A stretch of 64,000 nucleotides of DNA from a virus (Duplodnaviria; Heunggongvirae; Uroviricota; Caudoviricetes). The notes below the pieces were generated by a model. The model saw nothing but the letters and a program-made list of their open reading frames with translations. It was not told the DNA's origin and made no database searches. Every line of letters starts with the position of its first letter. The stretch's first letter is position 1. This document shows positions 1 through 64,000 of this stretch, one piece after another. Position numbers and translations under genes: made by a program. Where the stretch lies: positions 93,307 through 157,306 of the IMG/VR virus record IMGVR_UViG_3300025723_001543; one strand, given 5' to 3'.

Positions 1-413
1 GTAGCATGTTTGTTGCCACCATAATTTACACTTGAATAATCAAGCATAGCAAGTTTGCCATTAACTTTAACATTTTCTGATGTTGCATATCTTAAATTAT
101 AAGGATTTTCAATATACAAAGGTCTAGCATATGACTGAGAACTTTTTATTGCAATTCTAAATTCTCTATCAATCGTATTACCGATAGTATAATCGTTAAA
201 TGGGTCTGCAAAAATACCATTTTTAAAACGTTCTTGTGTACCAGCATCATTTTTAACTGAAAGTGTTTTTGTATCAAGTTCAAGTGCATTTAAAACTGTA
301 TAGTATTCAAGTCTTTTAATTCTATCTTCCAATGCGCCAATTTCACGCATTGTATAACCCTTGATAGTCTTAATATTTACTTGTACTGAAAGGTCTTTTC
401 TATTATATGTCAT
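1..413 (-). CDS. partial structural protein (N-terminal part; gene runs off window start), distal baseplate/tail-fibre region
   Basis: Minus-strand ATG at 411-413, open to position 1 (MTYNRKDLSVQVNIKTIKGYTMREIGALEDRIKRLEYYTV...). Lies directly downstream of the baseplate wedge operon. Confidence 0.4.
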   Translation of the reverse strand, partial: MTYNRKDLSVQVNIKTIKGYTMREIGALEDRIKRLEYYTVLNALELDTKTLSVKNDAGTQERFKNGIFADPFNDYTIGNTIDREFRIAIKSSQSYARPLYIENPYNLRYATSENVKVNGKLAMLDYSSVNYGGNKHA

Positions 414-417
414 TTTA

Positions 418-3345
418 CTATTCTGCTTCTTTAAATGTTAATGAAGGATAAGGAGGTACAAAAATTTCAGCAACAGACATTCCTGCTTTATTTATTGAAG
501 GCAATTTTGGTTTTAATGCTGGTGTGCCCAATTTGGCAACTAAATCACCATTTTTTGTTATTAAAAGAACATCAATTCTTGGTAAATAAAATTCTACATC
601 ATAAACAAAATTTTGATTAGGCATAGGAACAACATTGCTATCACCTTTTAAGAAAATTCCATCATTATTTGCAGGATTTACTGTTGCAGATGAAATTGTA
701 GTAGCAATAACTGCAGTGTTTGCCATCACTGATCTAAAGTCAATAAAATTTCTCAAATCATGTGCAATCAAAGATGTGTCAATATAAAGAGGTACTTCTA
801 ATGTTCTTATTGTTGTGTTTGCATCCGCAGTATTTGAATCATCAATAGGATATGAATCGACACTAAAGAATCCAGATTGTGTTGCTGTAATATTTGCAGT
901 AAAATGATTTAACTTAACAAGAAGTTTTGATGAACTATCCAACGATCCAGCATATGCTGGGTCTAAAACAAGTTCAGAAATTCCATAATAAGCGTCTCTT
1001 TCACCATTATCAAGAGTAAACCATTGTTTTTTATCTGGGTTTGCTTCATCATAAGATGCACCAAAATGAACATTTGCAATTTTATATGCATCAGGAAGTC
1101 CAAGTGGCCATGGACCAATTGTACCAGCAGGATGAGTAGAACAATCAATTTTTATATAAGTATTTTTATGTACAACTTTTTGTATTGCAGTTGCAGCTGG
1201 TCTTCCTACTGGTATTAATCCAATGATATTATATGAAGGAGAATCTGGATCAACTTCAAGTTGTGCATGAGAAAGTGTAGATGAATCAATTACAAATGTG
1301 TTTCCACTACCAAACAAGTCAACAGGTGTGCCTTGTTTAAAGAATTTTTGAACTGTAATAGTTCCAGTTCCAGAAAGAGTTGTATTTGGAACTAATGAAA
1401 CTTTGTTTGATGTATATATCGTATTAACTGTGTGATACGTTTTTGTTGCGCCAGAAGAAAGGACAATTCCATCACCAACATTAAATGCACTTGTAAAATC
1501 ATCAGTGGATGATACATTAGAAGCAGTTGTGTTTGATGCTTCAATATTGCCGGTGGTGATGAGTGCATTAGTTGTAGTATCTTGTGCGAAAAGAAGATCA
1601 ATACCTTCTTGTTGAATATCAGAAATAGTTCCTATACCATAATCGAATATGTCTGTTCCTGTTGTACTAAAAGAAACAGAACTTCTACCAGAAGATGGAA
1701 CCAATGTTCCTGACAACATAGCTTTATAAACAAACAGTGAATTATTTTCACCAGCTCCATTCGTTAATCTTTTAACGCTGGCAAGACCTGTGTCAAATAA
1801 TGAAGCAGTAAGATTACTATCTAATACATTTGCCTTTCCAGCACCATCTAATAGAATATCAGCATATGCTTTTCCATAAGTATTATTTACATAAAAACTC
1901 TTCGCATCATTTGTAAAACTTTTGCCGGGATTCATTTTTACATTAAAAATATAAAAATTATATACTGCGAATGCTGTACCTTTACGACCATTCTCATAGC
2001 TCAAAGCTTTAATACATGCAGTACCAATCTTATTTCCAATTGGAGATGTTCTCGATTGATCTAATGTCAAAACTCCTTGAGGTGTATCATAGATATCCAT
2101 CTGATCTAAATTATTAAAATCAAAAATACCAGCATAATTATATACTTGAACATAATTGCCATAACTAGATGTTACAATTTGATTTACAAGAGTATTAGTT
2201 GTCAAAGCTCTTGGAGCAAAAATTTTCTTTGGTGAAAGAAATTCTACACGATAACCATCGACATATCCAATTCCTGCAGATACGTTATAAAAGAAAACAT
2301 TGGCATTATATGAAGTGACATCTACCTGAAATGCATTGACAACAAAATCTCCAGCTTCTTCAGAAGTTCTCTTTGCCATTGTATCCATTATAGTACTATA
2401 TTGTGGATTAGTATTATTGATGACAAGTCTGCCATCTCCACCATCATATGAAAGAACATTTAAGAAATTTGCTGGTATAGTTACTTGAGTATTTGATGCA
2501 TCATAGTATACAGGTTCTGGAACAAGTTTAAGTCTATATGCACCGGGAGCATTATAGTTAGGACTACCAATAGAATTGTCATATAATGAATCATCTTCTA
2601 CAGAAGAAACAATATATTCTTTTGTATCAAACCCAACAACCATCCCTGCAACATTTACAGTATTTTCTTTTATAATAATATTTGTCGGTAAAGTTTTTAA
2701 GAAAAACCCTTTTTGATAAATTACGCCTTCTGAAAGACGAAGCCCATATCCTTGACCAAGAGCATTTACTGTGCTATTTGATGAAAGAGTATACAAAACT
2801 CCTAATTTATTTGCATTATTTAAAATACCAGTTTTGTCTTGATAAGAATTATAAACATCAATTTGCTCTGATGTTTGATTGAATTGGTTTACTTCTATAC
2901 CAGCATTGTTTCCAGATGTTACATATCGTATATAAGCTCTGTTTGTATCTAATGAACCAAAATTAACTGCAGATTCTGTTCCACTATATGCTCTAAATAC
3001 GGCTGCTCTAAGACCTGATGTATTAGATACAAGTAAATAGCTATTAGCAACATCAGGTAAATCACCAACAATAGTATTAAAATCTAAACTATTTGTAGAA
3101 TTATCTTTAAATCTTATGCAATAAAAATCAGATTGCTTGAATCCACAACCTTCTATAATTGAACCATCTTTGTAAATACTATTGCCAAATTTAGAAATTT
3201 GCCATTGAAGAATTGTCTGAAGCTGAGTTAATTCTCTTGCCTGAACAGCTGTGGCTGGACGAAACAATATTCTATAATATTGTTTGTTCTCATCAAAATC
3301 GTCAAAAAATGGAGCTATATTAAAATTCGTCTGTAACTCAGCCAT
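418..3345 (-). CDS. large structural protein (975 aa), baseplate-distal / short-fibre-like; not confidently mapped to T4 gp9-gp12
   Basis: Long ORF in the six-frame track, co-oriented and tightly packed with gp6/gp7/gp8 homologs. No catalytic motifs seen. Confidence 0.4.
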   Translation of the reverse strand: MAELQTNFNIAPFFDDFDENKQYYRILFRPATAVQARELTQLQTILQWQISKFGNSIYKDGSIIEGCGFKQSDFYCIRFKDNSTNSLDFNTIVGDLPDVANSYLLVSNTSGLRAAVFRAYSGTESAVNFGSLDTNRAYIRYVTSGNNAGIEVNQFNQTSEQIDVYNSYQDKTGILNNANKLGVLYTLSSNSTVNALGQGYGLRLSEGVIYQKGFFLKTLPTNIIIKENTVNVAGMVVGFDTKEYIVSSVEDDSLYDNSIGSPNYNAPGAYRLKLVPEPVYYDASNTQVTIPANFLNVLSYDGGDGRLVINNTNPQYSTIMDTMAKRTSEEAGDFVVNAFQVDVTSYNANVFFYNVSAGIGYVDGYRVEFLSPKKIFAPRALTTNTLVNQIVTSSYGNYVQVYNYAGIFDFNNLDQMDIYDTPQGVLTLDQSRTSPIGNKIGTACIKALSYENGRKGTAFAVYNFYIFNVKMNPGKSFTNDAKSFYVNNTYGKAYADILLDGAGKANVLDSNLTASLFDTGLASVKRLTNGAGENNSLFVYKAMLSGTLVPSSGRSSVSFSTTGTDIFDYGIGTISDIQQEGIDLLFAQDTTTNALITTGNIEASNTTASNVSSTDDFTSAFNVGDGIVLSSGATKTYHTVNTIYTSNKVSLVPNTTLSGTGTITVQKFFKQGTPVDLFGSGNTFVIDSSTLSHAQLEVDPDSPSYNIIGLIPVGRPAATAIQKVVHKNTYIKIDCSTHPAGTIGPWPLGLPDAYKIANVHFGASYDEANPDKKQWFTLDNGERDAYYGISELVLDPAYAGSLDSSSKLLVKLNHFTANITATQSGFFSVDSYPIDDSNTADANTTIRTLEVPLYIDTSLIAHDLRNFIDFRSVMANTAVIATTISSATVNPANNDGIFLKGDSNVVPMPNQNFVYDVEFYLPRIDVLLITKNGDLVAKLGTPALKPKLPSINKAGMSVAEIFVPPYPSLTFKEAE

Positions 3346-3354
3346 TGGTAGTCC

Positions 3355-4842
3355 TTAAATTGAAAAATACAATTTTAATTGTTCTGTTGTTATGCCTTGT
3401 CTACTAATAGGTTCTATATTTTTATAATAAAATATATTGGCGCTATATGGTACAATATCAGAAGTATTTATAGCTGCAGGAATAGCTGTTTCACCAGTAT
3501 AAAAACCAGTAACAGTTTCATATGGAGTAAATACTCCTTGTACATTCTTCAAATATAATTTTTCTGCATTCATATAAACAACAATTCCTGTTGCCCCACT
3601 TAAGTAACCAGTTACAATTTCCCCTTCTCCCATAAGACCACTAAAAGTATCTAATGCAAGAACATGTAATTGTAAAAATGTATTATCAATATACCTAAAT
3701 CCATCTAAAGTTGATATTGGATTATACATCAAAGATGCTTGTCTATATGTAATCCAATTTGGAAAATTATCACCTATATCTGTAGAAACAGAAACACCTA
3801 ATGTTGAACAATCTAATTCATATATTGTATTTGCACCATGACCATATTTTGGTGATATTATTGGATAAGTTGTTGCATCCATTCCAAAATAAGAATTTGC
3901 AACAATCTGAGTTGTGCAATAATTATATCCCATACCTCTTGCAATAACACGTATATTTTTTATTTCACCATGAAGCGGATCAACATCACATATAGCAAAA
4001 GCACCAATTCCATCTCCTTGAAACTGAACCTGTGGCGAAATAACAAAACTATTATTTACAATTTCAGTTATAGGCGATAGAGTAGAGATATATCTTCCAG
4101 CTGTATTTACTGTGTAATCACTAATTATAGATACAGAACGTGATGTAGGTCCACCAGCATAAAATGTAGATAAATTATATGATCCTGCAATAGATGATGT
4201 ATTCGTATTAGTAATTTTAAATGTGTTATTGTCTATGATCATGTCAATTTGACCATTAGCAGACATATAACCAGTTCCAGTATTACTTACCATACAAACA
4301 TGAATAGCGCCATCTTCAGCATTGCTAATAACTTCCGCATCACTTAATACAGGAATATAAGAATTGGTTGTAAATTTTTTTGTTAGAATACTAGAAATTG
4401 TGTAAAGATATTTCCATTTATATCCATCACTAGTGTTGAAATCGCCAACAGCTATGTCACCTTCAGGCATAACAATAGAAGGTGACATATAATTATTAAA
4501 TAAACATTTGTAAACTCTGTTTGAAGAATTTAATACATAATACATTTTAGAAGAAATATTTGGATCAGTATTATCATATTGATCATAAACAGTATTTGCT
4601 GTCCAATTTATTCTTGGAATAACAAATCCTACATCTTCTGGAACAACTCTTTTACCAAAAAGTAAATCTTTTTGTACATCATAATAATATGACTGTATAC
4701 TTTCATTTGTAGAAGGAGGATTCTGATCATCATCCCACATATCATTTTTACCAAACCCAACATAGTAACTGAAAGATGTATTAGAGATATTAGTTACTAT
4801 ATCTTCTATAATTTTTGTTTTGAAAGTTTGGTTAAAGGTCAT
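3355..4842 (-). CDS. 8: baseplate wedge protein, gp8-like
   Basis: Segments YYVGFGKNDMWDDD and RINWTANTVYDQYDNTDPNISSKMYYVLNSSNRVYKCLFN resemble remembered T4 gp8 (FITFGRSEPWSSNENE; RRDWGDTRYPDPYTFRINDIVVCNSAPYNATE...YRCLD). The ORF sits after gp7-like in wedge-operon order. Confidence 0.5.
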   Translation of the reverse strand: MTFNQTFKTKIIEDIVTNISNTSFSYYVGFGKNDMWDDDQNPPSTNESIQSYYYDVQKDLLFGKRVVPEDVGFVIPRINWTANTVYDQYDNTDPNISSKMYYVLNSSNRVYKCLFNNYMSPSIVMPEGDIAVGDFNTSDGYKWKYLYTISSILTKKFTTNSYIPVLSDAEVISNAEDGAIHVCMVSNTGTGYMSANGQIDMIIDNNTFKITNTNTSSIAGSYNLSTFYAGGPTSRSVSIISDYTVNTAGRYISTLSPITEIVNNSFVISPQVQFQGDGIGAFAICDVDPLHGEIKNIRVIARGMGYNYCTTQIVANSYFGMDATTYPIISPKYGHGANTIYELDCSTLGVSVSTDIGDNFPNWITYRQASLMYNPISTLDGFRYIDNTFLQLHVLALDTFSGLMGEGEIVTGYLSGATGIVVYMNAEKLYLKNVQGVFTPYETVTGFYTGETAIPAAINTSDIVPYSANIFYYKNIEPISRQGITTEQLKLYFSI

Positions 4843-4859
4843 ATTTTTAATTTACTTTC

Positions 4860-6470
4860 TTATGAATATAATACAGAGAAAAGATCAGTTTCTAGATTTA
4901 GGTTAAAATTGTTATCTGATATTATTAAGGGTTTGCCAAACATCATGTTACCTACAGGATGCATAACTTTTTTAACTACATCAACATATTTATCTAAAGA
5001 TTTTTCAACTTGTATTTCATATGAGTAATCTTGATAATAATAACTGTCCTGAATATATTTATCGGTGTTCAACAATCCTGTATTATCTGACCATCTTCCT
5101 TCTTCCATACCAACACCAGCAACATTTATTGTTAACTGAACTTCAGTATCTTGATTTCTTGGATTAGAGAATGTTAAGCTTTCTCCTTGTGTATTAAATC
5201 CGAATCCAGATGAAAGAAGTTTAACGTCGCCCACAGTTCCATTTGCAGCAGCCAATTCTGCAGTTATTACAGCATTGTTCCCCCATATTCCACCTTTGGA
5301 ATCGGTATACCCATATCCGGTAATCAATGGTTCTGTCACTGATACTTGTAAAGACCCGTTGTACTTTCTATCTCCAGAAGTAGTTGCATGTATTTCTGAT
5401 ATTGTTCCGATTGTTATATCATCAAATGTCAAAGCTTCCTGTAGAACAGAATTAACATTTGTATTATTTAAAACAGAACCATAATCTGCAGAAGATAGTA
5501 ATGTAGCAGCAGAGTCCGATAATAAATTGCTGTTTATACTAATGACAGAAGTATTGCTAATAGTTTTAATTTTAAAAGATGCACCACTTCCCATTGTTGC
5601 GGTTCTATATCCTATAGAAATATGTGAGTTAGCACGATATCCATATCCACCATCAACAATTTTAAAAGTAATATAACCAATATTTTTGCCATAATCTAGG
5701 AGAGCTTTTACATTAAATTGCAATCCCTTTGCTGAATCTGTATTTACTACAAGAACATCATTTATAGCATTATCTGCACCAGATGAATCCACTGTAGCAC
5801 TTCTAGCAGAACCAAGAACATAGGATGTGTTAGATAAAGTTGTAAACCCATCATATGTCAAATACTCACCAATTCCAAACTCATCTCCATTCTTTCCATA
5901 ATGCAAGTCTGTTATAAAAAGAATATAACAAATTTTATCACCAATGTACAATTCAACTGCTTCGTCTACATAAGCTATTGCACCAGTAGTAGTGCCAGTT
6001 ATAAATTTATTTAAATATGAAAAATGATTGGTACTATTTTTTGGTATAACTTCAATGTATTTTCTTTGATACCATTTACCACTTGAAGGTTTTAAAATAT
6101 CAATCTGAGGTAGATAAATTTCTATATTCTTGTTATAAAGCAATCTAAAAAGAAGCTTCATTCCTTCAGATGCACCTTTAGAACGATATACATCTAGTAT
6201 GTGTTTTTCAAGAAATCTTTTATCAGTAAGAATATTTTTTGGAATACCATCCATATATTTTGTCATAAAATATTTGACGTATTCATCGAGAGTTTGATCT
6301 ATGTCTCTATATTCACCAAGTCTTCTAGTTTTATATCCTACAGATGCCTCAGAGTCCATCCATTCGTAATATGCTTTTATAAATTGTATAAAATTTTCTC
6401 CTTCTTCTTTATAAAAAGAAGGGAATTGATTTTCTATTAAAGGAGCAATATTTTTTAAATCTGTAAACAT
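4860..6470 (-). CDS. 7: baseplate wedge protein, gp7-like (short form)
   Basis: KGASEGMKLLFRLLYNKNIEIY resembles remembered T4 gp7 C-terminal region (KGIEASYKFLFKVLYNEEVEIE). Position is immediately after gp6. Confidence 0.45.
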   Translation of the reverse strand: MFTDLKNIAPLIENQFPSFYKEEGENFIQFIKAYYEWMDSEASVGYKTRRLGEYRDIDQTLDEYVKYFMTKYMDGIPKNILTDKRFLEKHILDVYRSKGASEGMKLLFRLLYNKNIEIYLPQIDILKPSSGKWYQRKYIEVIPKNSTNHFSYLNKFITGTTTGAIAYVDEAVELYIGDKICYILFITDLHYGKNGDEFGIGEYLTYDGFTTLSNTSYVLGSARSATVDSSGADNAINDVLVVNTDSAKGLQFNVKALLDYGKNIGYITFKIVDGGYGYRANSHISIGYRTATMGSGASFKIKTISNTSVISINSNLLSDSAATLLSSADYGSVLNNTNVNSVLQEALTFDDITIGTISEIHATTSGDRKYNGSLQVSVTEPLITGYGYTDSKGGIWGNNAVITAELAAANGTVGDVKLLSSGFGFNTQGESLTFSNPRNQDTEVQLTINVAGVGMEEGRWSDNTGLLNTDKYIQDSYYYQDYSYEIQVEKSLDKYVDVVKKVMHPVGNMMFGKPLIISDNNFNLNLETDLFSVLYS

Positions 6471-6472
6471 TT

Positions 6473-8263
6473 TTATGATACTGGAGTTATAAGGACAACA
6501 ATTTTACTATAATCTATCTTTAAAAATTTGCTTTCATTTACTGTAATATCTGCAGCATTTGGCTTTGCATAAAAATCAACAGATTGGCTATAATTATAAG
6601 GGTTGATATCAAGCTGAACATCACCAGTTGTATAATTTACAGTACCAATACTTGGGTTCAAAATAACTCTATTCCCAGTCGAAGATGTATAACAAAGTCT
6701 TAGATTGCCTACACCATCATCCGTGATAAGAACATTTTGAAATAATGTCATTCCTTGAGCATATGAGAACAAACTACTCTGGAATATTTCTGGCTCACCA
6801 TTATTGTAAATATATTTTAAAGGTCTATAAAGAGCATTAGAGAAAGAAAAATTAATTCTCTGTGTTCTACCTTTTATAGGAGTAGTTTTATAGATCATTC
6901 TTATTGCAGTATCGTTACTTACAATAGAAGGGTCTGAAGAATCTATCATTGCCATCAATTTTGATTTTCTAAAATCGCTACCAAATTCTGTAAGATGATC
7001 ATTATCATAATTTTGTATAGAATTTGTAACATCAGTTATTAATTGATTGGATGTTTTGTGAGTTAATTTGGGGTCATAGATTACACTGGCAACAACTCTA
7101 ACATACAAATATTCTGGATCATATATTAATGGTACAGTTGTCATTGTTTTAGTTAAAAGAAAATTAATAATTGATTGTTTTAATTGTGAAGATATAAAAG
7201 GAATTGAACCATATGGAATTGGTGTTATAATTACTTTTCCGTATTGTGGAGGAACAGCATTTTCACCGCCATATACGCCAACAGTTTTAATCTGTGGAAA
7301 TTGATTTCTAACGAGTGTTATAAAATCATCTTTTGTAACACCTCTGTCCTGAGTAGTGAAGTGTCTAGGAGAATAAAATTTTATAGAATTGATATCTTCT
7401 CTTTCAGAACCATCCATAGCCACAATGTTTGTGGTAACAGCTACATCATACATATCATTTATTCTTCTGGAAACAGTAAAGTTAGAAACTTTATTTCCCA
7501 AATCACCATTTGTTGATCTATAATCAACTTTTACTATATTGCCATTTGTCAATGCCTTTGATACAATTCCATCACCAAATACAACTTCATATTGGTTTTC
7601 TTTGTATCCTTGCAAGAAATATACTTCAGAATTGGCAGTCAATCCAAGAAGACTTTCTGAATAAGCATATACATTATTAGCGGAATCTGTGTTAGAATTG
7701 ATGACTGTTACTATGATACTATTTGTATCAATATTTTCAGACTGAAGTACATAATTTGAACCATCAGTAACTGTAAAATATTCTGTTACAATTTTTCCTT
7801 CATATACATATATTGGTCCAGTAGAATATACGCCATTTCTATTAAATACGATTATATCTTCATCTGTAGTAAACTCAAGATTTACTTGATTGATAGTTGA
7901 TCTAATAGAATAATATTGTGGAATCATAACTGATGCTGGTGTATCAGCGCCTGTATTAATTGTTAGTGTAACCAAAGCTCTTGCAGATGTTCTAGAACGT
8001 GGAAGATAATTTAATTCTTTGGCATGTGAAACGACAGATTCTTTTAATTGAGCAGTGTCAAGAAACATTTCGCTTCCTACCATATTCAGATAGAAAGCAT
8101 CAATATATGTGTTATATGAAAGAACGTCTAGTAATTCACTGAGATTAGAACCTTCAAAATCATAATCTTTAAACTCAGTTTTCGCCTTGAGAAATGATTT
8201 TAGATTTTGTTTGATGCCATCAAAACTAGCTTCTGAAACTGAAAGAAATCCTGTGTTTGCCAT
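6473..8263 (-). CDS. 6: baseplate wedge protein gp6
   Basis: N-terminus IKQNLKSFLKAKTEFKDYDFEGSNLSELLDVLSYNTYIDAFY...NYLPRSRTSARA aligns with T4 gp6 (IKQNLIEWLNGQNEFLDYDFEGSRLNVLCDLLAYNTLYIQQF...GYLPTSKSAAQ). Confidence 0.85.
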   Translation of the reverse strand: MANTGFLSVSEASFDGIKQNLKSFLKAKTEFKDYDFEGSNLSELLDVLSYNTYIDAFYLNMVGSEMFLDTAQLKESVVSHAKELNYLPRSRTSARALVTLTINTGADTPASVMIPQYYSIRSTINQVNLEFTTDEDIIVFNRNGVYSTGPIYVYEGKIVTEYFTVTDGSNYVLQSENIDTNSIIVTVINSNTDSANNVYAYSESLLGLTANSEVYFLQGYKENQYEVVFGDGIVSKALTNGNIVKVDYRSTNGDLGNKVSNFTVSRRINDMYDVAVTTNIVAMDGSEREDINSIKFYSPRHFTTQDRGVTKDDFITLVRNQFPQIKTVGVYGGENAVPPQYGKVIITPIPYGSIPFISSQLKQSIINFLLTKTMTTVPLIYDPEYLYVRVVASVIYDPKLTHKTSNQLITDVTNSIQNYDNDHLTEFGSDFRKSKLMAMIDSSDPSIVSNDTAIRMIYKTTPIKGRTQRINFSFSNALYRPLKYIYNNGEPEIFQSSLFSYAQGMTLFQNVLITDDGVGNLRLCYTSSTGNRVILNPSIGTVNYTTGDVQLDINPYNYSQSVDFYAKPNAADITVNESKFLKIDYSKIVVLITPVS

Positions 8264-8264
8264 A

Positions 8265-8681
8265 TTATCTTACTCTTCTTAATAAAACATCTAGAGTTAC
8301 TGGATTGATATTATTTAACACAGAAAATATAATTGAAGCAGAATACATGTTTTGATCTGGCAATGCCTTCACAGAAACATTAATAAGATTGGCTCTTGGT
8401 TCGTAGTTCGTTATTACTTCTTTTATTTTTTCTTTTATCAAAAATTCTGTGTCTTGAGTAATATTTTCAAATAAATATGCCTTAAGACCAGCACCTATAT
8501 TGGGGCTAAAAAATCTTTCGTATGGCTCAGTAAACATTAAATTTATAATAGAACGTTTTACTGCGTTTTCATTAGTCAATAGTATTAGATCACCCTTTAC
8601 TGGGTGTATTATAAAATTAGTAGTGAGGTCTGAATAGAGTGTCTGTGTTGTCATTTTATTATTTATAATGATGTTCTGCAA
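8265..8681 (-). CDS. 25: baseplate wedge protein gp25 (lysozyme-fold sheath initiator)
   Basis: 138 aa. LYSDL...FENIT...NYEPRANLINVSV matches the T4 gp25/GPW family pattern (LYSDI...FENMT...NYEPRIDKLAVNV). Confidence 0.8.
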   Translation of the reverse strand: MQNIIINNKMTTQTLYSDLTTNFIIHPVKGDLILLTNENAVKRSIINLMFTEPYERFFSPNIGAGLKAYLFENITQDTEFLIKEKIKEVITNYEPRANLINVSVKALPDQNMYSASIIFSVLNNINPVTLDVLLRRVR

Positions 8682-10573
8682 GTTTGAAGGAATTGTGGAT
8701 TATATCTTTGAATATCATTTGCAGCAGATGATGCTAATTTCCAACCATCAGAAATAGGTTTAGAACCAAATGGACTGAAAGATTCGCCAGAAATAGCTGC
8801 ACTCATTCCTATTACAAAAGGTATTGCATTATCTGAACGTCTCATTTCTATAGATGCATTCGTTTTAACATTTAATATATTGCATACATTGCCTATCATA
8901 GTCTGCATACTTTTTCCAAAATATGTGCTTGTATCTGGTATAGAAGATGAACCAGTCACCATTTTTGATACTACAGAACCTATATCCATAGCTCCACCAA
9001 AAGATGCAAAGTTCTGCATACCAAATGAGTCAGCACCAGTTCCACCAGTGGGATTGCCAAATGATCCTACTTTTCTGCAAAATAGTTGATCTACAGCTGG
9101 AAGAGCGCATGGGGTTTCGCCAAAAAATGCTTTACCAGCATAAGATGGCGGTCTAAGAGTTGGGTTATTGGCAATTTTTTGTGTTGGAATTCTAGTACCT
9201 GTAATTAGTTCTGACATAAAATTGCCAATTGCTAAACCACCTGTTTGCTGTAAAAGTGGGCCAGCCGCAACACCACCAAGCGCACCAAATTGGCTAAGGA
9301 CACCACCAAGAGGAGAAGCACTTAATAAATTTTGAACAGCACCTACACCAATTTGTGTGGCTATCTGAGCAATGCTTCCTGAAGGATTTGTCAAAGCAGT
9401 TGCGCCAAGACCTATAGAAGAACCGGATGCAAGTTGAATTGCAGAAGCAATAGCATTACTTATGGAACTAGAAGAAAGATTTGGGGCATTACTAAGTACG
9501 CCAATATTTCCATTTAAATTAGAAGCGGCTGAAAGTATAACTGGTCCAAGAACGCCTAATGACATAGCAAGATCACTTGACCTTTGCACATTACCAAAAC
9601 TTGTATTATATGGGTTTGCTGCTGGTTGGCTACTTAAATAAAGACTTGAATATGTATTAATAATTGATGATAATGCATTAGCAAGATAAGCAACTTTATA
9701 AATGTCACTCAATGCAAGTATTCCTCTAATATTTCTTATGTAATTTTGATCTTCTAGTTCTGGAATACCAACAACCTGTGATATATGAACCATGTCAGAA
9801 GGATTTTCTATTGCGGCTAATACGTAAAAGAATTTTTCTAAAACATCAAATGGAACAACACCATATGATGCCAATTCTCTAGATTTTTTATCTATAGCGG
9901 TTTTTTCTATATCCGTCAAAAAATAACTTGATGTGTTTGATGATGAAGTTGGGAGACGAACATAATTTGGTGGGGCAGTTTTTTTCTGTAAAATGCCAGC
10001 AAACCCAGCAACAGCTGAACACATATTAACAGCTTTGCCAAATGCAGCATCAGAATTCTTCATAGATTGATCACCAAAGAAACCAGGATTGCTATATACA
10101 CCAACTTGTGTTAAAGCAGCCGTATCTTTGTTCATATTTGGTTTTGAAGAACTGCCAGTGGAATTGCCATTTGTATCAAATTGTGGTTGACTTGAATTTG
10201 GTGCTGGAGTACTATCACCGGATTTTAAATCAGAAACATCATTAGTAGAAGTTAATTTTGAATTAAAATAATTTTGAGCTGGCATAGAATTGTCAGCTGC
10301 AGCATCGGCAGTCGGCAACGAATAATTTGTAGTGGGTGCATTATACCCAGTGGTGACTGTAGGATTGGCTACATTTGTACTATAAAAATTTTGAGAGCCA
10401 GTTGAATTATATGAATAATTTGTACTTGGTGCATTAACATTAGTAATATCAGTTGTAACTGATGGATTGGCTACATTTGTACTATAAAAATCTTGTGCTG
10501 GCATAGAATTATCAGCAACCGTCTCTGCACTATTAGGAGCATTGAATCCAGTAATTGAAAAATTATTAGGCAT
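8663..10573 (-). CDS. S/T/N/G-rich structural protein with N-terminal tandem peptide repeats (function unknown, baseplate operon)
   Basis: 636 aa low-complexity protein. Repeats FYSTNVANP(S/T)VTT and MPAQ(D/N)(F/Y) are encoded by imperfect DNA duplications at about 10270-10530. Confidence 0.4.
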   Translation of the reverse strand: MPNNFSITGFNAPNSAETVADNSMPAQDFYSTNVANPSVTTDITNVNAPSTNYSYNSTGSQNFYSTNVANPTVTTGYNAPTTNYSLPTADAAADNSMPAQNYFNSKLTSTNDVSDLKSGDSTPAPNSSQPQFDTNGNSTGSSSKPNMNKDTAALTQVGVYSNPGFFGDQSMKNSDAAFGKAVNMCSAVAGFAGILQKKTAPPNYVRLPTSSSNTSSYFLTDIEKTAIDKKSRELASYGVVPFDVLEKFFYVLAAIENPSDMVHISQVVGIPELEDQNYIRNIRGILALSDIYKVAYLANALSSIINTYSSLYLSSQPAANPYNTSFGNVQRSSDLAMSLGVLGPVILSAASNLNGNIGVLSNAPNLSSSSISNAIASAIQLASGSSIGLGATALTNPSGSIAQIATQIGVGAVQNLLSASPLGGVLSQFGALGGVAAGPLLQQTGGLAIGNFMSELITGTRIPTQKIANNPTLRPPSYAGKAFFGETPCALPAVDQLFCRKVGSFGNPTGGTGADSFGMQNFASFGGAMDIGSVVSKMVTGSSSIPDTSTYFGKSMQTMIGNVCNILNVKTNASIEMRRSDNAIPFVIGMSAAISGESFSPFGSKPISDGWKLASSAANDIQRYNPQFLQTCRTSL

Positions 10574-12398
10574 TTGATCTTCCTCCTAATGCAGCTACTG
10601 CATATTGTAATTGAAGACCGGGAACACTTGATTGGCATTTTGGATCAGAACATGTTAGAATAGTTCCTCCACCAGAACCACCCGGTTGTGCTGATTCTAC
10701 ATGTACATGAATGCCGGGGCTATCATTTTTTTCTAATAAAATTTTGCTGTATGGAAGATTATCTCTTACAAATGCGGCAATTTCAGCAGTTGTTTGAACG
10801 TCTGGTTTATTAGAACAACGTAGATCGACTGCGCCGCCCTTAATATGATTGCCAGAATTACTTCTATACCATGAAGTAATCTGCATTCTTGCACCATATT
10901 TCTCAATGATTGGATCGATTATGTTCCATGCAACATTCATAGCTTCTATAATAACTGCTTTTTGCTGACCAGCTGGTACTGATCTTAGTCCAAGAACTTG
11001 GCCTATAGTAACATGCTTTGATATTTTTTCGTTTGTATTATAAATTGATGCTGGAACTGGTAATGGATTTTTTTCAGCTTTTCCATTTGCAGCAGCACCA
11101 GAAGGTTTATCATATGTGCTTGGATTTGGTGGTTGCATAGTGTCACCGCCTGAAATTTCTGGTGGCGCACCGGCACCTTGATTTGGTGCTGCAGATGCTT
11201 CAGCTTTTGGATTTGGTGTATTACCTTCATTCTTATATACAGAGAATTCGCCTTTGGACATTCTCTTGGCATTTTTTGGAAAATCAGGTGCTTCACGAAC
11301 AGAGGTCATATTATCAATAATAGTTTCTGCAGGAGCATATTGTGCCTGTGGCGCTTCAACAACATCAGCTGCAGTGCCGGGAGCAACAGGACTTGGAGTA
11401 CCAGCATCAATATCAGTGAATGGACTTCTATAGTCAGCATTTCCACTAGAATGAATTGACATAGTATCTTGACCAGATATTTTAACAGCTCCAGCTGCTT
11501 TGGTATCCATCTTTCCGTTTGTTTCTATACTCAAATCGTTCTTAGATACAACAGTAAATTTTCCTTTGTTGTTCTGAGTAAAATTTCCTTCTGTTCTGGT
11601 AAGATAATTTCCTTTTACATCTTGTGTAAAATCAATCTTGGATTGAACTATCATATTTTTATATGTTTGAAAAACTGTATTAGCATCAGAACGTGTAGTA
11701 AAATCTTTCTTCACATCTATAGTTTTGCTACCAGAAACTTGTGTACGCATATTTCCTGCAACAGTTAATCTATTATCACCACCAACAGTATGACTTAAAT
11801 CTTTGACAACTTCTGTTACTTTTGCACCATCTGTAAATTCTTCTATCGATCCTTCAACATATGTGTGCATATCACCTTTAACATGAAGAGAAAATGCACC
11901 ACCAACATTCATATCAAGATCGCCATCAGTTTCGATAGTCATTTTTCCATCTGCTTTTAAAATAAGATGGTTCTTGGCAAATATTGTTCCGTCGCCTTTT
12001 GGAGATATTATACCAACACCTTTCTTACCAGTAGAAACAATATGAATTGACCCGTCAGCATCAATCATTATTGTTGCACCCGAATGATGTTGAATAACAA
12101 TATTATCAGAACCAAAAGTATTATCAATCATGACTCTGTTTCCAGTAGCAGAAACAAACCCTTGCATATCAGTTGATTTACCTACACCCACAGATATGCC
12201 AGCTCCCGGTCCTGTATGCGTTATTGTTGTATCAGAAGCATGACCGGGTTTTTCTTTTACAGAAACTTCATAATATGGAATTGGATTGCCAGTTCCATCT
12301 ATATGTTGAGGCGAAGTACTTCTGCTAAGTCCATTGCCTTCTCTATTAGTAATTTTTTTAATATAAGCTGGATCATTTGTAAATTTATCTATTGACAT
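10566..12398 (-). CDS. central spike beta-helix protein with C-terminal M15 (VanY/D-Ala-D-Ala carboxypeptidase-like) peptidase domain; gp5 C-terminal analog
   Basis: Middle region has 8-residue beta-helix-like repeats (VMIDNTFGSDNIVIQHHSGATIMIDADGSIHIV...DMNVGGAFSLHVKGD). C-terminus carries SWYRSNSGNHIKGGAVDL ... GIHVHVE (His/Asp/His zinc ligands typical of peptidase M15). Confidence 0.6.
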   Translation of the reverse strand: MSIDKFTNDPAYIKKITNREGNGLSRSTSPQHIDGTGNPIPYYEVSVKEKPGHASDTTITHTGPGAGISVGVGKSTDMQGFVSATGNRVMIDNTFGSDNIVIQHHSGATIMIDADGSIHIVSTGKKGVGIISPKGDGTIFAKNHLILKADGKMTIETDGDLDMNVGGAFSLHVKGDMHTYVEGSIEEFTDGAKVTEVVKDLSHTVGGDNRLTVAGNMRTQVSGSKTIDVKKDFTTRSDANTVFQTYKNMIVQSKIDFTQDVKGNYLTRTEGNFTQNNKGKFTVVSKNDLSIETNGKMDTKAAGAVKISGQDTMSIHSSGNADYRSPFTDIDAGTPSPVAPGTAADVVEAPQAQYAPAETIIDNMTSVREAPDFPKNAKRMSKGEFSVYKNEGNTPNPKAEASAAPNQGAGAPPEISGGDTMQPPNPSTYDKPSGAAANGKAEKNPLPVPASIYNTNEKISKHVTIGQVLGLRSVPAGQQKAVIIEAMNVAWNIIDPIIEKYGARMQITSWYRSNSGNHIKGGAVDLRCSNKPDVQTTAEIAAFVRDNLPYSKILLEKNDSPGIHVHVESAQPGGSGGGTILTCSDPKCQSSVPGLQLQYAVAALGGRSNA

Positions 12399-12401
12399 TT
12401 A

Positions 12402-12782
12402 TTACCCACAAAAATTTCTGTAAAGAGCTGTTAAAGATTGTTCTAGTTTATCATTATCACTTGTGATAGTTGCGCTATCATATTTTCTAGAAAGTTCTTT
12501 TATAGCTTTATATAGAGTTAGCTTTTGAGGCTCACTCATGTAAAAAGTTGATTCTAATCTGTAAGCTTTCTCATTTATAAATTTATCAGACCCACCAATT
12601 ATAGTTACGGAAGCAGAATCGCCAGATACAGAACCAGAAGAATATATTTCACCATTTACAGCAATAACATATCCGTCTGTTGCATATTGTTCTAAATCAA
12701 CTGCTTCATTTCTTAGAGTATTTGAAAAATTTACAGCCAAATTTTTATGATATGAAATTGTGCCGGGAGACATTAATATCAT
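12402..12782 (-). CDS. hypothetical protein between the two gp5-like genes
   Basis: ORF only (126 aa). Confidence 0.3.
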   Translation of the reverse strand: MILMSPGTISYHKNLAVNFSNTLRNEAVDLEQYATDGYVIAVNGEIYSSGSVSGDSASVTIIGGSDKFINEKAYRLESTFYMSEPQKLTLYKAIKELSRKYDSATITSDNDKLEQSLTALYRNFCG

Positions 12783-13753
12783 GATGTTGAAGCTCCATCA
12801 AATGACATAGAAGCTAAAATATTTCTAGCATTCCCCAATTTTCTAGTATAACTTGCCCCAGTTCTATCAACAGTCCATACGCCGCCTATTTTCTTATAAG
12901 AATCATCTCTCTCAAAGTAAATAATTGCTGCAACAGAATCTTGAATTGTGGTAGATGCAAGTAATTTAGAATATGCTGTTCTTTCTGAAGTATGCAATTC
13001 ATGCCACATAAAATCTAATTGTTTTTCTAAAGGAGGAAGATTTGGTGGAAGAACTGGTGAATTTATGCCACAGAATTTTAATAGTGGCGTATATCGATCA
13101 TACTTCCCTGCTCTCCATTGAGCAATACCATATGATGGTTCGCCTTTATCATTTCCATTATATGCTTGCGGATTGATATTTTTACCAGATTCTCCTTGCA
13201 AATTACCACAAATAGCTGATACAATACATTTTAAATCACCAGAATATGAACCTTCTTCTTTCAACTTTTGCCAAAAATAATTATAAACTTTTTGTGTATT
13301 GCTTCCACCAGTCAATTGAGTTGTTGTTGGTGCGCCTGTATCTCCAGTAGAATTTGCTGCTGATGCAGCTGCAGAAGGATTTGACGAATTTTGAGTTGGG
13401 TCTGAACTGGAAACATTTGAATTTTGTGCTGGCGAAGAATTGATAGATTCCATACCACCATTTATTACACCTATAACTATTGGTTGTTGTGAATCAATAC
13501 CATCAAAAAAGAATCCAACTACCCAAGAACCTGGGGTCAAATTATGACTAGCATTTCCACCACCAGTCTGTCCACCAGTAGTTGGATACAAAACTAAAGC
13601 CCATGGCAGATCACCATCAGAAACTCTTTCAACATCTTCAGTATGGTGAATTCCAAATATTCGAACTCTAACTCGTGATCTATCGTCGCCAATATCTTTG
13701 ACTACACCAACAAACCATCTAAATCTATCACCATAAAAATCATCAGCTATCAT
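12779..13753 (-). CDS. 5: gp5-like baseplate hub protein: N-terminal OB-fold + lysozyme-like (lytic transglycosylase-type) domain, lacking the beta-helix
   Basis: RFRWFVGVVKDIGDDRSRVRVRIFGIHH...LPWALVLYPTTGGQ aligns with T4 gp5 N-terminus (NWFVGVVEDVMDP...RVRVRVFGLHP...LPWAQVLLPTTG). Downstream ES...YGIAQW resembles the SLT/lysozyme catalytic motif. Confidence 0.65.
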   Translation of the reverse strand: MIADDFYGDRFRWFVGVVKDIGDDRSRVRVRIFGIHHTEDVERVSDGDLPWALVLYPTTGGQTGGGNASHNLTPGSWVVGFFFDGIDSQQPIVIGVINGGMESINSSPAQNSNVSSSDPTQNSSNPSAAASAANSTGDTGAPTTTQLTGGSNTQKVYNYFWQKLKEEGSYSGDLKCIVSAICGNLQGESGKNINPQAYNGNDKGEPSYGIAQWRAGKYDRYTPLLKFCGINSPVLPPNLPPLEKQLDFMWHELHTSERTAYSKLLASTTIQDSVAAIIYFERDDSYKKIGGVWTVDRTGASYTRKLGNARNILASMSFDGASTS

Positions 13754-15123
13754 TGAATAGTCCCACCACCAGTATCATATTCACTTTTTTCATTAAGTTT
13801 TGTTAAATAACCATCTTTATTAATTCTTAAAGTTGTGGCTACCCTGTTTCCTGCACTCATTACTTGTTTTACTTCAGAAATAATAAAAAATCCAGATATA
13901 TATTTGTCTTGCTGAACATCATTAAACCCATGCATTTCTGGAATTTCACACCATATTATTTGTCCAGCTTTTAATTTCATATTTGCAGGAACAGTTATGC
14001 TAAAATCAACTTGATTTAATGCGTACATATATTTAGTGGCATTGCCAAATTTATAACGGTATTGTGGCTGAGTTTTGTTTTGTTCATTTAAATCTTCATA
14101 GTTATTAATTATATAACGTATCCTATTAGAATATTCAGTTTTGTCTACCTGATTTTTTACATAGTCGATGTATGGATCGGTATTCAAAGGATATTTTTCT
14201 AAATGATTTGGACCTGTTTCTTTTTCAAGTTCTGTAGGAGTACTATTATAATTTTTTTGTAAAAGACTTATTTCAAATAATTCATTTTGATAATATCCAC
14301 CAGCAATTTTTTCAATTGAAGAAAATCTTTTATTATTTACGATGTTTGAAATATAATAAAGATCGGCATCTGGAGTTGCATTTGTATCAGAAAATCCAGA
14401 TTCAACATCGGAAATATAACGATATTTTGTTTTTTGTATAGTATCTCTTTGTTTCCATGCATCTTCTATTAATTTTTGAATTGTCAAAAAATTAAACCCT
14501 TGATTATCTTCATAAAAAAGATAAAGAAAATGATTTTCATAATCTCTTGCAACAGCATGTTTTGCCAACCATTGAATTGCTTGAAATGGTCTAAGATTTG
14601 GCACAACAATATTTCTTACCTTCAAAGATTCTTCTATAGTAAATGGTTTTGTTTTTAAAAATTTTGTCTGTGTGTCTGCCATAATATATTCATTGTATAA
14701 ATTTTGAGCCATATTTTCTACAAGATCATTATAAGCATGTGAAACAAGTTTTCTTACATTTTGTAGAAACTCAACACTAACCAAATCAATGATAAACATC
14801 ATTCCTCTAGCTCTATCATCAAGAGCAATATCTCTCACAGCTTTGATAATAAATTGCATATTACCAGTATCTTTTTCGACAGAAGAAATACCAGATTTTT
14901 GCTTGTATTCAATACTTATTATTTCTTCCCCTGTAAATGGATAGTTAACAAATAATCCAATATTATCATTTATTAAAAGCTCTGCTTTCATGACGGGTTC
15001 AAAAATAGATTGATATATAGACAATTCGACAAACTGAGGCATTAAGCTCATTTCGTCATTACCATTAAATTTTTTAATTTTTAATTTTGAAATTTCTATT
15101 TCAAGAGGATTTAAATTACTCAT
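13750..15123 (-). CDS. baseplate hub protein, gp27-like (by position upstream of gp5-like; weak)
   Basis: 457-aa ORF translationally coupled to the gp5-like gene. No specific motif recognised. Confidence 0.4.
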   Translation of the reverse strand: MSNLNPLEIEISKLKIKKFNGNDEMSLMPQFVELSIYQSIFEPVMKAELLINDNIGLFVNYPFTGEEIISIEYKQKSGISSVEKDTGNMQFIIKAVRDIALDDRARGMMFIIDLVSVEFLQNVRKLVSHAYNDLVENMAQNLYNEYIMADTQTKFLKTKPFTIEESLKVRNIVVPNLRPFQAIQWLAKHAVARDYENHFLYLFYEDNQGFNFLTIQKLIEDAWKQRDTIQKTKYRYISDVESGFSDTNATPDADLYYISNIVNNKRFSSIEKIAGGYYQNELFEISLLQKNYNSTPTELEKETGPNHLEKYPLNTDPYIDYVKNQVDKTEYSNRIRYIINNYEDLNEQNKTQPQYRYKFGNATKYMYALNQVDFSITVPANMKLKAGQIIWCEIPEMHGFNDVQQDKYISGFFIISEVKQVMSAGNRVATTLRINKDGYLTKLNEKSEYDTGGGTIQ

Positions 15124-15676
15124 TAATTAAAGCTTCAAATTGTTGCCTAAATTCATTTACATATGGTTGTCTTAGCAATTTGATATTTCTTTTTGCTTCG
15201 TTTTTTTCATTTTCAACATCATATATGCTCTTTGCAACCCATCCAGCTGGATATCCAAGCATTTGATATGTGTTTGGGGTCATCGTATAATTATATGCTG
15301 CAATTGTTTCTGGTGTATCAGATGATAACCCCTGATAATAATAGTATGCAATAGAAGAAGGTATAACAATAGAAGTTAATTTATCTGCACTAACATTATA
15401 TTTGTCTTCTAGATAATTAATAAAATTGCCATAGTCCATTGGCCAAGAAGTATATGGGTCTATCATATTATTTGACATATAGATAATCCAATCTAAAGAT
15501 GAATCATCATATTCTTTATATGCAATAATATCAGGTCTTTCACCTTCCATAACTAGATAATCATAAAATTTTTCATATGAATTTCTATATGTCTGAATCA
15601 AAGCAACTCTAGACAATAAATTTATACATGACATATTATTGTATATTATTTTTGGAAAATATTTAAAAGAAGACAT
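15116..15676 (-). CDS. 53: baseplate wedge protein gp53
   Basis: RPDIIAYKEYDDSSLDWIIYMSNNMIDPYTSW resembles T4 gp53 (RPEELANAIYGNPQLYWVLLMCNDNYDPYYGW). Confidence 0.55.
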   Translation of the reverse strand: MSSFKYFPKIIYNNMSCINLLSRVALIQTYRNSYEKFYDYLVMEGERPDIIAYKEYDDSSLDWIIYMSNNMIDPYTSWPMDYGNFINYLEDKYNVSADKLTSIVIPSSIAYYYYQGLSSDTPETIAAYNYTMTPNTYQMLGYPAGWVAKSIYDVENEKNEAKRNIKLLRQPYVNEFRQQFEALINE

Positions 15677-15679
15677 ATG

Positions 15680-16456
15680 TTATGGACCTGATGTAGATGT
15701 AGATGATACAAAATCATCTCTTGTTTGAATGTTTATTTCTTGAAAAGATATATTCATTTCTACTATAGCAGATTTCCCATCTTTATAGAATGCAGGAGTT
15801 CCTCCAGCAGAACTATTTACTGTAAACCCAGTAATAAAAGAAGTTTTTACATTAGGAAGAATATTATTATCTCCAACATTAAAACTTAATTCTGCAAGAT
15901 ATGGATATTCAAGAGCAAATCCGCCACCAATTATTCTTGGATGCATGAACCCTTTAATATTAGTTATAATATTTTCTAAAGCAATTGCTTCTGCCTGTGA
16001 TCTAGGAGACATTTTCCATGTAAAAGAATAACTTTTTAATTTTACACCATTAAAAATGTTTGTATGGTGAGGATTTCTTACCATACCAGTTTCAGCTTGA
16101 GCAAGTTTTCCGATAATAGAATCAGAAACTCCCGGCATAATTGCAGCTGCTTGTAAAGAAGCATCTTTAATAAAAGCAAGCGCACCTTTGCCTGCACGAA
16201 TTTCGTTGGCATATGCTTCCATTTTGCTTTTTCCGGCCATAAGAACATCAGAAGGCGTATTTCCCAAAATATCTAAAGCCACATCACCAACATCCATGTT
16301 AAATTGATCTTGAAGACTTGAAGGCAAAGGAAGACGAATAATGCCATCAAAATTTTGAGATGCTTTGACTCCCGGTCTTGGTCTAACATATTTTTTAAAC
16401 ATGATCCTACAGCAATAAATAGGAACTTCTTCTGGAAAACTTAGAGATACAAACAT
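15680..16456 (-). CDS. baseplate protein, possibly tube-initiator family (gp48/gp54-like)
   Basis: First gene of the minus-strand baseplate operon, downstream of a late promoter. Weak C-terminal resemblance to tube-initiator proteins. Confidence 0.3.
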   Translation of the reverse strand: MFVSLSFPEEVPIYCCRIMFKKYVRPRPGVKASQNFDGIIRLPLPSSLQDQFNMDVGDVALDILGNTPSDVLMAGKSKMEAYANEIRAGKGALAFIKDASLQAAAIMPGVSDSIIGKLAQAETGMVRNPHHTNIFNGVKLKSYSFTWKMSPRSQAEAIALENIITNIKGFMHPRIIGGGFALEYPYLAELSFNVGDNNILPNVKTSFITGFTVNSSAGGTPAFYKDGKSAIVEMNISFQEINIQTRDDFVSSTSTSGP

Positions 16457-16466
16457 GTTTATCCTC

Positions 16467-16474
16467 TATAAATA
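16467..16474 (+). promoter_or_regulatory. T4-type late promoter TATAAATA for the plus-strand gp4-like operon
   Basis: Exact TATAAATA about 30 nt upstream of ATG 16504. Confidence 0.6.
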
Positions 16475-16483
16475 TAACAATAG

Positions 16484-16491
16484 TATTTATA
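16484..16491 (-). promoter_or_regulatory. T4-type late promoter TATAAATA (minus strand) for the baseplate operon
   Basis: Revcomp TATAAATA about 28 nt upstream of the minus-strand start at 16456; divergent with the site at 16467. Confidence 0.6.
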
Positions 16492-16503
16492 TGGCGAGAA
16501 TGA

Positions 16504-16947
16504 ATGGCATACAAAGGAAAATTTAAACCTGATAGACCAGAAAAATATAAAGGCGATCCTACGAAAATTGTGTATCGTAGCCTTTGGGAATTAAAATTTA
16601 TGCGTTATTTGGATTCCCATCCTAATGTAATATCATGGTCTTCAGAAGAAATTATTGTACCGTATATAAGCCCTATGGATAATAAAATTCATAGATACTA
16701 TCCAGATTTTTGGGTAAAAACTAAAGATAATAACAACAACATAAATACTATGTTAGTAGAAATAAAGCCCATGTATCAAGTTGTGGCACCTATAGTTCAA
16801 AAAAATATGACAAAAAGATATCTTACAGAAGTAAAAACATATGCTATAAATTCTGCCAAATGGAAAGCAGCACAAGAATTTTGTTCAAATAGGAAATGGA
16901 TATTTAAAATAATGACCGAAAAAGAACTTGGAATAGGGAAAAAATAA
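16504..16947 (+). CDS. head completion protein gp4-like (PD-(D/E)XK-like motif PDFW...VEIK)
   Basis: 147 aa, similar in size and position to T4 gene 4 (divergent from gene 53). PD...EIK motif present. Confidence 0.35.
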   Translation: MAYKGKFKPDRPEKYKGDPTKIVYRSLWELKFMRYLDSHPNVISWSSEEIIVPYISPMDNKIHRYYPDFWVKTKDNNNNINTMLVEIKPMYQVVAPIVQKNMTKRYLTEVKTYAINSAKWKAAQEFCSNRKWIFKIMTEKELGIGKK

Positions 16948-17552
16948 TGGGAATGTTCTCAGATAAATTAGACCCTAATAGACCAGTTAATAAAAGATCA
17001 GCTGATCAGGTCAGAAAATGGATGACCGGAAAACTTGGCGATTTTAGAAACGCCAATGCAAAAGTTCGTAATATTATGATGGATAATAGAGAATATCTTA
17101 GAACTTCTATGCGCCCCGGTTACATGTATCTATACATGTATAATCCTAAACATAAGGATACATTACCATTTTATGATAGGTATCCTCTTGTATTTCCGTT
17201 TAAAGCAGTTGAAAATGGATTTTTAGGGTTGAACCTCCACTATCTTCCTCCTATCATGAGAGCAAAACTTATGGATGCTCTTTATGATAAAGTTAATAAT
17301 AACAAATATGACGAGACAACTCGTCTTAAAATTAGTTATGATATTTTAAATGGAGCATCAAGATATAAGTATTTTAGACCTTGTGTAAAGAGATACTTGT
17401 ATTCACATCTTCAGACAAAGTTTCTTTTGATTCCAGCTAATGAATGGGATTATGCTTTGTTTATTCCGTTCGAACAGTTTGAAAAGCAGGGCAGCAGAAT
17501 AAATAAAGAGATCGTATATAGAGATTCAAGGAACAAAATTAATGGCGTTTAG
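16947..17552 (+). CDS. possible DNA end protector gp2-like (by position only)
   Basis: 201-aa ORF translationally coupled to the gp4-like gene. Confidence 0.25.
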   Translation: MGMFSDKLDPNRPVNKRSADQVRKWMTGKLGDFRNANAKVRNIMMDNREYLRTSMRPGYMYLYMYNPKHKDTLPFYDRYPLVFPFKAVENGFLGLNLHYLPPIMRAKLMDALYDKVNNNKYDETTRLKISYDILNGASRYKYFRPCVKRYLYSHLQTKFLLIPANEWDYALFIPFEQFEKQGSRINKEIVYRDSRNKINGV

Positions 17553-18258
17553 CGTAAATGAAATGTTATCCACCATTAATTCAAATGGTGGAATATCAAA
17601 AGCATCAAGATTTATGGCATATTTTAGAAAATACCCATCTGGTATTACAACAGATGGGAATGCTAGTGATTTATCTTTCTTTTGCGAATCTACTTCTATT
17701 CCCGGTATTGCGTATCAAACAGATGATATCAGGGCATCTGGTTATGGAAATATAGAAAAACGTCCTTATGCAACAGTATATCAAGATGTTACATTAAATT
17801 TCTTCTGTGATAATGATGGAAGAGTAATAAATTTTATGCATAAATGGTTGCAATCTATATTTAATTTTAATAATAAAAGTGCTCCAGATGCTACAACAAA
17901 TGCTGGTTTACCTCTTCATACTTTTGGGTATCCAAAAGATTATTTTGGAACAATAGAAATAATACATTATTATGATCAAAATTATGGGCAAGAGCAAATC
18001 GTATCTGTTTCTCTTCAGGAAGCATATCCAATTAATATTGGAGAAATAACAGTTGATTGGAATAGTACAGATACTCTTACTAAGATTCCTGTGACGTTTG
18101 CTTATACTTATTGGTCATCAGAAACACTTGATCAAGGAACTATTGATACTAATTCTTCTACCAGAGCATCTACATTGATGAATACACAAACAAGAATTGA
18201 TTCTTCGCTTTCTTCAGTTCAAGAAGCAATTGGAATAACAACTCCTTTAAATCGTTAA
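17542..18258 (+). CDS. tail tube-family paralog (gp48/gp54/gp3-like tube cap/initiator)
   Basis: Pattern SRFMAYF...FFCESTSIPG...PYATVYQDVTLNFFCDNDGRV..FMHKWLQ...IPVTFAY resembles tube-family proteins (compare gp19 in this window). Confidence 0.45.
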   Translation: MAFSVNEMLSTINSNGGISKASRFMAYFRKYPSGITTDGNASDLSFFCESTSIPGIAYQTDDIRASGYGNIEKRPYATVYQDVTLNFFCDNDGRVINFMHKWLQSIFNFNNKSAPDATTNAGLPLHTFGYPKDYFGTIEIIHYYDQNYGQEQIVSVSLQEAYPINIGEITVDWNSTDTLTKIPVTFAYTYWSSETLDQGTIDTNSSTRASTLMNTQTRIDSSLSSVQEAIGITTPLNR

Positions 18259-18285
18259 TATATTAAAAAAATAAGGTGAAATGAA

Positions 18286-18978
18286 ATGGCATTACCGAAA
18301 ATTAAACATCCTACTTATAAAATTACTATACCATCAAACAAAAAAGAAGTAAATTTTCGTCCTTTTACAGTACAAGAAGAAAAGCTTCTTCTTATGGCTA
18401 AGAATTCAGAAATTACTGAAGATATCATTAACACTGTAAGACAAGTTATTCAGAATTGTATTATTGAACCTATTGATGTTGAAAAACTTGCCATTTTTGA
18501 TATTGAATATATTTTTATTAAACTTAGGTCAAAATCAGTTGGAGAAATTGTTGAACTAGAATACATTGATCCTGAAACAAATGAAAATGTAAAGTTTAAG
18601 GTAAATTTAGAAGATATTGAAGTAAAGAGAGACGAAAAACATACTAATAAGTTTCCTCTTTTTGAGAATATTGGTGTCGTTATGCGGTATCCAACTCTTG
18701 ATGAAATCAAGGCAGTTGAAGATGCTGGTAAAGATGAAGCAGTATTTACTATGTTATTGAAATGTATCGACACAATTTATGACGATGAAACAGTATATTC
18801 TGATTATTCTGAGAAGGAATTGAAAGATTTTATTGATTCTCTTCCTATGGAAAGTATGGGAGCAATTCAAACTTTCTTTGAAACAATGCCTTCTGTTGAA
18901 CATACAGTAACACTAAAGAATAAACAAGGTGAGACTAAGGAAGTTGTATTAAAAGGAATTAATAGTTTTTTTACATAA
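18286..18978 (+). CDS. tail assembly chaperone (G-like), immediately upstream of tape measure
   Basis: 230-aa acidic protein ending at a T7 run (18966-18972). A -1 ORF continues to 19163 and overlaps the TMP start: classic G/GT arrangement. Confidence 0.5.
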   Translation: MALPKIKHPTYKITIPSNKKEVNFRPFTVQEEKLLLMAKNSEITEDIINTVRQVIQNCIIEPIDVEKLAIFDIEYIFIKLRSKSVGEIVELEYIDPETNENVKFKVNLEDIEVKRDEKHTNKFPLFENIGVVMRYPTLDEIKAVEDAGKDEAVFTMLLKCIDTIYDDETVYSDYSEKELKDFIDSLPMESMGAIQTFFETMPSVEHTVTLKNKQGETKEVVLKGINSFFT

Positions 18979-19163
18979 TGGTGGGATATAATAATATTGC
19001 CACCTATTATAATACTCTGTTTTCTTTGATACAACATCATAAATACTCATTGACAGAAGTATATGAAATGTACCCATATGAGCGTGATCTATTCGTTGAA
19101 TTATTAATACAGCATCTAAGAGAACAAGAAGAAGAAAACAACAGAAGAAACACACATGGCTGA
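18966..19163 (+). CDS. -1 frameshift extension of chaperone (GT-like product), slippery site T TTT TTT at 18966-18972
   Basis: Frame -1 ORF YIMVGYNNIATYYN...NTHG* begins at the heptanucleotide and ends by overlapping ATG 19156 of the tape measure gene. Confidence 0.45.
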   Translation, partial: FFYIMVGYNNIATYYNTLFSLIQHHKYSLTEVYEMYPYERDLFVELLIQHLREQEEENNRRNTHG

Positions 19164-21402
19164 TTTAGGTAATTTAACGAAAAAAGTTGCAGGAAAAGTT
19201 GGTTCTGCAGCTATGACTGTAGGAAAAACAGCCGGGGGCGCAGTTGCTTCCGCTGGTAAAGCAGTTGGTGGCGTTGTTAGTTCTCTTGCTCAAGGTACGT
19301 TCAATACTATAAAAAGTGGTATTGTTCAATCTACAGGCATAAATGCATTACGCCCATCTAATGTTATTGGTGGTGTATTAGATTCTGTTGGTCTTGGAGC
19401 AATGAGACCAGCATTTGGTGGAGACCCAACACAAAAAGCGGCTGCACAAGCAGCAAATCGTGTTGTAGCACAAAACAATGCTAATACTTCTTTAAAACCA
19501 TTAGAAGAACTTCTTCAAAAACTTTTAACAATCAATGAAAAAATTCTTGAAAATACTAACTCTATGTTAAGTTATGCAAAGAAACAAAGTGGACTATTAG
19601 ATACTGCTAATGATCTTGTTAAAAAACAGATGCTACAAGATATTGAAAATGCAAGAGTAGCAGCTGGAAAAGGAAAAGTTGGCGTAGGCACACCAGCAAA
19701 CGATAATACTCCCGGCAAAAAGCCAGCTGAAGGTGGTTTTCTCAGTGGAATTTTAGGGAGTATTATGGGTGGTGCTGGAAGTCTTTTAAAAATGCTTGGT
19801 CCAATCGGAGAATTTTTAGGTTCAATTGGAAGAATATTTTTAAAACTTGGCAGATTTACTATGTTATTAAATCCATATGTTCTTGCAGCTGAAGTAATAT
19901 TATTGTCTCTTAAAGCAGAAGATTGGGCATCTTTTTTTGACAATATTGGTAAAATATTTGGTGCTCTTGCTGAAGGAAAATTTCTTGAAGCTTTTACAAG
20001 ATCAATGCTTTTACTTCCTGAATTAATACTTAGAGGACTGATGAGAATTGCAGAATATATACTTGAATTTTTTGGATTTGAAGACTTAGCAAAAAAATTA
20101 AGTAAATTTATTGATTCATTTGACTTATATGATATATTGGTAAATTCTTTTAAAGAAATTGTTGATGTTATAATGAATATTGGATCAATGCTTGTAGATG
20201 GTGCAAAATTTATAGGCAAAAAAATTGGCGGTGTAATATCTGGTGTATGGGATACTATATCAAATGCATTTGGCACATTATTTAAAGATATAACGGATGC
20301 ATTTGATGCTTTTTCTTCTGGTGATATAATCAAAGGAATAGTAAAGTTAGTTTATGCAATACCAGATGCTCTTATTCAATGGGTCGGAAGAGCATTAGCC
20401 ACTGTAGTAGATTTTTTTGGTGGTGCAGAAATGGCTAAAACCATTCGTAATTTCTTAGATAATTTTAATCTAACAGATACTATTCTTAAATTTTTTACAT
20501 CTGTAAAAGAATATGTAACTGATACTTTTGCTAGTGCTACCAAAGCATTTTCTGATTGGTGGAAAGATTTTCATCCAATTGATGACATGATTGGAACATT
20601 TAGTTCAATAAAAGATTGGATAACATCTAAATTTACTGACACTACCAAAGCATTTTCTGATTGGTGGAAAGATTTTCATCCAATTGATGACATGATTGGA
20701 ACATTTAGTTCAATAAAAGATTGGATAACATCTAAATTTACTGACACTACCAAAGCATTTTCACAATGGTGGGATAGTTTTTCAATAATTGATATTGTAC
20801 TTACGCCATTCAATTATTTAAAAGATACTGCAACAGCATTATTTGATAATCTTCAAAAATCAGTTGCAGATGTTCTTTCGTTTGATCTTGTCAAAAAAGT
20901 AAGTGATTCTATAAGTTCAGTAGTAAGCGGCGTTTGGGATTTCTTTAAAGCTTTGCCAAGCAAAGCTGTTGATTTAATTTCTGATTTGATTCCTGATAGT
21001 CTTAAAGGTTTTTTCAAATCTATGTTTGGTAGTTCAACCACACCAACAGCAACACCAACTACACCGCCAGTAACACAACCAAGAACAGCTCTTACTCCAC
21101 AATCGACGAGTAGAGTAATTCAAGAACGTGAAGACGCTTTTAATGCTACACCAACTGCAGCTAATGTTTCACCAGTTCCAACTGGAAGAGAGCAAGTATT
21201 CAATCAACAATCTGCACGTATGTCAGTTGATCAAGCAGCACCAACAGCTGTAATTATAAACAACAATAATAATAGCCCAAATATTGGAAGTTCTGGGCAA
21301 AATTCACTGCCCAGAACTTCGGGTGCAGTACAAACAGCTCCACAATCATCTCATATAGACAGAGCATTATATGGAGATACTTATGGAGCTGGTGTTCCTT
21401 AG
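19156..21402 (+). CDS. tail tape measure protein (gp29-like)
   Basis: 748 aa. Gly/Ala-rich N-terminal hydrophobic segment, long helical body, 35-aa tandem repeats, and a position after the chaperone with frameshift. Confidence 0.6.
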   Translation: MADLGNLTKKVAGKVGSAAMTVGKTAGGAVASAGKAVGGVVSSLAQGTFNTIKSGIVQSTGINALRPSNVIGGVLDSVGLGAMRPAFGGDPTQKAAAQAANRVVAQNNANTSLKPLEELLQKLLTINEKILENTNSMLSYAKKQSGLLDTANDLVKKQMLQDIENARVAAGKGKVGVGTPANDNTPGKKPAEGGFLSGILGSIMGGAGSLLKMLGPIGEFLGSIGRIFLKLGRFTMLLNPYVLAAEVILLSLKAEDWASFFDNIGKIFGALAEGKFLEAFTRSMLLLPELILRGLMRIAEYILEFFGFEDLAKKLSKFIDSFDLYDILVNSFKEIVDVIMNIGSMLVDGAKFIGKKIGGVISGVWDTISNAFGTLFKDITDAFDAFSSGDIIKGIVKLVYAIPDALIQWVGRALATVVDFFGGAEMAKTIRNFLDNFNLTDTILKFFTSVKEYVTDTFASATKAFSDWWKDFHPIDDMIGTFSSIKDWITSKFTDTTKAFSDWWKDFHPIDDMIGTFSSIKDWITSKFTDTTKAFSQWWDSFSIIDIVLTPFNYLKDTATALFDNLQKSVADVLSFDLVKKVSDSISSVVSGVWDFFKALPSKAVDLISDLIPDSLKGFFKSMFGSSTTPTATPTTPPVTQPRTALTPQSTSRVIQEREDAFNATPTAANVSPVPTGREQVFNQQSARMSVDQAAPTAVIINNNNNSPNIGSSGQNSLPRTSGAVQTAPQSSHIDRALYGDTYGAGVP
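20539..20772 (+). repeat. in-frame 105-bp tandem direct repeat (2 identical copies + partial third) inside the tape measure gene
   Basis: ACCAAAGCATTTTCTGATTGGTGGAAAGATTTTCATCC... recurs at 20539, 20644 and 20749, encoding TKAFSDWWKDFHPIDDMIGTFSSIKDWITSKFTDT x2.3. Confidence 0.85.
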
Positions 21403-22349
21403 TCCTTAGCAAGCTTCTTAAAGAAACTCAAGTCTTCGTCGTCTTCCTCTGCGGAATCCCAAGGATTAGAAGCTTTTGGTGCTTCCTTCATTGCAGCCAT
21501 CTTTGGCGATGGAGCAAAGTCTGTAGAATCGGATACCATAGTCTTCTTGTTATCAACAGCAAGACCAAGAGCCTTTTCAAGACGCTTCTTCAACTCATCA
21601 TAAGTCTTGAAGTTCTTTGGATCAAGAAGTTCAGTGAGTGAATACTCAGACTTCCAAATCTTCTCAAGCTCATCATCATCTCTGACAAGAGGACCAGTAC
21701 GATCAAACTCTGACTTATCATAGTTTGGATATCCATCAACCTTACGAATCTTTAGCTTCAAGTTTGCACCTTCCCAAAGATCAAAAGGATTAAATGCATT
21801 TGAAGGATCATATTGCGGATGATCTGGACTACGACCCTGATCATCAAAAGCAGGATGCATAGCTTCATTGAGCTTCTCAAAAATCTTCTTACCATACTTG
21901 TAAAGGAAGACCTTGCCTTCATTCTGAGGGCGATTAGGATCAGAAACTACATAAATGTTTGAATAATAACTCAAACGACGCTTCTGCTTACGAACGACTT
22001 CCTTGTTAGACTCAATACCAGAATTCCACAACTGAGAATTATACTCAGTGCAAGGATCAGCAGTACCGGGACCAAAAGTAGTCAATGACTTCTCAATGTA
22101 CCATCCGCCCGGTCCCTGAAATCCATGATCCCAAATACGAGTAAAAGGAACATCCTCACCAGAAGGTGCTGGCAAGAAACGAATGATAGCATAACCATTT
22201 CCAGCCTTATCAATGTCAGGCTTCCAAAAACGATTATCTTCATTGTTACTTGTGGGAGAATTAATCTTGGCAATCTCGCTGTTGAGCTTATCAAACTGAG
22301 ACTTGCGGTTGCTCTTAAGTGCTTCAAAGTTAGTCATAGTTATCTCCAT
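21399..22349 (-). CDS. 32: single-stranded DNA-binding protein gp32 (probable true start at second ATG, 22337)
   Basis: KPDIDKAGNGYAIIRFLP, NEGKVFLYKYGKKIFEKL and WEGANLKLKIRK match T4 gp32 (KLDNAGNGQAVIRFLP, NEGKVFKYRFGKKIWDKI, WEGANFVLKVK). GGAG Shine-Dalgarno lies 7 nt before the second ATG. Confidence 0.9.
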   Translation of the reverse strand: MEITMTNFEALKSNRKSQFDKLNSEIAKINSPTSNNEDNRFWKPDIDKAGNGYAIIRFLPAPSGEDVPFTRIWDHGFQGPGGWYIEKSLTTFGPGTADPCTEYNSQLWNSGIESNKEVVRKQKRRLSYYSNIYVVSDPNRPQNEGKVFLYKYGKKIFEKLNEAMHPAFDDQGRSPDHPQYDPSNAFNPFDLWEGANLKLKIRKVDGYPNYDKSEFDRTGPLVRDDDELEKIWKSEYSLTELLDPKNFKTYDELKKRLEKALGLAVDNKKTMVSDSTDFAPSPKMAAMKEAPKASNPWDSAEEDDEDLSFFKKLAKD

Positions 22350-22391
22350 ATGTACGATGTGTTTACGATTGTTTGTTCGATGTATGTAAAA

Positions 22392-22964
22392 TCAAGAAAA
22401 TTTATCTCTCAAGATTCCACAGTATTTATCTTTTTCTATGTTTAGAAAAAGACGAAGTTTGATACAATTCAATTCTATTGTAGGCCAAAGAACTGGATCA
22501 AGAATCTTCTTATTCCAAGAATCAAAGAAACCAACACACTGATTAATAATAATAAATGTTTCTTTATGTATCTTCTTGCGAATAAGAAGCTTTAGTAAAT
22601 GAGGGTATTCCCCATCTTCCACCTTGAAGTTAGAATCAAAATCTTCAAGAAGCTCTTCTATATCATTCTTAAAGATATATGTCAATGATTCTTTTCGTAG
22701 TAGAAACTTTTTATAAGTAAGATCACATTCATTTGAAAGCAAATCACCTACCCATATGTTAGCATTTTCTGAAAGATTAGCAACAAGATAGTTAAATAAA
22801 TCTTCCTTCTTTGAAAGTTTATAAAACATATATTTGTCTTTACGACTTTCAAAAGATGATTCGTTTGCTCTTACTTTACCATTGTACTTGAAATAATCAT
22901 AAGATGGAAGAGTAAAATGTTGTTTAACAGCAAGATATTGTTTATATGCTTCAAAGGGTGTCAT
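22392..22964 (-). CDS. 59: helicase loader gp59
   Basis: YKQYLAVKQHFTLPSYDYFKYNG and RKDKYMFYKLSKKE match T4 gp59 (YKLYLMIKQHMNGKYDVIKYNW; RRDKYFFQKLSEKY). Adjacent to gene 32 as in T4. Confidence 0.8.
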   Translation of the reverse strand: MTPFEAYKQYLAVKQHFTLPSYDYFKYNGKVRANESSFESRKDKYMFYKLSKKEDLFNYLVANLSENANIWVGDLLSNECDLTYKKFLLRKESLTYIFKNDIEELLEDFDSNFKVEDGEYPHLLKLLIRKKIHKETFIIINQCVGFFDSWNKKILDPVLWPTIELNCIKLRLFLNIEKDKYCGILRDKFS

Positions 22965-23233
22965 TATGCACTTGTCTTGTTATAATAATCGGAGAAGAAA
23001 GAGTGCATCTCACGCCAGAAATCATTTTCATTACAAGGAAGCTTCCATGTTTGATATAGTTTCCAAATACGATCATCCATATCCTTGAAGTTATCATATG
23101 CAGAATGATTAATTCCTTTCATGACAGTATAACCTTTTTCTTCTAGATATTCAACGATATCATTTGTATCAAAATCATCAAGGTCAACATCAACTTCTGT
23201 TTCAATATATGCTGTCTTTATTGTTCTTCCCAT
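22964..23233 (-). CDS. small acidic protein at the dsbA position (between 33-like and 59)
   Basis: 89 aa. Synteny only. Confidence 0.25.
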   Translation of the reverse strand: MGRTIKTAYIETEVDVDLDDFDTNDIVEYLEEKGYTVMKGINHSAYDNFKDMDDRIWKLYQTWKLPCNENDFWREMHSFFSDYYNKTSA

Positions 23234-23243
23234 AATATACTCC

Positions 23244-23477
23244 TTAGATAGGAAGTCTATTTGTTTTCTTCATCATATTCATATTTTCAGCTTCATATTG
23301 AAGTCTTGCTTTCAAAATAGCATTATGCTTAATCAAAGCTGCAACTGTTTCTACTTCTATATTATGACTTTCACAATATAAAATTACAGCATCCATATAT
23401 TCACAATTTTTATTCTTCACAATCATCTCAATTTCAATAACAAAATCAGATGGAGTTTTAATATTAACAATTTTCAT
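23244..23477 (-). CDS. 33: late transcription co-activator gp33-like
   Basis: 77 aa. YMDAVILYCESHNIEVETVAALIK..ILKARLQYEAENMN resembles the remembered gp33 C-terminal region. Synteny 33-dsbA-59-32. Confidence 0.4.
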   Translation of the reverse strand: MKIVNIKTPSDFVIEIEMIVKNKNCEYMDAVILYCESHNIEVETVAALIKHNAILKARLQYEAENMNMMKKTNRLPI

Positions 23478-23484
23478 AATTAAT

Positions 23485-23790
23485 CCTTTTAAAAAGTGAG
23501 CCCATTCTGTTCCAAGGCGGTGCTCATACCCGTGAAACTTAAGCCGCTAGGCGAGTCTCAATGAGTGCATTATCGTTAGCATCTAAACGTTGCTTTTAGT
23601 CTCTTCGTACCTTTACTACAACCCGTCGAACCTATTTCCAGCCCATCAAAGATACATTGGTGACAATATTAGAGACCTTTGCTCTTATCATCGGTACGGT
23701 CATGCGAGGACCAATGTATCCATGGTGGACTGGTCGGGTACTGCCCCCGAGTCCGAATTGTCTATTCCTTACGCCTCAACGACTTAAGCA
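23485..23790 (-). ncRNA. ssrA: circularly permuted (two-piece) tmRNA gene. Acceptor piece about 23723-23790 (T-arm, 3' acceptor strand CCAGUCC, ACCA). Intervening segment 23645-23722. Coding piece about 23485-23644 (5' GGGCUGG..., resume codon GCU at 23580-23578, tag ANDNALIETRLAA, stop UAA 23541-23539)
   Basis: Minus-strand GGGCUGGAAAUAGGUUCGACGGG matches the tmRNA 5' end (E. coli GGGGCUGAUUCUGGAUUCGACGGG). AAUUCGGACUCGGGGGCAGUACCCGACCAGUCCACCA matches the tmRNA 3' end (AAUUUCGGACGCGGGUUCAACUCCCGCCAGCUCCACCA) but lies UPSTREAM of the 5' strand. The 7-bp acceptor stem has a G3:U wobble. Tag reading frame ends ...LAA-UAA. Confidence 0.7.
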
Positions 23791-23794
23791 TCAT

Positions 23795-23824
23795 ATTTAT
23801 AACACAGCTATTATTATATGTCAA
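23795..23824 (-). promoter_or_regulatory. sigma70-like promoter TTGACA-N17-TATAAA(T) (also contains TATAAATA) driving the tmRNA precursor
   Basis: Revcomp of 23819-23824 is TTGACA. A 17-nt spacer precedes TATAAAT at 23802-23795. Confidence 0.55.
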
Positions 23825-23829
23825 GCAAC

Positions 23830-24525
23830 TCAAATACCATATTTGTCTTTATATTTCTTGCGAACTTCTAGCAACTTGCCAACATAATCATCTCTTTTTT
23901 CAATAAAAATTTGTGGTTCTTCATCATCAACAGAAATCATTACTACAGTCTGAGAAATAGGTATGCCAGTTCTTTCTTCATACATGATTGCATAAGCAGC
24001 TGCTTGACAAAAATAATTAGTGATGTAACTTTTTTCTTTTGGTTTTAGTGCTGTCTTAAAATCGATAATAGAAAGTTTGCCTTCATATTCAGCAACACAA
24101 TCGACTGTTCCAGCCATCTCAAGATAGTCGGAATACAATCTTACTTCTTGAAGATGCACATTATCAATCTTTTCATCAATAACTTTCCTCAACCTAGAAA
24201 AACTTTCTAGGTCAATTATACTATATTTTTTATCGAAAACATCTTCATTATTGATATATTCTTCACAAATTTTATGAACACGAGTTCCACGAGAAGCAGC
24301 TTTAGAAGAAATTTTGTTTGCTTCTTCAGCACCAACTCGTCGCCGCCATTCCATAATAGCATCTTTCGTCATCATCCCAACAACAGTTGTCACTGATGGA
24401 TACTTGGCTCCGGTAGGAGTTTGATAAAACCTACCGGAGTCTGTGTTTATTTGTTCAACTTTTTCAATGATAATTTTATCAGTGTGTTGAAAGATTTTCT
24501 TCTTTTTTGAATTCGGTTTCCACAT
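23830..24525 (-). CDS. PD-(D/E)XK family nuclease (Cas4/RecB-like phage exonuclease)
   Basis: Motifs SVTTVVG, D...GTVD, IIDFKT (D..E.K). The annotated start overlaps the phoH 3' end by 47 nt in another frame. Confidence 0.55.
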   Translation of the reverse strand: MWKPNSKKKKIFQHTDKIIIEKVEQINTDSGRFYQTPTGAKYPSVTTVVGMMTKDAIMEWRRRVGAEEANKISSKAASRGTRVHKICEEYINNEDVFDKKYSIIDLESFSRLRKVIDEKIDNVHLQEVRLYSDYLEMAGTVDCVAEYEGKLSIIDFKTALKPKEKSYITNYFCQAAAYAIMYEERTGIPISQTVVMISVDDEEPQIFIEKRDDYVGKLLEVRKKYKDKYGI

Positions 24526-25279
24526 TCATTTGCACCATTTTATAGAGATTATTATCAAATTTGTTTTTTGTGATGATAAAATCTTTAACCAAACCAGAAC
24601 GAACTATATCATTTTCCACAAATTCAATGCAACTAAAATATTTGTGCATGTTCTTTAGAATTTTCATGAAATAAAATATACCTTGCTTTTCATCATCATA
24701 TTTCAAATCGGTTTGTCTATAATCACCACAGAATAAAATCTTAGAATTTTGTCCTGTTCTTGTGATGATTGTGGATAGTTCAGAGAATGTCATATTTTGA
24801 CATTCATCTACTATAATGATAGAATTGTCTAATGTCAAGCCTCTTAAGAAAGATGATGTCTGAAATTCGACGATTCCCTTATTTTTAAGAATATCGTATG
24901 CATCACCTCTACCATATAGTTCTCTACAGATTTCTTGATATGGTTGTTCATATACTTTTGCTTTTTCTTTTGCACTTCCCGGCAAGAATCCCATATCTCT
25001 GGATGGAACAACTGACCTGATAATAATTACTTTATGATATGTTCTAAAATTTTCTATCTCTGATAGTGCAAGATATAATGATATGAATGATTTTCCTGTG
25101 CCTGGTAATCCGTGGATTAATAAATTTTTTCCATTTGTGAAGTCTTTAAAAACTAATTCTTGATTTGTTGTTTTTGGTTTAATAGCTTTTATTTTTAAAC
25201 CATTTGATATAACAGTTTTTTCCTCAGTTCTTTTTTGTTTTCTTGACATTCTTTTTTCTGCACGGGTAGGTCTATCCAT
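24479..25279 (-). CDS. phoH: PhoH-like ATPase
   Basis: Walker A GLPGTGKS, Walker B IIIVDECQN; length and motif spacing typical of phage PhoH. Confidence 0.9.
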   Translation of the reverse strand: MDRPTRAEKRMSRKQKRTEEKTVISNGLKIKAIKPKTTNQELVFKDFTNGKNLLIHGLPGTGKSFISLYLALSEIENFRTYHKVIIIRSVVPSRDMGFLPGSAKEKAKVYEQPYQEICRELYGRGDAYDILKNKGIVEFQTSSFLRGLTLDNSIIIVDECQNMTFSELSTIITRTGQNSKILFCGDYRQTDLKYDDEKQGIFYFMKILKNMHKYFSCIEFVENDIVRSGLVKDFIITKNKFDNNLYKMVQMNVETEFKKEENLSTH

Positions 25280-25514
25280 TTGAATACCTCTTGTTAAAAT
25301 GATTATAGTAATACCAATCCTCTGTTTATAAGGTCAGCACTTCTATTTTTTGTTTGAGATGAGAGATAGAGGCGAGAATAAGCGGAGAGATTCAAATCTC
25401 TATTGAACTGATTATGTTTAAATAAACAATCTAGAATCAATGCTTATACACCTTTGAGTGACCAAATTAAATATGGTCACTGTTATTTATAGCTTTTCAT
25501 CCTTTTGAAAAGAA

Positions 25515-25522
25515 TATAAATA
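25515..25522 (+). promoter_or_regulatory. T4-type late promoter TATAAATA upstream of collagen-like fibre gene
   Basis: Exact octamer about 30 nt upstream of ATG 25552. Confidence 0.55.
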
Positions 25523-25551
25523 CAATGAGCCAAATATTTTAGGGAAATACA

Positions 25552-26592
25552 ATGACAACCAAAATTTTCGTATCCCAAATAGATACAACACAGCCAGATG
25601 GATCAACAGCTTCTTCCAATTCAGTAATTCTTCTTACAGATACTGGTCCTATATGGAAACCACTTTCTGCTTTAAATTCTGTTGGTTATACTGGTTCGCA
25701 AGGAATTAATGGTTATTTTGGATCAGTTGGCTATCGAGGTTCGACTGGCGAAGTTGGTGTGCCGGGAACATCTGGTTACAAAGGTTCTGTCGGATATACT
25801 GGTTCGGCTGGAGTTGGGTATCAAGGTTCTGTAGGATACACTAGTTCTATTGGTTATACAAGTTCTGTAGGATATACTGGTTCACAAGGAACTACAGGGT
25901 ATTTTGGTTCATTAGGTTATACTGGTTATTTTGGTTCAGTTGGTTATCAGGGTTCTTTAGGAGTCGGTTATCAAGGTTCTGTTGGTTATCAAGGGTCAGC
26001 TGGTATAACAGGAATACTTGCACCATTTCCTTTTATCAATCTTTCTGATGTTGCAGACACAAATGGCAATCCATATACTGGCTATAATGATTTTGGTGGT
26101 TCATATGTCAGAGTAAAACCATCAAGAGACGGATTAGTTCTTGATCCAACAGTTGTATTGACTCCCAACATTACTGTAAATGTAGATTTTCATGGTAATC
26201 AACTTCAACATCCTGTGTTCAGCGGTTATTCAGAAAATGTAATAGATGATGGTCAACCGGGCGCTTCTCTATCTGCAAATCCATTGAATGGTAATGTAAT
26301 TAAAGCTACTCTCAATTCACCTATTACAACTATTACAATGACAAATGCTGGATTAATTTCTGGAAGATTATTTTCAGTAACATTTTTCTTGAAACAAGAT
26401 TCTACTGGTGGAAGAGTACTTGATTGGACAAATAATATCATCTATTGGTCAACAGGTGATGGTATTAATCAAAATACTGGTCCAATCCTTTCAACACAAC
26501 CATTTTATACTGATATTATAACTGTATATACATATGATGCTGGTGGTTCTTGGTATGGAATCATGGGTGCTAGAGGTTTCCCAACACCATAA
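25552..26592 (+). CDS. collagen-like (Gly-X-Y) tail fibre protein
   Basis: About 40 uninterrupted GXY triplets (GYTGSQGINGYFGSVGYRGSTGEVGVPGTSGYKGSVGYTGSAG...) followed by a 190-aa C-terminal globular region. Confidence 0.6.
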   Translation: MTTKIFVSQIDTTQPDGSTASSNSVILLTDTGPIWKPLSALNSVGYTGSQGINGYFGSVGYRGSTGEVGVPGTSGYKGSVGYTGSAGVGYQGSVGYTSSIGYTSSVGYTGSQGTTGYFGSLGYTGYFGSVGYQGSLGVGYQGSVGYQGSAGITGILAPFPFINLSDVADTNGNPYTGYNDFGGSYVRVKPSRDGLVLDPTVVLTPNITVNVDFHGNQLQHPVFSGYSENVIDDGQPGASLSANPLNGNVIKATLNSPITTITMTNAGLISGRLFSVTFFLKQDSTGGRVLDWTNNIIYWSTGDGINQNTGPILSTQPFYTDIITVYTYDAGGSWYGIMGARGFPTP

Positions 26593-26607
26593 AAATGAGA
26601 GATTAAT

Positions 26608-28350
26608 ATGCCCGTATCTGCAATATCATTATTGAATAACATTGGATTAGCATCTCCAAAAATTCAAAAAATAATACCCAATTATTCTATTTTATTCTGG
26701 CATCATACAGAAAAATGGAATGATGTAAATTCATCCATCTCATATGGCAATGATCCTAGTAATTATAATGATCCGCTAAGAATTTTTAGACAATATGATA
26801 TTGGTCAGTCAAGTATACCAGATGTGGCTGGGTTTTATTCAAATTCGAAATCTACATTATCTTTTAATTATCTCGTAAGATGTGTATCGAGCAACACTGC
26901 ATGGCCGTCTATTTGTGATATAAAATATGATGCAAATACAAATATGAAAACTACTCAAGCAACTTTATTAGATGTTGGTGGGGCTCATAATTATACATTA
27001 GTTGGTAGAACTTCACCTCCTTTAAAAAATAGTGTTGGCACTCCTTTAATTCCTAATATACCAGTTTCTTATTATAATATTGCACATGCAGGCCATCTTC
27101 ATCAAGTAGAAGGGTTATATAATTTTATAACTTCAGTAAACCCAGGAGCTACTGATTCTATCCTTTTAAATGATCAAGCTGGAAGTCATGTACCAAAATC
27201 TTTTTCAAGTTTTTTTGTTGATCCTATAATAAAAGATCCAAGTTTATTAAATATTCCAGTTACAGCTATTCCAAAAGATATAATAGTTATGTATTATGGT
27301 AATTCTACTCTTTCTCTTGATCATTATGATCCATATGATTTAAGCATGAGCGGAGATAATAATAACATAGACTACTCTGCAAATAGTTATGCTCTTCCTT
27401 TAACATTTGTGCAAACTTCTACATATCTAGAAGCTGGTAAAGTAGGAGCTAAAAATTTAATAATTGCAGCAACAGATTCAAATAGTCTTCTTACTGAACC
27501 AAGAATTCTTGCTGGTTTACAGAGCCAAGTTAATGTTGTTGGTATCAATACCCCAAATACTATAACATTTGTAGCTTCTTCTAATACAGCTGGATGGCAT
27601 GATCATGCTCCTCTTGCAAAACAATCTAGTAAATTAATATCAAGTAATCCTGCAGTAACATATAATGTTATAACTAAACCAAACGGTGGAATTGTATATC
27701 CAAATAATGTTGGAGAAAAATATCCTGATGGACCCGATCCTATAAATCACAAACATAATGTTACATACACATCAGAATTAAAATTAAAATCAGTTAAGTT
27801 AAAAGCATTTTTATCAAAAACTAGTGATGCTCCAATTACAAAAGGATTGATAATTGGATACAGTATTGGCAAATATTCAAAATATTCTGGTATTAGTACA
27901 GATGGAAGTAATAGTTTACCACCGGGTTGGTATTTTTGTGATGGCCAAAATGGTACACCAGATTTAAGAGGAAAATATCCTTTCTTAGATTTTACTCAAG
28001 GAACTGATGATGGTAGCACAATTAATCCTACCAAATCATCAATTTTAATAAAACAAATAAATGTAGAAACTATAAATTGGCAACATGGGCATGTCAGTGG
28101 TACTTCTACATTACCAGGATCAGCCGGAAGTATGGATGTAGGAAGTCATGCATCAAATTATGATCCTATATCAAATCCAAATAATACAACTAGACATAAT
28201 CATCCAGTTTCTGGTCAAGTTACATTTTCACAAGCAAATCCAAGTGGTCTTGGTTCAACTATACAACCAAACGCAATAGTTGGAACTTCTTTTGATTATG
28301 AACCACCAACTGTAGAAATAGCATTCATAATGTATAATGATACAATATAA
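26608..28350 (+). CDS. tail fibre / receptor-binding protein with phage tail-collar domain
   Basis: C-terminal GWYFCDGQNGTPDLRGKYPF matches the tail-collar motif (GWxxCDG...PDLRG+F). Confidence 0.55.
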   Translation: MPVSAISLLNNIGLASPKIQKIIPNYSILFWHHTEKWNDVNSSISYGNDPSNYNDPLRIFRQYDIGQSSIPDVAGFYSNSKSTLSFNYLVRCVSSNTAWPSICDIKYDANTNMKTTQATLLDVGGAHNYTLVGRTSPPLKNSVGTPLIPNIPVSYYNIAHAGHLHQVEGLYNFITSVNPGATDSILLNDQAGSHVPKSFSSFFVDPIIKDPSLLNIPVTAIPKDIIVMYYGNSTLSLDHYDPYDLSMSGDNNNIDYSANSYALPLTFVQTSTYLEAGKVGAKNLIIAATDSNSLLTEPRILAGLQSQVNVVGINTPNTITFVASSNTAGWHDHAPLAKQSSKLISSNPAVTYNVITKPNGGIVYPNNVGEKYPDGPDPINHKHNVTYTSELKLKSVKLKAFLSKTSDAPITKGLIIGYSIGKYSKYSGISTDGSNSLPPGWYFCDGQNGTPDLRGKYPFLDFTQGTDDGSTINPTKSSILIKQINVETINWQHGHVSGTSTLPGSAGSMDVGSHASNYDPISNPNNTTRHNHPVSGQVTFSQANPSGLGSTIQPNAIVGTSFDYEPPTVEIAFIMYNDTI

Positions 28351-28362
28351 TAGGAGTATAAC

Positions 28363-28986
28363 ATGATTACAGTAGATCAAATTAAAGAAATTTGTCCAAA
28401 TGCAAAACAAGATATTGCTGAAGCAATTGCAAATAACTATGACCTTCTTTCTGAATATTATGATATCAATAGTCCATTGAGACTAGCACATTTTCTTGCT
28501 CAATGTGCTCATGAATCTGGTGGGTTTAGATTAATTCAAGAAAATTTAAACTATTCTGCAGAAGGTTTAGATAAAATTTTTCCAAAGTATTTTAAAAATG
28601 CTGGTCGTGATGCAACAGAATATGCTAGAAAACCAGAAAAAATTGCAAATGTTGTTTATGCAAATCGTATGGGTAATGGGAACGAAGAATCTGGTGATGG
28701 ATATCATTTTTGTGGAAGAGGTTTAATCCAATTGACTGGTAAGAATAATTATAAATCACTTGCTGAAACTCTCGAAATGACTATTGATGAAGCAGTAGAA
28801 TATCTTCAGACAGCTGGTGGAGCATTAGAATCTGCAGCATGGTTCTGGGCAAATAATGGGTTGAATGAAATTGCAGATACAGATGATATTCTTCGTATTA
28901 CTAAGAAAGTAAATGGTGGAACTATTGGTCTTGATGATCGTACACACAATGCAAATAAATTTAAAGAAGCTCTTGGTATTGATTAA
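28363..28986 (+). CDS. glycoside hydrolase family 19 (chitinase-like) endolysin
   Basis: LAQCAHESGGF...E...GRGLIQLTGKNNY are GH19 lysozyme catalytic-region signatures. Confidence 0.8.
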   Translation: MITVDQIKEICPNAKQDIAEAIANNYDLLSEYYDINSPLRLAHFLAQCAHESGGFRLIQENLNYSAEGLDKIFPKYFKNAGRDATEYARKPEKIANVVYANRMGNGNEESGDGYHFCGRGLIQLTGKNNYKSLAETLEMTIDEAVEYLQTAGGALESAAWFWANNGLNEIADTDDILRITKKVNGGTIGLDDRTHNANKFKEALGID

Positions 28987-28991
28987 ATAAA

Positions 28992-29354
28992 ATGGGTCAA
29001 TATCCTGTAGCAAGAATAGGTGATACAAGTGACCATGGCGGTGTCATTATATCATCGGGAACAAAGTACAGAGACAGTACTGATGGTAAATTGGTTTCTA
29101 GAGTTGGAGATTATCATAGTTGTCCAATTCCCGGTCATGGTGTCACTGCAATTATTACAGGGTCTCCTAAAGTAAGATCAGAAGGTTCACTTGTTGCAGC
29201 CATAACAAGTGTAACTGGATGTGGAGCAGCAATAAACAGTGGAAGTAAAACTACTACGGTTCCTATGCAAGGTGGTGGAGCAGGAAATGAAAATGCATTT
29301 ATTCTTGATAATAATGAACATGACCAGTTGAATGGTCCATCAGTAATGGGATAA
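28992..29354 (+). CDS. PAAR-repeat spike tip protein (gp5.4-like), free-standing in the fibre module
   Basis: Three PAAR-like repeats: PVARIGDTSDHGGVIISSG / VSRVGDYHSCPIPGHGVTAIITGSPKV / VAAITSVTGCGAAINSGS. Confidence 0.8.
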   Translation: MGQYPVARIGDTSDHGGVIISSGTKYRDSTDGKLVSRVGDYHSCPIPGHGVTAIITGSPKVRSEGSLVAAITSVTGCGAAINSGSKTTTVPMQGGGAGNENAFILDNNEHDQLNGPSVMG

Positions 29355-29358
29355 AATA

Positions 29359-31530
29359 ATGAAAATTTGGGTAGTTGGTGATTATTTAAAATCACAAGAT
29401 TTGAATGCTAACTTTGCAGAACTATCTAGCAATGTAGGTTTTTTGCAAGCAAACGTAGCAACTATTAATGCTGAAATAGGTGATATATACTCAAAATTAA
29501 ATGGTATTACATCTACTTCAAACGTTTCTGGGTTGGATGCTAGATATTTTACTGGCCAATATGTAACAGGATTTAGTCATAGTTCAAACAGTATTAGTTA
29601 TGAAGCTCCATTAATATATAAACAAATACCCGATTCTAGAATCGGCAACACTGTTATTGAAGCAAATACCTATACAATAGGAATAGGTCCAATTCTTCCT
29701 CTTGATAATACTGTAATTTACACAGCATCATTTTGGAGCAGAAAAGTACAAAATGGTAGTGCAAATTCTGGTACATTATATTTTGTTATATCAAATTACG
29801 AGGCAAACTTACAAGTTATACCAGGAGATGGCGGTTATTATCATTATCCAATAGAAAATTTAGTACAAAATACAATATCAACAGCTGATGGTTGGGAAAA
29901 ATATTCTTTTAATGTTGGTCCAAATTCTGGAACAAAAGATCATTCTACAAATGCAAAATTTATAAGTCTTGGGTTTATTGTAAATTATCCAGTCGATGGA
30001 CCAACTGCATATGGAAATGACGTATTTCAATTTACAGGATTTTCATTAAAACCGGCTGGAAATAATATTATTGGTTATACAGGATCGAGTGGAACTGATC
30101 AAGGCGAACCGGGTTATAAAGGTTCGAAAGGATTTACAGGTTCTCGTGGATTAACTGGATATTTTGGTTCTACTGGATTTAAAGGTTCACAAGGAATTAG
30201 TGGCTATCAAGGTAGTGCTGGAGTACAAGGATCAGTTGGTTATATAGGAAGTGCTGGTGTTCAAGGTTCAGTTGGTTATGAAGGTTCGGCTGGTGTAAGA
30301 GGATCGACTGGATATGTTGGATCATTAGGACCGGGAGTACAAGGATCAGTTGGTTATCTTGGTTCTACAGGGTTTAAAGGGTCTGTTGGATCAGTTGGTT
30401 ATAAAGGTTCAGTCGGTGATCCCGGTGGTCCAGTTGGTTATCAAGGTTCGGCTGGTTATCAGGGGAGTTTGGGATATCAAGGATCGGCTGGTGTCCAAGG
30501 ATCAACTGGATATGTTGGATCATTAGGACCGGGAGTACAAGGATCAGTTGGATTTAAAGGGTCGGCTGGTTATCAAGGTTCTGCAGGATTTCGTGGTTCT
30601 GCTGGATACAGAGGATCGGTTGGGTATCAAAGTTCTGTTGGATATCTTGGTTCTACAGGATATCTTGGTTCAGTAGGGTATCTTGGATCGGTAGGTTATA
30701 CAGGTTCTATTGGTGATCAAGGACCACCGGGTGGAAGCACAGGTTATACAGGCTCAGTTGGATTTGTCGGATCATTAGGATATGATGGCTCACTTGGATA
30801 TACAGGTTCTAGCGGATATACAGGATCAGTAGGGTTTATCGGATCATTAGGATATGATGGCTCACTTGGATATACAGGTTCAAGAGGTGGCGGATATTTT
30901 GGTTCTACCGGATATAGCGGCTCTATTGGATTTCAAGGATCAGCTGGTTATTTTGGTTCATTTGGTTATAAAGGAAGTGTTGGTTATTCTGGATCATATG
31001 GTTATCTTGGCTCAGTAGGATATACAGGTTCTGTTGGTGCAAGAGGCGTTGATGGTTATAAAGGTTCTATAGGTATAATGGGTTCTATAGGATATCAAGG
31101 TTCAGCTGGTACTTCATATCCTCCTGCGATTGCATTTGCTGCAAAATCTGACATAGGTTCTTATGAACAAGATTATTGGATATTTGATATAGTTGTATTA
31201 AATAAAGGTAATGGGTTTGATTATTTAAGTGGTAAATTTACTGCACCAAAAACAGGATATTATTATATACATCTTTCTGGAGATGTAGATTATTATGCTG
31301 ATGGTATGATAAGAATTTATTTTGCAGTTAATGATGTAATTTATACGACTGCAAAATATATCAGTACAAAATATTCTACGCAAAATGGATGGCAAAATTT
31401 TAATATGTCAACTGTCATGTATCTACATGAAGGCGATTATATTATGCCTTACATAGAAATAGCTGGTGGTCAAAATATAGATAGTAACCCAGAAAACACT
31501 TCTTTTGATGGTTTTTTTATAGGAGAATAA
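29359..31530 (+). CDS. collagen-like fibre protein with C-terminal C1q/TNF-like globular domain (candidate whisker/fibritin analog)
   Basis: About 110 GXY triplets (res ~235-565). The C-terminus fits the C1q signature F-x5-N-x4-F-x6-F-x5-G-x-Y-x-(I)-x-(L): FDIVVLNKGNGFDYLSGKFTAPKTGYYYIHL. The gene lies two genes upstream of gp13, where T4 has wac. Confidence 0.75.
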   Translation: MKIWVVGDYLKSQDLNANFAELSSNVGFLQANVATINAEIGDIYSKLNGITSTSNVSGLDARYFTGQYVTGFSHSSNSISYEAPLIYKQIPDSRIGNTVIEANTYTIGIGPILPLDNTVIYTASFWSRKVQNGSANSGTLYFVISNYEANLQVIPGDGGYYHYPIENLVQNTISTADGWEKYSFNVGPNSGTKDHSTNAKFISLGFIVNYPVDGPTAYGNDVFQFTGFSLKPAGNNIIGYTGSSGTDQGEPGYKGSKGFTGSRGLTGYFGSTGFKGSQGISGYQGSAGVQGSVGYIGSAGVQGSVGYEGSAGVRGSTGYVGSLGPGVQGSVGYLGSTGFKGSVGSVGYKGSVGDPGGPVGYQGSAGYQGSLGYQGSAGVQGSTGYVGSLGPGVQGSVGFKGSAGYQGSAGFRGSAGYRGSVGYQSSVGYLGSTGYLGSVGYLGSVGYTGSIGDQGPPGGSTGYTGSVGFVGSLGYDGSLGYTGSSGYTGSVGFIGSLGYDGSLGYTGSRGGGYFGSTGYSGSIGFQGSAGYFGSFGYKGSVGYSGSYGYLGSVGYTGSVGARGVDGYKGSIGIMGSIGYQGSAGTSYPPAIAFAAKSDIGSYEQDYWIFDIVVLNKGNGFDYLSGKFTAPKTGYYYIHLSGDVDYYADGMIRIYFAVNDVIYTTAKYISTKYSTQNGWQNFNMSTVMYLHEGDYIMPYIEIAGGQNIDSNPENTSFDGFFIGE

Positions 31531-31531
31531 A

Positions 31532-31834
31532 ATGCAGTATACAGTAACTTATACTGAAGCGGAAGACATGGCAATGCAAAGTGTTACTGTTTCAGTAGAT
31601 TCTTGGATACAAAATATTTGTCATCAAAGATCAAAACAGGCTATGGATACTATAATCAATAATTCAATAAACAAATTTTTGGATGCTGGTATTCCTATTC
31701 CTTCTACAAGAGAAGAAATAGTTTTAACTGTTTTTGCAAATGGTTGGGAAAAAACTGGTCTTACAAAAAATACTGAATTATTAGCAAACACATATTACAT
31801 GACGCCACCACCAAGAAAAGTAGCAAACACATAA
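31532..31834 (+). CDS. hypothetical protein
   Basis: ORF, 100 aa. Confidence 0.3.
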   Translation: MQYTVTYTEAEDMAMQSVTVSVDSWIQNICHQRSKQAMDTIINNSINKFLDAGIPIPSTREEIVLTVFANGWEKTGLTKNTELLANTYYMTPPPRKVANT

Positions 31835-31857
31835 ATACTTAAAAGAGGTATTTTAAA

Positions 31858-32598
31858 ATGGCAACATTACAAACCAGAACTGATTTCAAAGAATATTGTC
31901 TCAGAAGACTTGGTAAACCTGTAATTGATATTAATGTTGATGACGATCAGGTCGATGATCGTGTTGATGACGCATTGAAATTTTATTGGGATTATCATTT
32001 TGATGGTACTGAAAAAATTTATTATAAACATGTTTTTACTCCTCAAGATATATCAAATGGTTATATTCCACTACCAGATAATATTATTGGAGCTGTAAAC
32101 ATATTTGATATTGGAGATTATGTTGCTACAAATAATATTTTTAATATTAGATACCAGATTGCATTGAATGATCTTTACACATTAACATATCAATCTATGG
32201 TTCCGTATTATATGGCATTTCAACAACTACAACTTTTAGAACAATTGCTCGTTGGCAAACAACCAATTCGTTATAATAGAAAAACAAATAAATTGTATAT
32301 AGACGTTGATTGGGCTAAAATTTATCCCGGTCAATATCTTGTTGTAGAAGCATATCAGGTCGTCGATCCGAATGAGTATTCATCTGTATGGAATGATAGA
32401 TGGTTACAAAAATATGCATCAGAATTAATTAAAAGACAATGGGGTAGCAATCTTACTAAATTTGTTGGAATGCAGTTGCCCGGTGGTATTCAGTTTAATG
32501 GTGAAAAAATTTATAATGATGCAGATGCTGCAGTTGAAAAATTAGAAAAAGAAGTAATAGATGGTTACAGTTTGCCCGTTGTAGATATGATAGGTTGA
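31858..32598 (+). CDS. 13: neck protein gp13
   Basis: TDFKEYCLRRLGKPVIDINVDDDQVDDRVDDALKFYWDYHFDG and C-terminal NDRWLQKYASELIKRQWG...MQLPGGIQFNGEKI match T4 gp13 ([61 protein letters not shown]...MMLPGGVTIDGQRL). Confidence 0.85.
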   Translation: MATLQTRTDFKEYCLRRLGKPVIDINVDDDQVDDRVDDALKFYWDYHFDGTEKIYYKHVFTPQDISNGYIPLPDNIIGAVNIFDIGDYVATNNIFNIRYQIALNDLYTLTYQSMVPYYMAFQQLQLLEQLLVGKQPIRYNRKTNKLYIDVDWAKIYPGQYLVVEAYQVVDPNEYSSVWNDRWLQKYASELIKRQWGSNLTKFVGMQLPGGIQFNGEKIYNDADAAVEKLEKEVIDGYSLPVVDMIG

Positions 32599-32649
32599 AA
32601 TATACTTTTTATAAATACTCTTGTATAACAATTTACAGGAGTATTAAAA

Positions 32650-33324
32650 ATGGAAAAATATGGGTTTGTTTATATCTGGTTTGATAAAAAACACAGCAGA
32701 TTTTATATAGGTTCACATTGGGGGACAGAAGATGACGGGTATATTTGTAGTTCAGCTTGGATGCTAAAAGCTTATAAAATAAGACCAGATGATTTTAAAA
32801 GAAAAATTATTAAAAAAATATTTTCAAGTAGAAAAGAACTGATGGAAGAAGAATTTCGTTATTTGAGTATGATAAAAGAATATGAGTTAAAAACTAGATA
32901 TTATAATTTAAATATTAAAGCTACTGGTCATTGGTCAACATACCCAGAAAAAGTAAAAACAATATCTGAAAAAATATCTATTCGTACCAAAGAAGCTATG
33001 GCTCGTCCTGAAATTCGTGAGAATTATCTTATTGGATTGGCAACAAGAGATAACAAATCATCTGATCCAAATGTTTGTGAAAAACGTCGTGTATCTATGA
33101 TTGGAAAAAATACAGGTAAAGATAATTCAAAAGCTAGAAGAATGGCTACAGAAGCCAATACGGGCAGACCTTTATCAGATACACACAAAGAAAAAATTAA
33201 AAGTACTACACATTTTAAAACAATAAATAGTAGTAAAATAAAATGTGTTCATTGTGATTTTGAAGGAAACATGGGCAATATTGCTAGATATCACAACGAT
33301 AAATGTAACAGAAAGATACTTTAA
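32650..33324 (+). CDS. GIY-YIG homing endonuclease (Seg/I-TevI-like) with NUMOD-like repeats and C-terminal zinc finger
   Basis: GFVYIWFDKKHSRFYIGS (GIY...YIG). C-terminal CVHCDFEGNMGNIARYHNDKC. Free-standing between gp13 and gp14. Confidence 0.75.
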   Translation: MEKYGFVYIWFDKKHSRFYIGSHWGTEDDGYICSSAWMLKAYKIRPDDFKRKIIKKIFSSRKELMEEEFRYLSMIKEYELKTRYYNLNIKATGHWSTYPEKVKTISEKISIRTKEAMARPEIRENYLIGLATRDNKSSDPNVCEKRRVSMIGKNTGKDNSKARRMATEANTGRPLSDTHKEKIKSTTHFKTINSSKIKCVHCDFEGNMGNIARYHNDKCNRKIL

Positions 33325-33884
33325 TGTTACCATTTAATTTATTCATACAATTAGATGAAGATCAGCAACAAGCATTAAAATATGCTGCTAGAGCCCATGC
33401 TGGGCAGACAAGATCAGATGGTTCTGATTATATTCGTCATCCTGAAAGAGTTGCTAAGAGTGTTATGCAGTTTAAAAAATCACATAATATTGATGCTCTT
33501 ATGAGTGCTGCGTATCTTCATGATACTATTGAAGATACTAATACTACTAAAGATGATTTAGAAAAATTGTTTGGTAGTCTAGTTGCTTCTCTTGTACAAG
33601 AGTTGACTACTGATAAAGACGATCTTGAAAAAGCTGGTGGTAAGACAGAATATTTATCTCAGAAGATGAAAAAAATGTCTAGCTATGCTTTGGTCATCAA
33701 GTTGGCAGATAGATTGGATAATGTACAAGATATCAAGTCAGCAAAGAATGCTGCATGGCGTGAGAAATATAAAAAAGAAACTCTTAGAATAATGAACTAT
33801 ATAGAGAAGGAAAGAGTTTTATCAAAGACTCATATGAAAATTATTACAGCTATACGCCATAAGCTATCGGAGTTGGATCACTAA
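33324..33884 (+). CDS. small alarmone hydrolase (RelA/SpoT-type HD-domain (p)ppGpp hydrolase, Mesh1-like)
   Basis: HAGQTRSDGSDYIRHPERVA...AAYLHDTIEDTNTTKDDLEKLFGSLVASLVQELT aligns with the SpoT hydrolase core (HEGQ.R.SGEPYI.HP..VA...AALLHDVIEDT....E....FG..VA.LV.GVT). 186 aa, no synthetase domain. Confidence 0.7.
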   Translation: MLPFNLFIQLDEDQQQALKYAARAHAGQTRSDGSDYIRHPERVAKSVMQFKKSHNIDALMSAAYLHDTIEDTNTTKDDLEKLFGSLVASLVQELTTDKDDLEKAGGKTEYLSQKMKKMSSYALVIKLADRLDNVQDIKSAKNAAWREKYKKETLRIMNYIEKERVLSKTHMKIITAIRHKLSELDH

Positions 33885-33885
33885 A

Positions 33886-35778
33886 ATGTTAATGTTTAAA
33901 CAGTTTATCAAAGAAAATGCTATTACAGGTTATAATACCCTTCTAAACGAAGAATTGAACGATGCTCAAAAAAAAGTTGTTGATTCATGGGGTGAAAACA
34001 CAAAGGCTAAGAAAATTTCTAAAGATGCAATTCCAGAAGGACAAGATAGAACATATATCCCTCTAGAACATCCAGATGACAATAAGCCAGTAGAACCTCA
34101 TCCAGATGTTAAAGCGCATCTGGAAAAGCATGGCTATAAGATAACTGATTATAAAGGTAATAAAGCAATTGAGCCTAAGTATAACAGAGAAATTCGTATT
34201 GGTAAAGCATTAGCTGCAACAGGTGCTTCAAAAGAATTAGTTAGCACATTTAACAACGATCCTAAAAGGGCTGCTTCCAATTCTGGTAAACTAGGCGTAG
34301 TTATTTCTCGTCACCCACATGATGTTGCTGGAATGTCTACTGACAGAGGTTGGCGTTCATGTATGAGTATGAGTACAACAGGAGCTAAAAAAGGTATTGG
34401 TGCTGGTAGTAATAGTCATTATCTAAAGCATGATGTTCAACAAGGAACACACGTTGCTTATCTTGTACACGAACATGACAAAGAAGCTAAACAACCTCTT
34501 GCAAGAATAGCATTGAAACCATTTCAATCGGAAGATAAAAAAGATACCATTCTCAGACCAGAAGAATCACAATATGGAACTTCTGATCATGCATTTGGAC
34601 ATACAGTAAAAAAATGGGCTGAAACAAATTTTCCTGTTAAAGATGATAAAATATACAGAAAAAATAAAAAATTATATAATGATGATCAAAAAGATGTGAT
34701 TGCCAGTCCTAATGCTTCATTAAAAAGTAAAGACCCTAATACCAGAGCCGCAGCTTTTGATAATAGTAATGTGTCACATGAACATATTACAAAAGGATTA
34801 AATGATGAACAAGCTCAAGTACAACTTGCTGCTATTCAACATCCAAATGCAACGGCAGAGCATATCACAAAAGCTTTAGGAATTGATCATATTGGAATTA
34901 GAGCAGCTGCGATTCAACATCCTAATGCAACAGCAGAACATATTACACATGTATTGCATAATGATGGTGATGATTATGTAAGAAAAGCTGCATTAAAAAA
35001 TAAAAATGCAACAGCAGAACATCTTACCCATGTATTAAATAATAAATGGGGTGAAGATAGAAATGTAAGAATTGCTGCATTACAACATCCAAAATTACCA
35101 GCAAAAGAAATTACTAAAGTTTTAAATGGTACTAGTGGTCCTGAAAAAGCATTTGCAGTATCTAATCCTAATGCAACACCAGATCATATTAATAAAGCTT
35201 TGGATGCTCACAATCATTCTGATATCAGACAAGCTGCTATTCAAAATCCTCATGTTAAATTATCATCAGAACATATAACAAAAGCATTAAATGATGTAGA
35301 CACAAGAATAAGAGGAATTGCTGTAAGAAGACCAGAAGCAACAACAGAGCATATTACAAAAGCATTAAATGATGATAAATCATTTGTCAGATCACATGCT
35401 ATTCAAAATCCTAAAGCAACTGCAGAACATATTTCTAAAGTATTAAATGATCCAAATGAAGAAGATGGTATAAAAAGATCAGCGGTAGCTCATCCAAATG
35501 CAACATCTGCACATATTTCTAAAGCATTAAATGATCCAGATGAGGCTGTAAGAAGAACAGCAATATCTAATCCAAATGCAAATGCAGAACATATTTCTAA
35601 AGCATTAAATGATCCAGATGACGTTGTAAGAAGAAAAGCAGTAAATCATCCCAATGCAACTGAGGAACATGCTTTAAAAGCATCAACAGATAAATCTTCA
35701 ATGTTCGTTCGTAATGATGCAGAACAACGTCTTGCACAGTTTAGAGTAGCAAATAAAAGAAAAAGTAAAGAGCTATAA
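33886..35778 (+). CDS. protein with unknown N-terminal domain (~300 aa) plus ~12 tandem 27-aa HEAT/PBS-lyase/LRV-like alpha repeats
   Basis: Repeats of consensus NPNATAEHI(T/S)KALNDPD..VRR.AI (e.g. HPNATSAHISKALNDPDEAVRRTAIS; NPNANAEHISKALNDPDDVVRRKAVN). Translationally coupled to the SAH gene. Confidence 0.6.
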   Translation: MLMFKQFIKENAITGYNTLLNEELNDAQKKVVDSWGENTKAKKISKDAIPEGQDRTYIPLEHPDDNKPVEPHPDVKAHLEKHGYKITDYKGNKAIEPKYNREIRIGKALAATGASKELVSTFNNDPKRAASNSGKLGVVISRHPHDVAGMSTDRGWRSCMSMSTTGAKKGIGAGSNSHYLKHDVQQGTHVAYLVHEHDKEAKQPLARIALKPFQSEDKKDTILRPEESQYGTSDHAFGHTVKKWAETNFPVKDDKIYRKNKKLYNDDQKDVIASPNASLKSKDPNTRAAAFDNSNVSHEHITKGLNDEQAQVQLAAIQHPNATAEHITKALGIDHIGIRAAAIQHPNATAEHITHVLHNDGDDYVRKAALKNKNATAEHLTHVLNNKWGEDRNVRIAALQHPKLPAKEITKVLNGTSGPEKAFAVSNPNATPDHINKALDAHNHSDIRQAAIQNPHVKLSSEHITKALNDVDTRIRGIAVRRPEATTEHITKALNDDKSFVRSHAIQNPKATAEHISKVLNDPNEEDGIKRSAVAHPNATSAHISKALNDPDEAVRRTAISNPNANAEHISKALNDPDDVVRRKAVNHPNATEEHALKASTDKSSMFVRNDAEQRLAQFRVANKRKSKEL

Positions 35779-35781
35779 ATA
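35774..35781 (+). promoter_or_regulatory. T4-type late promoter TATAAATA upstream of gp14
   Basis: Exact octamer 28 nt upstream of ATG 35809. Confidence 0.5.
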
Positions 35782-35808
35782 GTATATAAAAACAAAAGAA
35801 AGCTATAA

Positions 35809-36537
35809 ATGGCCACATCATTATATTTTAACAATTTTACTTCTGCAAGTGAACAGAACCTAATAGAGAATCTTGTCATAGAGTCTATAAAGGCTTATGG
35901 TATTAATACTTATTATGTTCCCAGAACAATTATCACCAGAGATAATGCTTTCAGAGAACAATTTGTTACTGAATATGGTGAAGGTGTAAATGTCGAAATG
36001 TATTTAAAGAACGTCAACGGATTTGCTGGTGATGGAGAATTTCTTTCTAAATTTGGTGTAGAAGTAAGAGATCAATTAACATTTTCTGTTGCCTTAAGAA
36101 TTTTTGAAAATGAAGTTGGTTCTATCTTAAGAAGAGATAGACCATTAGAAGGTGATCTTATTTGGTTTCCGTTGAACCAACATCTTTATCATATTAAATT
36201 TGTTAACAAGACACCTATTTTTTATCAAATGGGCGCAATACAAATGTATGATGTTGTATGTGAATTGTTTGAATATTCTAATGAAGTATTCAATACAGGA
36301 TTTGATACTATAGACAACATGTATAATGCTCTTTTAACAACTACTGATCCTTATGTTATTACTACAGAAAATGGTATTCCTTTATTTGATGAGAATGGAA
36401 TTGAATTGATAGAAGAACAATACGATCTTAATATGATTGACACAAATTCACAAAATGATTATTTTGAATCTCAAGGAATTGAATTTTTAGATTTCAGTGC
36501 AAAAGACCCATTTAGTGAATCAGATAGGAGAGCATAA
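35809..36537 (+). CDS. 14: neck protein gp14-like
   Basis: 242 aa between gp13 and gp15 in conserved order. Size similar to T4 gp14. Confidence 0.5.
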   Translation: MATSLYFNNFTSASEQNLIENLVIESIKAYGINTYYVPRTIITRDNAFREQFVTEYGEGVNVEMYLKNVNGFAGDGEFLSKFGVEVRDQLTFSVALRIFENEVGSILRRDRPLEGDLIWFPLNQHLYHIKFVNKTPIFYQMGAIQMYDVVCELFEYSNEVFNTGFDTIDNMYNALLTTTDPYVITTENGIPLFDENGIELIEEQYDLNMIDTNSQNDYFESQGIEFLDFSAKDPFSESDRRA

Positions 36538-37349
36538 TGATTGGTGGCTCTCCTTTTTACAATTCTCTTTTTAAAAAATATGTGGTAATATTTGGAACTC
36601 TTTTCAATAATATTATGATAGAACGTGTTAGCGATTCTGGTGTTTTAGAACAAACTTTTAAGGTTCCTATTGCTTATGGGCCAAGAGAAAAATTTCTTGC
36701 TCGTGTGGAAGAAAATCCAGATGCATCTGCAGTAACTGCTATAAGATTACCAAGAATGTCTTTTGAGATATCTGGTGTTACTTATGACCCAAGCAGAAAA
36801 TTACAAACAGTAGGCAAGATTGGTTCAAAAAGAGAATTAAATGGAAAAAATACTTATAAAAAAGTATTTAATCCAGTACCTTATAATCTTGGATTTAAAT
36901 TAGATATTATGGTAAAGACAATGGAAGACGGTTTAAGAATCGTAGAGCAAATACTTCCTTATTTTACACCAGAATGGACTGTAAGCGCAAGACTTTTACC
37001 AGATTATGATAATATAACAGATATTCCATTGATTATGGATGGTATGGACATCAGCGATTCATATGAAAGCGATTTTGTTGCTAGAAGAGCACTCATATTT
37101 ACATTAAATTTTACTATGAAATGTTATTTTTATGGTCCTGTAACTGAATCTAAACTTATTAAAATTTCTGATGTTAGAATATATCCTAATCTTACTGCAA
37201 ATAGTGATGTTGCTGATATAAATGTTAGACCGGGACTAACTGCTAATGGAATGCCAACTTCTGATCCATCTTTATCTATACCATTATCTCAAATAGAAGA
37301 GACAGATACATATGGATTTATTGTAACTGTGAGTGAAACATATGGTTAA
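36537..37349 (+). CDS. 15: tail sheath stabiliser / tail completion protein gp15
   Basis: SPFYNSLFKKYVVIFGTLFNNIMIERV and RIVEQILPYFTPEW match T4 gp15 (MFGYFYNSSFRRYATLMGDLFSNIQIKRQ; QIVEQILPYFQPHF). Confidence 0.8.
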   Translation: MIGGSPFYNSLFKKYVVIFGTLFNNIMIERVSDSGVLEQTFKVPIAYGPREKFLARVEENPDASAVTAIRLPRMSFEISGVTYDPSRKLQTVGKIGSKRELNGKNTYKKVFNPVPYNLGFKLDIMVKTMEDGLRIVEQILPYFTPEWTVSARLLPDYDNITDIPLIMDGMDISDSYESDFVARRALIFTLNFTMKCYFYGPVTESKLIKISDVRIYPNLTANSDVADINVRPGLTANGMPTSDPSLSIPLSQIEETDTYGFIVTVSETYG

Positions 37350-37731
37350 TAAAGATGTAATTTCAAATTCATTAGGAATACCACCCATTCCTTCTCCACC
37401 AAATCCTGTATTCTTGCCGTCAAAAGAAAAGAATGACTATGAATATGCTCGTCAGAACATGTATGATATCATAGAAAAAGGTCAATCTGCATTAGAAGAT
37501 ATTGTAGATATTGCTAGACAATCAGAATCTCCTAGAGCATATGAAGTAGTCACCAATTTAATTAAAACTTTGGCTGAAACAAATAAAGACCTTATGGAAT
37601 TAGCAAAAAAGAACAAAGAAATTAATAAAGCTGATAGTAGCAATGAAGGTAATAAAACAGTCAACAACAATTTATTTGTTGGTTCTTCTTCTGAGTTATT
37701 GAAGATGATTAGGTCTGATTATAATGAATAG
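37333..37731 (+). CDS. 16: terminase small subunit gp16
   Basis: DYEYARQNMYDIIEKGQSALEDIVDIARQSESPRAYEVVTNLIKTLAETNKDLMEL aligns with T4 gp16 ([56 protein letters not shown]). Confidence 0.8.
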   Translation: MKHMVNKDVISNSLGIPPIPSPPNPVFLPSKEKNDYEYARQNMYDIIEKGQSALEDIVDIARQSESPRAYEVVTNLIKTLAETNKDLMELAKKNKEINKADSSNEGNKTVNNNLFVGSSSELLKMIRSDYNE

Positions 37732-38608
37732 TACAAATGAAGTATATCTTGGTAATATAAACTTAAAGCGTAAAGGTGTCCAACTAGAATTTTCAAAAGA
37801 ACAAATTTTAGAATATATAAAGTGCGCCAATGATGTAAATTATTTTTGTGAGAATTATGTTAAGATCGTGAGTATTGATAAAGGACTCGTTTCTTTTAGT
37901 CCTTATCAATATCAAAAAAGAATGTTTAAAGTATTTGATGACAACCGTTTTACAATATGTAAAATGCCTCGTCAGGTGGGGAAAACAACAGGTGTTGTTG
38001 GGTATATGCTTCATAAAATTCTTTTCAATGAAAATTATAATATTGCAGTTTTGGCTAATAAACAAATTCAATCAAAAGAAATTCTTTCTCGAATTCAACT
38101 TGCATATGAATGGTTGCCCAAATGGATGCAGCAAGGCATTATTCAATGGAATAGAGGAAATATCGAATTGGAAAATGGTTCTAAAATACTTGCAGCTGCC
38201 ACTTCATCATCTGCTATTCGTGGTCAATCTTATAATCTAATTTATCTTGATGAGTTTGCATTCGTTCCCAGAAATATTCAAGACACATTTTTTGCTTCAG
38301 TATTCCCAACAATTTCTTCTGGTAACACTTCTAAATTATTAATAACTTCCACACCAAATGGTATGAATTTATTTTATAAAATTTGGATGGACTCTGTTAA
38401 TAGTGAAAATTCTTATGCCCGTGTTGATGTTCATTGGTCAGATGTTCCCGGCAGAGACGAAGCATGGAAAGTAGAAACTATTCGAAATACTTCTGTTGAT
38501 CAATTTCGTCAAGAGTTTGAATGTTTAGACGGTGATACAGAAATTAATATTTTAATAGATAACATTTCCAAAAAAGTTGCAATCAAAGAAATTATAAATA
38601 TAATATGA
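37724..38608 (+). CDS. 17: terminase large subunit gp17, N-terminal (ATPase) fragment fused to a 28-aa N-intein
   Basis: Walker A RQVGKTT (T4 SRQLGKTT). Extein ends ...SVDQFRQEFE (T4 ...LAQFRQEHTAAFE), then CLDGDTEINILIDNISKKVAIKEIINII-stop, i.e. intein block A (C-L-x-x-D-T-x-I). Confidence 0.85.
   Translation: MNSTNEVYLGNINLKRKGVQLEFSKEQILEYIKCANDVNYFCENYVKIVSIDKGLVSFSPYQYQKRMFKVFDDNRFTICKMPRQVGKTTGVVGYMLHKILFNENYNIAVLANKQIQSKEILSRIQLAYEWLPKWMQQGIIQWNRGNIELENGSKILAAATSSSAIRGQSYNLIYLDEFAFVPRNIQDTFFASVFPTISSGNTSKLLITSTPNGMNLFYKIWMDSVNSENSYARVDVHWSDVPGRDEAWKVETIRNTSVDQFRQEFECLDGDTEINILIDNISKKVAIKEIINII
38522..38605 (+). other. N-terminal half of atypically split intein (Int-N, 28 codons starting with Cys)
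   Basis: TGT at 38522 lies in frame with the terminase ATPase fragment. CLDGDTEI motif; stop codon 38606-38608. Confidence 0.75.
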
Positions 38609-38624
38609 ATGCAATTTTATAGGA

Positions 38625-39194
38625 TTGAATTATATGCATTATAGAAAAATTTGGGAAAATACACACGGAAAAATACCAACTGATGAAAATGGGTTTTCTT
38701 ATGAAATACATCATATAGATGGTAATCATAAAAATAATAACATAGAAAATTTACAATTAGTTACAATAAGAGAACATTTCGATATTCATTTACAGCAAGA
38801 AGATTGGTTTGCAGCTGCATTAATTGCTAAAAGAATTGGATTTGGTCCAGATTATTCTTCAAATTTACAAAAAGGAAAGAAAAGACCAAATATTGGTGGA
38901 GTTTCAAAAGGAACAGTTCCGTGGAATAAAGGGAAAAAATATTCTTTTTCTGAAGAAGTTAGAAACAACAGAAAAGGTAAAAGATTTGGAAAAGTTAAAA
39001 TTACTGATCATGAATGTTGTTTAATTTTGAAAAAATATAATAATAAAATTCCTTTAAATGGTGTAGGTGATATATCAAAAAATGGAAGAAAAATTACTTA
39101 TGAAAGAGTTTTTTCTAAAGAATTTCATAAAGAATATAACGTAACTGAATCACAATTATATAATATAATTACAGGAAAACGAAATGTTCTTTAA
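38625..39194 (+). CDS. free-standing HNH homing endonuclease between the terminase halves (likely ATG start at 38634; track start 38625 is TTG)
   Basis: EIHHIDGNHKNNNIENLQLVTIREHFDIH is an HNH motif. Its frame differs from both terminase fragments, and its 3' end overlaps the C-intein ORF start by 11 nt. Confidence 0.8.
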   Translation: MNYMHYRKIWENTHGKIPTDENGFSYEIHHIDGNHKNNNIENLQLVTIREHFDIHLQQEDWFAAALIAKRIGFGPDYSSNLQKGKKRPNIGGVSKGTVPWNKGKKYSFSEEVRNNRKGKRFGKVKITDHECCLILKKYNNKIPLNGVGDISKNGRKITYERVFSKEFHKEYNVTESQLYNIITGKRNVL

Positions 39195-39507
39195 AAATAA
39201 TAATACATTAATAGAAACATCTGAAGGGTATTTACCTTTTAAAGGTGTACAAAAAATTAAAAAAAATGGTCAAATTGAAATTCATTTAGAAAACGGCAGT
39301 CAATTAAAATGTTCGCTTACCCACCGAATCATGACTGTAGATGGTTGGAAGAAATCTATTGATCTTAAGAACGACGATATTATCATATGTAAAAACGAAA
39401 AATCTAAGATATTTTTTCTAGATTACAAAGAGGGAGAATTTGAATATTTTGATATTGTTGGAGTAGAAAATGAACAGTTTTATGCAAATGATATTTTATC
39501 ACATAAT
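39184..39507 (+). other. C-terminal half of atypically split intein (Int-C, 108 codons; ends ...ILSHN, +1 Cys at 39508)
   Basis: Own ATG with AGGA Shine-Dalgarno 7 nt upstream. Terminal HN | C splice junction. Confidence 0.75.
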
Positions 39508-40317
39508 TGCGAATTCTTAGGTTCTACTAACACTCTTATCCATCCTTCAGTTCTTTCTAGATTAGCATACATGAGACCAATAGACAATCCTCATGAAGTA
39601 AAAATATATAAACATCCAATCAAAGATCATATTTATTCCATAACAGTAGATGTTAGCGAAGGTTTAGGGATGGATTCATCTGCACTCGTAGTAATCGATT
39701 GTTCTACTGTTCCATATGAAGTCGTTGCTACATTTAAAGATTCAAATATATCACAATTAATGTTACCAACATTACTTTCTAATATAGGAAAATATTATAA
39801 CGAAGCAGCTATATTGGTTGAAATAAATATAGGATCACAAGTAGTAAATATTCTACATCAAGATTTAGAATATGAAAATATTGTTATGACAAAAATGAGT
39901 GGTAAAAAAGGCACAGCAATAGGTATATCAGGTAATCAAAATAGATTAGGTATAAAAACAACTCAAGTTACTAAAAGAATAGGATGCGCTAACTTAAAAA
40001 CTCTTATCGAATCTGATAAAATAATTTTAAATGATTATGATATTATAAATGAACTGTCCACATATGCTGTTGATAGAAATACTTACAATGCAGAAGAAGG
40101 ACATCATGACGATTTGGTAATGTGCATGGTTCTTTTTGCTTGGATGGCAAGTCAAAATTATTTTAAAGATGTTTCAAATACAGATATCCGTAGACGAATT
40201 GAAGAAGAAGTTGAAGAAGATTTCACACCTTTTGGTATTATACATGATGGCAGGGAAGAAGAATTTAACGATAAAGTAATGAGTGAAAACGAGTTTGAAA
40301 AATTTTTACTAAATTGA
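39184..40317 (+). CDS. 17: 108-aa C-intein fused to terminase large subunit C-terminal (nuclease) fragment
   Basis: ORF opens MFFKNNN...EYFDIVGVENEQFYANDILSHN followed by CEFLGSTNTLIHP. Intein blocks F/G end in HN with +1 Cys. The extein then continues in register with T4 gp17 (FEGTSGTLI...), with HDDLVMCMVLFAWM matching T4 HDDLVMSLVIFGWL. Confidence 0.85.
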   Translation: MFFKNNNTLIETSEGYLPFKGVQKIKKNGQIEIHLENGSQLKCSLTHRIMTVDGWKKSIDLKNDDIIICKNEKSKIFFLDYKEGEFEYFDIVGVENEQFYANDILSHNCEFLGSTNTLIHPSVLSRLAYMRPIDNPHEVKIYKHPIKDHIYSITVDVSEGLGMDSSALVVIDCSTVPYEVVATFKDSNISQLMLPTLLSNIGKYYNEAAILVEINIGSQVVNILHQDLEYENIVMTKMSGKKGTAIGISGNQNRLGIKTTQVTKRIGCANLKTLIESDKIILNDYDIINELSTYAVDRNTYNAEEGHHDDLVMCMVLFAWMASQNYFKDVSNTDIRRRIEEEVEEDFTPFGIIHDGREEEFNDKVMSENEFEKFLLN

Positions 40318-40322
40318 GTTTT

Positions 40323-40330
40323 TATAAATA
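40323..40330 (+). promoter_or_regulatory. T4-type late promoter TATAAATA upstream of sheath gene
   Basis: Exact octamer 47 nt upstream of ATG 40377. Confidence 0.45.
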
Positions 40331-40376
40331 ATCATACGAAATAATATGTGATTTTTATTATAAAAAGGAGAAAACA

Positions 40377-42509
40377 ATGCCATTTCAAGTTAGTCCCGGC
40401 GTTAACGTTTCTGAAATTGATCTAACAACCATTGTTCCTGCCGTTTCTTCAACTTTTGGAGCAACTGCTGGAGTATTCAAATGGGGTCCAATAGAAGACA
40501 GAGTACTTGTGTCATCTGAGGACGAGTTAGTATCAGTTTTTGGAAAACCAAACGCAAATAATTACGAAACCTTCTTCACAGCTGCAAATTTCTTGGCATA
40601 TGGCAATCAGCTATATGTATCAAGAGCAGCTTCAGCCTCCGCATATAATGCCGTCGCTAATGTTGGATCAACAGGTGTAGGTGGAAATACTGTTGTTATT
40701 AAAAATCTTCATGATTTTGAAGCACAATATACTACATTAAATGAAGCTGGTGGTTCAAATGCTTATAGCAATGTTTATTTTGTTGCTAAGTATGCTGGTG
40801 ATGTTGGCAATTCTATAAGAATTTCTATCTGCCCAACAGAAACTGCTTATGCAAGTCAACTTATGGCTTATAATGGGTCAAATGTTGCAATTCAAATTTC
40901 TAATACATATTTTTCATTCAATATTCCAGTAGGATCAATGGAAGCTAATATAGTTTTCCAAAGTGTCACTGACGTAAATCTTGCTCCTTCTATGGCAGTT
41001 GATATGAAGAATAACATTAACATCGGTGATGTGTTTCTTGTAGGTAATACTTCTACTGGAACACAATACTTAACTGTTAGTGCTGTTGGTGGAACAACTA
41101 GTGTTAGTGTTGGTTCAGGAATTAATTCTAGCTTCCAGATAATGTTTAATGAAACTTATAGACAGAAGATGGATATTACAATTTCTGGTACTGCAAATAG
41201 CATCACTGGAAATTATTATGGCACAACTTTAGCCAATAAGTATTGGGAATTTCACAATGCTGTTGATATGGCTCCAGGAACATCTGGATATGTATCATCA
41301 AGAAATGCAAACAACATGGTTATGGATCAAGTCCATATCGTTGTTGTAGATCAAAATGGTAAGTTTACTGGTATTCCCGGTGAAATTCTAGAAGTTTGGC
41401 CAAATCTTTCAATTGCAACTGATGCAAAGGGCGAACAAGGCGGTTCTATTTTCTATAGAGACGTTCTTAATATGAGTTCAAAGTATGTATGGTCTGCAAA
41501 GGACATACTATCAACAACTCCACGCAATGCTGATGATACTCTTCTTGCACCATCTTTAACTAACAATCTTTCTTTGAATTTTGCTAGTGGCGCAGATGGT
41601 GATCCAGAATCTACTATTGCTGTATCAAAGTTAATGACTGCATATGACAAGTATAAGTCATCAGAAGATGTAGATGTTTCTTTGATTCTTGGTGGTAAGG
41701 CAAGAGGAAATATTGGTGAAGTACTCGCAAATTACATCATCGATAATATCTGCGAATATAGGAAAGATTGTGTAGCATTTATTTCACCTGATCTTTCTGC
41801 AGTAGTAAATGTTCCCGGTCATGAGCTAGATAATGTTACAGCTTTTAGAAATGCATTGACTTCAACTTCATATGCAGTTCTTGATTCTGGTTATAAGTAT
41901 CAATATGATAAGTATAATGACACATATCGTTGGGTTCCTCTTAATGGTGATATTGCTGGTCTTTGTGTTCGTACAGATAATGTTCGTGATGCATGGTGGT
42001 CTCCAGCTGGATTCAACAGAGGCATTATCAAGAATGTTGTAAAGCTTGCATACAATCCTGATAAGGCAAATCGTGATGTTCTTTATCGTAATGGTGTAAA
42101 CCCTGTAGTCAATTTCCCCGGTCAGGGAACAGTTCTATATGGTGATAAGACCTTGCTTGCAAGACCATCTGCATTTGATCGTATCAATGTACGCAGACTA
42201 TTCATTGTGCTTGAGAAGGCAATTGCGATTGCTGCTAAGTCAACTCTATTTGAATTCAACGATGATTTTACAAGAGCTTCATTCCGCAATCTTGTAGAAC
42301 CATATCTTCGTGATATTCAGGGTCGTCGTGGAATCTATGATTTCAGAGTAATTTGTGATACTACAAATAACACTCCTGAAGTTATTGATGCAAACGAATT
42401 TAGAGGTGACATTTATATCAAGCCCGCACGTTCAATCAATTTCATTCAGCTCAACTTCGTTGCAGTACGCACTGGTGTCGAGTTTACTGAAATTGTTGGC
42501 AAGTTTTAA
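40377..42509 (+). CDS. 18: tail sheath protein gp18
   Basis: N-terminus VSPGVNVSEIDLTT...AGVFKWGPIEDRVLVSSEDELVSVFGKP...FFTAANFLAYGNQLYVSRA aligns with T4 gp18 (LSPGIELKETTVQS...AGKFQWGPAFQIKQVTNEVDLVNTFGQP...YFMSAMNFLQYGNDLRVVRA). Confidence 0.9.
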   Translation: MPFQVSPGVNVSEIDLTTIVPAVSSTFGATAGVFKWGPIEDRVLVSSEDELVSVFGKPNANNYETFFTAANFLAYGNQLYVSRAASASAYNAVANVGSTGVGGNTVVIKNLHDFEAQYTTLNEAGGSNAYSNVYFVAKYAGDVGNSIRISICPTETAYASQLMAYNGSNVAIQISNTYFSFNIPVGSMEANIVFQSVTDVNLAPSMAVDMKNNINIGDVFLVGNTSTGTQYLTVSAVGGTTSVSVGSGINSSFQIMFNETYRQKMDITISGTANSITGNYYGTTLANKYWEFHNAVDMAPGTSGYVSSRNANNMVMDQVHIVVVDQNGKFTGIPGEILEVWPNLSIATDAKGEQGGSIFYRDVLNMSSKYVWSAKDILSTTPRNADDTLLAPSLTNNLSLNFASGADGDPESTIAVSKLMTAYDKYKSSEDVDVSLILGGKARGNIGEVLANYIIDNICEYRKDCVAFISPDLSAVVNVPGHELDNVTAFRNALTSTSYAVLDSGYKYQYDKYNDTYRWVPLNGDIAGLCVRTDNVRDAWWSPAGFNRGIIKNVVKLAYNPDKANRDVLYRNGVNPVVNFPGQGTVLYGDKTLLARPSAFDRINVRRLFIVLEKAIAIAAKSTLFEFNDDFTRASFRNLVEPYLRDIQGRRGIYDFRVICDTTNNTPEVIDANEFRGDIYIKPARSINFIQLNFVAVRTGVEFTEIVGKF

Positions 42510-42523
42510 GAGGGAGAAATAAA

Positions 42524-43075
42524 ATGGCATTTAATATCAATGAAATTAGATCACAGCTAAAATTTGGCGGTGCGAGAAATTCTCTCTTCCAAGTAATTAT
42601 CAGCAATCCAATTAATCCAGTTGCTGATATTAAAGTTCCTTTCCTTTGTAAGGTAGCTCAAATTCCAAGTTCACAACTTGGTCTAATTGAGGTTCCTTAT
42701 TTTGGAAGAAGACTTAAGATTGCTGGTGATCGTCGTTTTGATCCATGGACAGTAACAATTATCAATGATGAAGATTTTGCTGTAAGAAACGCCATGGAAC
42801 AATGGAACAACTACATCAATCTTTATCAGCAAAATGTTACTGCACTTGCAACAGGTGCTCCATCTGAATATAAGTCACAGGCAACTGTGACTCAGTTTGG
42901 AAAATCTGGAGATGTTCTAAGAACTTATCAGTTCAATGGAATTTATCCAGAATCAATTTCTACAATTGATCTTGCATGGGCAACTGTTGACGAGATTGAA
43001 GAATTCCAAGTAACATTCCAATATGACACATTTCAAATATTGAATGGTCCTACTGGTAATGCTGGTGGTTCCTAA
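42524..43075 (+). CDS. 19: tail tube protein gp19
   Basis: LKIAGDRRFDPWTVTIINDEDFAVRNAMEQWNNYI matches T4 gp19 (INVAGDRTFDDWTVTVMNDEAHDARQKFVDW). Confidence 0.9.
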   Translation: MAFNINEIRSQLKFGGARNSLFQVIISNPINPVADIKVPFLCKVAQIPSSQLGLIEVPYFGRRLKIAGDRRFDPWTVTIINDEDFAVRNAMEQWNNYINLYQQNVTALATGAPSEYKSQATVTQFGKSGDVLRTYQFNGIYPESISTIDLAWATVDEIEEFQVTFQYDTFQILNGPTGNAGGS

Positions 43076-43085
43076 TTAAGTAATC

Positions 43086-43125
43086 GAGAGCCGTTATAAA
43101 TAGAGTATAACGGCTCTCTTTTCTT
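43086..43125 (+). terminator. intrinsic terminator after gp19: perfect 13-bp stem (GAGAGCCGTTATA / TATAACGGCTCTC), 7-nt loop, then TTTTCTT. The stem also contains a late-promoter octamer TATAAATA (43096-43103)
   Basis: Arms 43086-43098 and 43106-43118 are perfectly complementary, with a T-rich tail at 43119-43125. Confidence 0.7.
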
Positions 43126-43141
43126 AAGGAAAAATATTATT

Positions 43142-44749
43142 ATGGTTCAATTATTTGGATATGAAATAAAAAGAAAAAATGAAAAGCCACTTGAGTCCTT
43201 TGCACCAGAGTTAAAGGATGATGGTGCTGTTGTTGTTGCAGCTGGTGGTGCATATGGCACATTCGTTGATCTTGCTGGTACTGCTAGAACCGAATCAGAA
43301 TTAGTTGCAAAATATAGAGAAATTTCTTTACAGCCGGAATTAGAACAAGCCATTGATGATATTGTCAATGAGGCTATGGATGTTGACGCAGAAAAAATCG
43401 TAAGTCTCAACACAGATAAATTAGAATATAGTGATAATGTTAAAAATATTTTTAGAGAAGAATTTGAAAATATACTAGATTTGTTTAATTTTCAAAATGA
43501 AGCTTATGAAATTTTTAAAAGATGGTATATTGATGGTCGTATGTACTATCATGTTATTATTGATGAAAAATCACCAAGAGAAGGTATTAAAGAATTTAGA
43601 TACCTTGATCCTAGAAAAATTCGAAAAATTAGAGAAGTAAAAAGAACTCCAAAAGGTCCAATTACTGTTTTTGATGCAAAAAATGAATATTTTGTGTATA
43701 ATGATAGAACATTTTTGCCAGCTGGTGGTAATGGTGGTCTTCCTATGGATACAAACACATCTGGTTTGAGAATATCAACTGATTCTATTCTTCATGTTAC
43801 ATCTGGCATGATGGATCAAAATAATTCTGTTGTATATTCGTATCTTCAAAAAGCAATTAAACCTCTTAATCAGTTGAGAACACTTGAGGATGCAACAGTT
43901 ATCTATCGTATTTCTCGTGCGCCTGAAAGAAGAATTTTTTATATTGATGTTGGCAATCTTCCAAAAATTAAAGCAGAACAGTATCTTCGTGATATGATGG
44001 TTCGACACAAGAATCGTCTTGTTTATGATGCTGCCAGTGGTGAAGTTCGTGATGATCGAAAGTACATGACTATGCTTGAAGATTATTGGCTACCTCGTCG
44101 TGAAGGAAATCGTGGTACTGAAATTACTACACTTCCAGCTGGACAAAATCTTGGTGAAATGGATGACGTATTATATTTTCAAAAAAGATTATATGATTCA
44201 TTGAATGTTCCTATTTCAAGATTAAACTCTGGTCAGTCAGGATTTAATCTTGGCCGTTCTGCAGAAATTACTAGAGATGAAGTTAAATTTACAAAATTTG
44301 TCGGAAGACTTCGTAGACGTTTTTCTCAATTGCTTCTCAAGGCACTTGAAAAACAATTAATATTAAAAGGTGTTGTTTCTGAAGAAGATTGGCCCGAAAT
44401 TTCTAATAAATTAAATTTTGATTTTCATATTGATAATCATTTTGAAGAATTTAAAGAAGCAGAAGTTATTTCAAATAGAATTAATATTTTAAATCAAATT
44501 CAACCATATATTGGTAAGTATTATTCTGATGAATGGGTTCGCAAAAATGTTCTACATCAAACTGATGAAGAAATTCTTGAAATGATGCAACAGATGGCTG
44601 AAGAACAACCATCACCAGAAACTATGGTTCCTGAAGATGAAGTCAATCAGGGATTAAAATCTATGGAACAACAATCAAAACTACAGAATACGGGTGGTAA
44701 TGCTCCAAAAACAAATTCGAGCATACCAGGTCAAGGTTCTGCGTATTAA
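43142..44749 (+). CDS. 20: portal vertex protein gp20
   Basis: FKRWYIDGRMYYHVIIDEKSPREGIKEFRYLDPR and YRISRAPERRIFYIDVGNLP match T4 gp20 ([54 protein letters not shown]). Confidence 0.9.
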   Translation: MVQLFGYEIKRKNEKPLESFAPELKDDGAVVVAAGGAYGTFVDLAGTARTESELVAKYREISLQPELEQAIDDIVNEAMDVDAEKIVSLNTDKLEYSDNVKNIFREEFENILDLFNFQNEAYEIFKRWYIDGRMYYHVIIDEKSPREGIKEFRYLDPRKIRKIREVKRTPKGPITVFDAKNEYFVYNDRTFLPAGGNGGLPMDTNTSGLRISTDSILHVTSGMMDQNNSVVYSYLQKAIKPLNQLRTLEDATVIYRISRAPERRIFYIDVGNLPKIKAEQYLRDMMVRHKNRLVYDAASGEVRDDRKYMTMLEDYWLPRREGNRGTEITTLPAGQNLGEMDDVLYFQKRLYDSLNVPISRLNSGQSGFNLGRSAEITRDEVKFTKFVGRLRRRFSQLLLKALEKQLILKGVVSEEDWPEISNKLNFDFHIDNHFEEFKEAEVISNRINILNQIQPYIGKYYSDEWVRKNVLHQTDEEILEMMQQMAEEQPSPETMVPEDEVNQGLKSMEQQSKLQNTGGNAPKTNSSIPGQGSAY

Positions 44750-44753
44750 AAAA

Positions 44754-44761
44754 TATAAATA
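44754..44761 (+). promoter_or_regulatory. T4-type late promoter TATAAATA downstream of portal gene
   Basis: Exact octamer 30 nt upstream of ATG 44792. Confidence 0.5.
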
Positions 44762-44791
44762 AAGTAACAGATTTTTTATTGGAGAAATATA

Positions 44792-44980
44792 ATGGATAAT
44801 GAGAATCTTGAAAATATTTTAGTACATGCATGGAATAAAGATGCAGTAAATCTACGTGGAGCTTTGGATGCAGAAATGCAAGCCAGAGTTTCTGATCATA
44901 TCGAAGATATGGTAGCTAATGTTTCTGCTAGACTTTTTAATCCATCACTATCAACAACAGATGAGAATCACGAAGGATAA
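44792..44980 (+). CDS. small prohead core protein (gp67/gp68-position)
   Basis: 62-aa ORF with a late promoter, between portal and prohead genes. Confidence 0.3.
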   Translation: MDNENLENILVHAWNKDAVNLRGALDAEMQARVSDHIEDMVANVSARLFNPSLSTTDENHEG

Positions 44981-44986
44981 TTAAAA

Positions 44987-46711
44987 ATGGAAAAGTCAGT
45001 ACGTAACACCATCAACTCCATTATGGAAGTGGCACAGCCTTTGTCACAGGGCGAAATTAATTTTAAGGCGCTTCATGGCGAACCAAAGCCAACAAATAGA
45101 GATATGATTCCTGGGATTACTGACCAAGATTTTATTTTTAATGGTAATCCTCGTAAAGATAATAAACTTCCTGCATCATATCAGAATGGTGAAAATGATG
45201 CATCAAAAGATGTTTATGATAAAAATTTAAAGGTAACACAAAATTATTATCCCCAAAAAGAAGTTGGGGTTAAAGAAGAAGTTGAATCTGTTGAAGAAGC
45301 TATGAAGGGTGAAGATGAATATAATGCTCGTTATGGCGCTGGTGGAAAGAAGCGTTCATCTGATGAAGTAGAAAATTCTTATATGAAGAACAAGGAAAAA
45401 GTTCTTAATAAGTATAATAATAAAAGTAGTGAAAAAGAAGTTTCTGAGCCAGTCAAAGAAGAAATGAAGGGTGAAACTGAATACAATGCTCGTTATGGTA
45501 AAGGCGGAAAAAAGAAGCCAAATCCAGATAAAACAAAAGAAAAAACTGATTGGAAAGAAATTCTTACAAGAAAGAAAGAAGTTTCTGAAGAAGTTGAATC
45601 TATTGAAGAAGAAATATACTCAACTATTAAAACATTCGTTATCGGTGAGTATGGCATTTCAGTACAAGAATCATCAGATATTTATTGTGTAATTAATCCA
45701 GTAAATGAAGATGAGTATTTTACAGAAGATTATAACGATGCGTGTGATACTGCTAAAGCAATTTTAAGAACTATTGTCAAGGAAGCTATCGAAGAAGAAG
45801 AAGCAATTGCTTTAGCTGAAAAGAGAATTGACGTAGAAAAAGCTATGTATGCTCGTTATGTTCCTGGAAAGTTTACAAAAAAGCCAAATAAGTTAAAAGG
45901 AAACCAGAAGGTTCTTGACAAGAATCATAATGGTCATCTTGATAAGCAAGACTTTGAAATGCTTCGTAAGGAAGAAGCAGAAGAGCTTGAAGAAAAGAAT
46001 TGGATTGCTGGTGCTATCAAACATCCTGGTGCTCTAAAGGCTGCAGCAAAACGTGCTGGCGAAACCACATCAGAATATGAGCAAGAACATAAGCATGATT
46101 CTGGTAAAGCTGGAAAACGTGCACGTCTTGCACTTACTTTGAATAAAATGCATGAAAACTATGATGATTCAAAAGAAGAAGTCAGTATGGTTACAACAGA
46201 ACTTAAGTCAATGATCCACGATGCTACAGAACTTCTTAGCAAGATGCCATCACAGATGCATGTAGAACCATGGGTTCAAGCAAAGGTAGCAATGGCAAAA
46301 GCTTCTATCTGTAGTATTCATGATTACATAGTATATGGCAATGTAAATGAAGAAGTAGAACCACTTGATGAAATTTCTCGTGATCTTGCTTCTAGATATA
46401 TTCAAAAAGCTAAAACAAGTACTCGTGGTGCATATTATGGTGATGATGTAAAAACTTCTGGAAAAAGACAAAAAGGAATTGATCTTGCTCTTCTTAAGAA
46501 GTGGGGTGATAAGAAATTTGGTTATCCTGAGCCAAAGGTAAAGGCTACTGAAGAAGTAGTAAATCATGTTGAAGAAGGCGCAGAAGTTGATCGTATGGAA
46601 AGACACATTGAAACAAGTGAAATTAAATCTGGAAAATCGCCAAAGGTAGCAAAACAGATTGCATGGGCTACTATCAATAAACGTGGTATGTTGAAGAAGG
46701 ACGGGAAGTAA
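44987..46711 (+). CDS. large highly charged (K/E-rich) protein with internal repeats; candidate prohead core / internal head protein
   Basis: Repeated modules (E)MKGE.EYNARYG.GGKK x2. Shares a KKEVSEEV segment with the next ORF. Located between portal and protease gp21 (T4 has gp67/gp68 there). Confidence 0.3.
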   Translation: MEKSVRNTINSIMEVAQPLSQGEINFKALHGEPKPTNRDMIPGITDQDFIFNGNPRKDNKLPASYQNGENDASKDVYDKNLKVTQNYYPQKEVGVKEEVESVEEAMKGEDEYNARYGAGGKKRSSDEVENSYMKNKEKVLNKYNNKSSEKEVSEPVKEEMKGETEYNARYGKGGKKKPNPDKTKEKTDWKEILTRKKEVSEEVESIEEEIYSTIKTFVIGEYGISVQESSDIYCVINPVNEDEYFTEDYNDACDTAKAILRTIVKEAIEEEEAIALAEKRIDVEKAMYARYVPGKFTKKPNKLKGNQKVLDKNHNGHLDKQDFEMLRKEEAEELEEKNWIAGAIKHPGALKAAAKRAGETTSEYEQEHKHDSGKAGKRARLALTLNKMHENYDDSKEEVSMVTTELKSMIHDATELLSKMPSQMHVEPWVQAKVAMAKASICSIHDYIVYGNVNEEVEPLDEISRDLASRYIQKAKTSTRGAYYGDDVKTSGKRQKGIDLALLKKWGDKKFGYPEPKVKATEEVVNHVEEGAEVDRMERHIETSEIKSGKSPKVAKQIAWATINKRGMLKKDGK

Positions 46712-46712
46712 T

Positions 46713-48050
46713 ATGGATAAGAAACCAAATTTCGACCAATACAAGAGAGAAAAAGTTGCTTCTTCAAATGATAAACCACAAGCTGGTTCTGCATGGGATG
46801 AACATGGCAGAATGGCAAATTCTAATGTAAAAAATGCTCATTATTTTTGGGATGCAAAATTTCCTGATAAAGAAAGAGCAATGCGCCATGCTGAAAAAGC
46901 TAAGAAACATGCTGCCGATTATGATGCACTCATGAAAAGTGAATGGCCAAAAGGTTATAATAAAAAAACAAATGAAGAAGTAGAACAGATCGATGAAATT
47001 TCTGACAAACTTGCATTAAATTATGCAAAAAGAGCAGAAAAATCTATGGATAATGCAATGGTAAAAGGTTCAGAAGGTCATGAAACTTTTATGAAAAGAT
47101 CAAAAGGACATACTCTTGCTCTTGATAAAATTAATCAAGGATACAAACGTTTAAAAGCAAAAGTTGGAACTAGCGATGCTAATGCTAAAGATGTTGCTTA
47201 TGATAAAGCAGTAAAGGAAGATGTTGATTCTGCTCGTGCTGCACAGCAAAAGGCTAAAGATTATACAGAAATGGGCCATGATGCTGGAAGAATTGGTGAT
47301 GAAAAAGCAATGAGAAGACATTTTGCTAATGCTGCTTTAGAAAAATTAAAAATTAAAGCCGCAATGAAGAAAAAAGAAGTTTCAGAAGAAGTTCTTGATG
47401 AAACAGAATTTAAAAGAGCTGATTTAGAAAGAGCTTCAGCGGCTTTAGATAAAGCAAGAGATACAAATAAAAGAAAAAATCTTGATCCTGATCTTAAGAA
47501 AAGAGCAGAAAATTGGCATAGACAAAATTTTCTTACTAAACAATTAACTTATATGAGAAGTCGTATTGCATCACAAGCACAACCAAGAAATGAAGAAATT
47601 GAAGTAACTTCGGAAGCTCGTGATGATATATTTTTTCATAAAGATGCTTTAGAAGATTTATCTGGAACAATTTCTCGTCTTAAGAAGAGTGGCAAAGCAG
47701 TTCCTGACGATCTTCTTAGACAATTAGATAAACATAAGCAAGCTGTTGCAAGACTGAGAAGTGGTAAATCGAGATTTGCAGAAGATGCAGACCCAACAAC
47801 AATGCAATCAGATAAACGTGATATTATAACTTCTACAAGAATTTCACCTGCAGGAAGAGTGGAACTTTTTAAACGTCACAAACCAAGAAAACAAATTAAA
47901 ATTGGTGAATCAGATGATATGATTGAAGAAAAACTAAATAGATTATATGAAAATCTTTCTGATGAAAATAAAGAAAAATTTATAGAAAAATTAGAAACTG
48001 AAGAAGGCATAATGCAGTTATTTCAGTTTGCAGAAGAACAAGGATTTTAA
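46713..48050 (+). CDS. second highly charged helical protein, paralogous segment to preceding ORF; candidate internal head/scaffold-like protein
   Basis: 445 aa, K/E/A-rich, shared KKEVSEEV motif, translationally coupled to the previous ORF. Confidence 0.3.
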   Translation: MDKKPNFDQYKREKVASSNDKPQAGSAWDEHGRMANSNVKNAHYFWDAKFPDKERAMRHAEKAKKHAADYDALMKSEWPKGYNKKTNEEVEQIDEISDKLALNYAKRAEKSMDNAMVKGSEGHETFMKRSKGHTLALDKINQGYKRLKAKVGTSDANAKDVAYDKAVKEDVDSARAAQQKAKDYTEMGHDAGRIGDEKAMRRHFANAALEKLKIKAAMKKKEVSEEVLDETEFKRADLERASAALDKARDTNKRKNLDPDLKKRAENWHRQNFLTKQLTYMRSRIASQAQPRNEEIEVTSEARDDIFFHKDALEDLSGTISRLKKSGKAVPDDLLRQLDKHKQAVARLRSGKSRFAEDADPTTMQSDKRDIITSTRISPAGRVELFKRHKPRKQIKIGESDDMIEEKLNRLYENLSDENKEKFIEKLETEEGIMQLFQFAEEQGF

Positions 48051-48052
48051 AA

Positions 48053-48304
48053 ATGTCGGCTGTTTATAAATTTTTAGGAACAGAAATTGGATTAAACGGA
48101 ACAGGAAATACTGTTTCTTTATCTAGACTTGTTAGAATAACAAATGCAAACAATACTTTAACTGTTTTATCAGTTGCTAATACAACTGCTACTTATGCTA
48201 ACGTCACACTTACACCATATGAAGTAATAACATTAGAAAAATCTACCACTGATTTACTTACAGGTGTAAATTTAAAAGCCGTTTCAGTAGCATATAGGAA
48301 TTAA
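48053..48304 (+). CDS. hypothetical small protein preceding prohead protease
   Basis: ORF, 83 aa. Confidence 0.3.
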   Translation: MSAVYKFLGTEIGLNGTGNTVSLSRLVRITNANNTLTVLSVANTTATYANVTLTPYEVITLEKSTTDLLTGVNLKAVSVAYRN

Positions 48305-48308
48305 AAAA

Positions 48309-48974
48309 ATGAAACTTATCACAGAATTAAACGAAGATGTAAAATGCATCACGGAAGAAGGAAGAGAAGGGCAAAAGACACTTTATATTGTCGGTCCTTT
48401 TATTCAAACTGAACAAAAAAATAGAAATAACCGTATATATAGAATGGAATCAGTTTCTCGTGAAGTTAAGCGTTATGTAGAAAATTATGTCAATAAGAAT
48501 AGAGCTTTGGGCGAACTAGGTCATCCAGATAGTCCTTCTATGAATCTTGATAGAGTTTCACATTGCATTACAAGCCTTACACAAGAAGGCAATAATTTTA
48601 TGGGAAAAGCTAAGATTCTTAATACTCCAATGGGAAATATTGCTCGCAATCTTATTGAAAGTGGCGTTCAACTTGGTGTTTCTACAAGAGGTATGGGATC
48701 AATTGTAGAAGAAAATGGAGTTCATGTTGTTCAAGACGATTTTTATCTTGCTACAGCAGGTGATATTGTTGCTGATCCTTCCGCACCTGATGCTTTTGTA
48801 AATGGCATCATGGAAGGCGTTGAGTGGATTTGGGACAACGGTATTATAAAGGCTCAGAAGGTAGAAGCAGCTAAGAAGCACATTAATGAAGTAGCTGCCA
48901 AAGTTACACATTCTAAAAAAGAACTTGAAGAAGCAAAGCTGAGAGTATTTCAGCATTTAATTTCAAATTTATAA
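48309..48974 (+). CDS. 21: prohead core protease gp21
   Basis: GPFIQTEQKNRNNRIYRMESVSREV...LGELGHPDSPSMNLDRVSHCIT...AKILNTPMGNIARNLIESG matches T4 gp21 (GPFMEADTINRNKRLYRKNLLESEI...GELGHPSENRINLNNVSHLIK...VQILNTPNGNIARSLLKDG). Confidence 0.88.
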   Translation: MKLITELNEDVKCITEEGREGQKTLYIVGPFIQTEQKNRNNRIYRMESVSREVKRYVENYVNKNRALGELGHPDSPSMNLDRVSHCITSLTQEGNNFMGKAKILNTPMGNIARNLIESGVQLGVSTRGMGSIVEENGVHVVQDDFYLATAGDIVADPSAPDAFVNGIMEGVEWIWDNGIIKAQKVEAAKKHINEVAAKVTHSKKELEEAKLRVFQHLISNL

Positions 48975-48978
48975 AAAG

Positions 48979-48986
48979 TATAAATA
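48979..48986 (+). promoter_or_regulatory. T4-type late promoter TATAAATA upstream of gp22
   Basis: Exact octamer 34 nt upstream of ATG 49020. Confidence 0.5.
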
Positions 48987-49019
48987 ATTTACATATAAAA
49001 TTTTTAAGGAGAATATCTA

Positions 49020-50066
49020 ATGTCTGACGAACTAAACAATATTGATGATGTAGAAGAAATCACTCTTGAAGAAGATGCTGCTGCATCAAATCAAGCAACA
49101 ATTGCTATGAAGCCAACTGGAATTTCACGTTCTGATTTGATTTCAAAGATGGTTGCTTATGCATCACAACTTGGTAAAGAAGACCTTTCTCAAGCAATTG
49201 AGAAGATGGGAATTCCTGAGCCAGAAGAAATTTTTAACAACAATACAAATCTTGCAACTGGCGATATGTCTGCAAAAAACAAGGCTACTATTAGATCAAG
49301 TAATGCTAAGGGCGATCCTATGCAGTCAGTAAAGGAAGACCTAAATCTTCTTTTTGGTGATTCAACTGATCTTTCTGAAGATTTTCGTATTAAGGTAGGA
49401 ACACTATTTGAAGCTGCTGTTTCAACTAGAGTTGGAATCGAAAACGCTCGTCTAGAAGAAGAATTTGAAGAAAAGCTTGAAGAATCATATATTGAAATTA
49501 AGGAAGATATGATGTCAAATATTGACGCATATCTAAATTATGCAGTAGCAGAATGGGCTTCTGATAATAGACTTGCTATCGAAAACAATATTCGTGCTCA
49601 AGTAACCGAATCTTTTATCAACGGATTGAAGGGTCTATTTGAAGAGCATTATGTTGAAATTCCAGAAGACAAGGTTGATGTTGTTGAATCATTGGCAATG
49701 CGTATCGAAGAACTAGAAACTCTAGTAAACGAAACCACTGCAGATAATATTGAACTTACAAAGCTTGTCAATGAAAAGGAAGTCAGAGAAATTTCTGATA
49801 GCCTAACAGAAGGAATGACTTCAGTACAAAAAGATAAGTTTGTTAAGCTTACTGAAGCTGTGAGTTATTCTGATGCAAATGAATTCCGTAAGAAGGCAAA
49901 TGTCATTAAGGAAACATATTTTGCTGGAAAGAGCGATATCAAGGTTGTTGAAGATCGTCTTCTTAGTGAGAGTGTTGAAGAGCCAGAAATGAACAAGTCA
50001 AATTCAAACATGGATTCTTCTATGCAGATGTATGTTTCTAATCTTTCTAAAACAATTAAAAAGTAA
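49020..50066 (+). CDS. 22: prohead core scaffold protein gp22
   Basis: YLNYAVAEWASDNRLAIENNIRAQVTESFINGLKGLFEEHYVEIPEDKVDVVESLAMRIEELE aligns with T4 gp22 (FLDHLAKEWLAENKLAVDKGIKAELFESMLGGLKELFVEHNVVVPEESVDVVAEMEEELQE). Confidence 0.85.
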   Translation: MSDELNNIDDVEEITLEEDAAASNQATIAMKPTGISRSDLISKMVAYASQLGKEDLSQAIEKMGIPEPEEIFNNNTNLATGDMSAKNKATIRSSNAKGDPMQSVKEDLNLLFGDSTDLSEDFRIKVGTLFEAAVSTRVGIENARLEEEFEEKLEESYIEIKEDMMSNIDAYLNYAVAEWASDNRLAIENNIRAQVTESFINGLKGLFEEHYVEIPEDKVDVVESLAMRIEELETLVNETTADNIELTKLVNEKEVREISDSLTEGMTSVQKDKFVKLTEAVSYSDANEFRKKANVIKETYFAGKSDIKVVEDRLLSESVEEPEMNKSNSNMDSSMQMYVSNLSKTIKK

Positions 50067-50071
50067 AAAAT

Positions 50072-50079
50072 TATAAATA
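50072..50079 (+). promoter_or_regulatory. T4-type late promoter TATAAATA upstream of major capsid gene
   Basis: Exact octamer 35 nt upstream of ATG 50114. Confidence 0.55.
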
Positions 50080-50113
50080 ATATTACAAATAACTTTCCTA
50101 AAGGAGAAATTAA

Positions 50114-51466
50114 ATGAACCCTCTAAATGAAGAACTAATTGCTAAGTGGAAGCCCCTTCTTGAACATCCTGATCTTCCAAAGATCACTGATATGCATCGT
50201 CGTAATACAACTGCACAGCTTCTTGAAAATACAGAAAGAGCTATCCGTGAACAGGCTGCTTTCAACCCACAGTCACTTCTAACTGAAACTGGCATCAATG
50301 CTGCCGGAACTGGTGGATACGGTGGAGCTGGTGGTGCTGGCGTTGCTGGTTACGACCCAATCCTTATCTCACTTATTCGTCGTTCTGTTCCTAACCTTAT
50401 TGCTTATGATATCTGCGGCGTTCAGCCAATGACTGGTCCTACTGGACTTATCTTCGCAATGCGTTCACAGTATGCTAACAGCACTGCAAAGGGCAACGAA
50501 ACATTCTATGATGAAGTTCTAACTAACAACTCAACTATTGCTTCTGGTGCAAATACAATCGGCAACGCACAGACTGGTACTTCAGGTGCATTTGCTGGTG
50601 CTTCAGGCGCTGATGCTTATAACTTTGCTCAAGGCATGACTACTTCACAGTCAGAAGGTCTTGGATCAAATTATACATTCCCTGAAATGGCATTCAGCAT
50701 TGATAAGGTTTCTGTAACTGCTCGTAGCCGTGCGCTAAAGGCAGAATACACTATGGAACTTTCTCAAGATTTGAAGGCAGTTCATGGTCTAGATGCTGAA
50801 ACAGAACTTGCTAACATTCTTCAGTCAGAAATTCTTGCTGAAATCAATCGTGAAGTAGTTCGTACAATCAACCTTTCTGGCGTTTCTGGCGCTCAGTATG
50901 GCACAACAACTCCCGGCGTATTCGATCTTGATACTGACTCAAACGGTCGTTGGTCAGTTGAAAAGTTCAAGGGTCTTATGTTCCAGATTGAAAGAGAAGC
51001 TAACCAGATTGCCAAGGACACTCGTCGTGGTAAGGGTAACATCATCATCTGTTCTTCTGACGTTGCTTCAGCTCTTCAGATGGCTGGTGTTCTTGACTAC
51101 ACTCCTGCTCTTGCTTCAAATAACCTACAGGTAGATGACACTGGTAATACTTTCGCTGGTATTCTCAATGGTCGTTTCCGTGTTTACATTGATCCTTATA
51201 CCACTGGCAACTATGCCACTATCGGTTATAAGGGTGCAAATGCATTTGACGCTGGTATCTTCTATTGCCCATACGTTCCTCTACAGATGGTTCGTGCAGT
51301 TGGTCAAGATACATTCCAGCCAAAGATTGGATTCAAGACTCGTTACGGAATGGTCGCAAACCCATTCGCCCGTTCAGTTGTTGGATCACCTAATCTTTCA
51401 GACGGAACTATCATAAGCAACTCAAATGGTTACTATCGTAGAGTTATTGTCAACAATATTCTCTAA
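50114..51466 (+). CDS. 23: major capsid protein gp23
   Basis: YDPILISLIRRSVPNLIAYDICGVQPMTGPTGLIFAMRSQY matches T4 gp23 (...PMVRRVFPRLIAHDLVSVQPM...). GC-richer codon usage typical of a highly expressed gene. Confidence 0.9.
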   Translation: MNPLNEELIAKWKPLLEHPDLPKITDMHRRNTTAQLLENTERAIREQAAFNPQSLLTETGINAAGTGGYGGAGGAGVAGYDPILISLIRRSVPNLIAYDICGVQPMTGPTGLIFAMRSQYANSTAKGNETFYDEVLTNNSTIASGANTIGNAQTGTSGAFAGASGADAYNFAQGMTTSQSEGLGSNYTFPEMAFSIDKVSVTARSRALKAEYTMELSQDLKAVHGLDAETELANILQSEILAEINREVVRTINLSGVSGAQYGTTTPGVFDLDTDSNGRWSVEKFKGLMFQIEREANQIAKDTRRGKGNIIICSSDVASALQMAGVLDYTPALASNNLQVDDTGNTFAGILNGRFRVYIDPYTTGNYATIGYKGANAFDAGIFYCPYVPLQMVRAVGQDTFQPKIGFKTRYGMVANPFARSVVGSPNLSDGTIISNSNGYYRRVIVNNIL

Positions 51467-51472
51467 TAAAAA

Positions 51473-51494
51473 CCCCGCTGATTCAAAGGCGGGG
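51473..51494 (-). terminator. intrinsic terminator for minus-strand early operon (CCCCGC-10nt loop-GCGGGG, followed by UUUUU on minus strand)
   Basis: Stem 51473-51478/51489-51494; A5 at 51468-51472 gives a U-run in minus orientation. Confidence 0.55.
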
Positions 51495-51526
51495 CAATAC
51501 AAGACGGTTTCAAGCCGCAAACTTAA

Positions 51527-51553
51527 GGGGAGCAGAGATGCTCCCCTTTTTTT
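51527..51553 (+). terminator. strong intrinsic terminator after gp23 (GGGGAGCA-GAGA-TGCTCCCC + T7)
   Basis: 8-bp GC-rich stem 51527-51534/51539-51546, T-run 51547-51553. Confidence 0.8.
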
Positions 51554-52016
51554 ATTTCATATCCTTGATAATTTTATCAAGTTGGTCTGCAGTTATTGGC
51601 CCATATTCATTTTTTAAAATACTCCAAAGAGCATCTTCTACTCCTTCTCCATAGTATGACGCAAGAGGTTGGGGAACCTCATCAACATCCTTTGAATAAT
51701 TAATAACATTAACAAAAGTCATTTTATTTTCATCATCCCATGACTTTAGATAATGATTATCTTCATCAAACATACGAAGATAATCTTCCTTCGTAATTTC
51801 ACGATGAGACAAAATGATAGTTGGCTCAAGATGAAGTTGACTAAATTCTTTCAAATTAGCTTCACTTTCTTGCATTATATATTCATCACACGCATGATCA
51901 ATATCATCTTCTACCTCAAAAACATATCTCATCCGGTATTGAGAAAGTGCTTCCAACATCACAAGTTTCTTAACCATATAACTATTCTCCTTAGATAATA
52001 TAAAAGGTATCACCAC
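51552..52016 (-). CDS. hypothetical early protein
   Basis: ORF, 154 aa, last gene of a minus-strand operon ending at the terminators. Confidence 0.4.
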   Translation of the reverse strand: MVIPFILSKENSYMVKKLVMLEALSQYRMRYVFEVEDDIDHACDEYIMQESEANLKEFSQLHLEPTIILSHREITKEDYLRMFDEDNHYLKSWDDENKMTFVNVINYSKDVDEVPQPLASYYGEGVEDALWSILKNEYGPITADQLDKIIKDMK

Positions 52017-52302
52017 TCAGAACATGAGTATGTAAAAACCTATTGGGATTACGTATTTCTTTATATTGAGTTACGGGAATATCAATAATGACCTCTTCCT
52101 TTTTCACAGGAGGAGGAACATCATTTTCGTATATTTCAACTATATTAATTTTGCTTCCATGATTTTTCTTTGCAGAGATTTTCTCTACAAATTTCTTTGC
52201 TTCTTTTATAGAAGAAAAAATCTCAAACTTCTTTTCAAAATCCAAAGTTTGAGATTTATCAAGAAACCAATAGCCGTATTCGACTTTATATTTGGTAATC
52301 AT
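51991..52302 (-). CDS. hypothetical early protein
   Basis: ORF, 103 aa. Confidence 0.35.
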   Translation of the reverse strand: MITKYKVEYGYWFLDKSQTLDFEKKFEIFSSIKEAKKFVEKISAKKNHGSKINIVEIYENDVPPPVKKEEVIIDIPVTQYKEIRNPNRFLHTHVLSGDTFYII

Positions 52303-52547
52303 GCTGACACCCGAAAGTTATGAGTATCATGAAAATACTGTTTACCATGGTCAATAGCATCATACTGATGACAACCATTTTTAATGGTGAAGCGATCCAC
52401 TTGAAAAACTTGTTGATTATTACTAAATTCGTATACACAAAAATAGTTATCACCATTCCATGTGATGAACTGATTCAGTTTGAAGTCAGAAGCAACAACC
52501 ATACGGTTGATGACAGCATCATGAAAATCGATATACAACCTAGCCAT
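52299..52547 (-). CDS. hypothetical early protein
   Basis: ORF, 82 aa. Confidence 0.35.
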   Translation of the reverse strand: MARLYIDFHDAVINRMVVASDFKLNQFITWNGDNYFCVYEFSNNQQVFQVDRFTIKNGCHQYDAIDHGKQYFHDTHNFRVSA

Positions 52548-52603
52548 GTGAACCTCCGTTGTTCATATAAAGACCATATCATACCAATATATGGTGTCAA
52601 GCA

Positions 52604-52957
52604 CTAATTTCCAAAATATTCTTCGTTTGGATTATCTTTCATAAAAGATTCAGCAAAAGCTTGAGCGGTTTCTTCATCATAACTATCTGGGATATTTGCT
52701 TCTGGATAATATTGAAACATGCTTGTACCAGAATCGGTAACATTTTCTACACCATACATAACAGAATATGAATGGTCACGATGAACTTTAATATCCATAC
52801 AACGTACAACTTTTTTCTTGGCAAAAGCTTTCATTTCGTATATATCACGGGTCCATTCTTCACCTTCATGACGAAGAGTTTCTGTACGATCAAAAATCTT
52901 ATGAACACGAGGAACCCAATAGGTATATCCAATGTCATATTTGGTTTTGATATCCAT
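52604..52957 (-). CDS. hypothetical early protein
   Basis: ORF, 117 aa, first gene after the minus-strand sigma70-like promoter. Confidence 0.4.
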   Translation of the reverse strand: MDIKTKYDIGYTYWVPRVHKIFDRTETLRHEGEEWTRDIYEMKAFAKKKVVRCMDIKVHRDHSYSVMYGVENVTDSGTSMFQYYPEANIPDSYDEETAQAFAESFMKDNPNEEYFGN

Positions 52958-52989
52958 ATGTAATCTCCAATTTCAATATCACAATACCT

Positions 52990-53018
52990 ATTATATAGAT
53001 AAAAAAAATGATGTCAAG
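52990..53018 (-). promoter_or_regulatory. sigma70-type early promoter TTGACA-N17-TATAAT (minus strand)
   Basis: Revcomp of 53013-53018 is TTGACA and revcomp of 52990-52995 is TATAAT; 17-nt spacer. Confidence 0.6.
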
Positions 53019-53041
53019 CCAAAAAAAGTTTAAAATAGGTG

Positions 53042-53070
53042 TTGACATTCTTTTTTGATGGGTCTAATAT
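53042..53070 (+). promoter_or_regulatory. sigma70-type early promoter TTGACA-N17-TAATAT (plus strand), followed by ACACAC-ATGAG-GTGTGT inverted repeat at the start region
   Basis: TTGACA 53042-53047, TAATAT 53065-53070. Divergent from the promoter at 52990-53018. Confidence 0.6.
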
Positions 53071-53122
53071 GCCTCCATACACACATGAGGTGTGTAGCAA
53101 TCAGTGAAAGAAGGGTTACATT

Positions 53123-53389
53123 ATGAATTACAACATTACCAAGATGGATCGTGTCATCATTGCTCTCACGGCTGGTGATCAGCTTACCAAGCGTCAGATC
53201 AAGGCTCGTTTTGGAGTTGCCAATCCCCGTGCTACAATCTCTGACCTTCGTATGAAGGGGTTCCCAATTTATCTTCGTAAGCATAAGACCACTAAGGGAA
53301 CTACTCTCAAGTATGAGCTTGGCAAGCCTTCTCGTGCTGTCATTGCTGCTGGTTATCAGTATCTGGCCATGCAGAAGCAGACTGGCTAA
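53123..53389 (+). CDS. small basic protein, possible winged-helix DNA-binding protein, in its own promoter-terminator unit
   Basis: 88 aa, GC-richer than the genome average. LTKRQIKARFGVANPRATISDLRMKGFPI is HTH-like. Flanked by a consensus promoter and an intrinsic terminator. Confidence 0.3.
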   Translation: MNYNITKMDRVIIALTAGDQLTKRQIKARFGVANPRATISDLRMKGFPIYLRKHKTTKGTTLKYELGKPSRAVIAAGYQYLAMQKQTG

Positions 53390-53403
53390 TAAAATAATTT
53401 AAA

Positions 53404-53428
53404 AAGGGGGTTGACGCCCCCTTTTTTT
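53404..53428 (+). terminator. intrinsic terminator (A-run, GGGGG-TTGACG-CCCCC, T7); bidirectional-capable
   Basis: Stem 53406-53410/53417-53421, T-run 53422-53428. Confidence 0.7.
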
Positions 53429-53438
53429 ATGCTAATAT
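53411..53438 (+). promoter_or_regulatory. sigma70-type promoter TTGACG-N16-TAATAT whose -35 hexamer is the terminator loop
   Basis: TTGACG 53411-53416 (hairpin loop), TAATAT 53433-53438, upstream of ATG 53457. Confidence 0.45.
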
Positions 53439-53456
53439 GAATCATCAACAACGGAG

Positions 53457-53738
53457 ATGGTCATGTCCAAGCGCAAAACCTTCAATGTCGAAGAATTTAA
53501 ACAATCCATCAACAAGATGCTTGCTGGCTCTGTTATCAATCCAGAAGGTCGCAAGTCGATGATTGTCATCCTTGAAGACGTTCTTATGCAGACTGGCAAC
53601 TACAAAGGTTTCCGATACCTTAGTGAAAAGGAAGTTCCGGCTGGGCATACAGCTGGAATTAATCACAGCGATTATTTTCAACCCACACATGAAGAATTAT
53701 TTGACAACACAGATAACACTCGTGTTTGTTACCTTTGA
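53457..53738 (+). CDS. hypothetical early protein
   Basis: ORF, 93 aa. Confidence 0.35.
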   Translation: MVMSKRKTFNVEEFKQSINKMLAGSVINPEGRKSMIVILEDVLMQTGNYKGFRYLSEKEVPAGHTAGINHSDYFQPTHEELFDNTDNTRVCYL

Positions 53739-53944
53739 GGGAGAATACCATGCTTAATATGGAATTTTACCTTGATGCGATGTTGCGTGTCAGCTGGACT
53801 GTGGTTGACTACATGCTCGAAATGATGTATGTTTTGGATACAAACAACGAGAAAAATAAAATCGAGGCATTAGAAATCCTTCGTAAGGAAGCAAAATACA
53901 AGTTTTCTGACGAAGAACGCTATGAAAACGGAATCTTCATCTAA
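53726..53944 (+). CDS. hypothetical early protein
   Basis: ORF, 72 aa. Confidence 0.3.
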   Translation: MLPLRENTMLNMEFYLDAMLRVSWTVVDYMLEMMYVLDTNNEKNKIEALEILRKEAKYKFSDEERYENGIFI

Positions 53945-53958
53945 AAGGAGAATGTATC

Positions 53959-54417
53959 ATGGGTACTCGTGCAGTTTTCACATTTAAGGACGATCTTAAC
54001 ACTTTTGCCGTCTATAAACATTGGGATGGATACCCAGAAGGTGCATCTGAGTACTTGACCAAAGCAATTCCTATTTCATGGGGATTGGATAGATATGAGG
54101 CTGATGACTTTTCAGCTGCTTTTGTCGCAGCGAATAAGAAAAATGGGGGTGATATCTATCTCACACCATCTATAGATGCTCATAGTGATTTGGAATACCA
54201 TTACGAGTTGACTTCTGCCGTTACGAATAGCCAATTGATTATTCGTGCATCTAAGGTTGAATATGAACGCATCAATGAAGATGACTATCAAATTGCTTTT
54301 AAGGAGATTTTTTACGGTCGCTTGAAAGAATTTGTTGACATCTACGGTAGTTCTGATACAAAGAAGATGTGGAACACGTTGGACAAGTCGCCCAACAAGC
54401 TTTATGAAGGAGTCTGA
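53959..54417 (+). CDS. hypothetical early protein
   Basis: ORF, 152 aa. Confidence 0.35.
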   Translation: MGTRAVFTFKDDLNTFAVYKHWDGYPEGASEYLTKAIPISWGLDRYEADDFSAAFVAANKKNGGDIYLTPSIDAHSDLEYHYELTSAVTNSQLIIRASKVEYERINEDDYQIAFKEIFYGRLKEFVDIYGSSDTKKMWNTLDKSPNKLYEGV

Positions 54418-54420
54418 ATC

Positions 54421-54528
54421 ATGGACACTACTACTTGCCTTATCATCTTTGGACCGTTGATTTGTATGGTTATTGGCATGGCAATCGGTTTAGCTTTCCT
54501 TCACTATACGGAGAATACCAATGTCTAA
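54421..54528 (+). CDS. small single-pass membrane peptide (35 aa), not in ORF track
   Basis: AAGGAG Shine-Dalgarno 9 nt upstream of ATG 54421. MDTTTCLIIFGPLICMVIGMAIGLAFLHYTENTNV with one hydrophobic helix. Stop overlaps the next gene start. Confidence 0.35.
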   Translation: MDTTTCLIIFGPLICMVIGMAIGLAFLHYTENTNV

Positions 54529-54823
54529 AGGTCTCTTGCTTTTGATTGGTGATAATCAGGGTATTTTCATTCCTCAAACATTTGCAGAAAAATATGCGGA
54601 TAATTGGTTTCTGGTAAATTCAGATGCCTTGGATATTGTTAAGGAAGGTCCAAATCATCCTGAATATTGGGATGCATGGAGTGATGTATTGGATGACGCA
54701 ACTCTCACAGATAACAATAACAATCTATGGAGATTGTATCAAGACGGTGATCTATGGATGTTCTGCAATGAACTGATGAAAGACGAAGAGTATGAAAACT
54801 TCTTTGGAGAAAAACGAGAATGA
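54521..54823 (+). CDS. hypothetical early protein
   Basis: ORF, 100 aa. Confidence 0.35.
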   Translation: MSKGLLLLIGDNQGIFIPQTFAEKYADNWFLVNSDALDIVKEGPNHPEYWDAWSDVLDDATLTDNNNNLWRLYQDGDLWMFCNELMKDEEYENFFGEKRE

Positions 54824-55317
54824 GAGACATTTTTATCATTAGTGACACTCATTTTGGTCATGAAAACATCTTGACTTTCACAGACGAGCATCGTAATGTT
54901 GTTCGTTCATTTGCAGATGTGGACGAAATGGATGCACTTATGATTGACAACTGGAACAAGACCGTCAAAGATAATGATATTGTTTATCATCTAGGTGATG
55001 TGTTCTTTGGTAAAGGATATCAAGTCTTGCCTTTTCTAAAGGGTCGTAAAAGATTGGTGTTAGGCAATCATGATAATCCTAAAAGCAATCATATCACGAA
55101 AAATTTTCAAAAAGTTATGTTACTGCGGTGGTTCCCTGAGTTTGATTGCGTTCTTACTCATATTCCTATGCATGAAAGTGGAATGACTAAAGTTAAATAC
55201 AATCTTCATGGGCACATTCATCAAAAAAAATCTCCTACAGAACGACATGTAAATTGTTGTGTTGAGGTTCGTGATTACACACCTATCGCAATCGAAGATA
55301 TCATGAAGGGTCTATAA
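54820..55317 (+). CDS. calcineurin-like metallophosphoesterase (phage Ser/Thr-phosphatase-like)
   Basis: Motifs DTHFGH, GDVFFG, GNHD, GHIHQ in canonical order. Confidence 0.75.
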   Translation: MRDIFIISDTHFGHENILTFTDEHRNVVRSFADVDEMDALMIDNWNKTVKDNDIVYHLGDVFFGKGYQVLPFLKGRKRLVLGNHDNPKSNHITKNFQKVMLLRWFPEFDCVLTHIPMHESGMTKVKYNLHGHIHQKKSPTERHVNCCVEVRDYTPIAIEDIMKGL

Positions 55318-55318
55318 A

Positions 55319-55711
55319 ATGACTAAACTTCCTGCACTTGTCTATAATCGTAACATGATAGTTCATGGGTCTGCTGAACCAATTCAAAACAATTATCATA
55401 ATGATGATTTTCATCGTGAACCACCAGTAGAAACCATCATTGATGCAGAAAATATCAAAGAAAAAGTTATGGACTATCTTGGTGCTGTATTGGCTAGATG
55501 TTGGTATGATAAGAAGCTTATGGCTGGTTTGGAATTAAATGCTCATAGGACACTTCGTCACTTGGGCATTCTTCTTCCTCCAGAGTTGGAAATCAAGTTT
55601 GAAAAGACAAATAAAGAACGTCCCAAGCTTCTCATCTATGAATGGAACAAGGAACGTACATTCAAACGCAAGGTATGCTATCTACAAATGATGATGATGG
55701 CTGGGAGGTAA
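55319..55711 (+). CDS. hypothetical early protein
   Basis: ORF, 130 aa. Confidence 0.3.
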   Translation: MTKLPALVYNRNMIVHGSAEPIQNNYHNDDFHREPPVETIIDAENIKEKVMDYLGAVLARCWYDKKLMAGLELNAHRTLRHLGILLPPELEIKFEKTNKERPKLLIYEWNKERTFKRKVCYLQMMMMAGR

Positions 55712-55713
55712 GA

Positions 55714-56046
55714 ATGACTGATGATGAAGCAGATATGTATTATGATCGTTGGTTAATTGCTAAGAATACAATTAAGCGACTTGAAGCTGGCATCATGGAA
55801 ATGAAGCAGACAATTGCTAATAGAGAAAATGAGATTGAACGTCTCACAAAAAAATGTGATATGCAAGCTAACATTCTTCGTCACTTGACACCAGATAAGT
55901 TTCCTGATACATTATTTATTAGTGGGGTTCTTGGTGAACGGGATTTAAACAATATGCCTCAGAAGCTTCTTGTTGTTCCTGCATATGGTGTTGACTTTAG
56001 CTATATCTATGAGCGTACAGAAAAAACAACAGGACCAGAGTGGTAA
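55714..56046 (+). CDS. hypothetical early protein (start moved to internal ATG with GGGAGG Shine-Dalgarno; track ORF 55642-56046)
   Basis: RBS GGGAGGT 5-7 nt before ATG 55714. The upstream part of the track ORF overlaps the previous gene. Confidence 0.35.
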   Translation: MTDDEADMYYDRWLIAKNTIKRLEAGIMEMKQTIANRENEIERLTKKCDMQANILRHLTPDKFPDTLFISGVLGERDLNNMPQKLLVVPAYGVDFSYIYERTEKTTGPEW

Positions 56047-56047
56047 G

Positions 56048-56365
56048 ATGGTAGGATACAAGTCAAAGAAACTACTAGCTGAAAGTAGAGAGAGTAATGT
56101 GAGATATTCATTGGTACGTTTGCATGATGGCGCTGGGGATTCTGGACCCATGTGCCAGATACTTGATCCAGAAAATTATCAATTTATCGAAGGTGAGAAC
56201 CGTCCCCGTATTGGGTGCGGTATTCGTGTTGGTTCTTTCTATGGGAGAACCTATGACTCACAAGACTGGTGGCAGACTAGCCCCGTATTAGAGATTCTTG
56301 AAGAGCGTGAGGACTATATGAAGTTCAGGACTCGCAATTCAGAATACGAGTGGAAGACTTTTTGA
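56048..56365 (+). CDS. hypothetical early protein (start at internal ATG 56048; track ORF 55970-56365)
   Basis: The previous gene stops at 56046, with this ATG 2 nt later. Confidence 0.3.
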   Translation: MVGYKSKKLLAESRESNVRYSLVRLHDGAGDSGPMCQILDPENYQFIEGENRPRIGCGIRVGSFYGRTYDSQDWWQTSPVLEILEEREDYMKFRTRNSEYEWKTF

Positions 56366-56366
56366 T

Positions 56367-56960
56367 ATGCCATTTAAACCAAATGAATTGCCTTCACTTG
56401 AAATTTTAAATGATTTATTTATATTAGATATTGAAAACGGCATTCTCTATTGGAAAGAACGTGATAGAAAATATTTTCCAAATCATAAAGCGCATGTAAC
56501 GTGGAATGCAAAATTAGCTAATAAAAAAGCTGGGTCTATCAAAGATAATTTTAAAAAAAATGGTACAAATAAACAATACCACATTATTATGTTTAAAAAC
56601 AAAATGATTTATTCACATAGAGTAATTTTTAAAATATATTATGGATATGAACCAATATATATTGATCATATTAATGGAAATGGTTTAGATAATAGACCTA
56701 TAAATTTAAGATCAGTAACACAAATTGAAAATAATAGAAACATTTCTATTTCAAGAAAAAATAAAAGTGGTGTTGTTGGTGTGTGGTTTGATTCAAGACG
56801 AAAAAAATGGAGAGCCCAATTAATAACTAATAAAAAATGTTATTGGAAATTTTTTGATACATTTGAAGAAGCAGTTGATTATAGAATATTTTTAGAAGAA
56901 ACACATGGGTTTTCTGCGACAGGAAAAAAAACACATGAAATTACAAAAGAAGTAGCGTGA
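56367..56960 (+). CDS. HNH-AP2 homing endonuclease
   Basis: HNH motif HRVIFKIYYGYEPIYIDHINGNGLDNRPINLRSVTQIENN followed by AP2 DNA-binding domain SGVVGVWFDSRRKKWRAQLITNKKCYWKFFDTFEEAVDYR. Markedly more AT-rich than flanking genes. Confidence 0.8.
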   Translation: MPFKPNELPSLEILNDLFILDIENGILYWKERDRKYFPNHKAHVTWNAKLANKKAGSIKDNFKKNGTNKQYHIIMFKNKMIYSHRVIFKIYYGYEPIYIDHINGNGLDNRPINLRSVTQIENNRNISISRKNKSGVVGVWFDSRRKKWRAQLITNKKCYWKFFDTFEEAVDYRIFLEETHGFSATGKKTHEITKEVA

Positions 56961-56977
56961 TAAACTAGGAGTTTAAA

Positions 56978-57355
56978 ATGACAACATGGAAAGTTTCAAC
57001 AAAGTATAAGAAGTCTATCACTGAAAAACAGTTCTGGACAAAAGATGGCAAAACCATTATCTATAGCATTGGTTGGCGTTGGGGATATGCTCGCTATGCT
57101 GAGAAGCCAGAGATTGATGAAGATGATGAAGAAGTAAATATCTATGAACTTGGTGATGTGATTGATCAAGAGCAAGAAGATGGCTGTTGGTCTGATTGGG
57201 AATTTCCTGATGACATGGATGAAGAAGAACAAGAACGTCTTCAAGAAGCATATGAAGAAGAATATGATGAAGGTCTTGAAGGTGAAGGTTGGGTTTGCGA
57301 TGATACAGAAACATGGTTTTCTGGTCCACTAGAAATTGAGGAAGAAACAGAATGA
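56978..57355 (+). CDS. acidic hypothetical protein
   Basis: 125 aa, D/E-rich C-terminal half. Confidence 0.3.
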   Translation: MTTWKVSTKYKKSITEKQFWTKDGKTIIYSIGWRWGYARYAEKPEIDEDDEEVNIYELGDVIDQEQEDGCWSDWEFPDDMDEEEQERLQEAYEEEYDEGLEGEGWVCDDTETWFSGPLEIEEETE

Positions 57356-58536
57356 TTGCTCGTATTGTCTTGACATTCGTATCTCTTGTAGTGTATGGTT
57401 TCATTACTAAGTTGTATAATCCAATTTCAACATTGATTTTGGGTAGCACAGCTGGTGATCAGTTTGCAAACAGTGACATGGCATATGTAAAGTCCATGTA
57501 CATTTTTTTTCTTTTTGATGGGGTAAATTTTATGCTTGGACCTATTCTTTTCTTTACTCTTGCCGTCATCTGGTTTAAGCCAATGAAGCAGTGGATTATT
57601 GCGGCATCTACTTTTGCTATCGCACTTTTCCTTATTAACCCTGATCAAGCATGGGCATATGCTGATACGACAGATAAGACTGAGGCATATACTATCCTTC
57701 CTAATCAGTCAGCTTTCTGGGTTCCAGATGTTGGTGCTAACAAGGAAAGTCAGGCTCAATTTGAAAGTGAGTCTTACTACAATGAACGCAAGATTGCATC
57801 GAAGCGTTTCGTAGTTCCTCATCAGAAACTTTCTAACTCTGGTGGATATCTTGGTTGGGATTTCTATATTCCTACTGGTCGTCTCTATATTGTTGATCGT
57901 ACACCTTATAGCCGTGAATGGGTTGCTGGTACACATCGTGGAACATCTTCAAGGGATGAGTCTTTTCCTTGTCAGACTAAAGAAGGTTTGAATATTACAG
58001 CTGGTGTTTCTATTGGTGCTTCTGTATCGGAAGATAATGCTGCAAAGTTTCTTTATAACTTTGGTGTAATTCCTCCTTCTGGAAAGTCTATTGATCCTGT
58101 TGTCATCTTCACTTCTGTTTACTATGGGCGTAGCCTGACTGATATTATGGATGATGTTGGTCGTAAGAAGATTCAGACTATGGTGTGCGGTGAAGTTGGT
58201 CGTCGCACATTCGATCAAGCCAATGCTGACTACATTCCAATGATGGATACTATTGAGAAGAATGCTAAAGATTATTTTGGTAAGCTTGGAATCACTATTA
58301 ATTTTGTCGGATGGGCTGATACTTTTACTTTCGATAAGGAAATTCAAGTTGCAATTAATCGTAAGTTTGAAGCAGAAAAACTTGCATCTATTATGAGTAC
58401 TCTTGAGTCAATTGCACAACTCAATGTTCAAAATGGTCTTGGTGCTGGTTTGGCTAACAAGGGATTGCCAATTGTTGTAACTCCCGGTATGATTGATGCA
58501 CTTATTAATCTTGTACCAAAGACTGTGGTAAAGTAA
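57352..58536 (+). CDS. multi-pass membrane protein with C-terminal SPFH (band-7/prohibitin)-like domain (tentative)
   Basis: N-terminal hydrophobic helices (VLTFVSLVVYGFI; ILFFTLAVIWF; IIAASTFAIALFLI). C-terminal region resembles slipin-like cores with an AEK-rich helix (FDKEIQVAINRKFEAEKLASIMSTLESIAQLNVQ). Confidence 0.35.
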   Translation: MIARIVLTFVSLVVYGFITKLYNPISTLILGSTAGDQFANSDMAYVKSMYIFFLFDGVNFMLGPILFFTLAVIWFKPMKQWIIAASTFAIALFLINPDQAWAYADTTDKTEAYTILPNQSAFWVPDVGANKESQAQFESESYYNERKIASKRFVVPHQKLSNSGGYLGWDFYIPTGRLYIVDRTPYSREWVAGTHRGTSSRDESFPCQTKEGLNITAGVSIGASVSEDNAAKFLYNFGVIPPSGKSIDPVVIFTSVYYGRSLTDIMDDVGRKKIQTMVCGEVGRRTFDQANADYIPMMDTIEKNAKDYFGKLGITINFVGWADTFTFDKEIQVAINRKFEAEKLASIMSTLESIAQLNVQNGLGAGLANKGLPIVVTPGMIDALINLVPKTVVK

Positions 58537-58537
58537 A

Positions 58538-58939
58538 ATGGATAGGCGTAAGTTTTTTTCTTTTTTACCAGCTGCTCCAGTTGGTATGTTGATGGCTGCG
58601 GAGGCTATGGCAAAAGCTCCCCCAGCATCAATGGCTCCTGATAAAGCATTAATGACACTTACTGCTCATAGTACTCCACCGCTTGTTACGCCCCGTGATC
58701 CATTTACATTTGCGCCTCTTCTTGAAAGAGGATCATTCACTATTCCAAAAGAATATGTTAATCATTACGTATCATCTTTAGACAATAAATTCAATAACAA
58801 ATTGACTATTGGTAAAGGCATGGAGGTAGAAGCAGATATGAACTTTGACTCTGAAACGAGGGTTGCTATGTCTGTTGGCAAGGATGGACATCTTTGGTTG
58901 AAGATTAATGATGAATGGAAAAGGATCGTAACAGAATGA
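58538..58939 (+). CDS. secreted/periplasmic protein with twin-arginine (Tat)-like signal peptide
   Basis: MDRRKFFSFLPAAPVGMLMAAEAMAKA: RRxFF motif, hydrophobic core, AxA cleavage-type site. Translationally coupled to the upstream membrane protein. Confidence 0.35.
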   Translation: MDRRKFFSFLPAAPVGMLMAAEAMAKAPPASMAPDKALMTLTAHSTPPLVTPRDPFTFAPLLERGSFTIPKEYVNHYVSSLDNKFNNKLTIGKGMEVEADMNFDSETRVAMSVGKDGHLWLKINDEWKRIVTE

Positions 58940-58948
58940 AGTTTACTA

Positions 58949-59155
58949 ATGAGTTATAGGTCGTACTGTTTCAAAGAAATTGATGGTAACAATGAAGAAG
59001 TTACTATTCAAATTACAGAGTTTGATGTTCTCGATATTTATTGGGAACAATGGATTGAAAGACAACCAGATCGAACAGAGCCACTTGACATTCTCGAAGA
59101 AGAGTGTATAGTAGCATGGATGGAAACTTATAAGGGATGGCAAGTTTTATCGTAA
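58949..59155 (+). CDS. hypothetical protein
   Basis: ORF, 68 aa. Confidence 0.3.
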   Translation: MSYRSYCFKEIDGNNEEVTIQITEFDVLDIYWEQWIERQPDRTEPLDILEEECIVAWMETYKGWQVLS

Positions 59156-59168
59156 AGAAAGGTTTGTT

Positions 59169-59369
59169 ATGAAGAAGGAAGTTATGATGATTGACCCGCC
59201 TTCTGGTTGGAAATATGGGTTTCCTAAGCCTTTGACAGAAGATGCAGAGGGCAGAAATCTTGAATGGTTAGTTGAACAAGGATATCCTCAAAAAGAAATC
59301 GATGCTTGTGGAAAGCATTTTTATTGCCGCTATTGGAAACAGGAGATTGAAGATGAATCTGGAAATTGA
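59169..59369 (+). CDS. hypothetical protein
   Basis: ORF, 66 aa. Confidence 0.3.
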   Translation: MKKEVMMIDPPSGWKYGFPKPLTEDAEGRNLEWLVEQGYPQKEIDACGKHFYCRYWKQEIEDESGN

Positions 59370-59616
59370 TGACGAGCTTGTAAGCAAGATTATTGTTGAA
59401 GATTTGAAGAAGGCATACATCTCTTGTCAAGAAGAAATTGCTCGATTGGTATCAAAGTCAAGTCCACTTGAAGATTATGAATATCAAGATGTGTATGATA
59501 ATGAAGAAACCTCAAATGCGTTGGCAAGAGTTCTTCAATATTATATGTATCGTCCTTATGCCGACGAATTCATCAAAGAAAATAGGTATAGAAAAGGTCA
59601 TTATTTCGATGATTGA
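59353..59616 (+). CDS. hypothetical protein (internal ATG with AGGAG Shine-Dalgarno; track ORF 59272-59616)
   Basis: AGGAG 59341-59345, 7 nt before ATG 59353. Confidence 0.3.
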   Translation: MNLEIDDELVSKIIVEDLKKAYISCQEEIARLVSKSSPLEDYEYQDVYDNEETSNALARVLQYYMYRPYADEFIKENRYRKGHYFDD

Positions 59617-59653
59617 TTGAAGATAAATAGCATATAAACAAGGATTATATGCT

Positions 59654-60175
59654 ATGCCTCTTTTAACAACTCAACCAAATAACATAAATTTTCTTTCTCC
59701 ATTAGGATTTAAATTTACTTTGGCACGGGCTCCAAATTTGGATTTCTTTGTCACTGACGTTAATATTCCTTCCTTAGCACTTGGATTTATCCAATCGCCA
59801 ACGCCATTTAAAGTTCTTGAAATAGCCGGAAATAGATTAGACTATGGCGATCTTCAAGTTACATTTAAAGTAGACGAAGATTTTCAAAATTATTTGGAAG
59901 TTTATAATTGGTTAGTTGGTCTTGGATTTCCAGAAAATTTTGGTCAATATAAAACTCTTCAATCTGTAAGTCCCGGTTCAAAAGATGGGTTATACTCTGA
60001 TGCCACTCTTACTATTTTAAATAGTAATATGAATCCAAATATCATAGTTTCATTTGAAGACTTGTTTCCGGTTTCATTAAGTGATATAAATTTCACTTCA
60101 ACTGATTCGGATGTGAACTATGTTACCAACACAGTTAGTTTTAAATATAAAATTTTTAGGGTAGCAAAAATATAG
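59654..60175 (+). CDS. tail tube-family paralog (gp19/gp54-like)
   Basis: FKFTLARAPNLDFFVTDVNIPSLALGFIQSPTPFKVLEIAGNRLDYGDLQVTFKVDEDFQNYLEVYNW parallels gp19 of this phage (FQVIISNPINP...KVAQIPSSQLGLIEVPYFGRRLKIAGDRRFDPWTVTIINDEDFAVRNAMEQW). Confidence 0.5.
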   Translation: MPLLTTQPNNINFLSPLGFKFTLARAPNLDFFVTDVNIPSLALGFIQSPTPFKVLEIAGNRLDYGDLQVTFKVDEDFQNYLEVYNWLVGLGFPENFGQYKTLQSVSPGSKDGLYSDATLTILNSNMNPNIIVSFEDLFPVSLSDINFTSTDSDVNYVTNTVSFKYKIFRVAKI

Positions 60176-60185
60176 GATTTTTATT

Positions 60186-60620
60186 ATGAAGCTTGATGAT
60201 ATTCATGATATGTGGGACGAAGATTGTAATATTGATCGTACTGAACTTGGTAATGAAAGTTTAAAGCTTCCTAAAATGCATAGCAAGTATCTTCGTATTT
60301 TCTCAGATGAAAATATGCTTTTGAAGAAACTAGAACAAGATCGTAAACAATTTATTAAGTTGAAATATGATTATTATCGTGGTATAATGCCTCCAGAAGA
60401 TTTAAAAGAACATGGATGGCAACCATTTCAATTAAATGTATTGAAATCGGATGTTCCTATGCATATAGAAGCTGATCAAGATATTATTAATATTAATTTG
60501 AGAATTGCTATGCAGCAAGAAAAAGTAGATGTACTTGAATCAATTATTAAATCAATTAAAGATAGAGGATTTCAAATTAAAAATGCAATTGAATTTGAAA
60601 AATTTAAAGTAGGTGCGTGA
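60186..60620 (+). CDS. uvsY: recombination mediator UvsY
   Basis: YYRGIMPPEDL...VLKSDVPMHIEADQDII and IKSIKDRGFQIKNAIEFEKFKVGA match T4 UvsY (YYSGRGDGDEF...VLSADKDVLKVDTSL; LDAIKSRGFAIKHIQDMRAFEAGK). Confidence 0.8.
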   Translation: MKLDDIHDMWDEDCNIDRTELGNESLKLPKMHSKYLRIFSDENMLLKKLEQDRKQFIKLKYDYYRGIMPPEDLKEHGWQPFQLNVLKSDVPMHIEADQDIININLRIAMQQEKVDVLESIIKSIKDRGFQIKNAIEFEKFKVGA

Positions 60621-62064
60621 CAAGTTATACGTTACAAAAGTAAATGAAGTTTATGCTAGAGTGACATGTGAACCATCTGTTGCACAGGAACTTTGTGATA
60701 ATTTTACATTTACAGTACCCGGTGCTAAATTTATTCCTGCGGTTCGCAATAAATTTTGGGATGGAAAAATAAAACTTTATAATACAATGACTGCTTTGTT
60801 ATATTTTGGCTTAATTAAAGAAGTATCAGAATTTGCATCTTCTAGAAATTATGATGTTGAATATGATGATAACTGTAAACCAAACTTAACTACATTCAAT
60901 GATTCAGAGGTAAAAGAATTTTTAAACGACTGTGAGTTAACATTGACTCCTCGTGATTATCAAATAAACGCCTTTCGTCATGCAATAAAGTATGACAGAG
61001 GCGTTTTTTTATCACCAACTGCTTCCGGCAAATCATTAATTATCTATCTATTAACGAGGTATTATAATGCACGTACTCTTATTATTGTTCCAACTACTTC
61101 TTTGGTTAGTCAACTTGCCTCTGACTTTGCTGATTATGGTTTTATATCCGATAAGTTCGTCCATAGAATTTATGAGGGTCAAGATAAACAGACAGATAAA
61201 CCAATTACCATCTCAACATGGCAATCTATATACAAGTTGCCTAAAAGCTATTTCGAACAGTTTGATGTGGCCATAGGAGACGAGGCACATTTATTCAAAG
61301 CCAAATCTCTTACATCAATTATGGAGAAGATGGGCAATTGTAAATATCGTTTTGGGTTTACTGGTACTTTAGATGGTTCGCAAACAAACAAAATGGTTTT
61401 AGAAGGATTGTTTGGTCCTGTATATAAAGTAACAACGACTGCTGAATTGATGGAAAAAAATCATGTTGCTGATCTTAAAATTAAAGCAATTGTTCTTGGA
61501 TATAGTGATGAGGAAAGAAAACTCGTCAAGAGCATGTCATATCAAGATGAAGTAGATTTTATTGTAAGGCATCAAGCAAGAAACAAATTTTTACGTAATT
61601 TGTCACTTTCTTTGGAAGGAAACTCACTTATTCTCTTTCAATTTGTTGAAAAACATGGTAAGATGTTATTTGATATGTTGAAGGATAAACAGCCAGATAG
61701 ACCTATATTTTTTATTCATGGAGGAATTGATGGAGAAGAACGTGAAGCAATACGGCATATCGTTGAAAAAGAAACTAATGCTATCATTGTTGCCAGTTAC
61801 GGCACATTCTCAACTGGTGTTAACATACGCAATCTTCATAATGTTGTGTTTAGTTCTCCGACCAAATCTCGTGTGAGAACATTACAATCAATTGGTCGTG
61901 GACTACGTATAGGAACAGAAAAATCATCTGTAGTAGTATATGATATTGCAGATGATTTAAAACATAAAACAAAAATGAATTTTACATTATTACATTTTAT
62001 GGAACGTCTAAATATATACAATAGTGAAAGTTTTGATTACAAAATTTACAATGCGAGTATTTAA
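60613..62064 (+). CDS. uvsW: DNA helicase UvsW (SF2), GTG start overlapping uvsY stop
   Basis: LSPTASGKSLIIYLLTRYY...LIIVPTTSLVSQLASDFADYGF...AIGDEAHLFKAKSL...IIVASYGTFSTGVNIRNLHNVVF match T4 UvsW (NLPTSAGKSLIQALLARYY...LIIVPTTALTTQMADDFVDY...NDECHLATGKSI...IIVASYGVFSTGISVKNLHHVVL). Confidence 0.88.
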   Translation: MRDKLYVTKVNEVYARVTCEPSVAQELCDNFTFTVPGAKFIPAVRNKFWDGKIKLYNTMTALLYFGLIKEVSEFASSRNYDVEYDDNCKPNLTTFNDSEVKEFLNDCELTLTPRDYQINAFRHAIKYDRGVFLSPTASGKSLIIYLLTRYYNARTLIIVPTTSLVSQLASDFADYGFISDKFVHRIYEGQDKQTDKPITISTWQSIYKLPKSYFEQFDVAIGDEAHLFKAKSLTSIMEKMGNCKYRFGFTGTLDGSQTNKMVLEGLFGPVYKVTTTAELMEKNHVADLKIKAIVLGYSDEERKLVKSMSYQDEVDFIVRHQARNKFLRNLSLSLEGNSLILFQFVEKHGKMLFDMLKDKQPDRPIFFIHGGIDGEEREAIRHIVEKETNAIIVASYGTFSTGVNIRNLHNVVFSSPTKSRVRTLQSIGRGLRIGTEKSSVVVYDIADDLKHKTKMNFTLLHFMERLNIYNSESFDYKIYNASI

Positions 62065-62066
62065 AA

Positions 62067-62663
62067 ATGACAGAAGTACCAGAAGTACCAGAATTAGCAA
62101 AAGAAATTCGTAAAGAAAAAGTTAAAAAAGTAAGTATTCATTATATTGATAATAAGAAATTTTATACAGCTATTATTCAATATAAAAGTGATTGTGCAGA
62201 AGCTGATGAAAAGGGTGAAGAACATCCAAGGATTCCTCCTTATATTGGCGAATGTCTTTATAAAATTGCAACTCGTCTTTCTCTAAAACCAAACTTCATC
62301 AGTTATACGTATCGTGATGAAATGATTTCAGATGGACTAGAGAACTGTGTTAATTATTTAAATAATTTTAATCCTGAAAAATCAACAAATCCATTTGCAT
62401 ATTTTACGCAGATTATTTGGTATGCTTTCTTAAGGCGTATTGACAAAGAGAAGAAACATCTGTATATCAAACAGAAGACTTTGGAGAATTTTTACTTTGA
62501 AGGTATGCTGGCTGAACAATCTATAGGTGATGAAAAAAATGTGACTGTCAATTTGGATAATGATTATATGAAAAATCTTGTCAAGTCATACGATAAAAAA
62601 CAATCAGAGAAAGCAACAAAGCGTAAAGATAAAAAAATTGGAGTGGAGAAGTTTTATGAATAA
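62067..62663 (+). CDS. 55: late-transcription sigma factor gp55
   Basis: YRDEMISDGLENCVNYLNNFNPEKSTNPFAYFTQIIWYAFLRRIDKEKK matches T4 gp55 ([49 protein letters not shown]). Confidence 0.88.
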   Translation: MTEVPEVPELAKEIRKEKVKKVSIHYIDNKKFYTAIIQYKSDCAEADEKGEEHPRIPPYIGECLYKIATRLSLKPNFISYTYRDEMISDGLENCVNYLNNFNPEKSTNPFAYFTQIIWYAFLRRIDKEKKHLYIKQKTLENFYFEGMLAEQSIGDEKNVTVNLDNDYMKNLVKSYDKKQSEKATKRKDKKIGVEKFYE

Positions 62664-62926
62664 TGATAATATACATATGGTTCCACCAAGTGTGGTAGAT
62701 ATTGTTGAAAAAATTAATTCGCCTATCGCTCATCCAAATGAGAAAATGAATTATCTCGTAAGGCTTGAGACCATTCGTGACTATTGTATCTCATCAATCA
62801 ATAAGCATAATAGTAATACTCAAAAGAATAATGTTTTTAAAGATACCCGTCCTAAAACAAATTATTCACGAATTGGTAGAAACAACGTATGAATCATTAG
62901 TTATATAAAATGAAAGGAGACTCAGT

Positions 62927-63998
62927 GTGACACGTATTGCTCTTATAACTGATACCCACTTTTGGAGTTAAAAATGACTCCCCTGTTATGCTTAACAACA
63001 TGAAGGATTTTCTTGATGAAATCTTTTTTCCGTATATTGATAGACACTCTATCAAATCTATTGTCCATCTTGGTGATCTTGTTGATCGCCGCAAATATAT
63101 TAATATTGCCACTGCTAAGAGATTGAGAGAAGATTTCCTTGAAAAAATTGCTTCAAGGGATTTAGACTTTCATATCATTGCTGGCAATCATGATACTTAC
63201 TATAAGAATACGAACAATGTGAATTCATTGAAAGAACTTGTAGTGCATCAATATCCTTCATTTAAAGTGTGGGATAACACACCAGTATCATGGTCATTCA
63301 ATAATACTAATATTTTATTGACACCATGGATTTGTGATGAGAACCGTGAAGAATCATTAAGGATTATTAATGAAACACGTTGCCCAATTCTTTTTGGCCA
63401 TTTGGAACTTGCAGGTTTCCCAATGTTTGTTGGTGCTCCTCCGTCTCATGGTGACGACCCTAATATCTTCAATCGTTTTGATACTGTATGTAGTGGGCAT
63501 TACCATCATCGTAGTAGCAGAGGAAATATTCATTATCTTGGTTCGCCGTGTGAATTTACTTGGGCAGACTACAATGATAAAAAAGGTTTTCATGTATTTG
63601 ACACAGAAACGAGAGAACTAGAATTTATTGAAAACTCATATACAATGTTTCAAAAAATTTGGTATGATGATATAACTCTTGGAAATGAACCAGAAAAAAT
63701 TGATCTTGATTTTTATGCAGGAAGGCATATCAAAGTTATTATTAAAAACAGAATTGATCCTTATAAGTTTGATATGTTCATTAATCAACTTGAAAAGCGT
63801 GGGGTTCATGACTTGCAGGTAGTTGAAGACCATTTAAATTTGTATCTAGAAGAAGATTCTGATATAATAAACGAAGCAGAAGACACAATGACTATTCTTA
63901 GAAAGTATCTTACTAGCATGAGTGCAAATACAGATATGAAAGACAGAGTAGAAAAAATAGTTAGTGACCTTTATATGAAAGCCCAAACTATAGAGTGA
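62927..63998 (+). CDS. 47: recombination endonuclease subunit gp47 (Mre11/SbcD-like) interrupted by a +1 frameshift: N-terminal 14 codons with motif I in one frame, remainder in frame of ORF 62988-63998
   Basis: AAGGAG Shine-Dalgarno then GTG 62927 encodes MTRIALITDTHFWS-stop. The +1 frame continues (T)FGVKNDSPVMLNN...IVHLGDLVDRRK...IIAGNHDTYY (motifs II and III). Joined, ITDTHFGVKNDSPV parallels T4 gp47 LGDWHLGVKADDEW. Confidence 0.7.
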
Positions 63999-64000
63999 GG

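What the first reader, a model, noticed from the sequence alone, without database searches (positions are those of the whole stretch)
44987..48050. Two large paralogous, extremely charged proteins inserted between portal and prohead protease
T4 has the small core proteins gp67/gp68 between gene 20 and gene 21. Here, besides a 62-aa ORF, there are 574-aa and 445-aa K/E-rich helical proteins. They share modules (KKEVSEEV; duplicated MKGE.EYNARYG.GGKK) and contain many L/I-x-E motifs resembling gp21 protease cleavage sites. Both are transcribed from the late promoter at 44754. They could be scaffold-like core components or injected internal proteins (anti-restriction / host takeover, analogous to T4 IPs and Alt).
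Basis: inference. Interest (0 to 1): 0.5.

Follow-up and report, generated by a model that had tools for sequence, protein, structure and literature searches.

The report
Split modular phage head-cargo polyprotein
Two adjacent genes of an uncultured T4-like phage are the two halves of one fast-evolving, beads-on-a-string protein whose family carries the N-terminal address tag that T4 uses to load proteins into its head, so it is probably loaded into the head and cut by the head protease into small proteins that travel with the DNA.

Summary
The two ORFs (574 aa, 445 aa) are real. They lie between the portal and the prohead protease, and they are the two most charged of 50 large ORFs in the window. 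They are not paralogues. In about half of 51 related metagenomic loci the same frame is a single 570-1040 aa gene, which starts like ORF574 and ends like ORF445. Raw [LI]xE counts are at chance (7 vs 7.5; 5 vs 4.2), so that part of the finding fails.

The placement of the sites is informative:
- All 79 distinct N-terminal leaders in the family end in aliphatic-x-Glu.
- The commonest leader (MKTFKQLIxE) closely resembles the T4 IPII/IPIII capsid-targeting sequence MKTYQEFIAE.
- Modules are joined by acidic linkers (EEVExIDE) that AlphaFold models as low-confidence.
- The conserved C-terminal tail always keeps at least one of two adjacent LxE sites.
- Gene fission happens exactly at linkers.

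The locus is far more variable (19-43%) than its neighbours (79-90%). My best reading (0.6) is a head-targeted cargo precursor in the gp68 slot, processed by the prohead protease. All the evidence is computational. No match exists in 50,697 deposited phage records, and no module has a known function. I rate it a new variant of a known kind.

The parts
44754..44761 (+). TATAAATA, a T4-type late-promoter-like octamer upstream of the 62-aa ORF
   Evidence: The five + strand copies between 40 and 51 kb each lie about 40-55 nt upstream of a structural gene start (gp18, gp20, orf62, gp22, gp23). No terminator-like hairpin lies between 43118 and 51525.
44792..44980 (+). orf62: a small acidic protein directly after the portal, and a weak T4 gp67 (prohead core) analogue
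   Evidence: It is conserved directly downstream of the portal in 70 of 88 loci. A profile of 13 homologues against T4 gp67 gives hhalign E = 0.008, residues 15-49 vs 10-44. It was not recognised by Pfam GP67.
44987..46711 (+). ORF574: the first half of the split modular protein (leader, head domain and about 8 modules)
44987..45028 (+). N-terminal leader MEKSVRNTINSIME (aa 1-14), ending in I-M-E; a variant resembling the capsid-targeting sequence
   Evidence: In 79 of 79 distinct family leaders P1 is Glu and P3 is aliphatic (I 51, L 16, V 10, M 2). The modal 10-aa form is MKTFKQLIxE, against T4 IPII/IPIII MKTYQEFIAE. Residues 13-17 have low pLDDT.
45029..45277 (+). Conserved 'head' domain (aa 15-97, VAQPLSQGE...PGITDQD...ASY...YDK.LKV)
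   Evidence: Alignment A1. It is found in only 53 representative clusters of 1.84 billion proteins and always at the N-terminus. It is distantly related to the 85-aa protein AAY80_013 of Stenotrophomonas phage DLP_6 (hhalign E = 5.6e-5).
45278..45610 (+). Acidic linker, then two MKGE.EYNARYG.GGKK repeat modules, each preceded by EEVESVEE / EVSEPVKEE and followed by EEVESIEE (aa 98-208)
   Evidence: DNA repeats D1 and D2. Residues 80-104, 147-162 and 199-208 have low pLDDT.
45611..45871 (+). Well-folded alpha/beta module (aa 209-295; four strands plus a long helix, pLDDT about 90-95)
   Evidence: It has no significant fold match in the PDB or BFVD.
45872..46162 (+). EF-hand-like loop (aa 296-336, sub-threshold) and the DUF3008-like / phrog_20603 helical hairpin (aa 337-392), the most widely shared module
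   Evidence: Pfam EF-hand_7 gives E = 0.013, below the cut-off. phrog_20603 gives 2.3e-8. About 100 of 146 hits cover residues 337-390. DUF3008 and EF-hand are significant in some homologues.
46163..46708 (+). Modules F, G and H (aa 393-574). G (aa 463-530) is the module shared with ORF445. The linkers are NEEVEPLDE and TEEVVNHVEE.
   Evidence: In fused relatives module H is followed by the linker REEVESIDE, whereas in ORF574 it is followed by a stop codon.
46713..48050 (+). ORF445: the second half of the split modular protein; it starts 1 nt after the ORF574 stop, in another frame
   Evidence: P0121 is 95% identical over the full length, so the split is conserved and is not a sequencing error.
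46998..47222 (+). Module K (aa 96-170, ISDKLALNYAKRAEK...), related to module G of ORF574 and preceded by the linker NEEVEQIDE
   Evidence: DNA repeats D3 and D5. It is 73% identical to a module of the cyanophage-like contig protein in L010.
47910..48047 (+). Conserved C-terminal tail (aa 400-445), preceded and opened by IGE, IEE and LYE sites; a candidate C-terminal targeting propeptide
   Evidence: It is present at the C-terminus of all fused members and all second halves. All 26 distinct variants keep at least one of two adjacent LxE sites.
48053..48304 (+). orf83: a conserved beta-rich small ORF 5-20 nt upstream of the protease gene (function unknown)
   Evidence: phrog_19805, unknown function, E = 8e-4.
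48309..48974 (+). Prohead protease (gp21 type, Peptidase_S77), the presumed processing enzyme
   Evidence: The gp23 propeptide site is L-x-E in every related locus examined.

Best explanation
ORF574 and ORF445 are the two halves of one modular, fast-evolving head-cargo precursor that occupies the gp68 slot of the T4-type head operon: portal, gp67-like ORF, this gene, small ORF, protease, scaffold, MCP.

Shown from sequence:
- The gene is single in about half of the relatives and split at a linker in the rest.
- Family members start with a short leader that ends in aliphatic-x-Glu. In its commonest form the leader closely resembles the T4 IPII/IPIII capsid-targeting sequence.
- They end in a conserved tail of about 40 aa that is preceded by LxE.
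- Between these ends lie interchangeable small modules, mostly helical and mostly basic, joined by low-confidence acidic linkers of consensus K-E-E-V-E-x-[LIV]-[DE]-E.

Inferred:
- The genes are transcribed late with the head genes.
- ORF574 enters the assembling prohead core through its leader, and ORF445 through the C-terminal tail.
- The gp21-type protease removes both signals and cuts at least the [LI]xE linkers. This would release fragments of about 5-20 kDa that stay with the packaged DNA and enter the host with it, like T4 internal proteins.
- The hypervariability suggests these fragments act on the host, in counter-defence or takeover, or bind DNA.
- The repeated linker DNA may also serve as a joint for cassette exchange.
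For: Synteny:
- 81 of 84 loci have the portal directly upstream, and 51 have the protease downstream.
- 27 are fused and 24 split.
- Fused relatives start like ORF574 and end like ORF445.

Leader:
- In 79 of 79 distinct leaders P1 is E and P3 is I, L, V or M.
- The 10-aa consensus MKTFKQLIxE compares with T4 MKTYQEFIAE, read from NC_000866.
- This agrees with published data that CTS residues 4 and 7 direct targeting and residues 8 and 10 direct processing (PMC9026906).

Protease specificity:
- The gp23 maturation site is L-x-E in all related loci.
- T4 gp21 cleaves after L/I-x-E (PMC9026906).

Linkers:
- The composite motif E[ED]?[VIA]x1-3[LI]xE occurs 307 times against 28 in shuffles of 102 non-redundant proteins.
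- Linkers coincide with segments of pLDDT below 50, and the [LI]xE P1 residues at 14, 208 and 462 (ORF574) and at 95, 230 and 399 (ORF445) sit at the C-terminal edges of those segments.

C-terminal tail:
- The two adjacent sites LY[EDN] and L[ST][EDN] never both lose Glu: 18, 5, 3 and 0 of 26 variants. Fisher p is about 0.0009 by my own calculation.
- Asp at P1 is known to block T4 processing (PMC9026906).

Gene fission at linkers:
- Second halves start M-SSLGYHQF, where fused proteins read ...EEVESIDE|SKLGYHQF.
- First halves stop where fused proteins carry REEVESIDE.

Hypervariability:
- In the closest relatives, identity times coverage is 79-82% for the portal, 90% for gp19, 86% for gp21 and 83-90% for gp23.
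- It is 19-43% for ORF574 and 21-34% for ORF445.
- Cassettes are gained, lost and reordered.

Other:
- Predicted fragments are mostly basic, pI 8-10.
- Linker DNA is repeated at up to 96% identity.
Against: - There is no experimental datum. Nothing similar exists in 50,697 deposited phage records, so no virion proteome can be consulted.
- The overall [LI]xE count is at chance in both ORFs and in the wider set.
- About a third of the linkers with a scorable downstream Glu have V rather than L or I at P3, whereas the gp23 site is always L.
- Depletion of [LI]xE inside modules (0.76x) is matched by the control [LI]xD (0.82x), so there is no clear site avoidance.
- ORF574's own leader is a 14-aa variant without the aromatic residue at position 4.
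- ORF445 has no leader, so its targeting rests on an untested C-terminal signal.
- The AlphaFold models are of modest quality (mean pLDDT 64; pTM 0.23-0.28).
- No module has a known function, and no fold match is significant.
- The motif statistics use related sequences, so they overstate independence.
Confidence: 0.6

Rival explanations
1. It is an auxiliary scaffold or core protein, a gp68-like assembly factor. It is built into the prohead core and cut by the protease into peptides that leave the head before DNA packaging. It has no role after injection, and the modules are only bulky filler or size-determining elements.
For: - It has the same genomic slot as T4 gp68, next to a gp67-like ORF.
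- T4 gp22, gp67 and gp68 are cut into several fragments that mostly leave the head (PMC9026906).
- It is highly charged and helical like gp22.
Against: - It is extremely variable compared with the true scaffold gp22 in the same loci: 19-43% against 49-80%.
- Cassettes are gained, lost and reordered.
- Cultured relatives with similarly large genomes (phiM12, 194.7 kb; DLP_6, 168.5 kb) have only 56-261 aa ORFs here, so the bulk is not needed for assembly.
- There is no detectable similarity to T4 gp68 (hhalign E = 0.71).
- The fragments are basic, like the retained internal proteins.
Confidence: 0.2
2. It is a head-targeted protein that is trimmed only at its ends, leader and/or tail, and stays a long flexible multi-domain chain. 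The acidic EEVE linkers are then only spacers and recombination joints, not cleavage sites.
For: - The strongest constraints lie at the two ends.
- Many internal linkers carry V, F or no aliphatic residue at P3.
- Linker DNA is repeated and could drive cassette exchange.
- The overall [LI]xE count is at chance.
Against: - After the acidic core, L, V and I are 3.4-4.3x enriched at P3.
- V and I alternate at the same linker position (for example AVDEA|MKGE against EISEA|MKGE), and V occurs at P3 of the leader itself in 10 of 79 cases.
- Natural gene fission at linkers shows the pieces can work as separate polypeptides.
Confidence: 0.13
3. It is not a virion or prohead component at all. It is a late-expressed cytoplasmic or secreted multi-domain protein that merely sits in the head operon.
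For: - There is no direct evidence of packaging.
- Some relatives carry unrelated genes in the same gap, such as a glycosyltransferase in UFOVP245.
Against: - The position is invariant between the portal and the protease in 81 of 84 loci.
- The leader, with an invariant cleavage-type end, is always at the extreme N-terminus.
- LxE is retained by compensation at the tail.
Confidence: 0.05

Closest known systems
T4 internal proteins IPI, IPII, IPIII (and Alt) with their capsid-targeting sequence
   Same: - Late gene.
- An N-terminal leader of about 10 aa ending in I/L-x-E. The family consensus MKTFKQLIxE compares with T4 MKTYQEFIAE.
- Basic mature parts.
- Strong polymorphism between related phages.
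- As in Alt, there is a possible second, C-terminal propeptide.
   Different: - T4 internal proteins are separate small genes elsewhere in the genome, each with its own leader. Here up to about 10 modules share one leader and one tail in a 570-1190 aa chain, or in two chains, inside the head operon.
- The mature parts have no sequence similarity to the T4 proteins.
- ORF574's own leader is a 14-aa variant.
T4 prohead core proteins gp67 and gp68
   Same: - The same genomic slot between gene 20 and gene 21.
- orf62 resembles gp67 weakly.
- gp68 also combines an acidic N-terminal part rich in [LI]xE sites with a very basic C-terminal part.
   Different: - No detectable sequence similarity to gp68.
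- It is 4-8 times larger, modular, and hypervariable.
Polyvalent proteins of phages and conjugative elements (Iyer, Burroughs, Anand, de Souza, Aravind 2017, PMC5512222)
   Same: - Many unrelated domains strung in one polypeptide.
- Encoded next to virion genes and proposed to be packaged and delivered with the DNA.
- Domains shuffle between elements.
- One module-sharing relative (P0093) carries a HicA toxin domain next to a Zeta-toxin protein.
   Different: - Polyvalent proteins are defined by enzymatic and anti-restriction domains and often by embedded peptidases.
- The window proteins have no recognisable enzymatic domain and would rely on the separate prohead protease.
- That paper notes a paucity of polyvalent proteins in cyanobacteria (its lineage survey) and did not describe this family.
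Inner-body / ejection proteins of phiKZ, 201phi2-1 and SPN3US, processed by a gp21-related protease
   Same: Many head-internal proteins are cut after Glu at short motifs, with redundant sites in the propeptides (PMC9026906).
   Different: They belong to a different phage lineage, are encoded by different genes, and use a different motif (S/A/G-x-E, from my own knowledge). They are not arranged as a single cassette array.

Membership tests
T4-type internal proteins (CTS-bearing head cargo) | An N-terminal leader of about 10 aa resembling MKTYQEFIAE and ending in L/I-x-E | tested here: met
   The family has 33 of 79 leaders of exactly 10 aa, with consensus MKTFKQLIxE. In 79 of 79, P1 is E and P3 is aliphatic. 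ORF574 itself has a 14-aa variant ending in I-M-E. ORF445 has none.
T4-type internal proteins (CTS-bearing head cargo) | Cleavage of the leader by the prohead protease | not testable with these tools
   Only indirect evidence exists: the protease gene lies 0.26 kb downstream, and the gp23 site L-x-E is conserved.
T4-type internal proteins (CTS-bearing head cargo) | Presence in the mature head and injection with the DNA | not testable with these tools
   No cultured phage carries the gene, and no proteome is available.
T4-type internal proteins (CTS-bearing head cargo) | A small basic mature protein | tested here: inconclusive
   The precursors are large and near neutral (net -9 and +10). Most predicted fragments are 5-20 kDa with pI 8-10, but this depends on unproven cleavage.
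T4 gp68 prohead core protein | Gene between gp67 and gp21 | tested here: met
   Gene order is portal, orf62 (weakly gp67-like, E = 0.008), ORF574/ORF445, orf83, protease.
T4 gp68 prohead core protein | Sequence similarity to gp68 | tested here: not met
   hhalign of the head-domain profile against T4 gp68 gives E = 0.71. BLASTP finds nothing.
T4 gp22-type scaffold (Pfam T4_CASP) | Match to the T4_CASP profile | tested here: not met
   Neither ORF gives a Pfam hit. The true gp22 is present separately at 49020-50066 (2.6e-60).
Polyvalent proteins (Iyer et al. 2017) | 2-15 distinct domains in one phage polypeptide encoded with the virion genes | tested here: met
   There are about 9 and about 8 modules by homology breaks and AlphaFold segments, within the head operon.
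Polyvalent proteins (Iyer et al. 2017) | Enzymatic or anti-restriction effector domains (ART, ArdC-N, MuF, PBECR and others), often with an embedded peptidase | tested here: not met
   The window proteins have no significant Pfam domain. Homologues show only EF-hand or dockerin loops, DUF3008 and Zn ribbons. HicA occurs only in a distant module-sharing protein of another phage lineage.

The most novel reading that the evidence does not exclude
Uncultured aquatic T4-like phages package a 'cassette array': one or two precursor chains that carry a T4-type targeting leader and a C-terminal anchor. The prohead protease cuts them at standardised acidic linkers into up to about ten different mini-proteins that are injected with the DNA as a multi-pronged counter-defence or takeover kit. 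The same linkers, repeated at the DNA level, act as joints that let cassettes be swapped, also with an unrelated lineage of 160-175 kb phages.
Probability: 0.3. Interest if true: 0.8.

Novelty: new variant of a known kind. Interest (0 to 1): 0.6.

Why it matters
T4 internal proteins are the classic example of phage proteins delivered with the DNA to defeat host defences. Outside the T-even phages they are almost unknown, because their mature parts are not conserved. This family shows that the T4-type targeting leader exists in distant aquatic T4-like phages. There it is attached to a large, rapidly shuffling array of small modules in the middle of the most conserved operon of the genome.

If processing and injection are confirmed, three things follow:
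- It would give a sequence rule (leader plus linker) for finding injected phage proteins in metagenomes.
- It would provide a large set of candidate anti-defence mini-proteins.
- It would offer a natural design for loading several cargos into T4-type capsids with a single tag.

Tried and rejected
- **Deposited phage genomes.** Megablast and tblastn of both ORFs, and tblastn of the cyanophage-like relative P0148, against 50,697 deposited phage records found no match.
- **Domain searches.** Pfam and PHROGs on the two ORFs gave only a 59-position PHROG of unknown function (phrog_20603) and sub-threshold EF-hand hits.
- **Fold searches.** Foldseek against the PDB (both models) and against BFVD (ORF574) gave nothing at E <= 0.001. 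Only short helical-hairpin phage proteins of unknown function matched locally.
- **[LI]xE enrichment.** Rejected, because the counts equal the expectation from composition.
- **Avoidance of [LI]xE inside modules.** Inconclusive. The ratio is 0.76x, but the control [LI]xD is 0.82x and the reversed motifs are enriched, which is a general helix bias.
- **BLAST endpoints as module borders.** Too noisy to use as a test.
- **Single-linkage clustering of inter-linker segments.** It collapsed into one cluster and was abandoned. It was replaced by mapping the window's own modules onto the relatives.
- **Homology to T4 gp68.** Not detected.
- **Third word-indexed homologue search, with the head-domain profile.** It returned only short unnamed fragments.
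- **Other leader-bearing ORFs in the 64-kb window.** None were found.
- **Literature.** The pelagimyophage metagenome paper does not describe this region. No paper in the library links capsid-targeting sequences to marine T4-like phages.
- **Frameshift or sequencing error as the cause of the split.** Rejected. A 95%-identical 445-aa protein and several other second halves share the same start.
Full report
**What is in the window.**
The region lies in a T4-type late structural operon on the + strand:

| Feature | Coordinates | Evidence |
|---|---|---|
| Tail sheath | 40377-42509 | |
| Tail tube | 42524-43075 | |
| Portal | 43142-44749 | Portal_T4, 1e-176 |
| 62-aa acidic ORF | 44792-44980 | |
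| ORF574 | 44987-46711 | |
| ORF445 | 46713-48050 | |
| Prohead protease | 48309-48974 | Peptidase_S77, 2e-32 |
| Scaffold | 49020-50066 | T4_CASP, 3e-60 |
| Major capsid protein | 50114-51466 | |

- TATAAATA occurs at 44754-44761. Identical octamers lie about 40-55 nt upstream of gp18, gp20, gp22 and gp23.
- Convincing terminator hairpins occur only after gp19 and after gp23.
- ORF445 starts one base after the ORF574 stop, in another reading frame.
- The two proteins are the most charged of the 50 large ORFs of the window: 39.1% and 35.7% K+R+D+E, against a median of 25.2%.
- AlphaFold2 models them as mostly helical.

- The shared KKEVSEEV and the duplicated MKGE.EYNARYG.GGKK are real and also visible as DNA repeats.
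- 'Paralogous' is only weakly true. BLASTP finds a single shared module of about 52 aa (574:453-502 against 445:86-137; 44% identity, E = 3e-5).
- 'Many L/I-x-E motifs' is not true as a count: 7 observed against 7.5 expected from composition, and 5 against 4.2. The scaffold gp22 has 14 against 7.

**Relatives, and what the two ORFs really are.**
- No deposited phage genome of 50,697 has anything similar.
- The portal is at most 60% identical to cultured phages: Stenotrophomonas DLP_6, the Sinorhizobium phiM12 group, and cyanophages at about 50%.
- Metagenomic protein collections hold 169 and 57 homologous clusters. Hits cover different short stretches at high identity, which is a mosaic pattern.
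- Reading the best hits shows proteins of 750-1000 aa that begin like ORF574 (M.KSVLSTIGSIME-VAQPLSQGE...) and end like ORF445 (...EEKLNRLYESLSEKNKVKFMEKLETEEG..FAEEQGF).
- The genomic context is invariant. In contigs of 160-290 kb the gene sits between the portal (plus a 62-75 aa ORF) and an ORF of about 82 aa plus the protease.
- A scan of IMG/VR with the N-terminal domain returned 79 loci. Together with the earlier loci:
  - 81 of 84 have the portal directly upstream;
  - 51 reach the protease downstream;
  - among these 51, 27 carry a single ORF of 570-1040 aa and 24 carry two ORFs, as in the window.
- The split is conserved: P0121 is 95% identical to ORF445 over its full length.
- The two ORFs are therefore the halves of one gene, not duplicates.

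**The N-terminal leader.**
- I located the conserved head domain (..P.S.GE) and read what precedes it. This gave 79 distinct leaders.
- All 79 end in Glu. Two residues before the Glu is I (51), L (16), V (10) or M (2).
- The modal length is 10 aa (33 leaders), with consensus M-K-T-F-K-Q-L-I-x-E.
- T4 IPII and IPIII, read from NC_000866, both begin MKTYQEFIAE. A member such as MKTFNEIIAE differs from this at three positions.
- Published mutagenesis assigns CTS residues 4 and 7 to targeting and residues 8 and 10 to processing by gp21. It also shows that gp21 cuts after L/I-x-E (PMC9026906; PMC3012670).
- ORF574 carries a 14-aa variant, MEKSVRNTINSIME. Residues 13-17 have low pLDDT.
- The head-domain profile matches only 53 of 1.84 billion representative proteins, always at the extreme N-terminus.
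- The protease specificity seems conserved: the gp23 maturation site is L-x-E in every related locus.

**Linkers and modules.**
- Modules are joined by acidic linkers of consensus K-E-E-V-E-x-[LIV]-[DE]-E.
- In 102 non-redundant homologues the composite motif E[ED]?[VIA]x1-3[LI]xE occurs 307 times against 28 in shuffles. About half of all [LI]xE sites lie in it.
- In the more divergent IMG/VR set, 193 of 276 acidic cores have a scorable downstream Glu. Among these 193 the P3 residue is L (46), V (37) or I (33), each 3.4-4.3x enriched.
- The AlphaFold low-confidence segments coincide with these linkers:
  - ORF574: 80-104, 147-162, 199-208, 453-464, 514-528;
  - ORF445: 77-95, 221-231, 290-298, 392-401.
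- The canonical P1 Glu residues at 208 and 462 (ORF574) and at 95, 230 and 399 (ORF445) sit at the C-terminal edges of these segments.
- One module (ORF574 209-295) is a confident alpha/beta fold. The rest are helical hairpins and one beta-hairpin.
- No fold match is significant.
- Cutting at [LI]xE, with or without the V-x-E linkers, gives fragments of roughly 5-20 kDa, mostly with pI 8-10.
- Recognisable module types in relatives are only EF-hand or dockerin calcium loops, DUF3008 and zinc ribbons.

**The C-terminal tail.**
- The last 40 residues or so are conserved in all fused proteins and all second halves.
- At its start lie two adjacent candidate sites, L-Y-[E/D/N] and L-[S/T]-[E/D/N].
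- Among 26 distinct variants, 18 keep Glu only at the second site, 5 only at the first, 3 at both, and none at neither. By my own Fisher calculation p is about 0.0009, although the variants are not independent.
- Asp at P1 blocks T4 processing (PMC9026906). The pattern therefore fits selection for at least one cleavable site, as for the C-terminal propeptide of T4 Alt.
- It also offers an explanation for the split. ORF574 keeps the leader and ORF445 keeps the tail, so each half may retain one targeting signal. This is inference.

**Fission at linkers.**
- One class of second halves starts M-SSLGYHQFEVEY. In fused proteins the same module is preceded by ...EEVESIDE|SKLGYHQF.
- First halves end ...AWATxNKRGxLxxGK-stop. 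Fused proteins continue at that point with the linker K-R-E-E-V-E-S-I-D-E.
- The gene therefore breaks where the protease is predicted to cut, which shows the pieces can work as separate polypeptides.

**Variability.**
- Identity times coverage in the closest relatives:

| Protein | Identity x coverage |
|---|---|
| Portal | 79-82% |
| gp19 | 90% |
| gp21 | 86% |
| gp23 | 83-90% |
| gp22 | 49-80% |
| ORF574 | 19-43% |
| ORF445 | 21-34% |

- At 72-74% portal identity, the value for the cargo falls to 4-18%.
- Mapping the window's 17 modules onto relatives shows a fixed frame (head domain ... tail) with cassettes gained, lost and sometimes reordered.
- Linker DNA is repeated within the locus: GAAGAAGTTGAATCTGTTGAAGAAG occurs in five copies at 72-96% identity, and a 24-mer is shared by both ORFs at 92%. 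This could promote cassette exchange.

**Comparison with cultured relatives and T4.**
- T4 has 20-67-68-21.
- The 62-aa ORF family aligns weakly with gp67 (hhalign E = 0.008). It shares gp67's position, size and acidic C-terminus.
- The head domain shows no similarity to gp68 (E = 0.71).
- DLP_6, phiM12 and P-HM2 have only 53-261 aa ORFs in this gap.
- DLP_6 AAY80_013 (85 aa, annotated as a holin) begins MSQKTYNDLINE-VAPAVSP and matches the head domain (E = 5.6e-5).
- phiM12 gp058 begins MKSFKQLVE-TVNAPRSEAERNF.
- So a minimal leader-plus-head-domain protein is ancestral to this slot, and the uncultured aquatic clade has expanded it.

**Interpretation and limits.**
- Taken together, the position, the leader, the linkers, the tail and the variability best fit a head-targeted precursor processed by the prohead protease. 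Its pieces would behave like T4 internal proteins (confidence 0.6).
- Internal cleavage at every linker is less certain. V is frequent at P3, whereas the gp23 site is always L, although V also occurs at P3 of the leader itself.
- Site avoidance inside modules is not demonstrable: 0.76x against 0.82x for the control.
- A purely scaffold-like role is less likely because of the variability and because large-genome relatives do without the bulk.
- Everything here is computational. No proteome exists for any carrier of the gene.
- The nearest published concept, polyvalent proteins (PMC5512222), shares the logic. However, it is defined by enzymatic domains and embedded peptidases that are absent here.
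- I found no paper describing this family.

Noticed in passing
window 48053-48304: An 83-aa beta-rich ORF sits 5-20 nt upstream of the protease gene. tblastn detects it in 30 of the 88 searched sequences with hits (29 of them next to a detected protease), and it is also present in a cyanophage-like contig (L010, 90 aa). T4 has no counterpart. The only hit is a PHROG of unknown function (phrog_19805).
   Followed up: partly
window 44792-44980: The 62-aa acidic ORF directly after the portal is conserved in 70 of 88 loci. It aligns weakly with T4 gp67 (hhalign E = 0.008) but is not recognised by Pfam GP67, so gp67 may be more widespread than the annotations suggest.
   Followed up: partly
L008 6001-9554; L009 6001-8268; L011 6001-7413: Contigs of 160-175 kb from a non-T4 phage lineage (no Portal_T4, Peptidase_S77 or gp23 nearby) encode proteins with other N- and C-terminal frames. 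They share the same modules and the same EEVExLxE linkers. These include a perfect tandem duplication of DUF3008-like module plus linker (P0024) and a HicA toxin module next to a Zeta-toxin protein (P0093). A second K/E-rich mosaic protein follows each. The type of phage and of protease is unknown.
   Followed up: partly
L001 7858-8115 (Stenotrophomonas phage DLP_6, AAY80_013): This protein is annotated as a holin, but it begins with a CTS-like leader (MSQKTYNDLINE) and matches the head domain of this family (hhalign E = 5.6e-5). It is probably a prohead core or internal protein that has been misannotated. The next gene (261 aa) begins MKTWNQFKSQLPIHE and ends ...QRGF, resembling the family's leader and tail.
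   Followed up: partly
window 43086-43118: The strong terminator-like hairpin after the tail tube gene (13 bp stem, T-run) contains a TATAAATA late-promoter octamer (43095-43102) within its stem-loop, 40 nt upstream of the portal start. Termination and late initiation signals overlap.
   Followed up: no
L007 4623-5747 (uncultured Caudovirales phage UFOVP245, LR798287): A 374-aa glycosyltransferase gene is inserted between the portal and the small gp67-like ORF in this freshwater relative, so the gap tolerates unrelated insertions.
   Followed up: no
window 46250-46744, minus strand: A 164-aa antisense ORF overlaps the end of ORF574. It is rich in F, L, I and C, as expected for the reverse complement of a K/E-rich gene, and is most likely spurious.
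   Followed up: no
L004 (JGI 3300042927, contig Ga0480411_0000002): The contig carrying a close relative is 290 kb, whereas other close relatives are about 195-202 kb. It may be a concatemer or misassembly, or a larger genome.
   Followed up: no

What the first reader, a model, noticed from the sequence alone, without database searches (positions are those of the whole stretch)
62927..63998. gp47 (Mre11-like nuclease) reading frame broken by +1 shift at a TTTT run between nuclease motif I and motif II
A good AAGGAG Shine-Dalgarno precedes GTG 62927, which encodes MTRIALITDTHFWS-stop and so carries phosphoesterase motif I (D-x-H). The rest of the protein (FGVKNDSPV...IVHLGDLVDRR...IIAGNHDTYY) is in the +1 frame, and the annotated ORF starts at an internal Met (62988) that lacks motif I. 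Skipping one T in CAC TTT T GGA (62957-62966) restores ITDTHFGVKNDSPV, colinear with T4 gp47 LGDWHLGVKADDEW. Three possibilities remain. It may be a homopolymer sequencing error. It may be a real inactivating mutation, giving a recombination-nuclease-defective phage. It may be a programmed +1 frameshift regulating Mre11 dosage.
Basis: seen in the sequence. Interest (0 to 1): 0.5.

Follow-up and report, generated by a model that had tools for sequence, protein, structure and literature searches.

The report
Conserved +1 frameshift in phage Mre11 nuclease
The one-base break in this phage's Mre11-like repair nuclease gene is real and recurs at the same codon in at least 11 other, distantly related uncultured phages whose genes remain under strong selection, so ribosomes most likely slip forward one base on UUU_U to make the enzyme, which would be a new natural case of programmed +1 frameshifting.

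Summary
SD AAAGGAG, then GTG 62927, gives MTRIALITDTHFWS*. The rest of gp47 (62964-63998) is in the +1 frame after TTTT 62960-62963.

It is not a sequencing error. The identical TTTT is present in all 10 fetched contigs (of 18 on record) from different samples and assemblers, spanning at least 5 SNP haplotypes.

It is not a pseudogene. Pattern scans found 11 further gp47 lineages, only 38-55% identical in protein. All show the same architecture: strong SD, 11-12 codons ending D-x-H-F, one extra T, then G-V-[RK]-N-D in +1.

Pairs of genes that both carry the break show dN/dS of 0.05-0.07 at dS 0.5-1.6. No lineage has a conserved independent start for the body. D9, H11 and G13 are invariant in the family.

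The best explanation is an obligatory +1 ribosomal frameshift: P-site tRNA-Phe slips from UUU to UUU, with UGG in the A site. No conserved RNA structure or stop codon assists it. A strong SD always accompanies it.

The window's copy is a chimera. An FS-type 5' module (about 90% identical to L108) is joined at the shift site to a body whose nearest relatives (97% aa) are intact.

I found nothing on this in the searchable literature. It is a new member of a known kind and has not been tested experimentally.

The parts
62656..62892 (+). Upstream small hypothetical ORF of 78 aa as called in the same population. In intact relatives its TGA overlaps the gp47 ATG (an ATGA junction).
   Evidence: Gene calls in L081-L091. 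The window is identical to L091 up to ...CGTATGAA.
62889..62900 (+). Relic of the ancestral gp47 start. It now reads ATG AAT CAT TAG and is dead.
   Evidence: Alignment with L091/L092, L093-95, L001 and L002, where ATGAA(A/G)ATTGC begins gp47.
62894..62934 (+). 41-nt leader that is absent from the nearest intact relatives. It contains ATG AAA GGA GAC TCA GTG TGA (62910-62930), which reads MKGDSV*. This matches the 3' end of the upstream gene of FS lineage L108, so it was carried in by recombination.
   Evidence: The window is about 90% identical to L108 from 62906 to the TTTT.
62913..62919 (+). Strong Shine-Dalgarno sequence AAAGGAG, 7 nt upstream of GTG.
   Evidence: An SD match of at least 6 nt occurs in 10/12 FS lineages against 7/81 intact genes (Fisher p=1.4e-7).
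62927..62962 (+). gp47 segment 1 in frame 0: codons 1-12, M-TRIALITDTHF. It encodes phosphoesterase motif I (D9, H11).
   Evidence: It is conserved with synonymous variation in all 12 FS lineages.
62957..62965 (+). Shift site CAC UUU UGG, giving the E, P and A sites before the shift. TTTT is at 62960-62963. tRNA-Phe can re-pair perfectly on UUU at 62961-62963.
   Evidence: All 12 FS lineages read CAY TTT T GGN GTN. Intact relatives read CAT TTT GGT or CAY TGG GGN.
62963..62971 (+). Frame-0 continuation, TGG AGT TAA. Ribosomes that do not shift terminate here after a 14-aa peptide.
   Evidence: In the 12 FS lineages (window included) the frame-0 stop falls at the 3rd to 6th codon after TTT.
62964..63998 (+). 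gp47 segment 2 in the +1 frame: GGA (G13) through to stop TGA 63996-63998. It carries motifs II (HLGD), III (GNHD), IV and V (GHYHH).
   Evidence: All window-branch changes in this segment are synonymous, 9 S to 0 N.
62988..62990 (+). Internal ATG (Met21) used by gene callers as the start of the 336-aa ORF. It has no SD and is not conserved as a start in other FS lineages, so it is probably not the real start.

Best explanation
gp47, the Mre11/SbcD-like recombination nuclease of this T4-like phage, is encoded in two overlapping frames. The full-length enzyme is made only when ribosomes shift +1 at codon 12. Translation starts at GTG 62927 behind a strong SD. With tRNA-Phe on UUU (62960-62) in the P site and UGG (Trp) in the empty A site, tRNA-Phe slips one base 3' onto the identical UUU (62961-63). 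GGA (Gly13) is then read, and the product is ...DTHF-GVKND.... Ribosomes that do not slip terminate two codons later and release a 14-aa peptide.

What is shown: the break is real and fixed in a natural population. The same break is conserved in diverged lineages under strong purifying selection on both sides of it. There is no alternative start for the body.

What is inferred: the slip is ribosomal and occurs on UUU_U. The strong SD compensates for, or through ribosome traffic promotes, a sub-stoichiometric shift.

What is unknown: the efficiency and the selective purpose.

The window's own copy arose by recombination. That event placed an FS-type 5' module in front of a body whose closest relatives are unbroken.
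For: 1. The break is real. The exact 336-aa product is on 18 contigs from ENA, JGI and Logan samples. All 10 fetched contigs have the identical TTTT and mini-ORF. They form at least 5 haplotypes, and sites 62755 and 63419 show all four allele combinations.

2. The break is conserved. Scans for D-x-H-TTTT-GGN-GTN found gp47 genes broken at the same codon in L098, L102, L103, L104, L105, L107, L108, L109, L111, L118 and L123. These are 38-55% aa identical to the window.

3. The broken genes are functional. FS-FS pairs give: L104-L111 dS 0.47, w 0.063; L104-L123 dS 1.56, w 0.060; L111-L123 dS 1.41, w 0.067; L107-L109 dS 1.11, w 0.049.

4. Both frames are read contiguously. D-x-H-F in frame 0 and G-V-[RK]-N-D in +1 are conserved with synonymous variation right up to the extra T. 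No conserved start or SD exists for the +1 body; the first candidate is at +114 in L108 and +105 in L109.

5. D9, H11 and G13 are invariant in 28 homologs, and they align to motif I of solved SbcD.

6. The partner gene gp46/Rad50 is intact in the same population.

7. There is mechanistic precedent. [quoted passage not shown] UUU-UGG is the site proposed for Yersinia YopN-TyeA (PMC3789692).

8. In the window's long ORFs, TTT is under-used before T-starting codons: 67% against 82% elsewhere, p=1.5e-5.
Against: There is no experimental evidence for the trans-frame protein, and the efficiency is unknown. No recognised stimulator is conserved. There is no stop or demonstrably rare codon in the A site and no internal SD close to the site. 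The RNAalifold consensus is empty, and single-sequence z-scores scatter around 0. Most orthologs are intact, including those 97%, 93% and 81-83% identical, so the shift is not needed for gp47 function as such. The frameshifted form is rare: 8 IMG/VR contigs against at least 120 for the intact TTT-type pattern. In Y. pseudotuberculosis, mutating UUU-UGG did not abolish the YopN-TyeA hybrid. For the window lineage itself the chimera is recent, so its own post-event record is thin: 2 synonymous SNPs and 1 nonsynonymous singleton.
Confidence: 0.78

Rival explanations
1. Tolerated leaky indel, also called a 'compensatory' frameshift. A T insertion in the common CAY TTT GGN context happens to create a naturally shift-prone UUU_U. 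A few percent of spontaneous slippage plus a stronger SD gives enough enzyme. The state is nearly neutral rather than adaptive or regulatory. The decoding mechanism is the same as in the main explanation, but the evolutionary meaning differs.
For: 40 of 81 intact genes read CAY TTT GGN, one insertion away from the FS form. No dedicated stimulator is conserved. The FS form is a small minority. The strong SD looks like compensation. The Atkins review describes this class of 'corrective' or 'savior' frameshifting.
Against: Reversion by loss of one T should be easy, yet the state persists across dS above 1. The 5' module is conserved and shared between lineages beyond what body divergence predicts: leader identity 76% against 53%. 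It has also been moved into an otherwise intact-type gene in the window. Both points suggest it is at least not disfavoured.
Confidence: 0.3
2. A real inactivating mutation in the window lineage only. The chimera is a recent recombinant, and gp47 is a young pseudogene or a nuclease-dead scaffold starting at Met21.
For: The nearest relatives are intact. Flanking DNA is 99.6-100% identical to L091, so the event is recent. The window-branch synonymous changes lie mostly inside the imported patch and may predate the event.
Against: The break was imported with a module that is maintained under selection elsewhere. It is fixed in at least 5 haplotypes across many samples, and no intact 'MTR' allele was found anywhere. 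A 345-codon frame remains open in a genome of 31-37% GC. gp46 is intact. Met21 has no SD. Motif I residues are invariant in the family.
Confidence: 0.06
3. Correction at the RNA level. RNA polymerase slippage on the T4 run deletes one U in some transcripts, and these are then translated normally.
For: The site is a homopolymer, and the frame outcome would be the same. This cannot be excluded from DNA alone.
Against: By my recollection, documented productive transcriptional slippage uses much longer runs, about 7-9 or more identical bases; I did not verify a minimum run length in the review. Here the run is 4 T in 11 lineages and 5 T in L098. The Atkins review (PMC5009743) treats slippage sites as a separate class.
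Confidence: 0.05
4. Sequencing or assembly artefact at a homopolymer.
For: A single-base length change in a T run is a classic error type.
Against: The site is identical in 10 of 10 fetched contigs from JGI, ENA/MEGAHIT and Logan assemblies of different samples that differ by SNPs elsewhere. The same break is present in 11 other lineages from other metagenomes. L103, L115 and L125 come from three samples and are 99.65-99.94% identical.
Confidence: 0.01

Closest known systems
Spontaneous or utilised +1 frameshifting at UUU_Y sites in bacteria (Fu & Parker 1994 and Schwartz & Curran 1997, as cited in PMC5009743), and the proposed UUU-UGG site of Yersinia YopN-TyeA (Ferracci 2004, via PMC3789692)
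   Same: The slippery tetranucleotide is the same: P-site tRNA-Phe moves from UUU to UUU. No adjacent stop codon is required. The hexanucleotide UUU_UGG is identical to the YopN site.
   Different: Here the shift is obligatory for the only functional product. It sits 12 codons from the start, inside a catalytic motif. It is conserved across phage lineages diverged to 38-55% aa identity. YopN-TyeA is an optional fusion at a gene's 3' end, and mutating its UUU-UGG did not abolish the product.
prfB (release factor 2) autoregulatory +1 frameshift, CUU_UGA with an upstream SD-like stimulator
   Same: A +1 slip of a P-site tRNA onto UUU, which is obligatory for the full-length protein. According to the review, UUU_U replaces CUU_U in a minority of species.
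   Different: There is no stop codon in the A site, since UGG is a sense codon. There is no SD-like element 3 nt upstream of the shift codon, because the only SD is the initiation SD about 40 nt upstream. There is no obvious autoregulatory logic.
'Corrective' or 'savior' indel plus compensatory frameshifting, for example herpesvirus thymidine kinase G-run mutants (PMC5009743)
   Same: An indel in a homopolymer is rescued by low-level ribosomal slippage, and the non-shifted product is useless.
   Different: Those are recent, drug-selected mutants. Here the state is maintained over dS above 1 and travels as a conserved 5' cassette with a strong SD.
Phage programmed frameshifts: the tail assembly chaperone G/GT -1 shift, and the Listeria phage PSA +1 shifts in capsid and tail genes (the PSA case is from my own knowledge)
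   Same: Phage genes that use recoding.
   Different: Those make two products with a shared N-terminus in structural or assembly genes. This case is in a DNA recombination nuclease and yields one useful product. Neither the PRFect survey nor the Atkins review mentions a nuclease case.
T4 gp47 / Mre11 / SbcD nuclease family
   Same: Five phosphoesterase motifs, the Pfam Metallophos domain, alignment to SbcD 7dog_A, and synteny with uvsY, uvsW, gp55 and gp46/Rad50.
   Different: The cultured-phage homologs listed in three tblastn searches align from residue 1-3 in one frame, so they appear intact. The window's gene is split between two frames at motif I.

Membership tests
Mre11/SbcD (T4 gp47) calcineurin-like phosphoesterase | Motif I, D-x-H(-x-G), at the N-terminus | tested here: met
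   D9-T-H11 is encoded in frame 0 and G13 in frame +1, so the motif is contiguous only after a +1 shift. D9, H11 and G13 are invariant in 28 homologs. The motif aligns to KIIHTADWHLG of SbcD 7dog_A.
Mre11/SbcD (T4 gp47) calcineurin-like phosphoesterase | Motifs II-V (GD, GNHD/E, H, GHxH) and a match to the family profile | tested here: met
   HLGD 47-50, GNHD 86-89, H158 and GHYHH 190-194 are invariant columns. Pfam PF00149 scores E=1.3e-11 over residues 3-194. The PDB profile hit to SbcD scores E=7e-7.
Mre11/SbcD (T4 gp47) calcineurin-like phosphoesterase | Adjacent Rad50/SbcC (gp46) partner gene and T4-like replication and recombination synteny | tested here: met
   In L081, which is 100% identical to the window where they overlap, the order is uvsY, uvsW, gp55-like, small ORF, gp47, then a 569-aa SMC_N/AAA_23 protein.
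Programmed +1 ribosomal frameshifting | Two overlapping ORFs that together encode one conserved protein, with the overlap conserved in diverged relatives and both parts under purifying selection | tested here: met
   12 lineages at 38-55% aa identity share the break. FS-FS pairs give w of 0.05-0.07. The mini-ORF keeps D-x-H-F with synonymous changes.
Programmed +1 ribosomal frameshifting | A shift site that allows the P-site tRNA to re-pair in the +1 frame | tested here: met
   UUU_U is invariant in all 12 lineages, and tRNA-Phe re-pairs perfectly. A CUU_U version was sought and not found.
Programmed +1 ribosomal frameshifting | A slowly decoded frame-0 A-site codon (a stop or a rare or 'hungry' codon) | tested here: inconclusive
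   The A-site codon is always UGG (Trp), the single Trp codon. It is not a stop. tRNA-Trp abundance in the unknown host cannot be assessed. No tRNA genes were found in the window or near the FS loci, apart from tRNA-Thr and tRNA-Gly(UCC) in L115.
Programmed +1 ribosomal frameshifting | A cis stimulator: an SD-like element just 5' of the site, a 3' structure, or a nascent-peptide effect | tested here: not met
   No conserved structure was found. The alifold consensus is empty and z-scores run from -3.5 to +1.3. There is no SD-like element within about 10 nt 5' of the site. Only the initiation SD, about 40 nt upstream, is conserved. Not every +1 site has a stimulator; UUU_Y sites, for example, do not.
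Programmed +1 ribosomal frameshifting | The trans-frame protein demonstrated directly | not testable with these tools
   This needs a reporter assay or mass spectrometry for the peptide IALITDTHFGVK.
prfB-type autoregulatory +1 frameshift | An in-frame stop codon in the A site and an SD-like sequence 3 nt upstream of the shift codon | tested here: not met
   The A site holds UGG. The sequence upstream is GAT ACC CAC. The gene is therefore not filed under this family.
Programmed transcriptional slippage | A long homopolymeric run (about 7-9 or more by my recollection; not verified here) | tested here: not met
   The run is 4 T in 11 lineages and 5 T in L098.

The most novel reading that the evidence does not exclude
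The SD, mini-ORF and UUU_UGG cassette is an adaptive regulatory module that moves horizontally. It would make synthesis of the phage Mre11 nuclease depend on the translational state of the infected cell, for example charged tRNA-Trp, tRNA-Phe modification, or ribosome traffic and collisions 12 codons from a very strong start. This would set the timing or dose of end-resection during infection. It spreads between T4-like phages by recombination at the conserved motif I DNA.
Probability: 0.2. Interest if true: 0.85.

Novelty: new member of a known kind. Interest (0 to 1): 0.68.

Why it matters
If confirmed, this would be, as far as I could find, the first programmed +1 frameshift in a phage DNA recombination or repair enzyme. 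It would also be one of the few natural bacterial-type +1 sites that work on a bare UUU_U with a sense codon in the A site.

The case comes with its own natural experiments:
- Twelve diverged versions of the gene carry the frameshift.
- Closely related intact alleles exist at 97% aa identity.
- One natural chimera shows that the 5' cassette is sufficient in a foreign gene body.

It matters for annotation too. Gene callers currently report an N-terminally truncated, motif-I-less "SbcD" for these phages. The 336-aa product is on 18 contigs.

It also gives a compact cassette of about 60 nt for studying sense-codon +1 shifting close to a start codon.

Tried and rejected
- **Near-identical DNA in GenBank phages:** none. 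A distant blastn with the 96-nt module gave only chance hits. tblastn with three repaired FS proteins found cultured relatives only at 47% identity or less. All listed hits align from residue 1-3, so they appear intact.
- **An exact 33-mer of the mini-ORF in IMG/VR:** 0 hits. A narrower FS pattern requiring Lys also gave 0.
- **P0113**, a 334-aa homolog that looked like another truncated gene, is simply a mis-called TTG start on an intact CAT TGG GGA gene.
- **A CUU_U (Leu) version of the break:** 0 in IMG/VR.
- **Conserved RNA structure around the site:** none. The window's GGAGU...ACUCC hairpin is also present in the intact L091.
- **A suppressor or odd tRNA:** none in the window or FS loci.
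- **Preference for His codon CAC in FS genes:** not significant against intact TTT genes, p=0.14.
- **dN/dS of the window against intact relatives** shows no relaxation (w 0.11-0.17). However, most window-specific changes lie in the imported patch, so this does not date the break.
- **Single-sequence phmmer against the PDB:** no hit. The profile search was needed.
- **A second gp47 copy in the window:** none.
- **Literature searches** for a gp47, SbcD or Mre11 frameshift found nothing relevant. Schwartz & Curran 1997 and Ferracci 2004 are not held, so they are cited second-hand.
Full report
**1. The observation**

- AAAGGAG (62913-62919) precedes GTG 62927 by 7 nt.
- Frame 0 reads M-TRIALITDTHFWS and stops at TAA 62969-71.
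- The +1 frame is open from 62949 and continues as F GVKNDSPVMLNN... to TGA 63996-98.
- The T-run TTTT is at 62960-62963.
- Removing one T gives a 356-aa protein. Its Pfam Metallophos match starts at residue 3. The 336-aa ORF from ATG 62988 loses the first ~23 profile positions.
- The neighbours are uvsY, a UvsW helicase and a gp55-like sigma factor. In the same population a 569-aa Rad50/SbcC-like gp46 follows. This is the gp47 locus of a T4-like phage.

**2. It is not a sequencing error**

An exact look-up of the 336-aa product found it on 18 contigs. They come from five ENA assemblies, four JGI samples and one Logan/SRA run. The longest contig is 186 kb.

All ten fetched contigs have exactly the same 151 nt around the site, including TTTT. 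They are not copies of one assembly:
- They differ from the window at 62119, 62540, 62727, 62755, 63419 and 63968, which defines at least five haplotypes.
- Sites 62755 and 63419 show all four allele combinations.
- The two SNPs inside the gp47 body are synonymous. This is partly by construction of the look-up.
- The only other 336-aa protein variant in the 90% cluster is a singleton with one V>A change.
- No intact 356-aa "MTR..." allele exists in that cluster, which is drawn from about 15 billion proteins.

**3. The nearest relatives are intact, and the window's gene is a chimera**

- **Intact orthologs.** The cultured-phage orthologs listed by tblastn (best 46% aa) align from residue 1-3 in one piece. 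So do 80 IMG/VR relatives. The closest uncultured relatives are intact 355-aa genes: P0001 at 97% aa, P0122/P0123 at about 93%, and L001/L002 at 81-83%.
- **Identity up to the junction.** At the DNA level the window is identical to L091 up to ...CGTATGAA. That is the ancestral start, which overlaps the stop of the upstream small ORF.
- **The insert.** After the junction the window carries 41 extra nucleotides with their own SD and GTG. The next ~30 nt are strongly diverged, and then comes the extra T.
- **A mosaic patch.** Window versus L091 has dS 0.013 in uvsW and 0 in gp55. There are 2 differences in the last 650 nt of gp47 but 54 in its first 420 nt.
- **Origin of the leader.** The 41-nt leader reads ATG AAA GGA GAC TCA GTG TGA (MKGDSV*). 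That is the C-terminus of the gene upstream of gp47 in the frameshifted lineage L108.
- **A switch at the shift site.** From 62906 to the TTTT the window is about 90% identical to L108, whose gp47 body is only 55% identical in protein. Immediately 3' of TTTTGG the similarity switches to L091.
- **Conclusion.** Somewhere in its ancestry the window's gene acquired a frameshift-type 5' module by recombination, with the crossover at the shift site.

**4. The same break is conserved in distant lineages**

I scanned for GAY NNN CAY TTTT GGN GTN MRN AAY GA. This gave 22 loci in JGI metagenomes and 8 in IMG/VR.
- Twelve metagenome hits have no gp47 homology and are chance matches.
- The other 10 metagenome hits and all 8 IMG/VR hits are gp47 genes. 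tblastn alignment of most of them to the repaired window protein starts at residue 12 in a different frame from the N-terminal peptide.
- After removing duplicates there are 11 further lineages: L098, L102, L103, L104, L105, L107, L108, L109, L111, L118 and L123. They are 38-55% aa identical to the window.

All of them share the same architecture:
- a start codon 21 or 24 nt before the Asp codon
- a mini-ORF M-x-(K/R)-[IVL]-[AC]-x-[IL]-x-D-[TV]-H-F
- the sequence CAY TTT T GGN GTN [CGN/AAA] AAY GAY
- a frame-0 stop 3-6 codons after TTT

L103, L115 and L125 are the same lineage from three samples at 99.65-99.94% identity.

**5. The broken genes are functional, and both frames are read contiguously**

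For pairs in which both genes carry the break, the whole evolutionary path is post-break if the break is shared by descent:

| Pair | dS | dN/dS |
|---|---|---|
| L104-L111 | 0.47 | 0.063 |
| L104-L123 | 1.56 | 0.060 |
| L111-L123 | 1.41 | 0.067 |
| L107-L109 | 1.11 | 0.049 |

This is the same or stronger constraint than among intact genes, which give 0.11-0.17.
- Upstream of the T, frame 0 keeps D-x-H-F while third positions vary: GAT/GAC, ACC/ACA/ACG/ACT/GTG, CAC/CAT.
- Downstream, frame +1 keeps G-V-R/K-N-D with all four Gly and Val third bases.
- There is no conserved ATG, GTG or TTG with an SD from which the body could start. The first candidate is at +114 in L108, +105 in L109 and +54 in L118.
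- D9, H11 and G13 are invariant in 28 homologs, and they align to the motif I strand of solved SbcD (7dog_A).

It follows that the protein must be read across the extra T.

**6. How it most likely works**

The only place where a +1 shift both keeps D-x-H and allows tRNA re-pairing is the P-site UUU. tRNA-Phe moves from UUU (62960-62) to UUU (62961-63). The A site changes from UGG to GGA, giving ...THF-GV....

This matches the established shift-proneness of UUU_Ynn in bacteria without a neighbouring stop (PMC5009743). UUU-UGG is also the site proposed for the Yersinia YopN-TyeA +1 product, although mutating it there did not abolish the hybrid (PMC3789692).

I found no conserved helper element:
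- There is no stop in the A site.
- There is no SD-like element close to the site.
- There is no consensus RNA structure, and single-sequence z-scores run from -3.5 to +1.3.
- No CUU_U variant was found.
- No unusual tRNA was found.

What does co-vary with the break is a strong initiation SD. An SD match of at least 6 nt occurs in 10/12 FS genes against 7/81 intact genes (p=1.4e-7). The lineages may not be independent, so this p-value is indicative only. Most intact genes have little or no SD and begin at an ATGA, GTGA or TTGA overlap with the upstream ORF.

My inference is that high initiation compensates for a sub-stoichiometric shift. More speculatively, ribosome queuing only 11-12 codons from the start may promote it.

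In the window's own long ORFs, TTT is under-used before T-starting codons: 67% against 82% elsewhere, p=1.5e-5. This is consistent with UUU_U being hazardous for frame maintenance.

**7. Distribution and evolution**

- In an NJ tree of 92 gp47 proteins, the FS genes fall in at least seven separate places among intact genes. One internally diverged FS clade contains L102, L123, L104 and L111.
- Independent of the tree, each FS gene has intact relatives closer to it than the other FS genes are. For example, window-L091 is 97% identical and window-L108 is 55%.
- For pairs whose bodies are 45-60% identical, the 28-nt leaders of FS-FS pairs are 76±8% identical. Intact-intact pairs give 53±7%. The 36-nt N-terminal coding stretch gives 77% against 67%.
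- L102-L123 has a body 60% identical but a leader 96% identical.
- Together with the window chimera, this points to spread of a 5' cassette by recombination at the conserved motif I DNA. The deep lineages L103 and L107 are less similar, so they may be independent origins.
- 40 of 81 intact genes read CAY TTT GGN, so the FS state is one insertion away.

**8. Comparison with what is known, and novelty**

- **Protein family.** The protein is a member of the Mre11/SbcD/gp47 family. All tested features are met, with motif I met only across the shift.
- **Recoding.** It fits programmed +1 ribosomal frameshifting of the UUU_Y type. It is not prfB-like, because there is no stop and no nearby SD. It is not transcriptional slippage, because the run is only 4-5 T.
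- **Literature.** Searches found no report of a frameshift in gp47, SbcD or Mre11 of phages. The held text of the Atkins review has no occurrence of Mre11 or SbcD. The PRFect survey has no nuclease among phage PRF genes.
- **Cultured phages.** None within reach carries it.

I file it as a new member of a known kind.

**9. Caveats**

- All of this is comparative inference. The trans-frame protein, the shift efficiency and any regulatory role are untested.
- The pattern scans can only find TTTT-type breaks with this flank, so other forms may exist, and the prevalence figures are rough.
- Some ENA and Logan assemblies may re-use reads from JGI samples. The haplotype differences show that several are independent.
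- The NJ tree is approximate.
- For the window lineage itself the chimera is young. Its viability rests on its abundance across samples and on the behaviour of the module elsewhere.

Noticed in passing
window 23495-23828 (-): A genuine alphaproteobacterial-type permuted (two-piece) tmRNA gene inside the phage window. Rfam RF01849 scores 94.3 bits (E=2e-24) and RF04321 scores 88.1 bits. ARAGORN gives the tag peptide ANDNALIETRLAA*. A phage-encoded tmRNA hints at an alphaproteobacterial host.
   Followed up: partly
window 55294-57355 versus L091 4050-6051: A second mosaic patch. This stretch is only 86.6% identical to L091, with 27 gap openings, while the flanks are 97.5-97.8% identical. In L091 the region holds small ORFs and an HNH_3 endonuclease gene (L091 5105-5677).
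   Followed up: no
window, all ORFs of at least 120 codons: The Phe codon TTT is under-used before codons that start with T: 146/217 (67%) against 613/752 (82%) elsewhere, Fisher p=1.5e-5. This is consistent with avoidance of UUU_U in frame, though it could also reflect general homopolymer avoidance.
   Followed up: partly
L081 5728-6231 and 6686-7011 (same population, just beyond the window's 3' end): Directly downstream of gp46 the phage carries a peptide deformylase gene (PF01327) and a PRA-PH/MazG-like pyrophosphohydrolase gene (PF01503). Both look like auxiliary genes.
   Followed up: no
L115 728-879 (-): A contig of FS lineage L103/L115 carries tRNA-Thr(UGU) and tRNA-Gly(UCC) about 3 kb from the frameshifted gp47. 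A phage tRNA-Gly could favour decoding of the +1-frame GGN codon, although this lineage uses GGT.
   Followed up: no
window 62964-62981: Immediately 3' of the shift site, GGAGU-UAAAAAUG-ACUCC can form a 5-bp hairpin. The 66-nt window has MFE -16.5 and z -3.5. The same sequence is present in the intact L091, and the hairpin is not conserved in other FS lineages. GGAG plus ATG 62974 also forms a start-like site for a 9-codon ORF in the third frame.
   Followed up: partly
window 1-64000: ARAGORN found no tRNA genes in the 64 kb, and GC content is 31-37%. The closest cultured relatives of gp47 are Stenotrophomonas phage DLP_6 (46%), Pelagibacter phage Mosig and the Methylophilales Melnitz phages (about 41%).
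   Followed up: no
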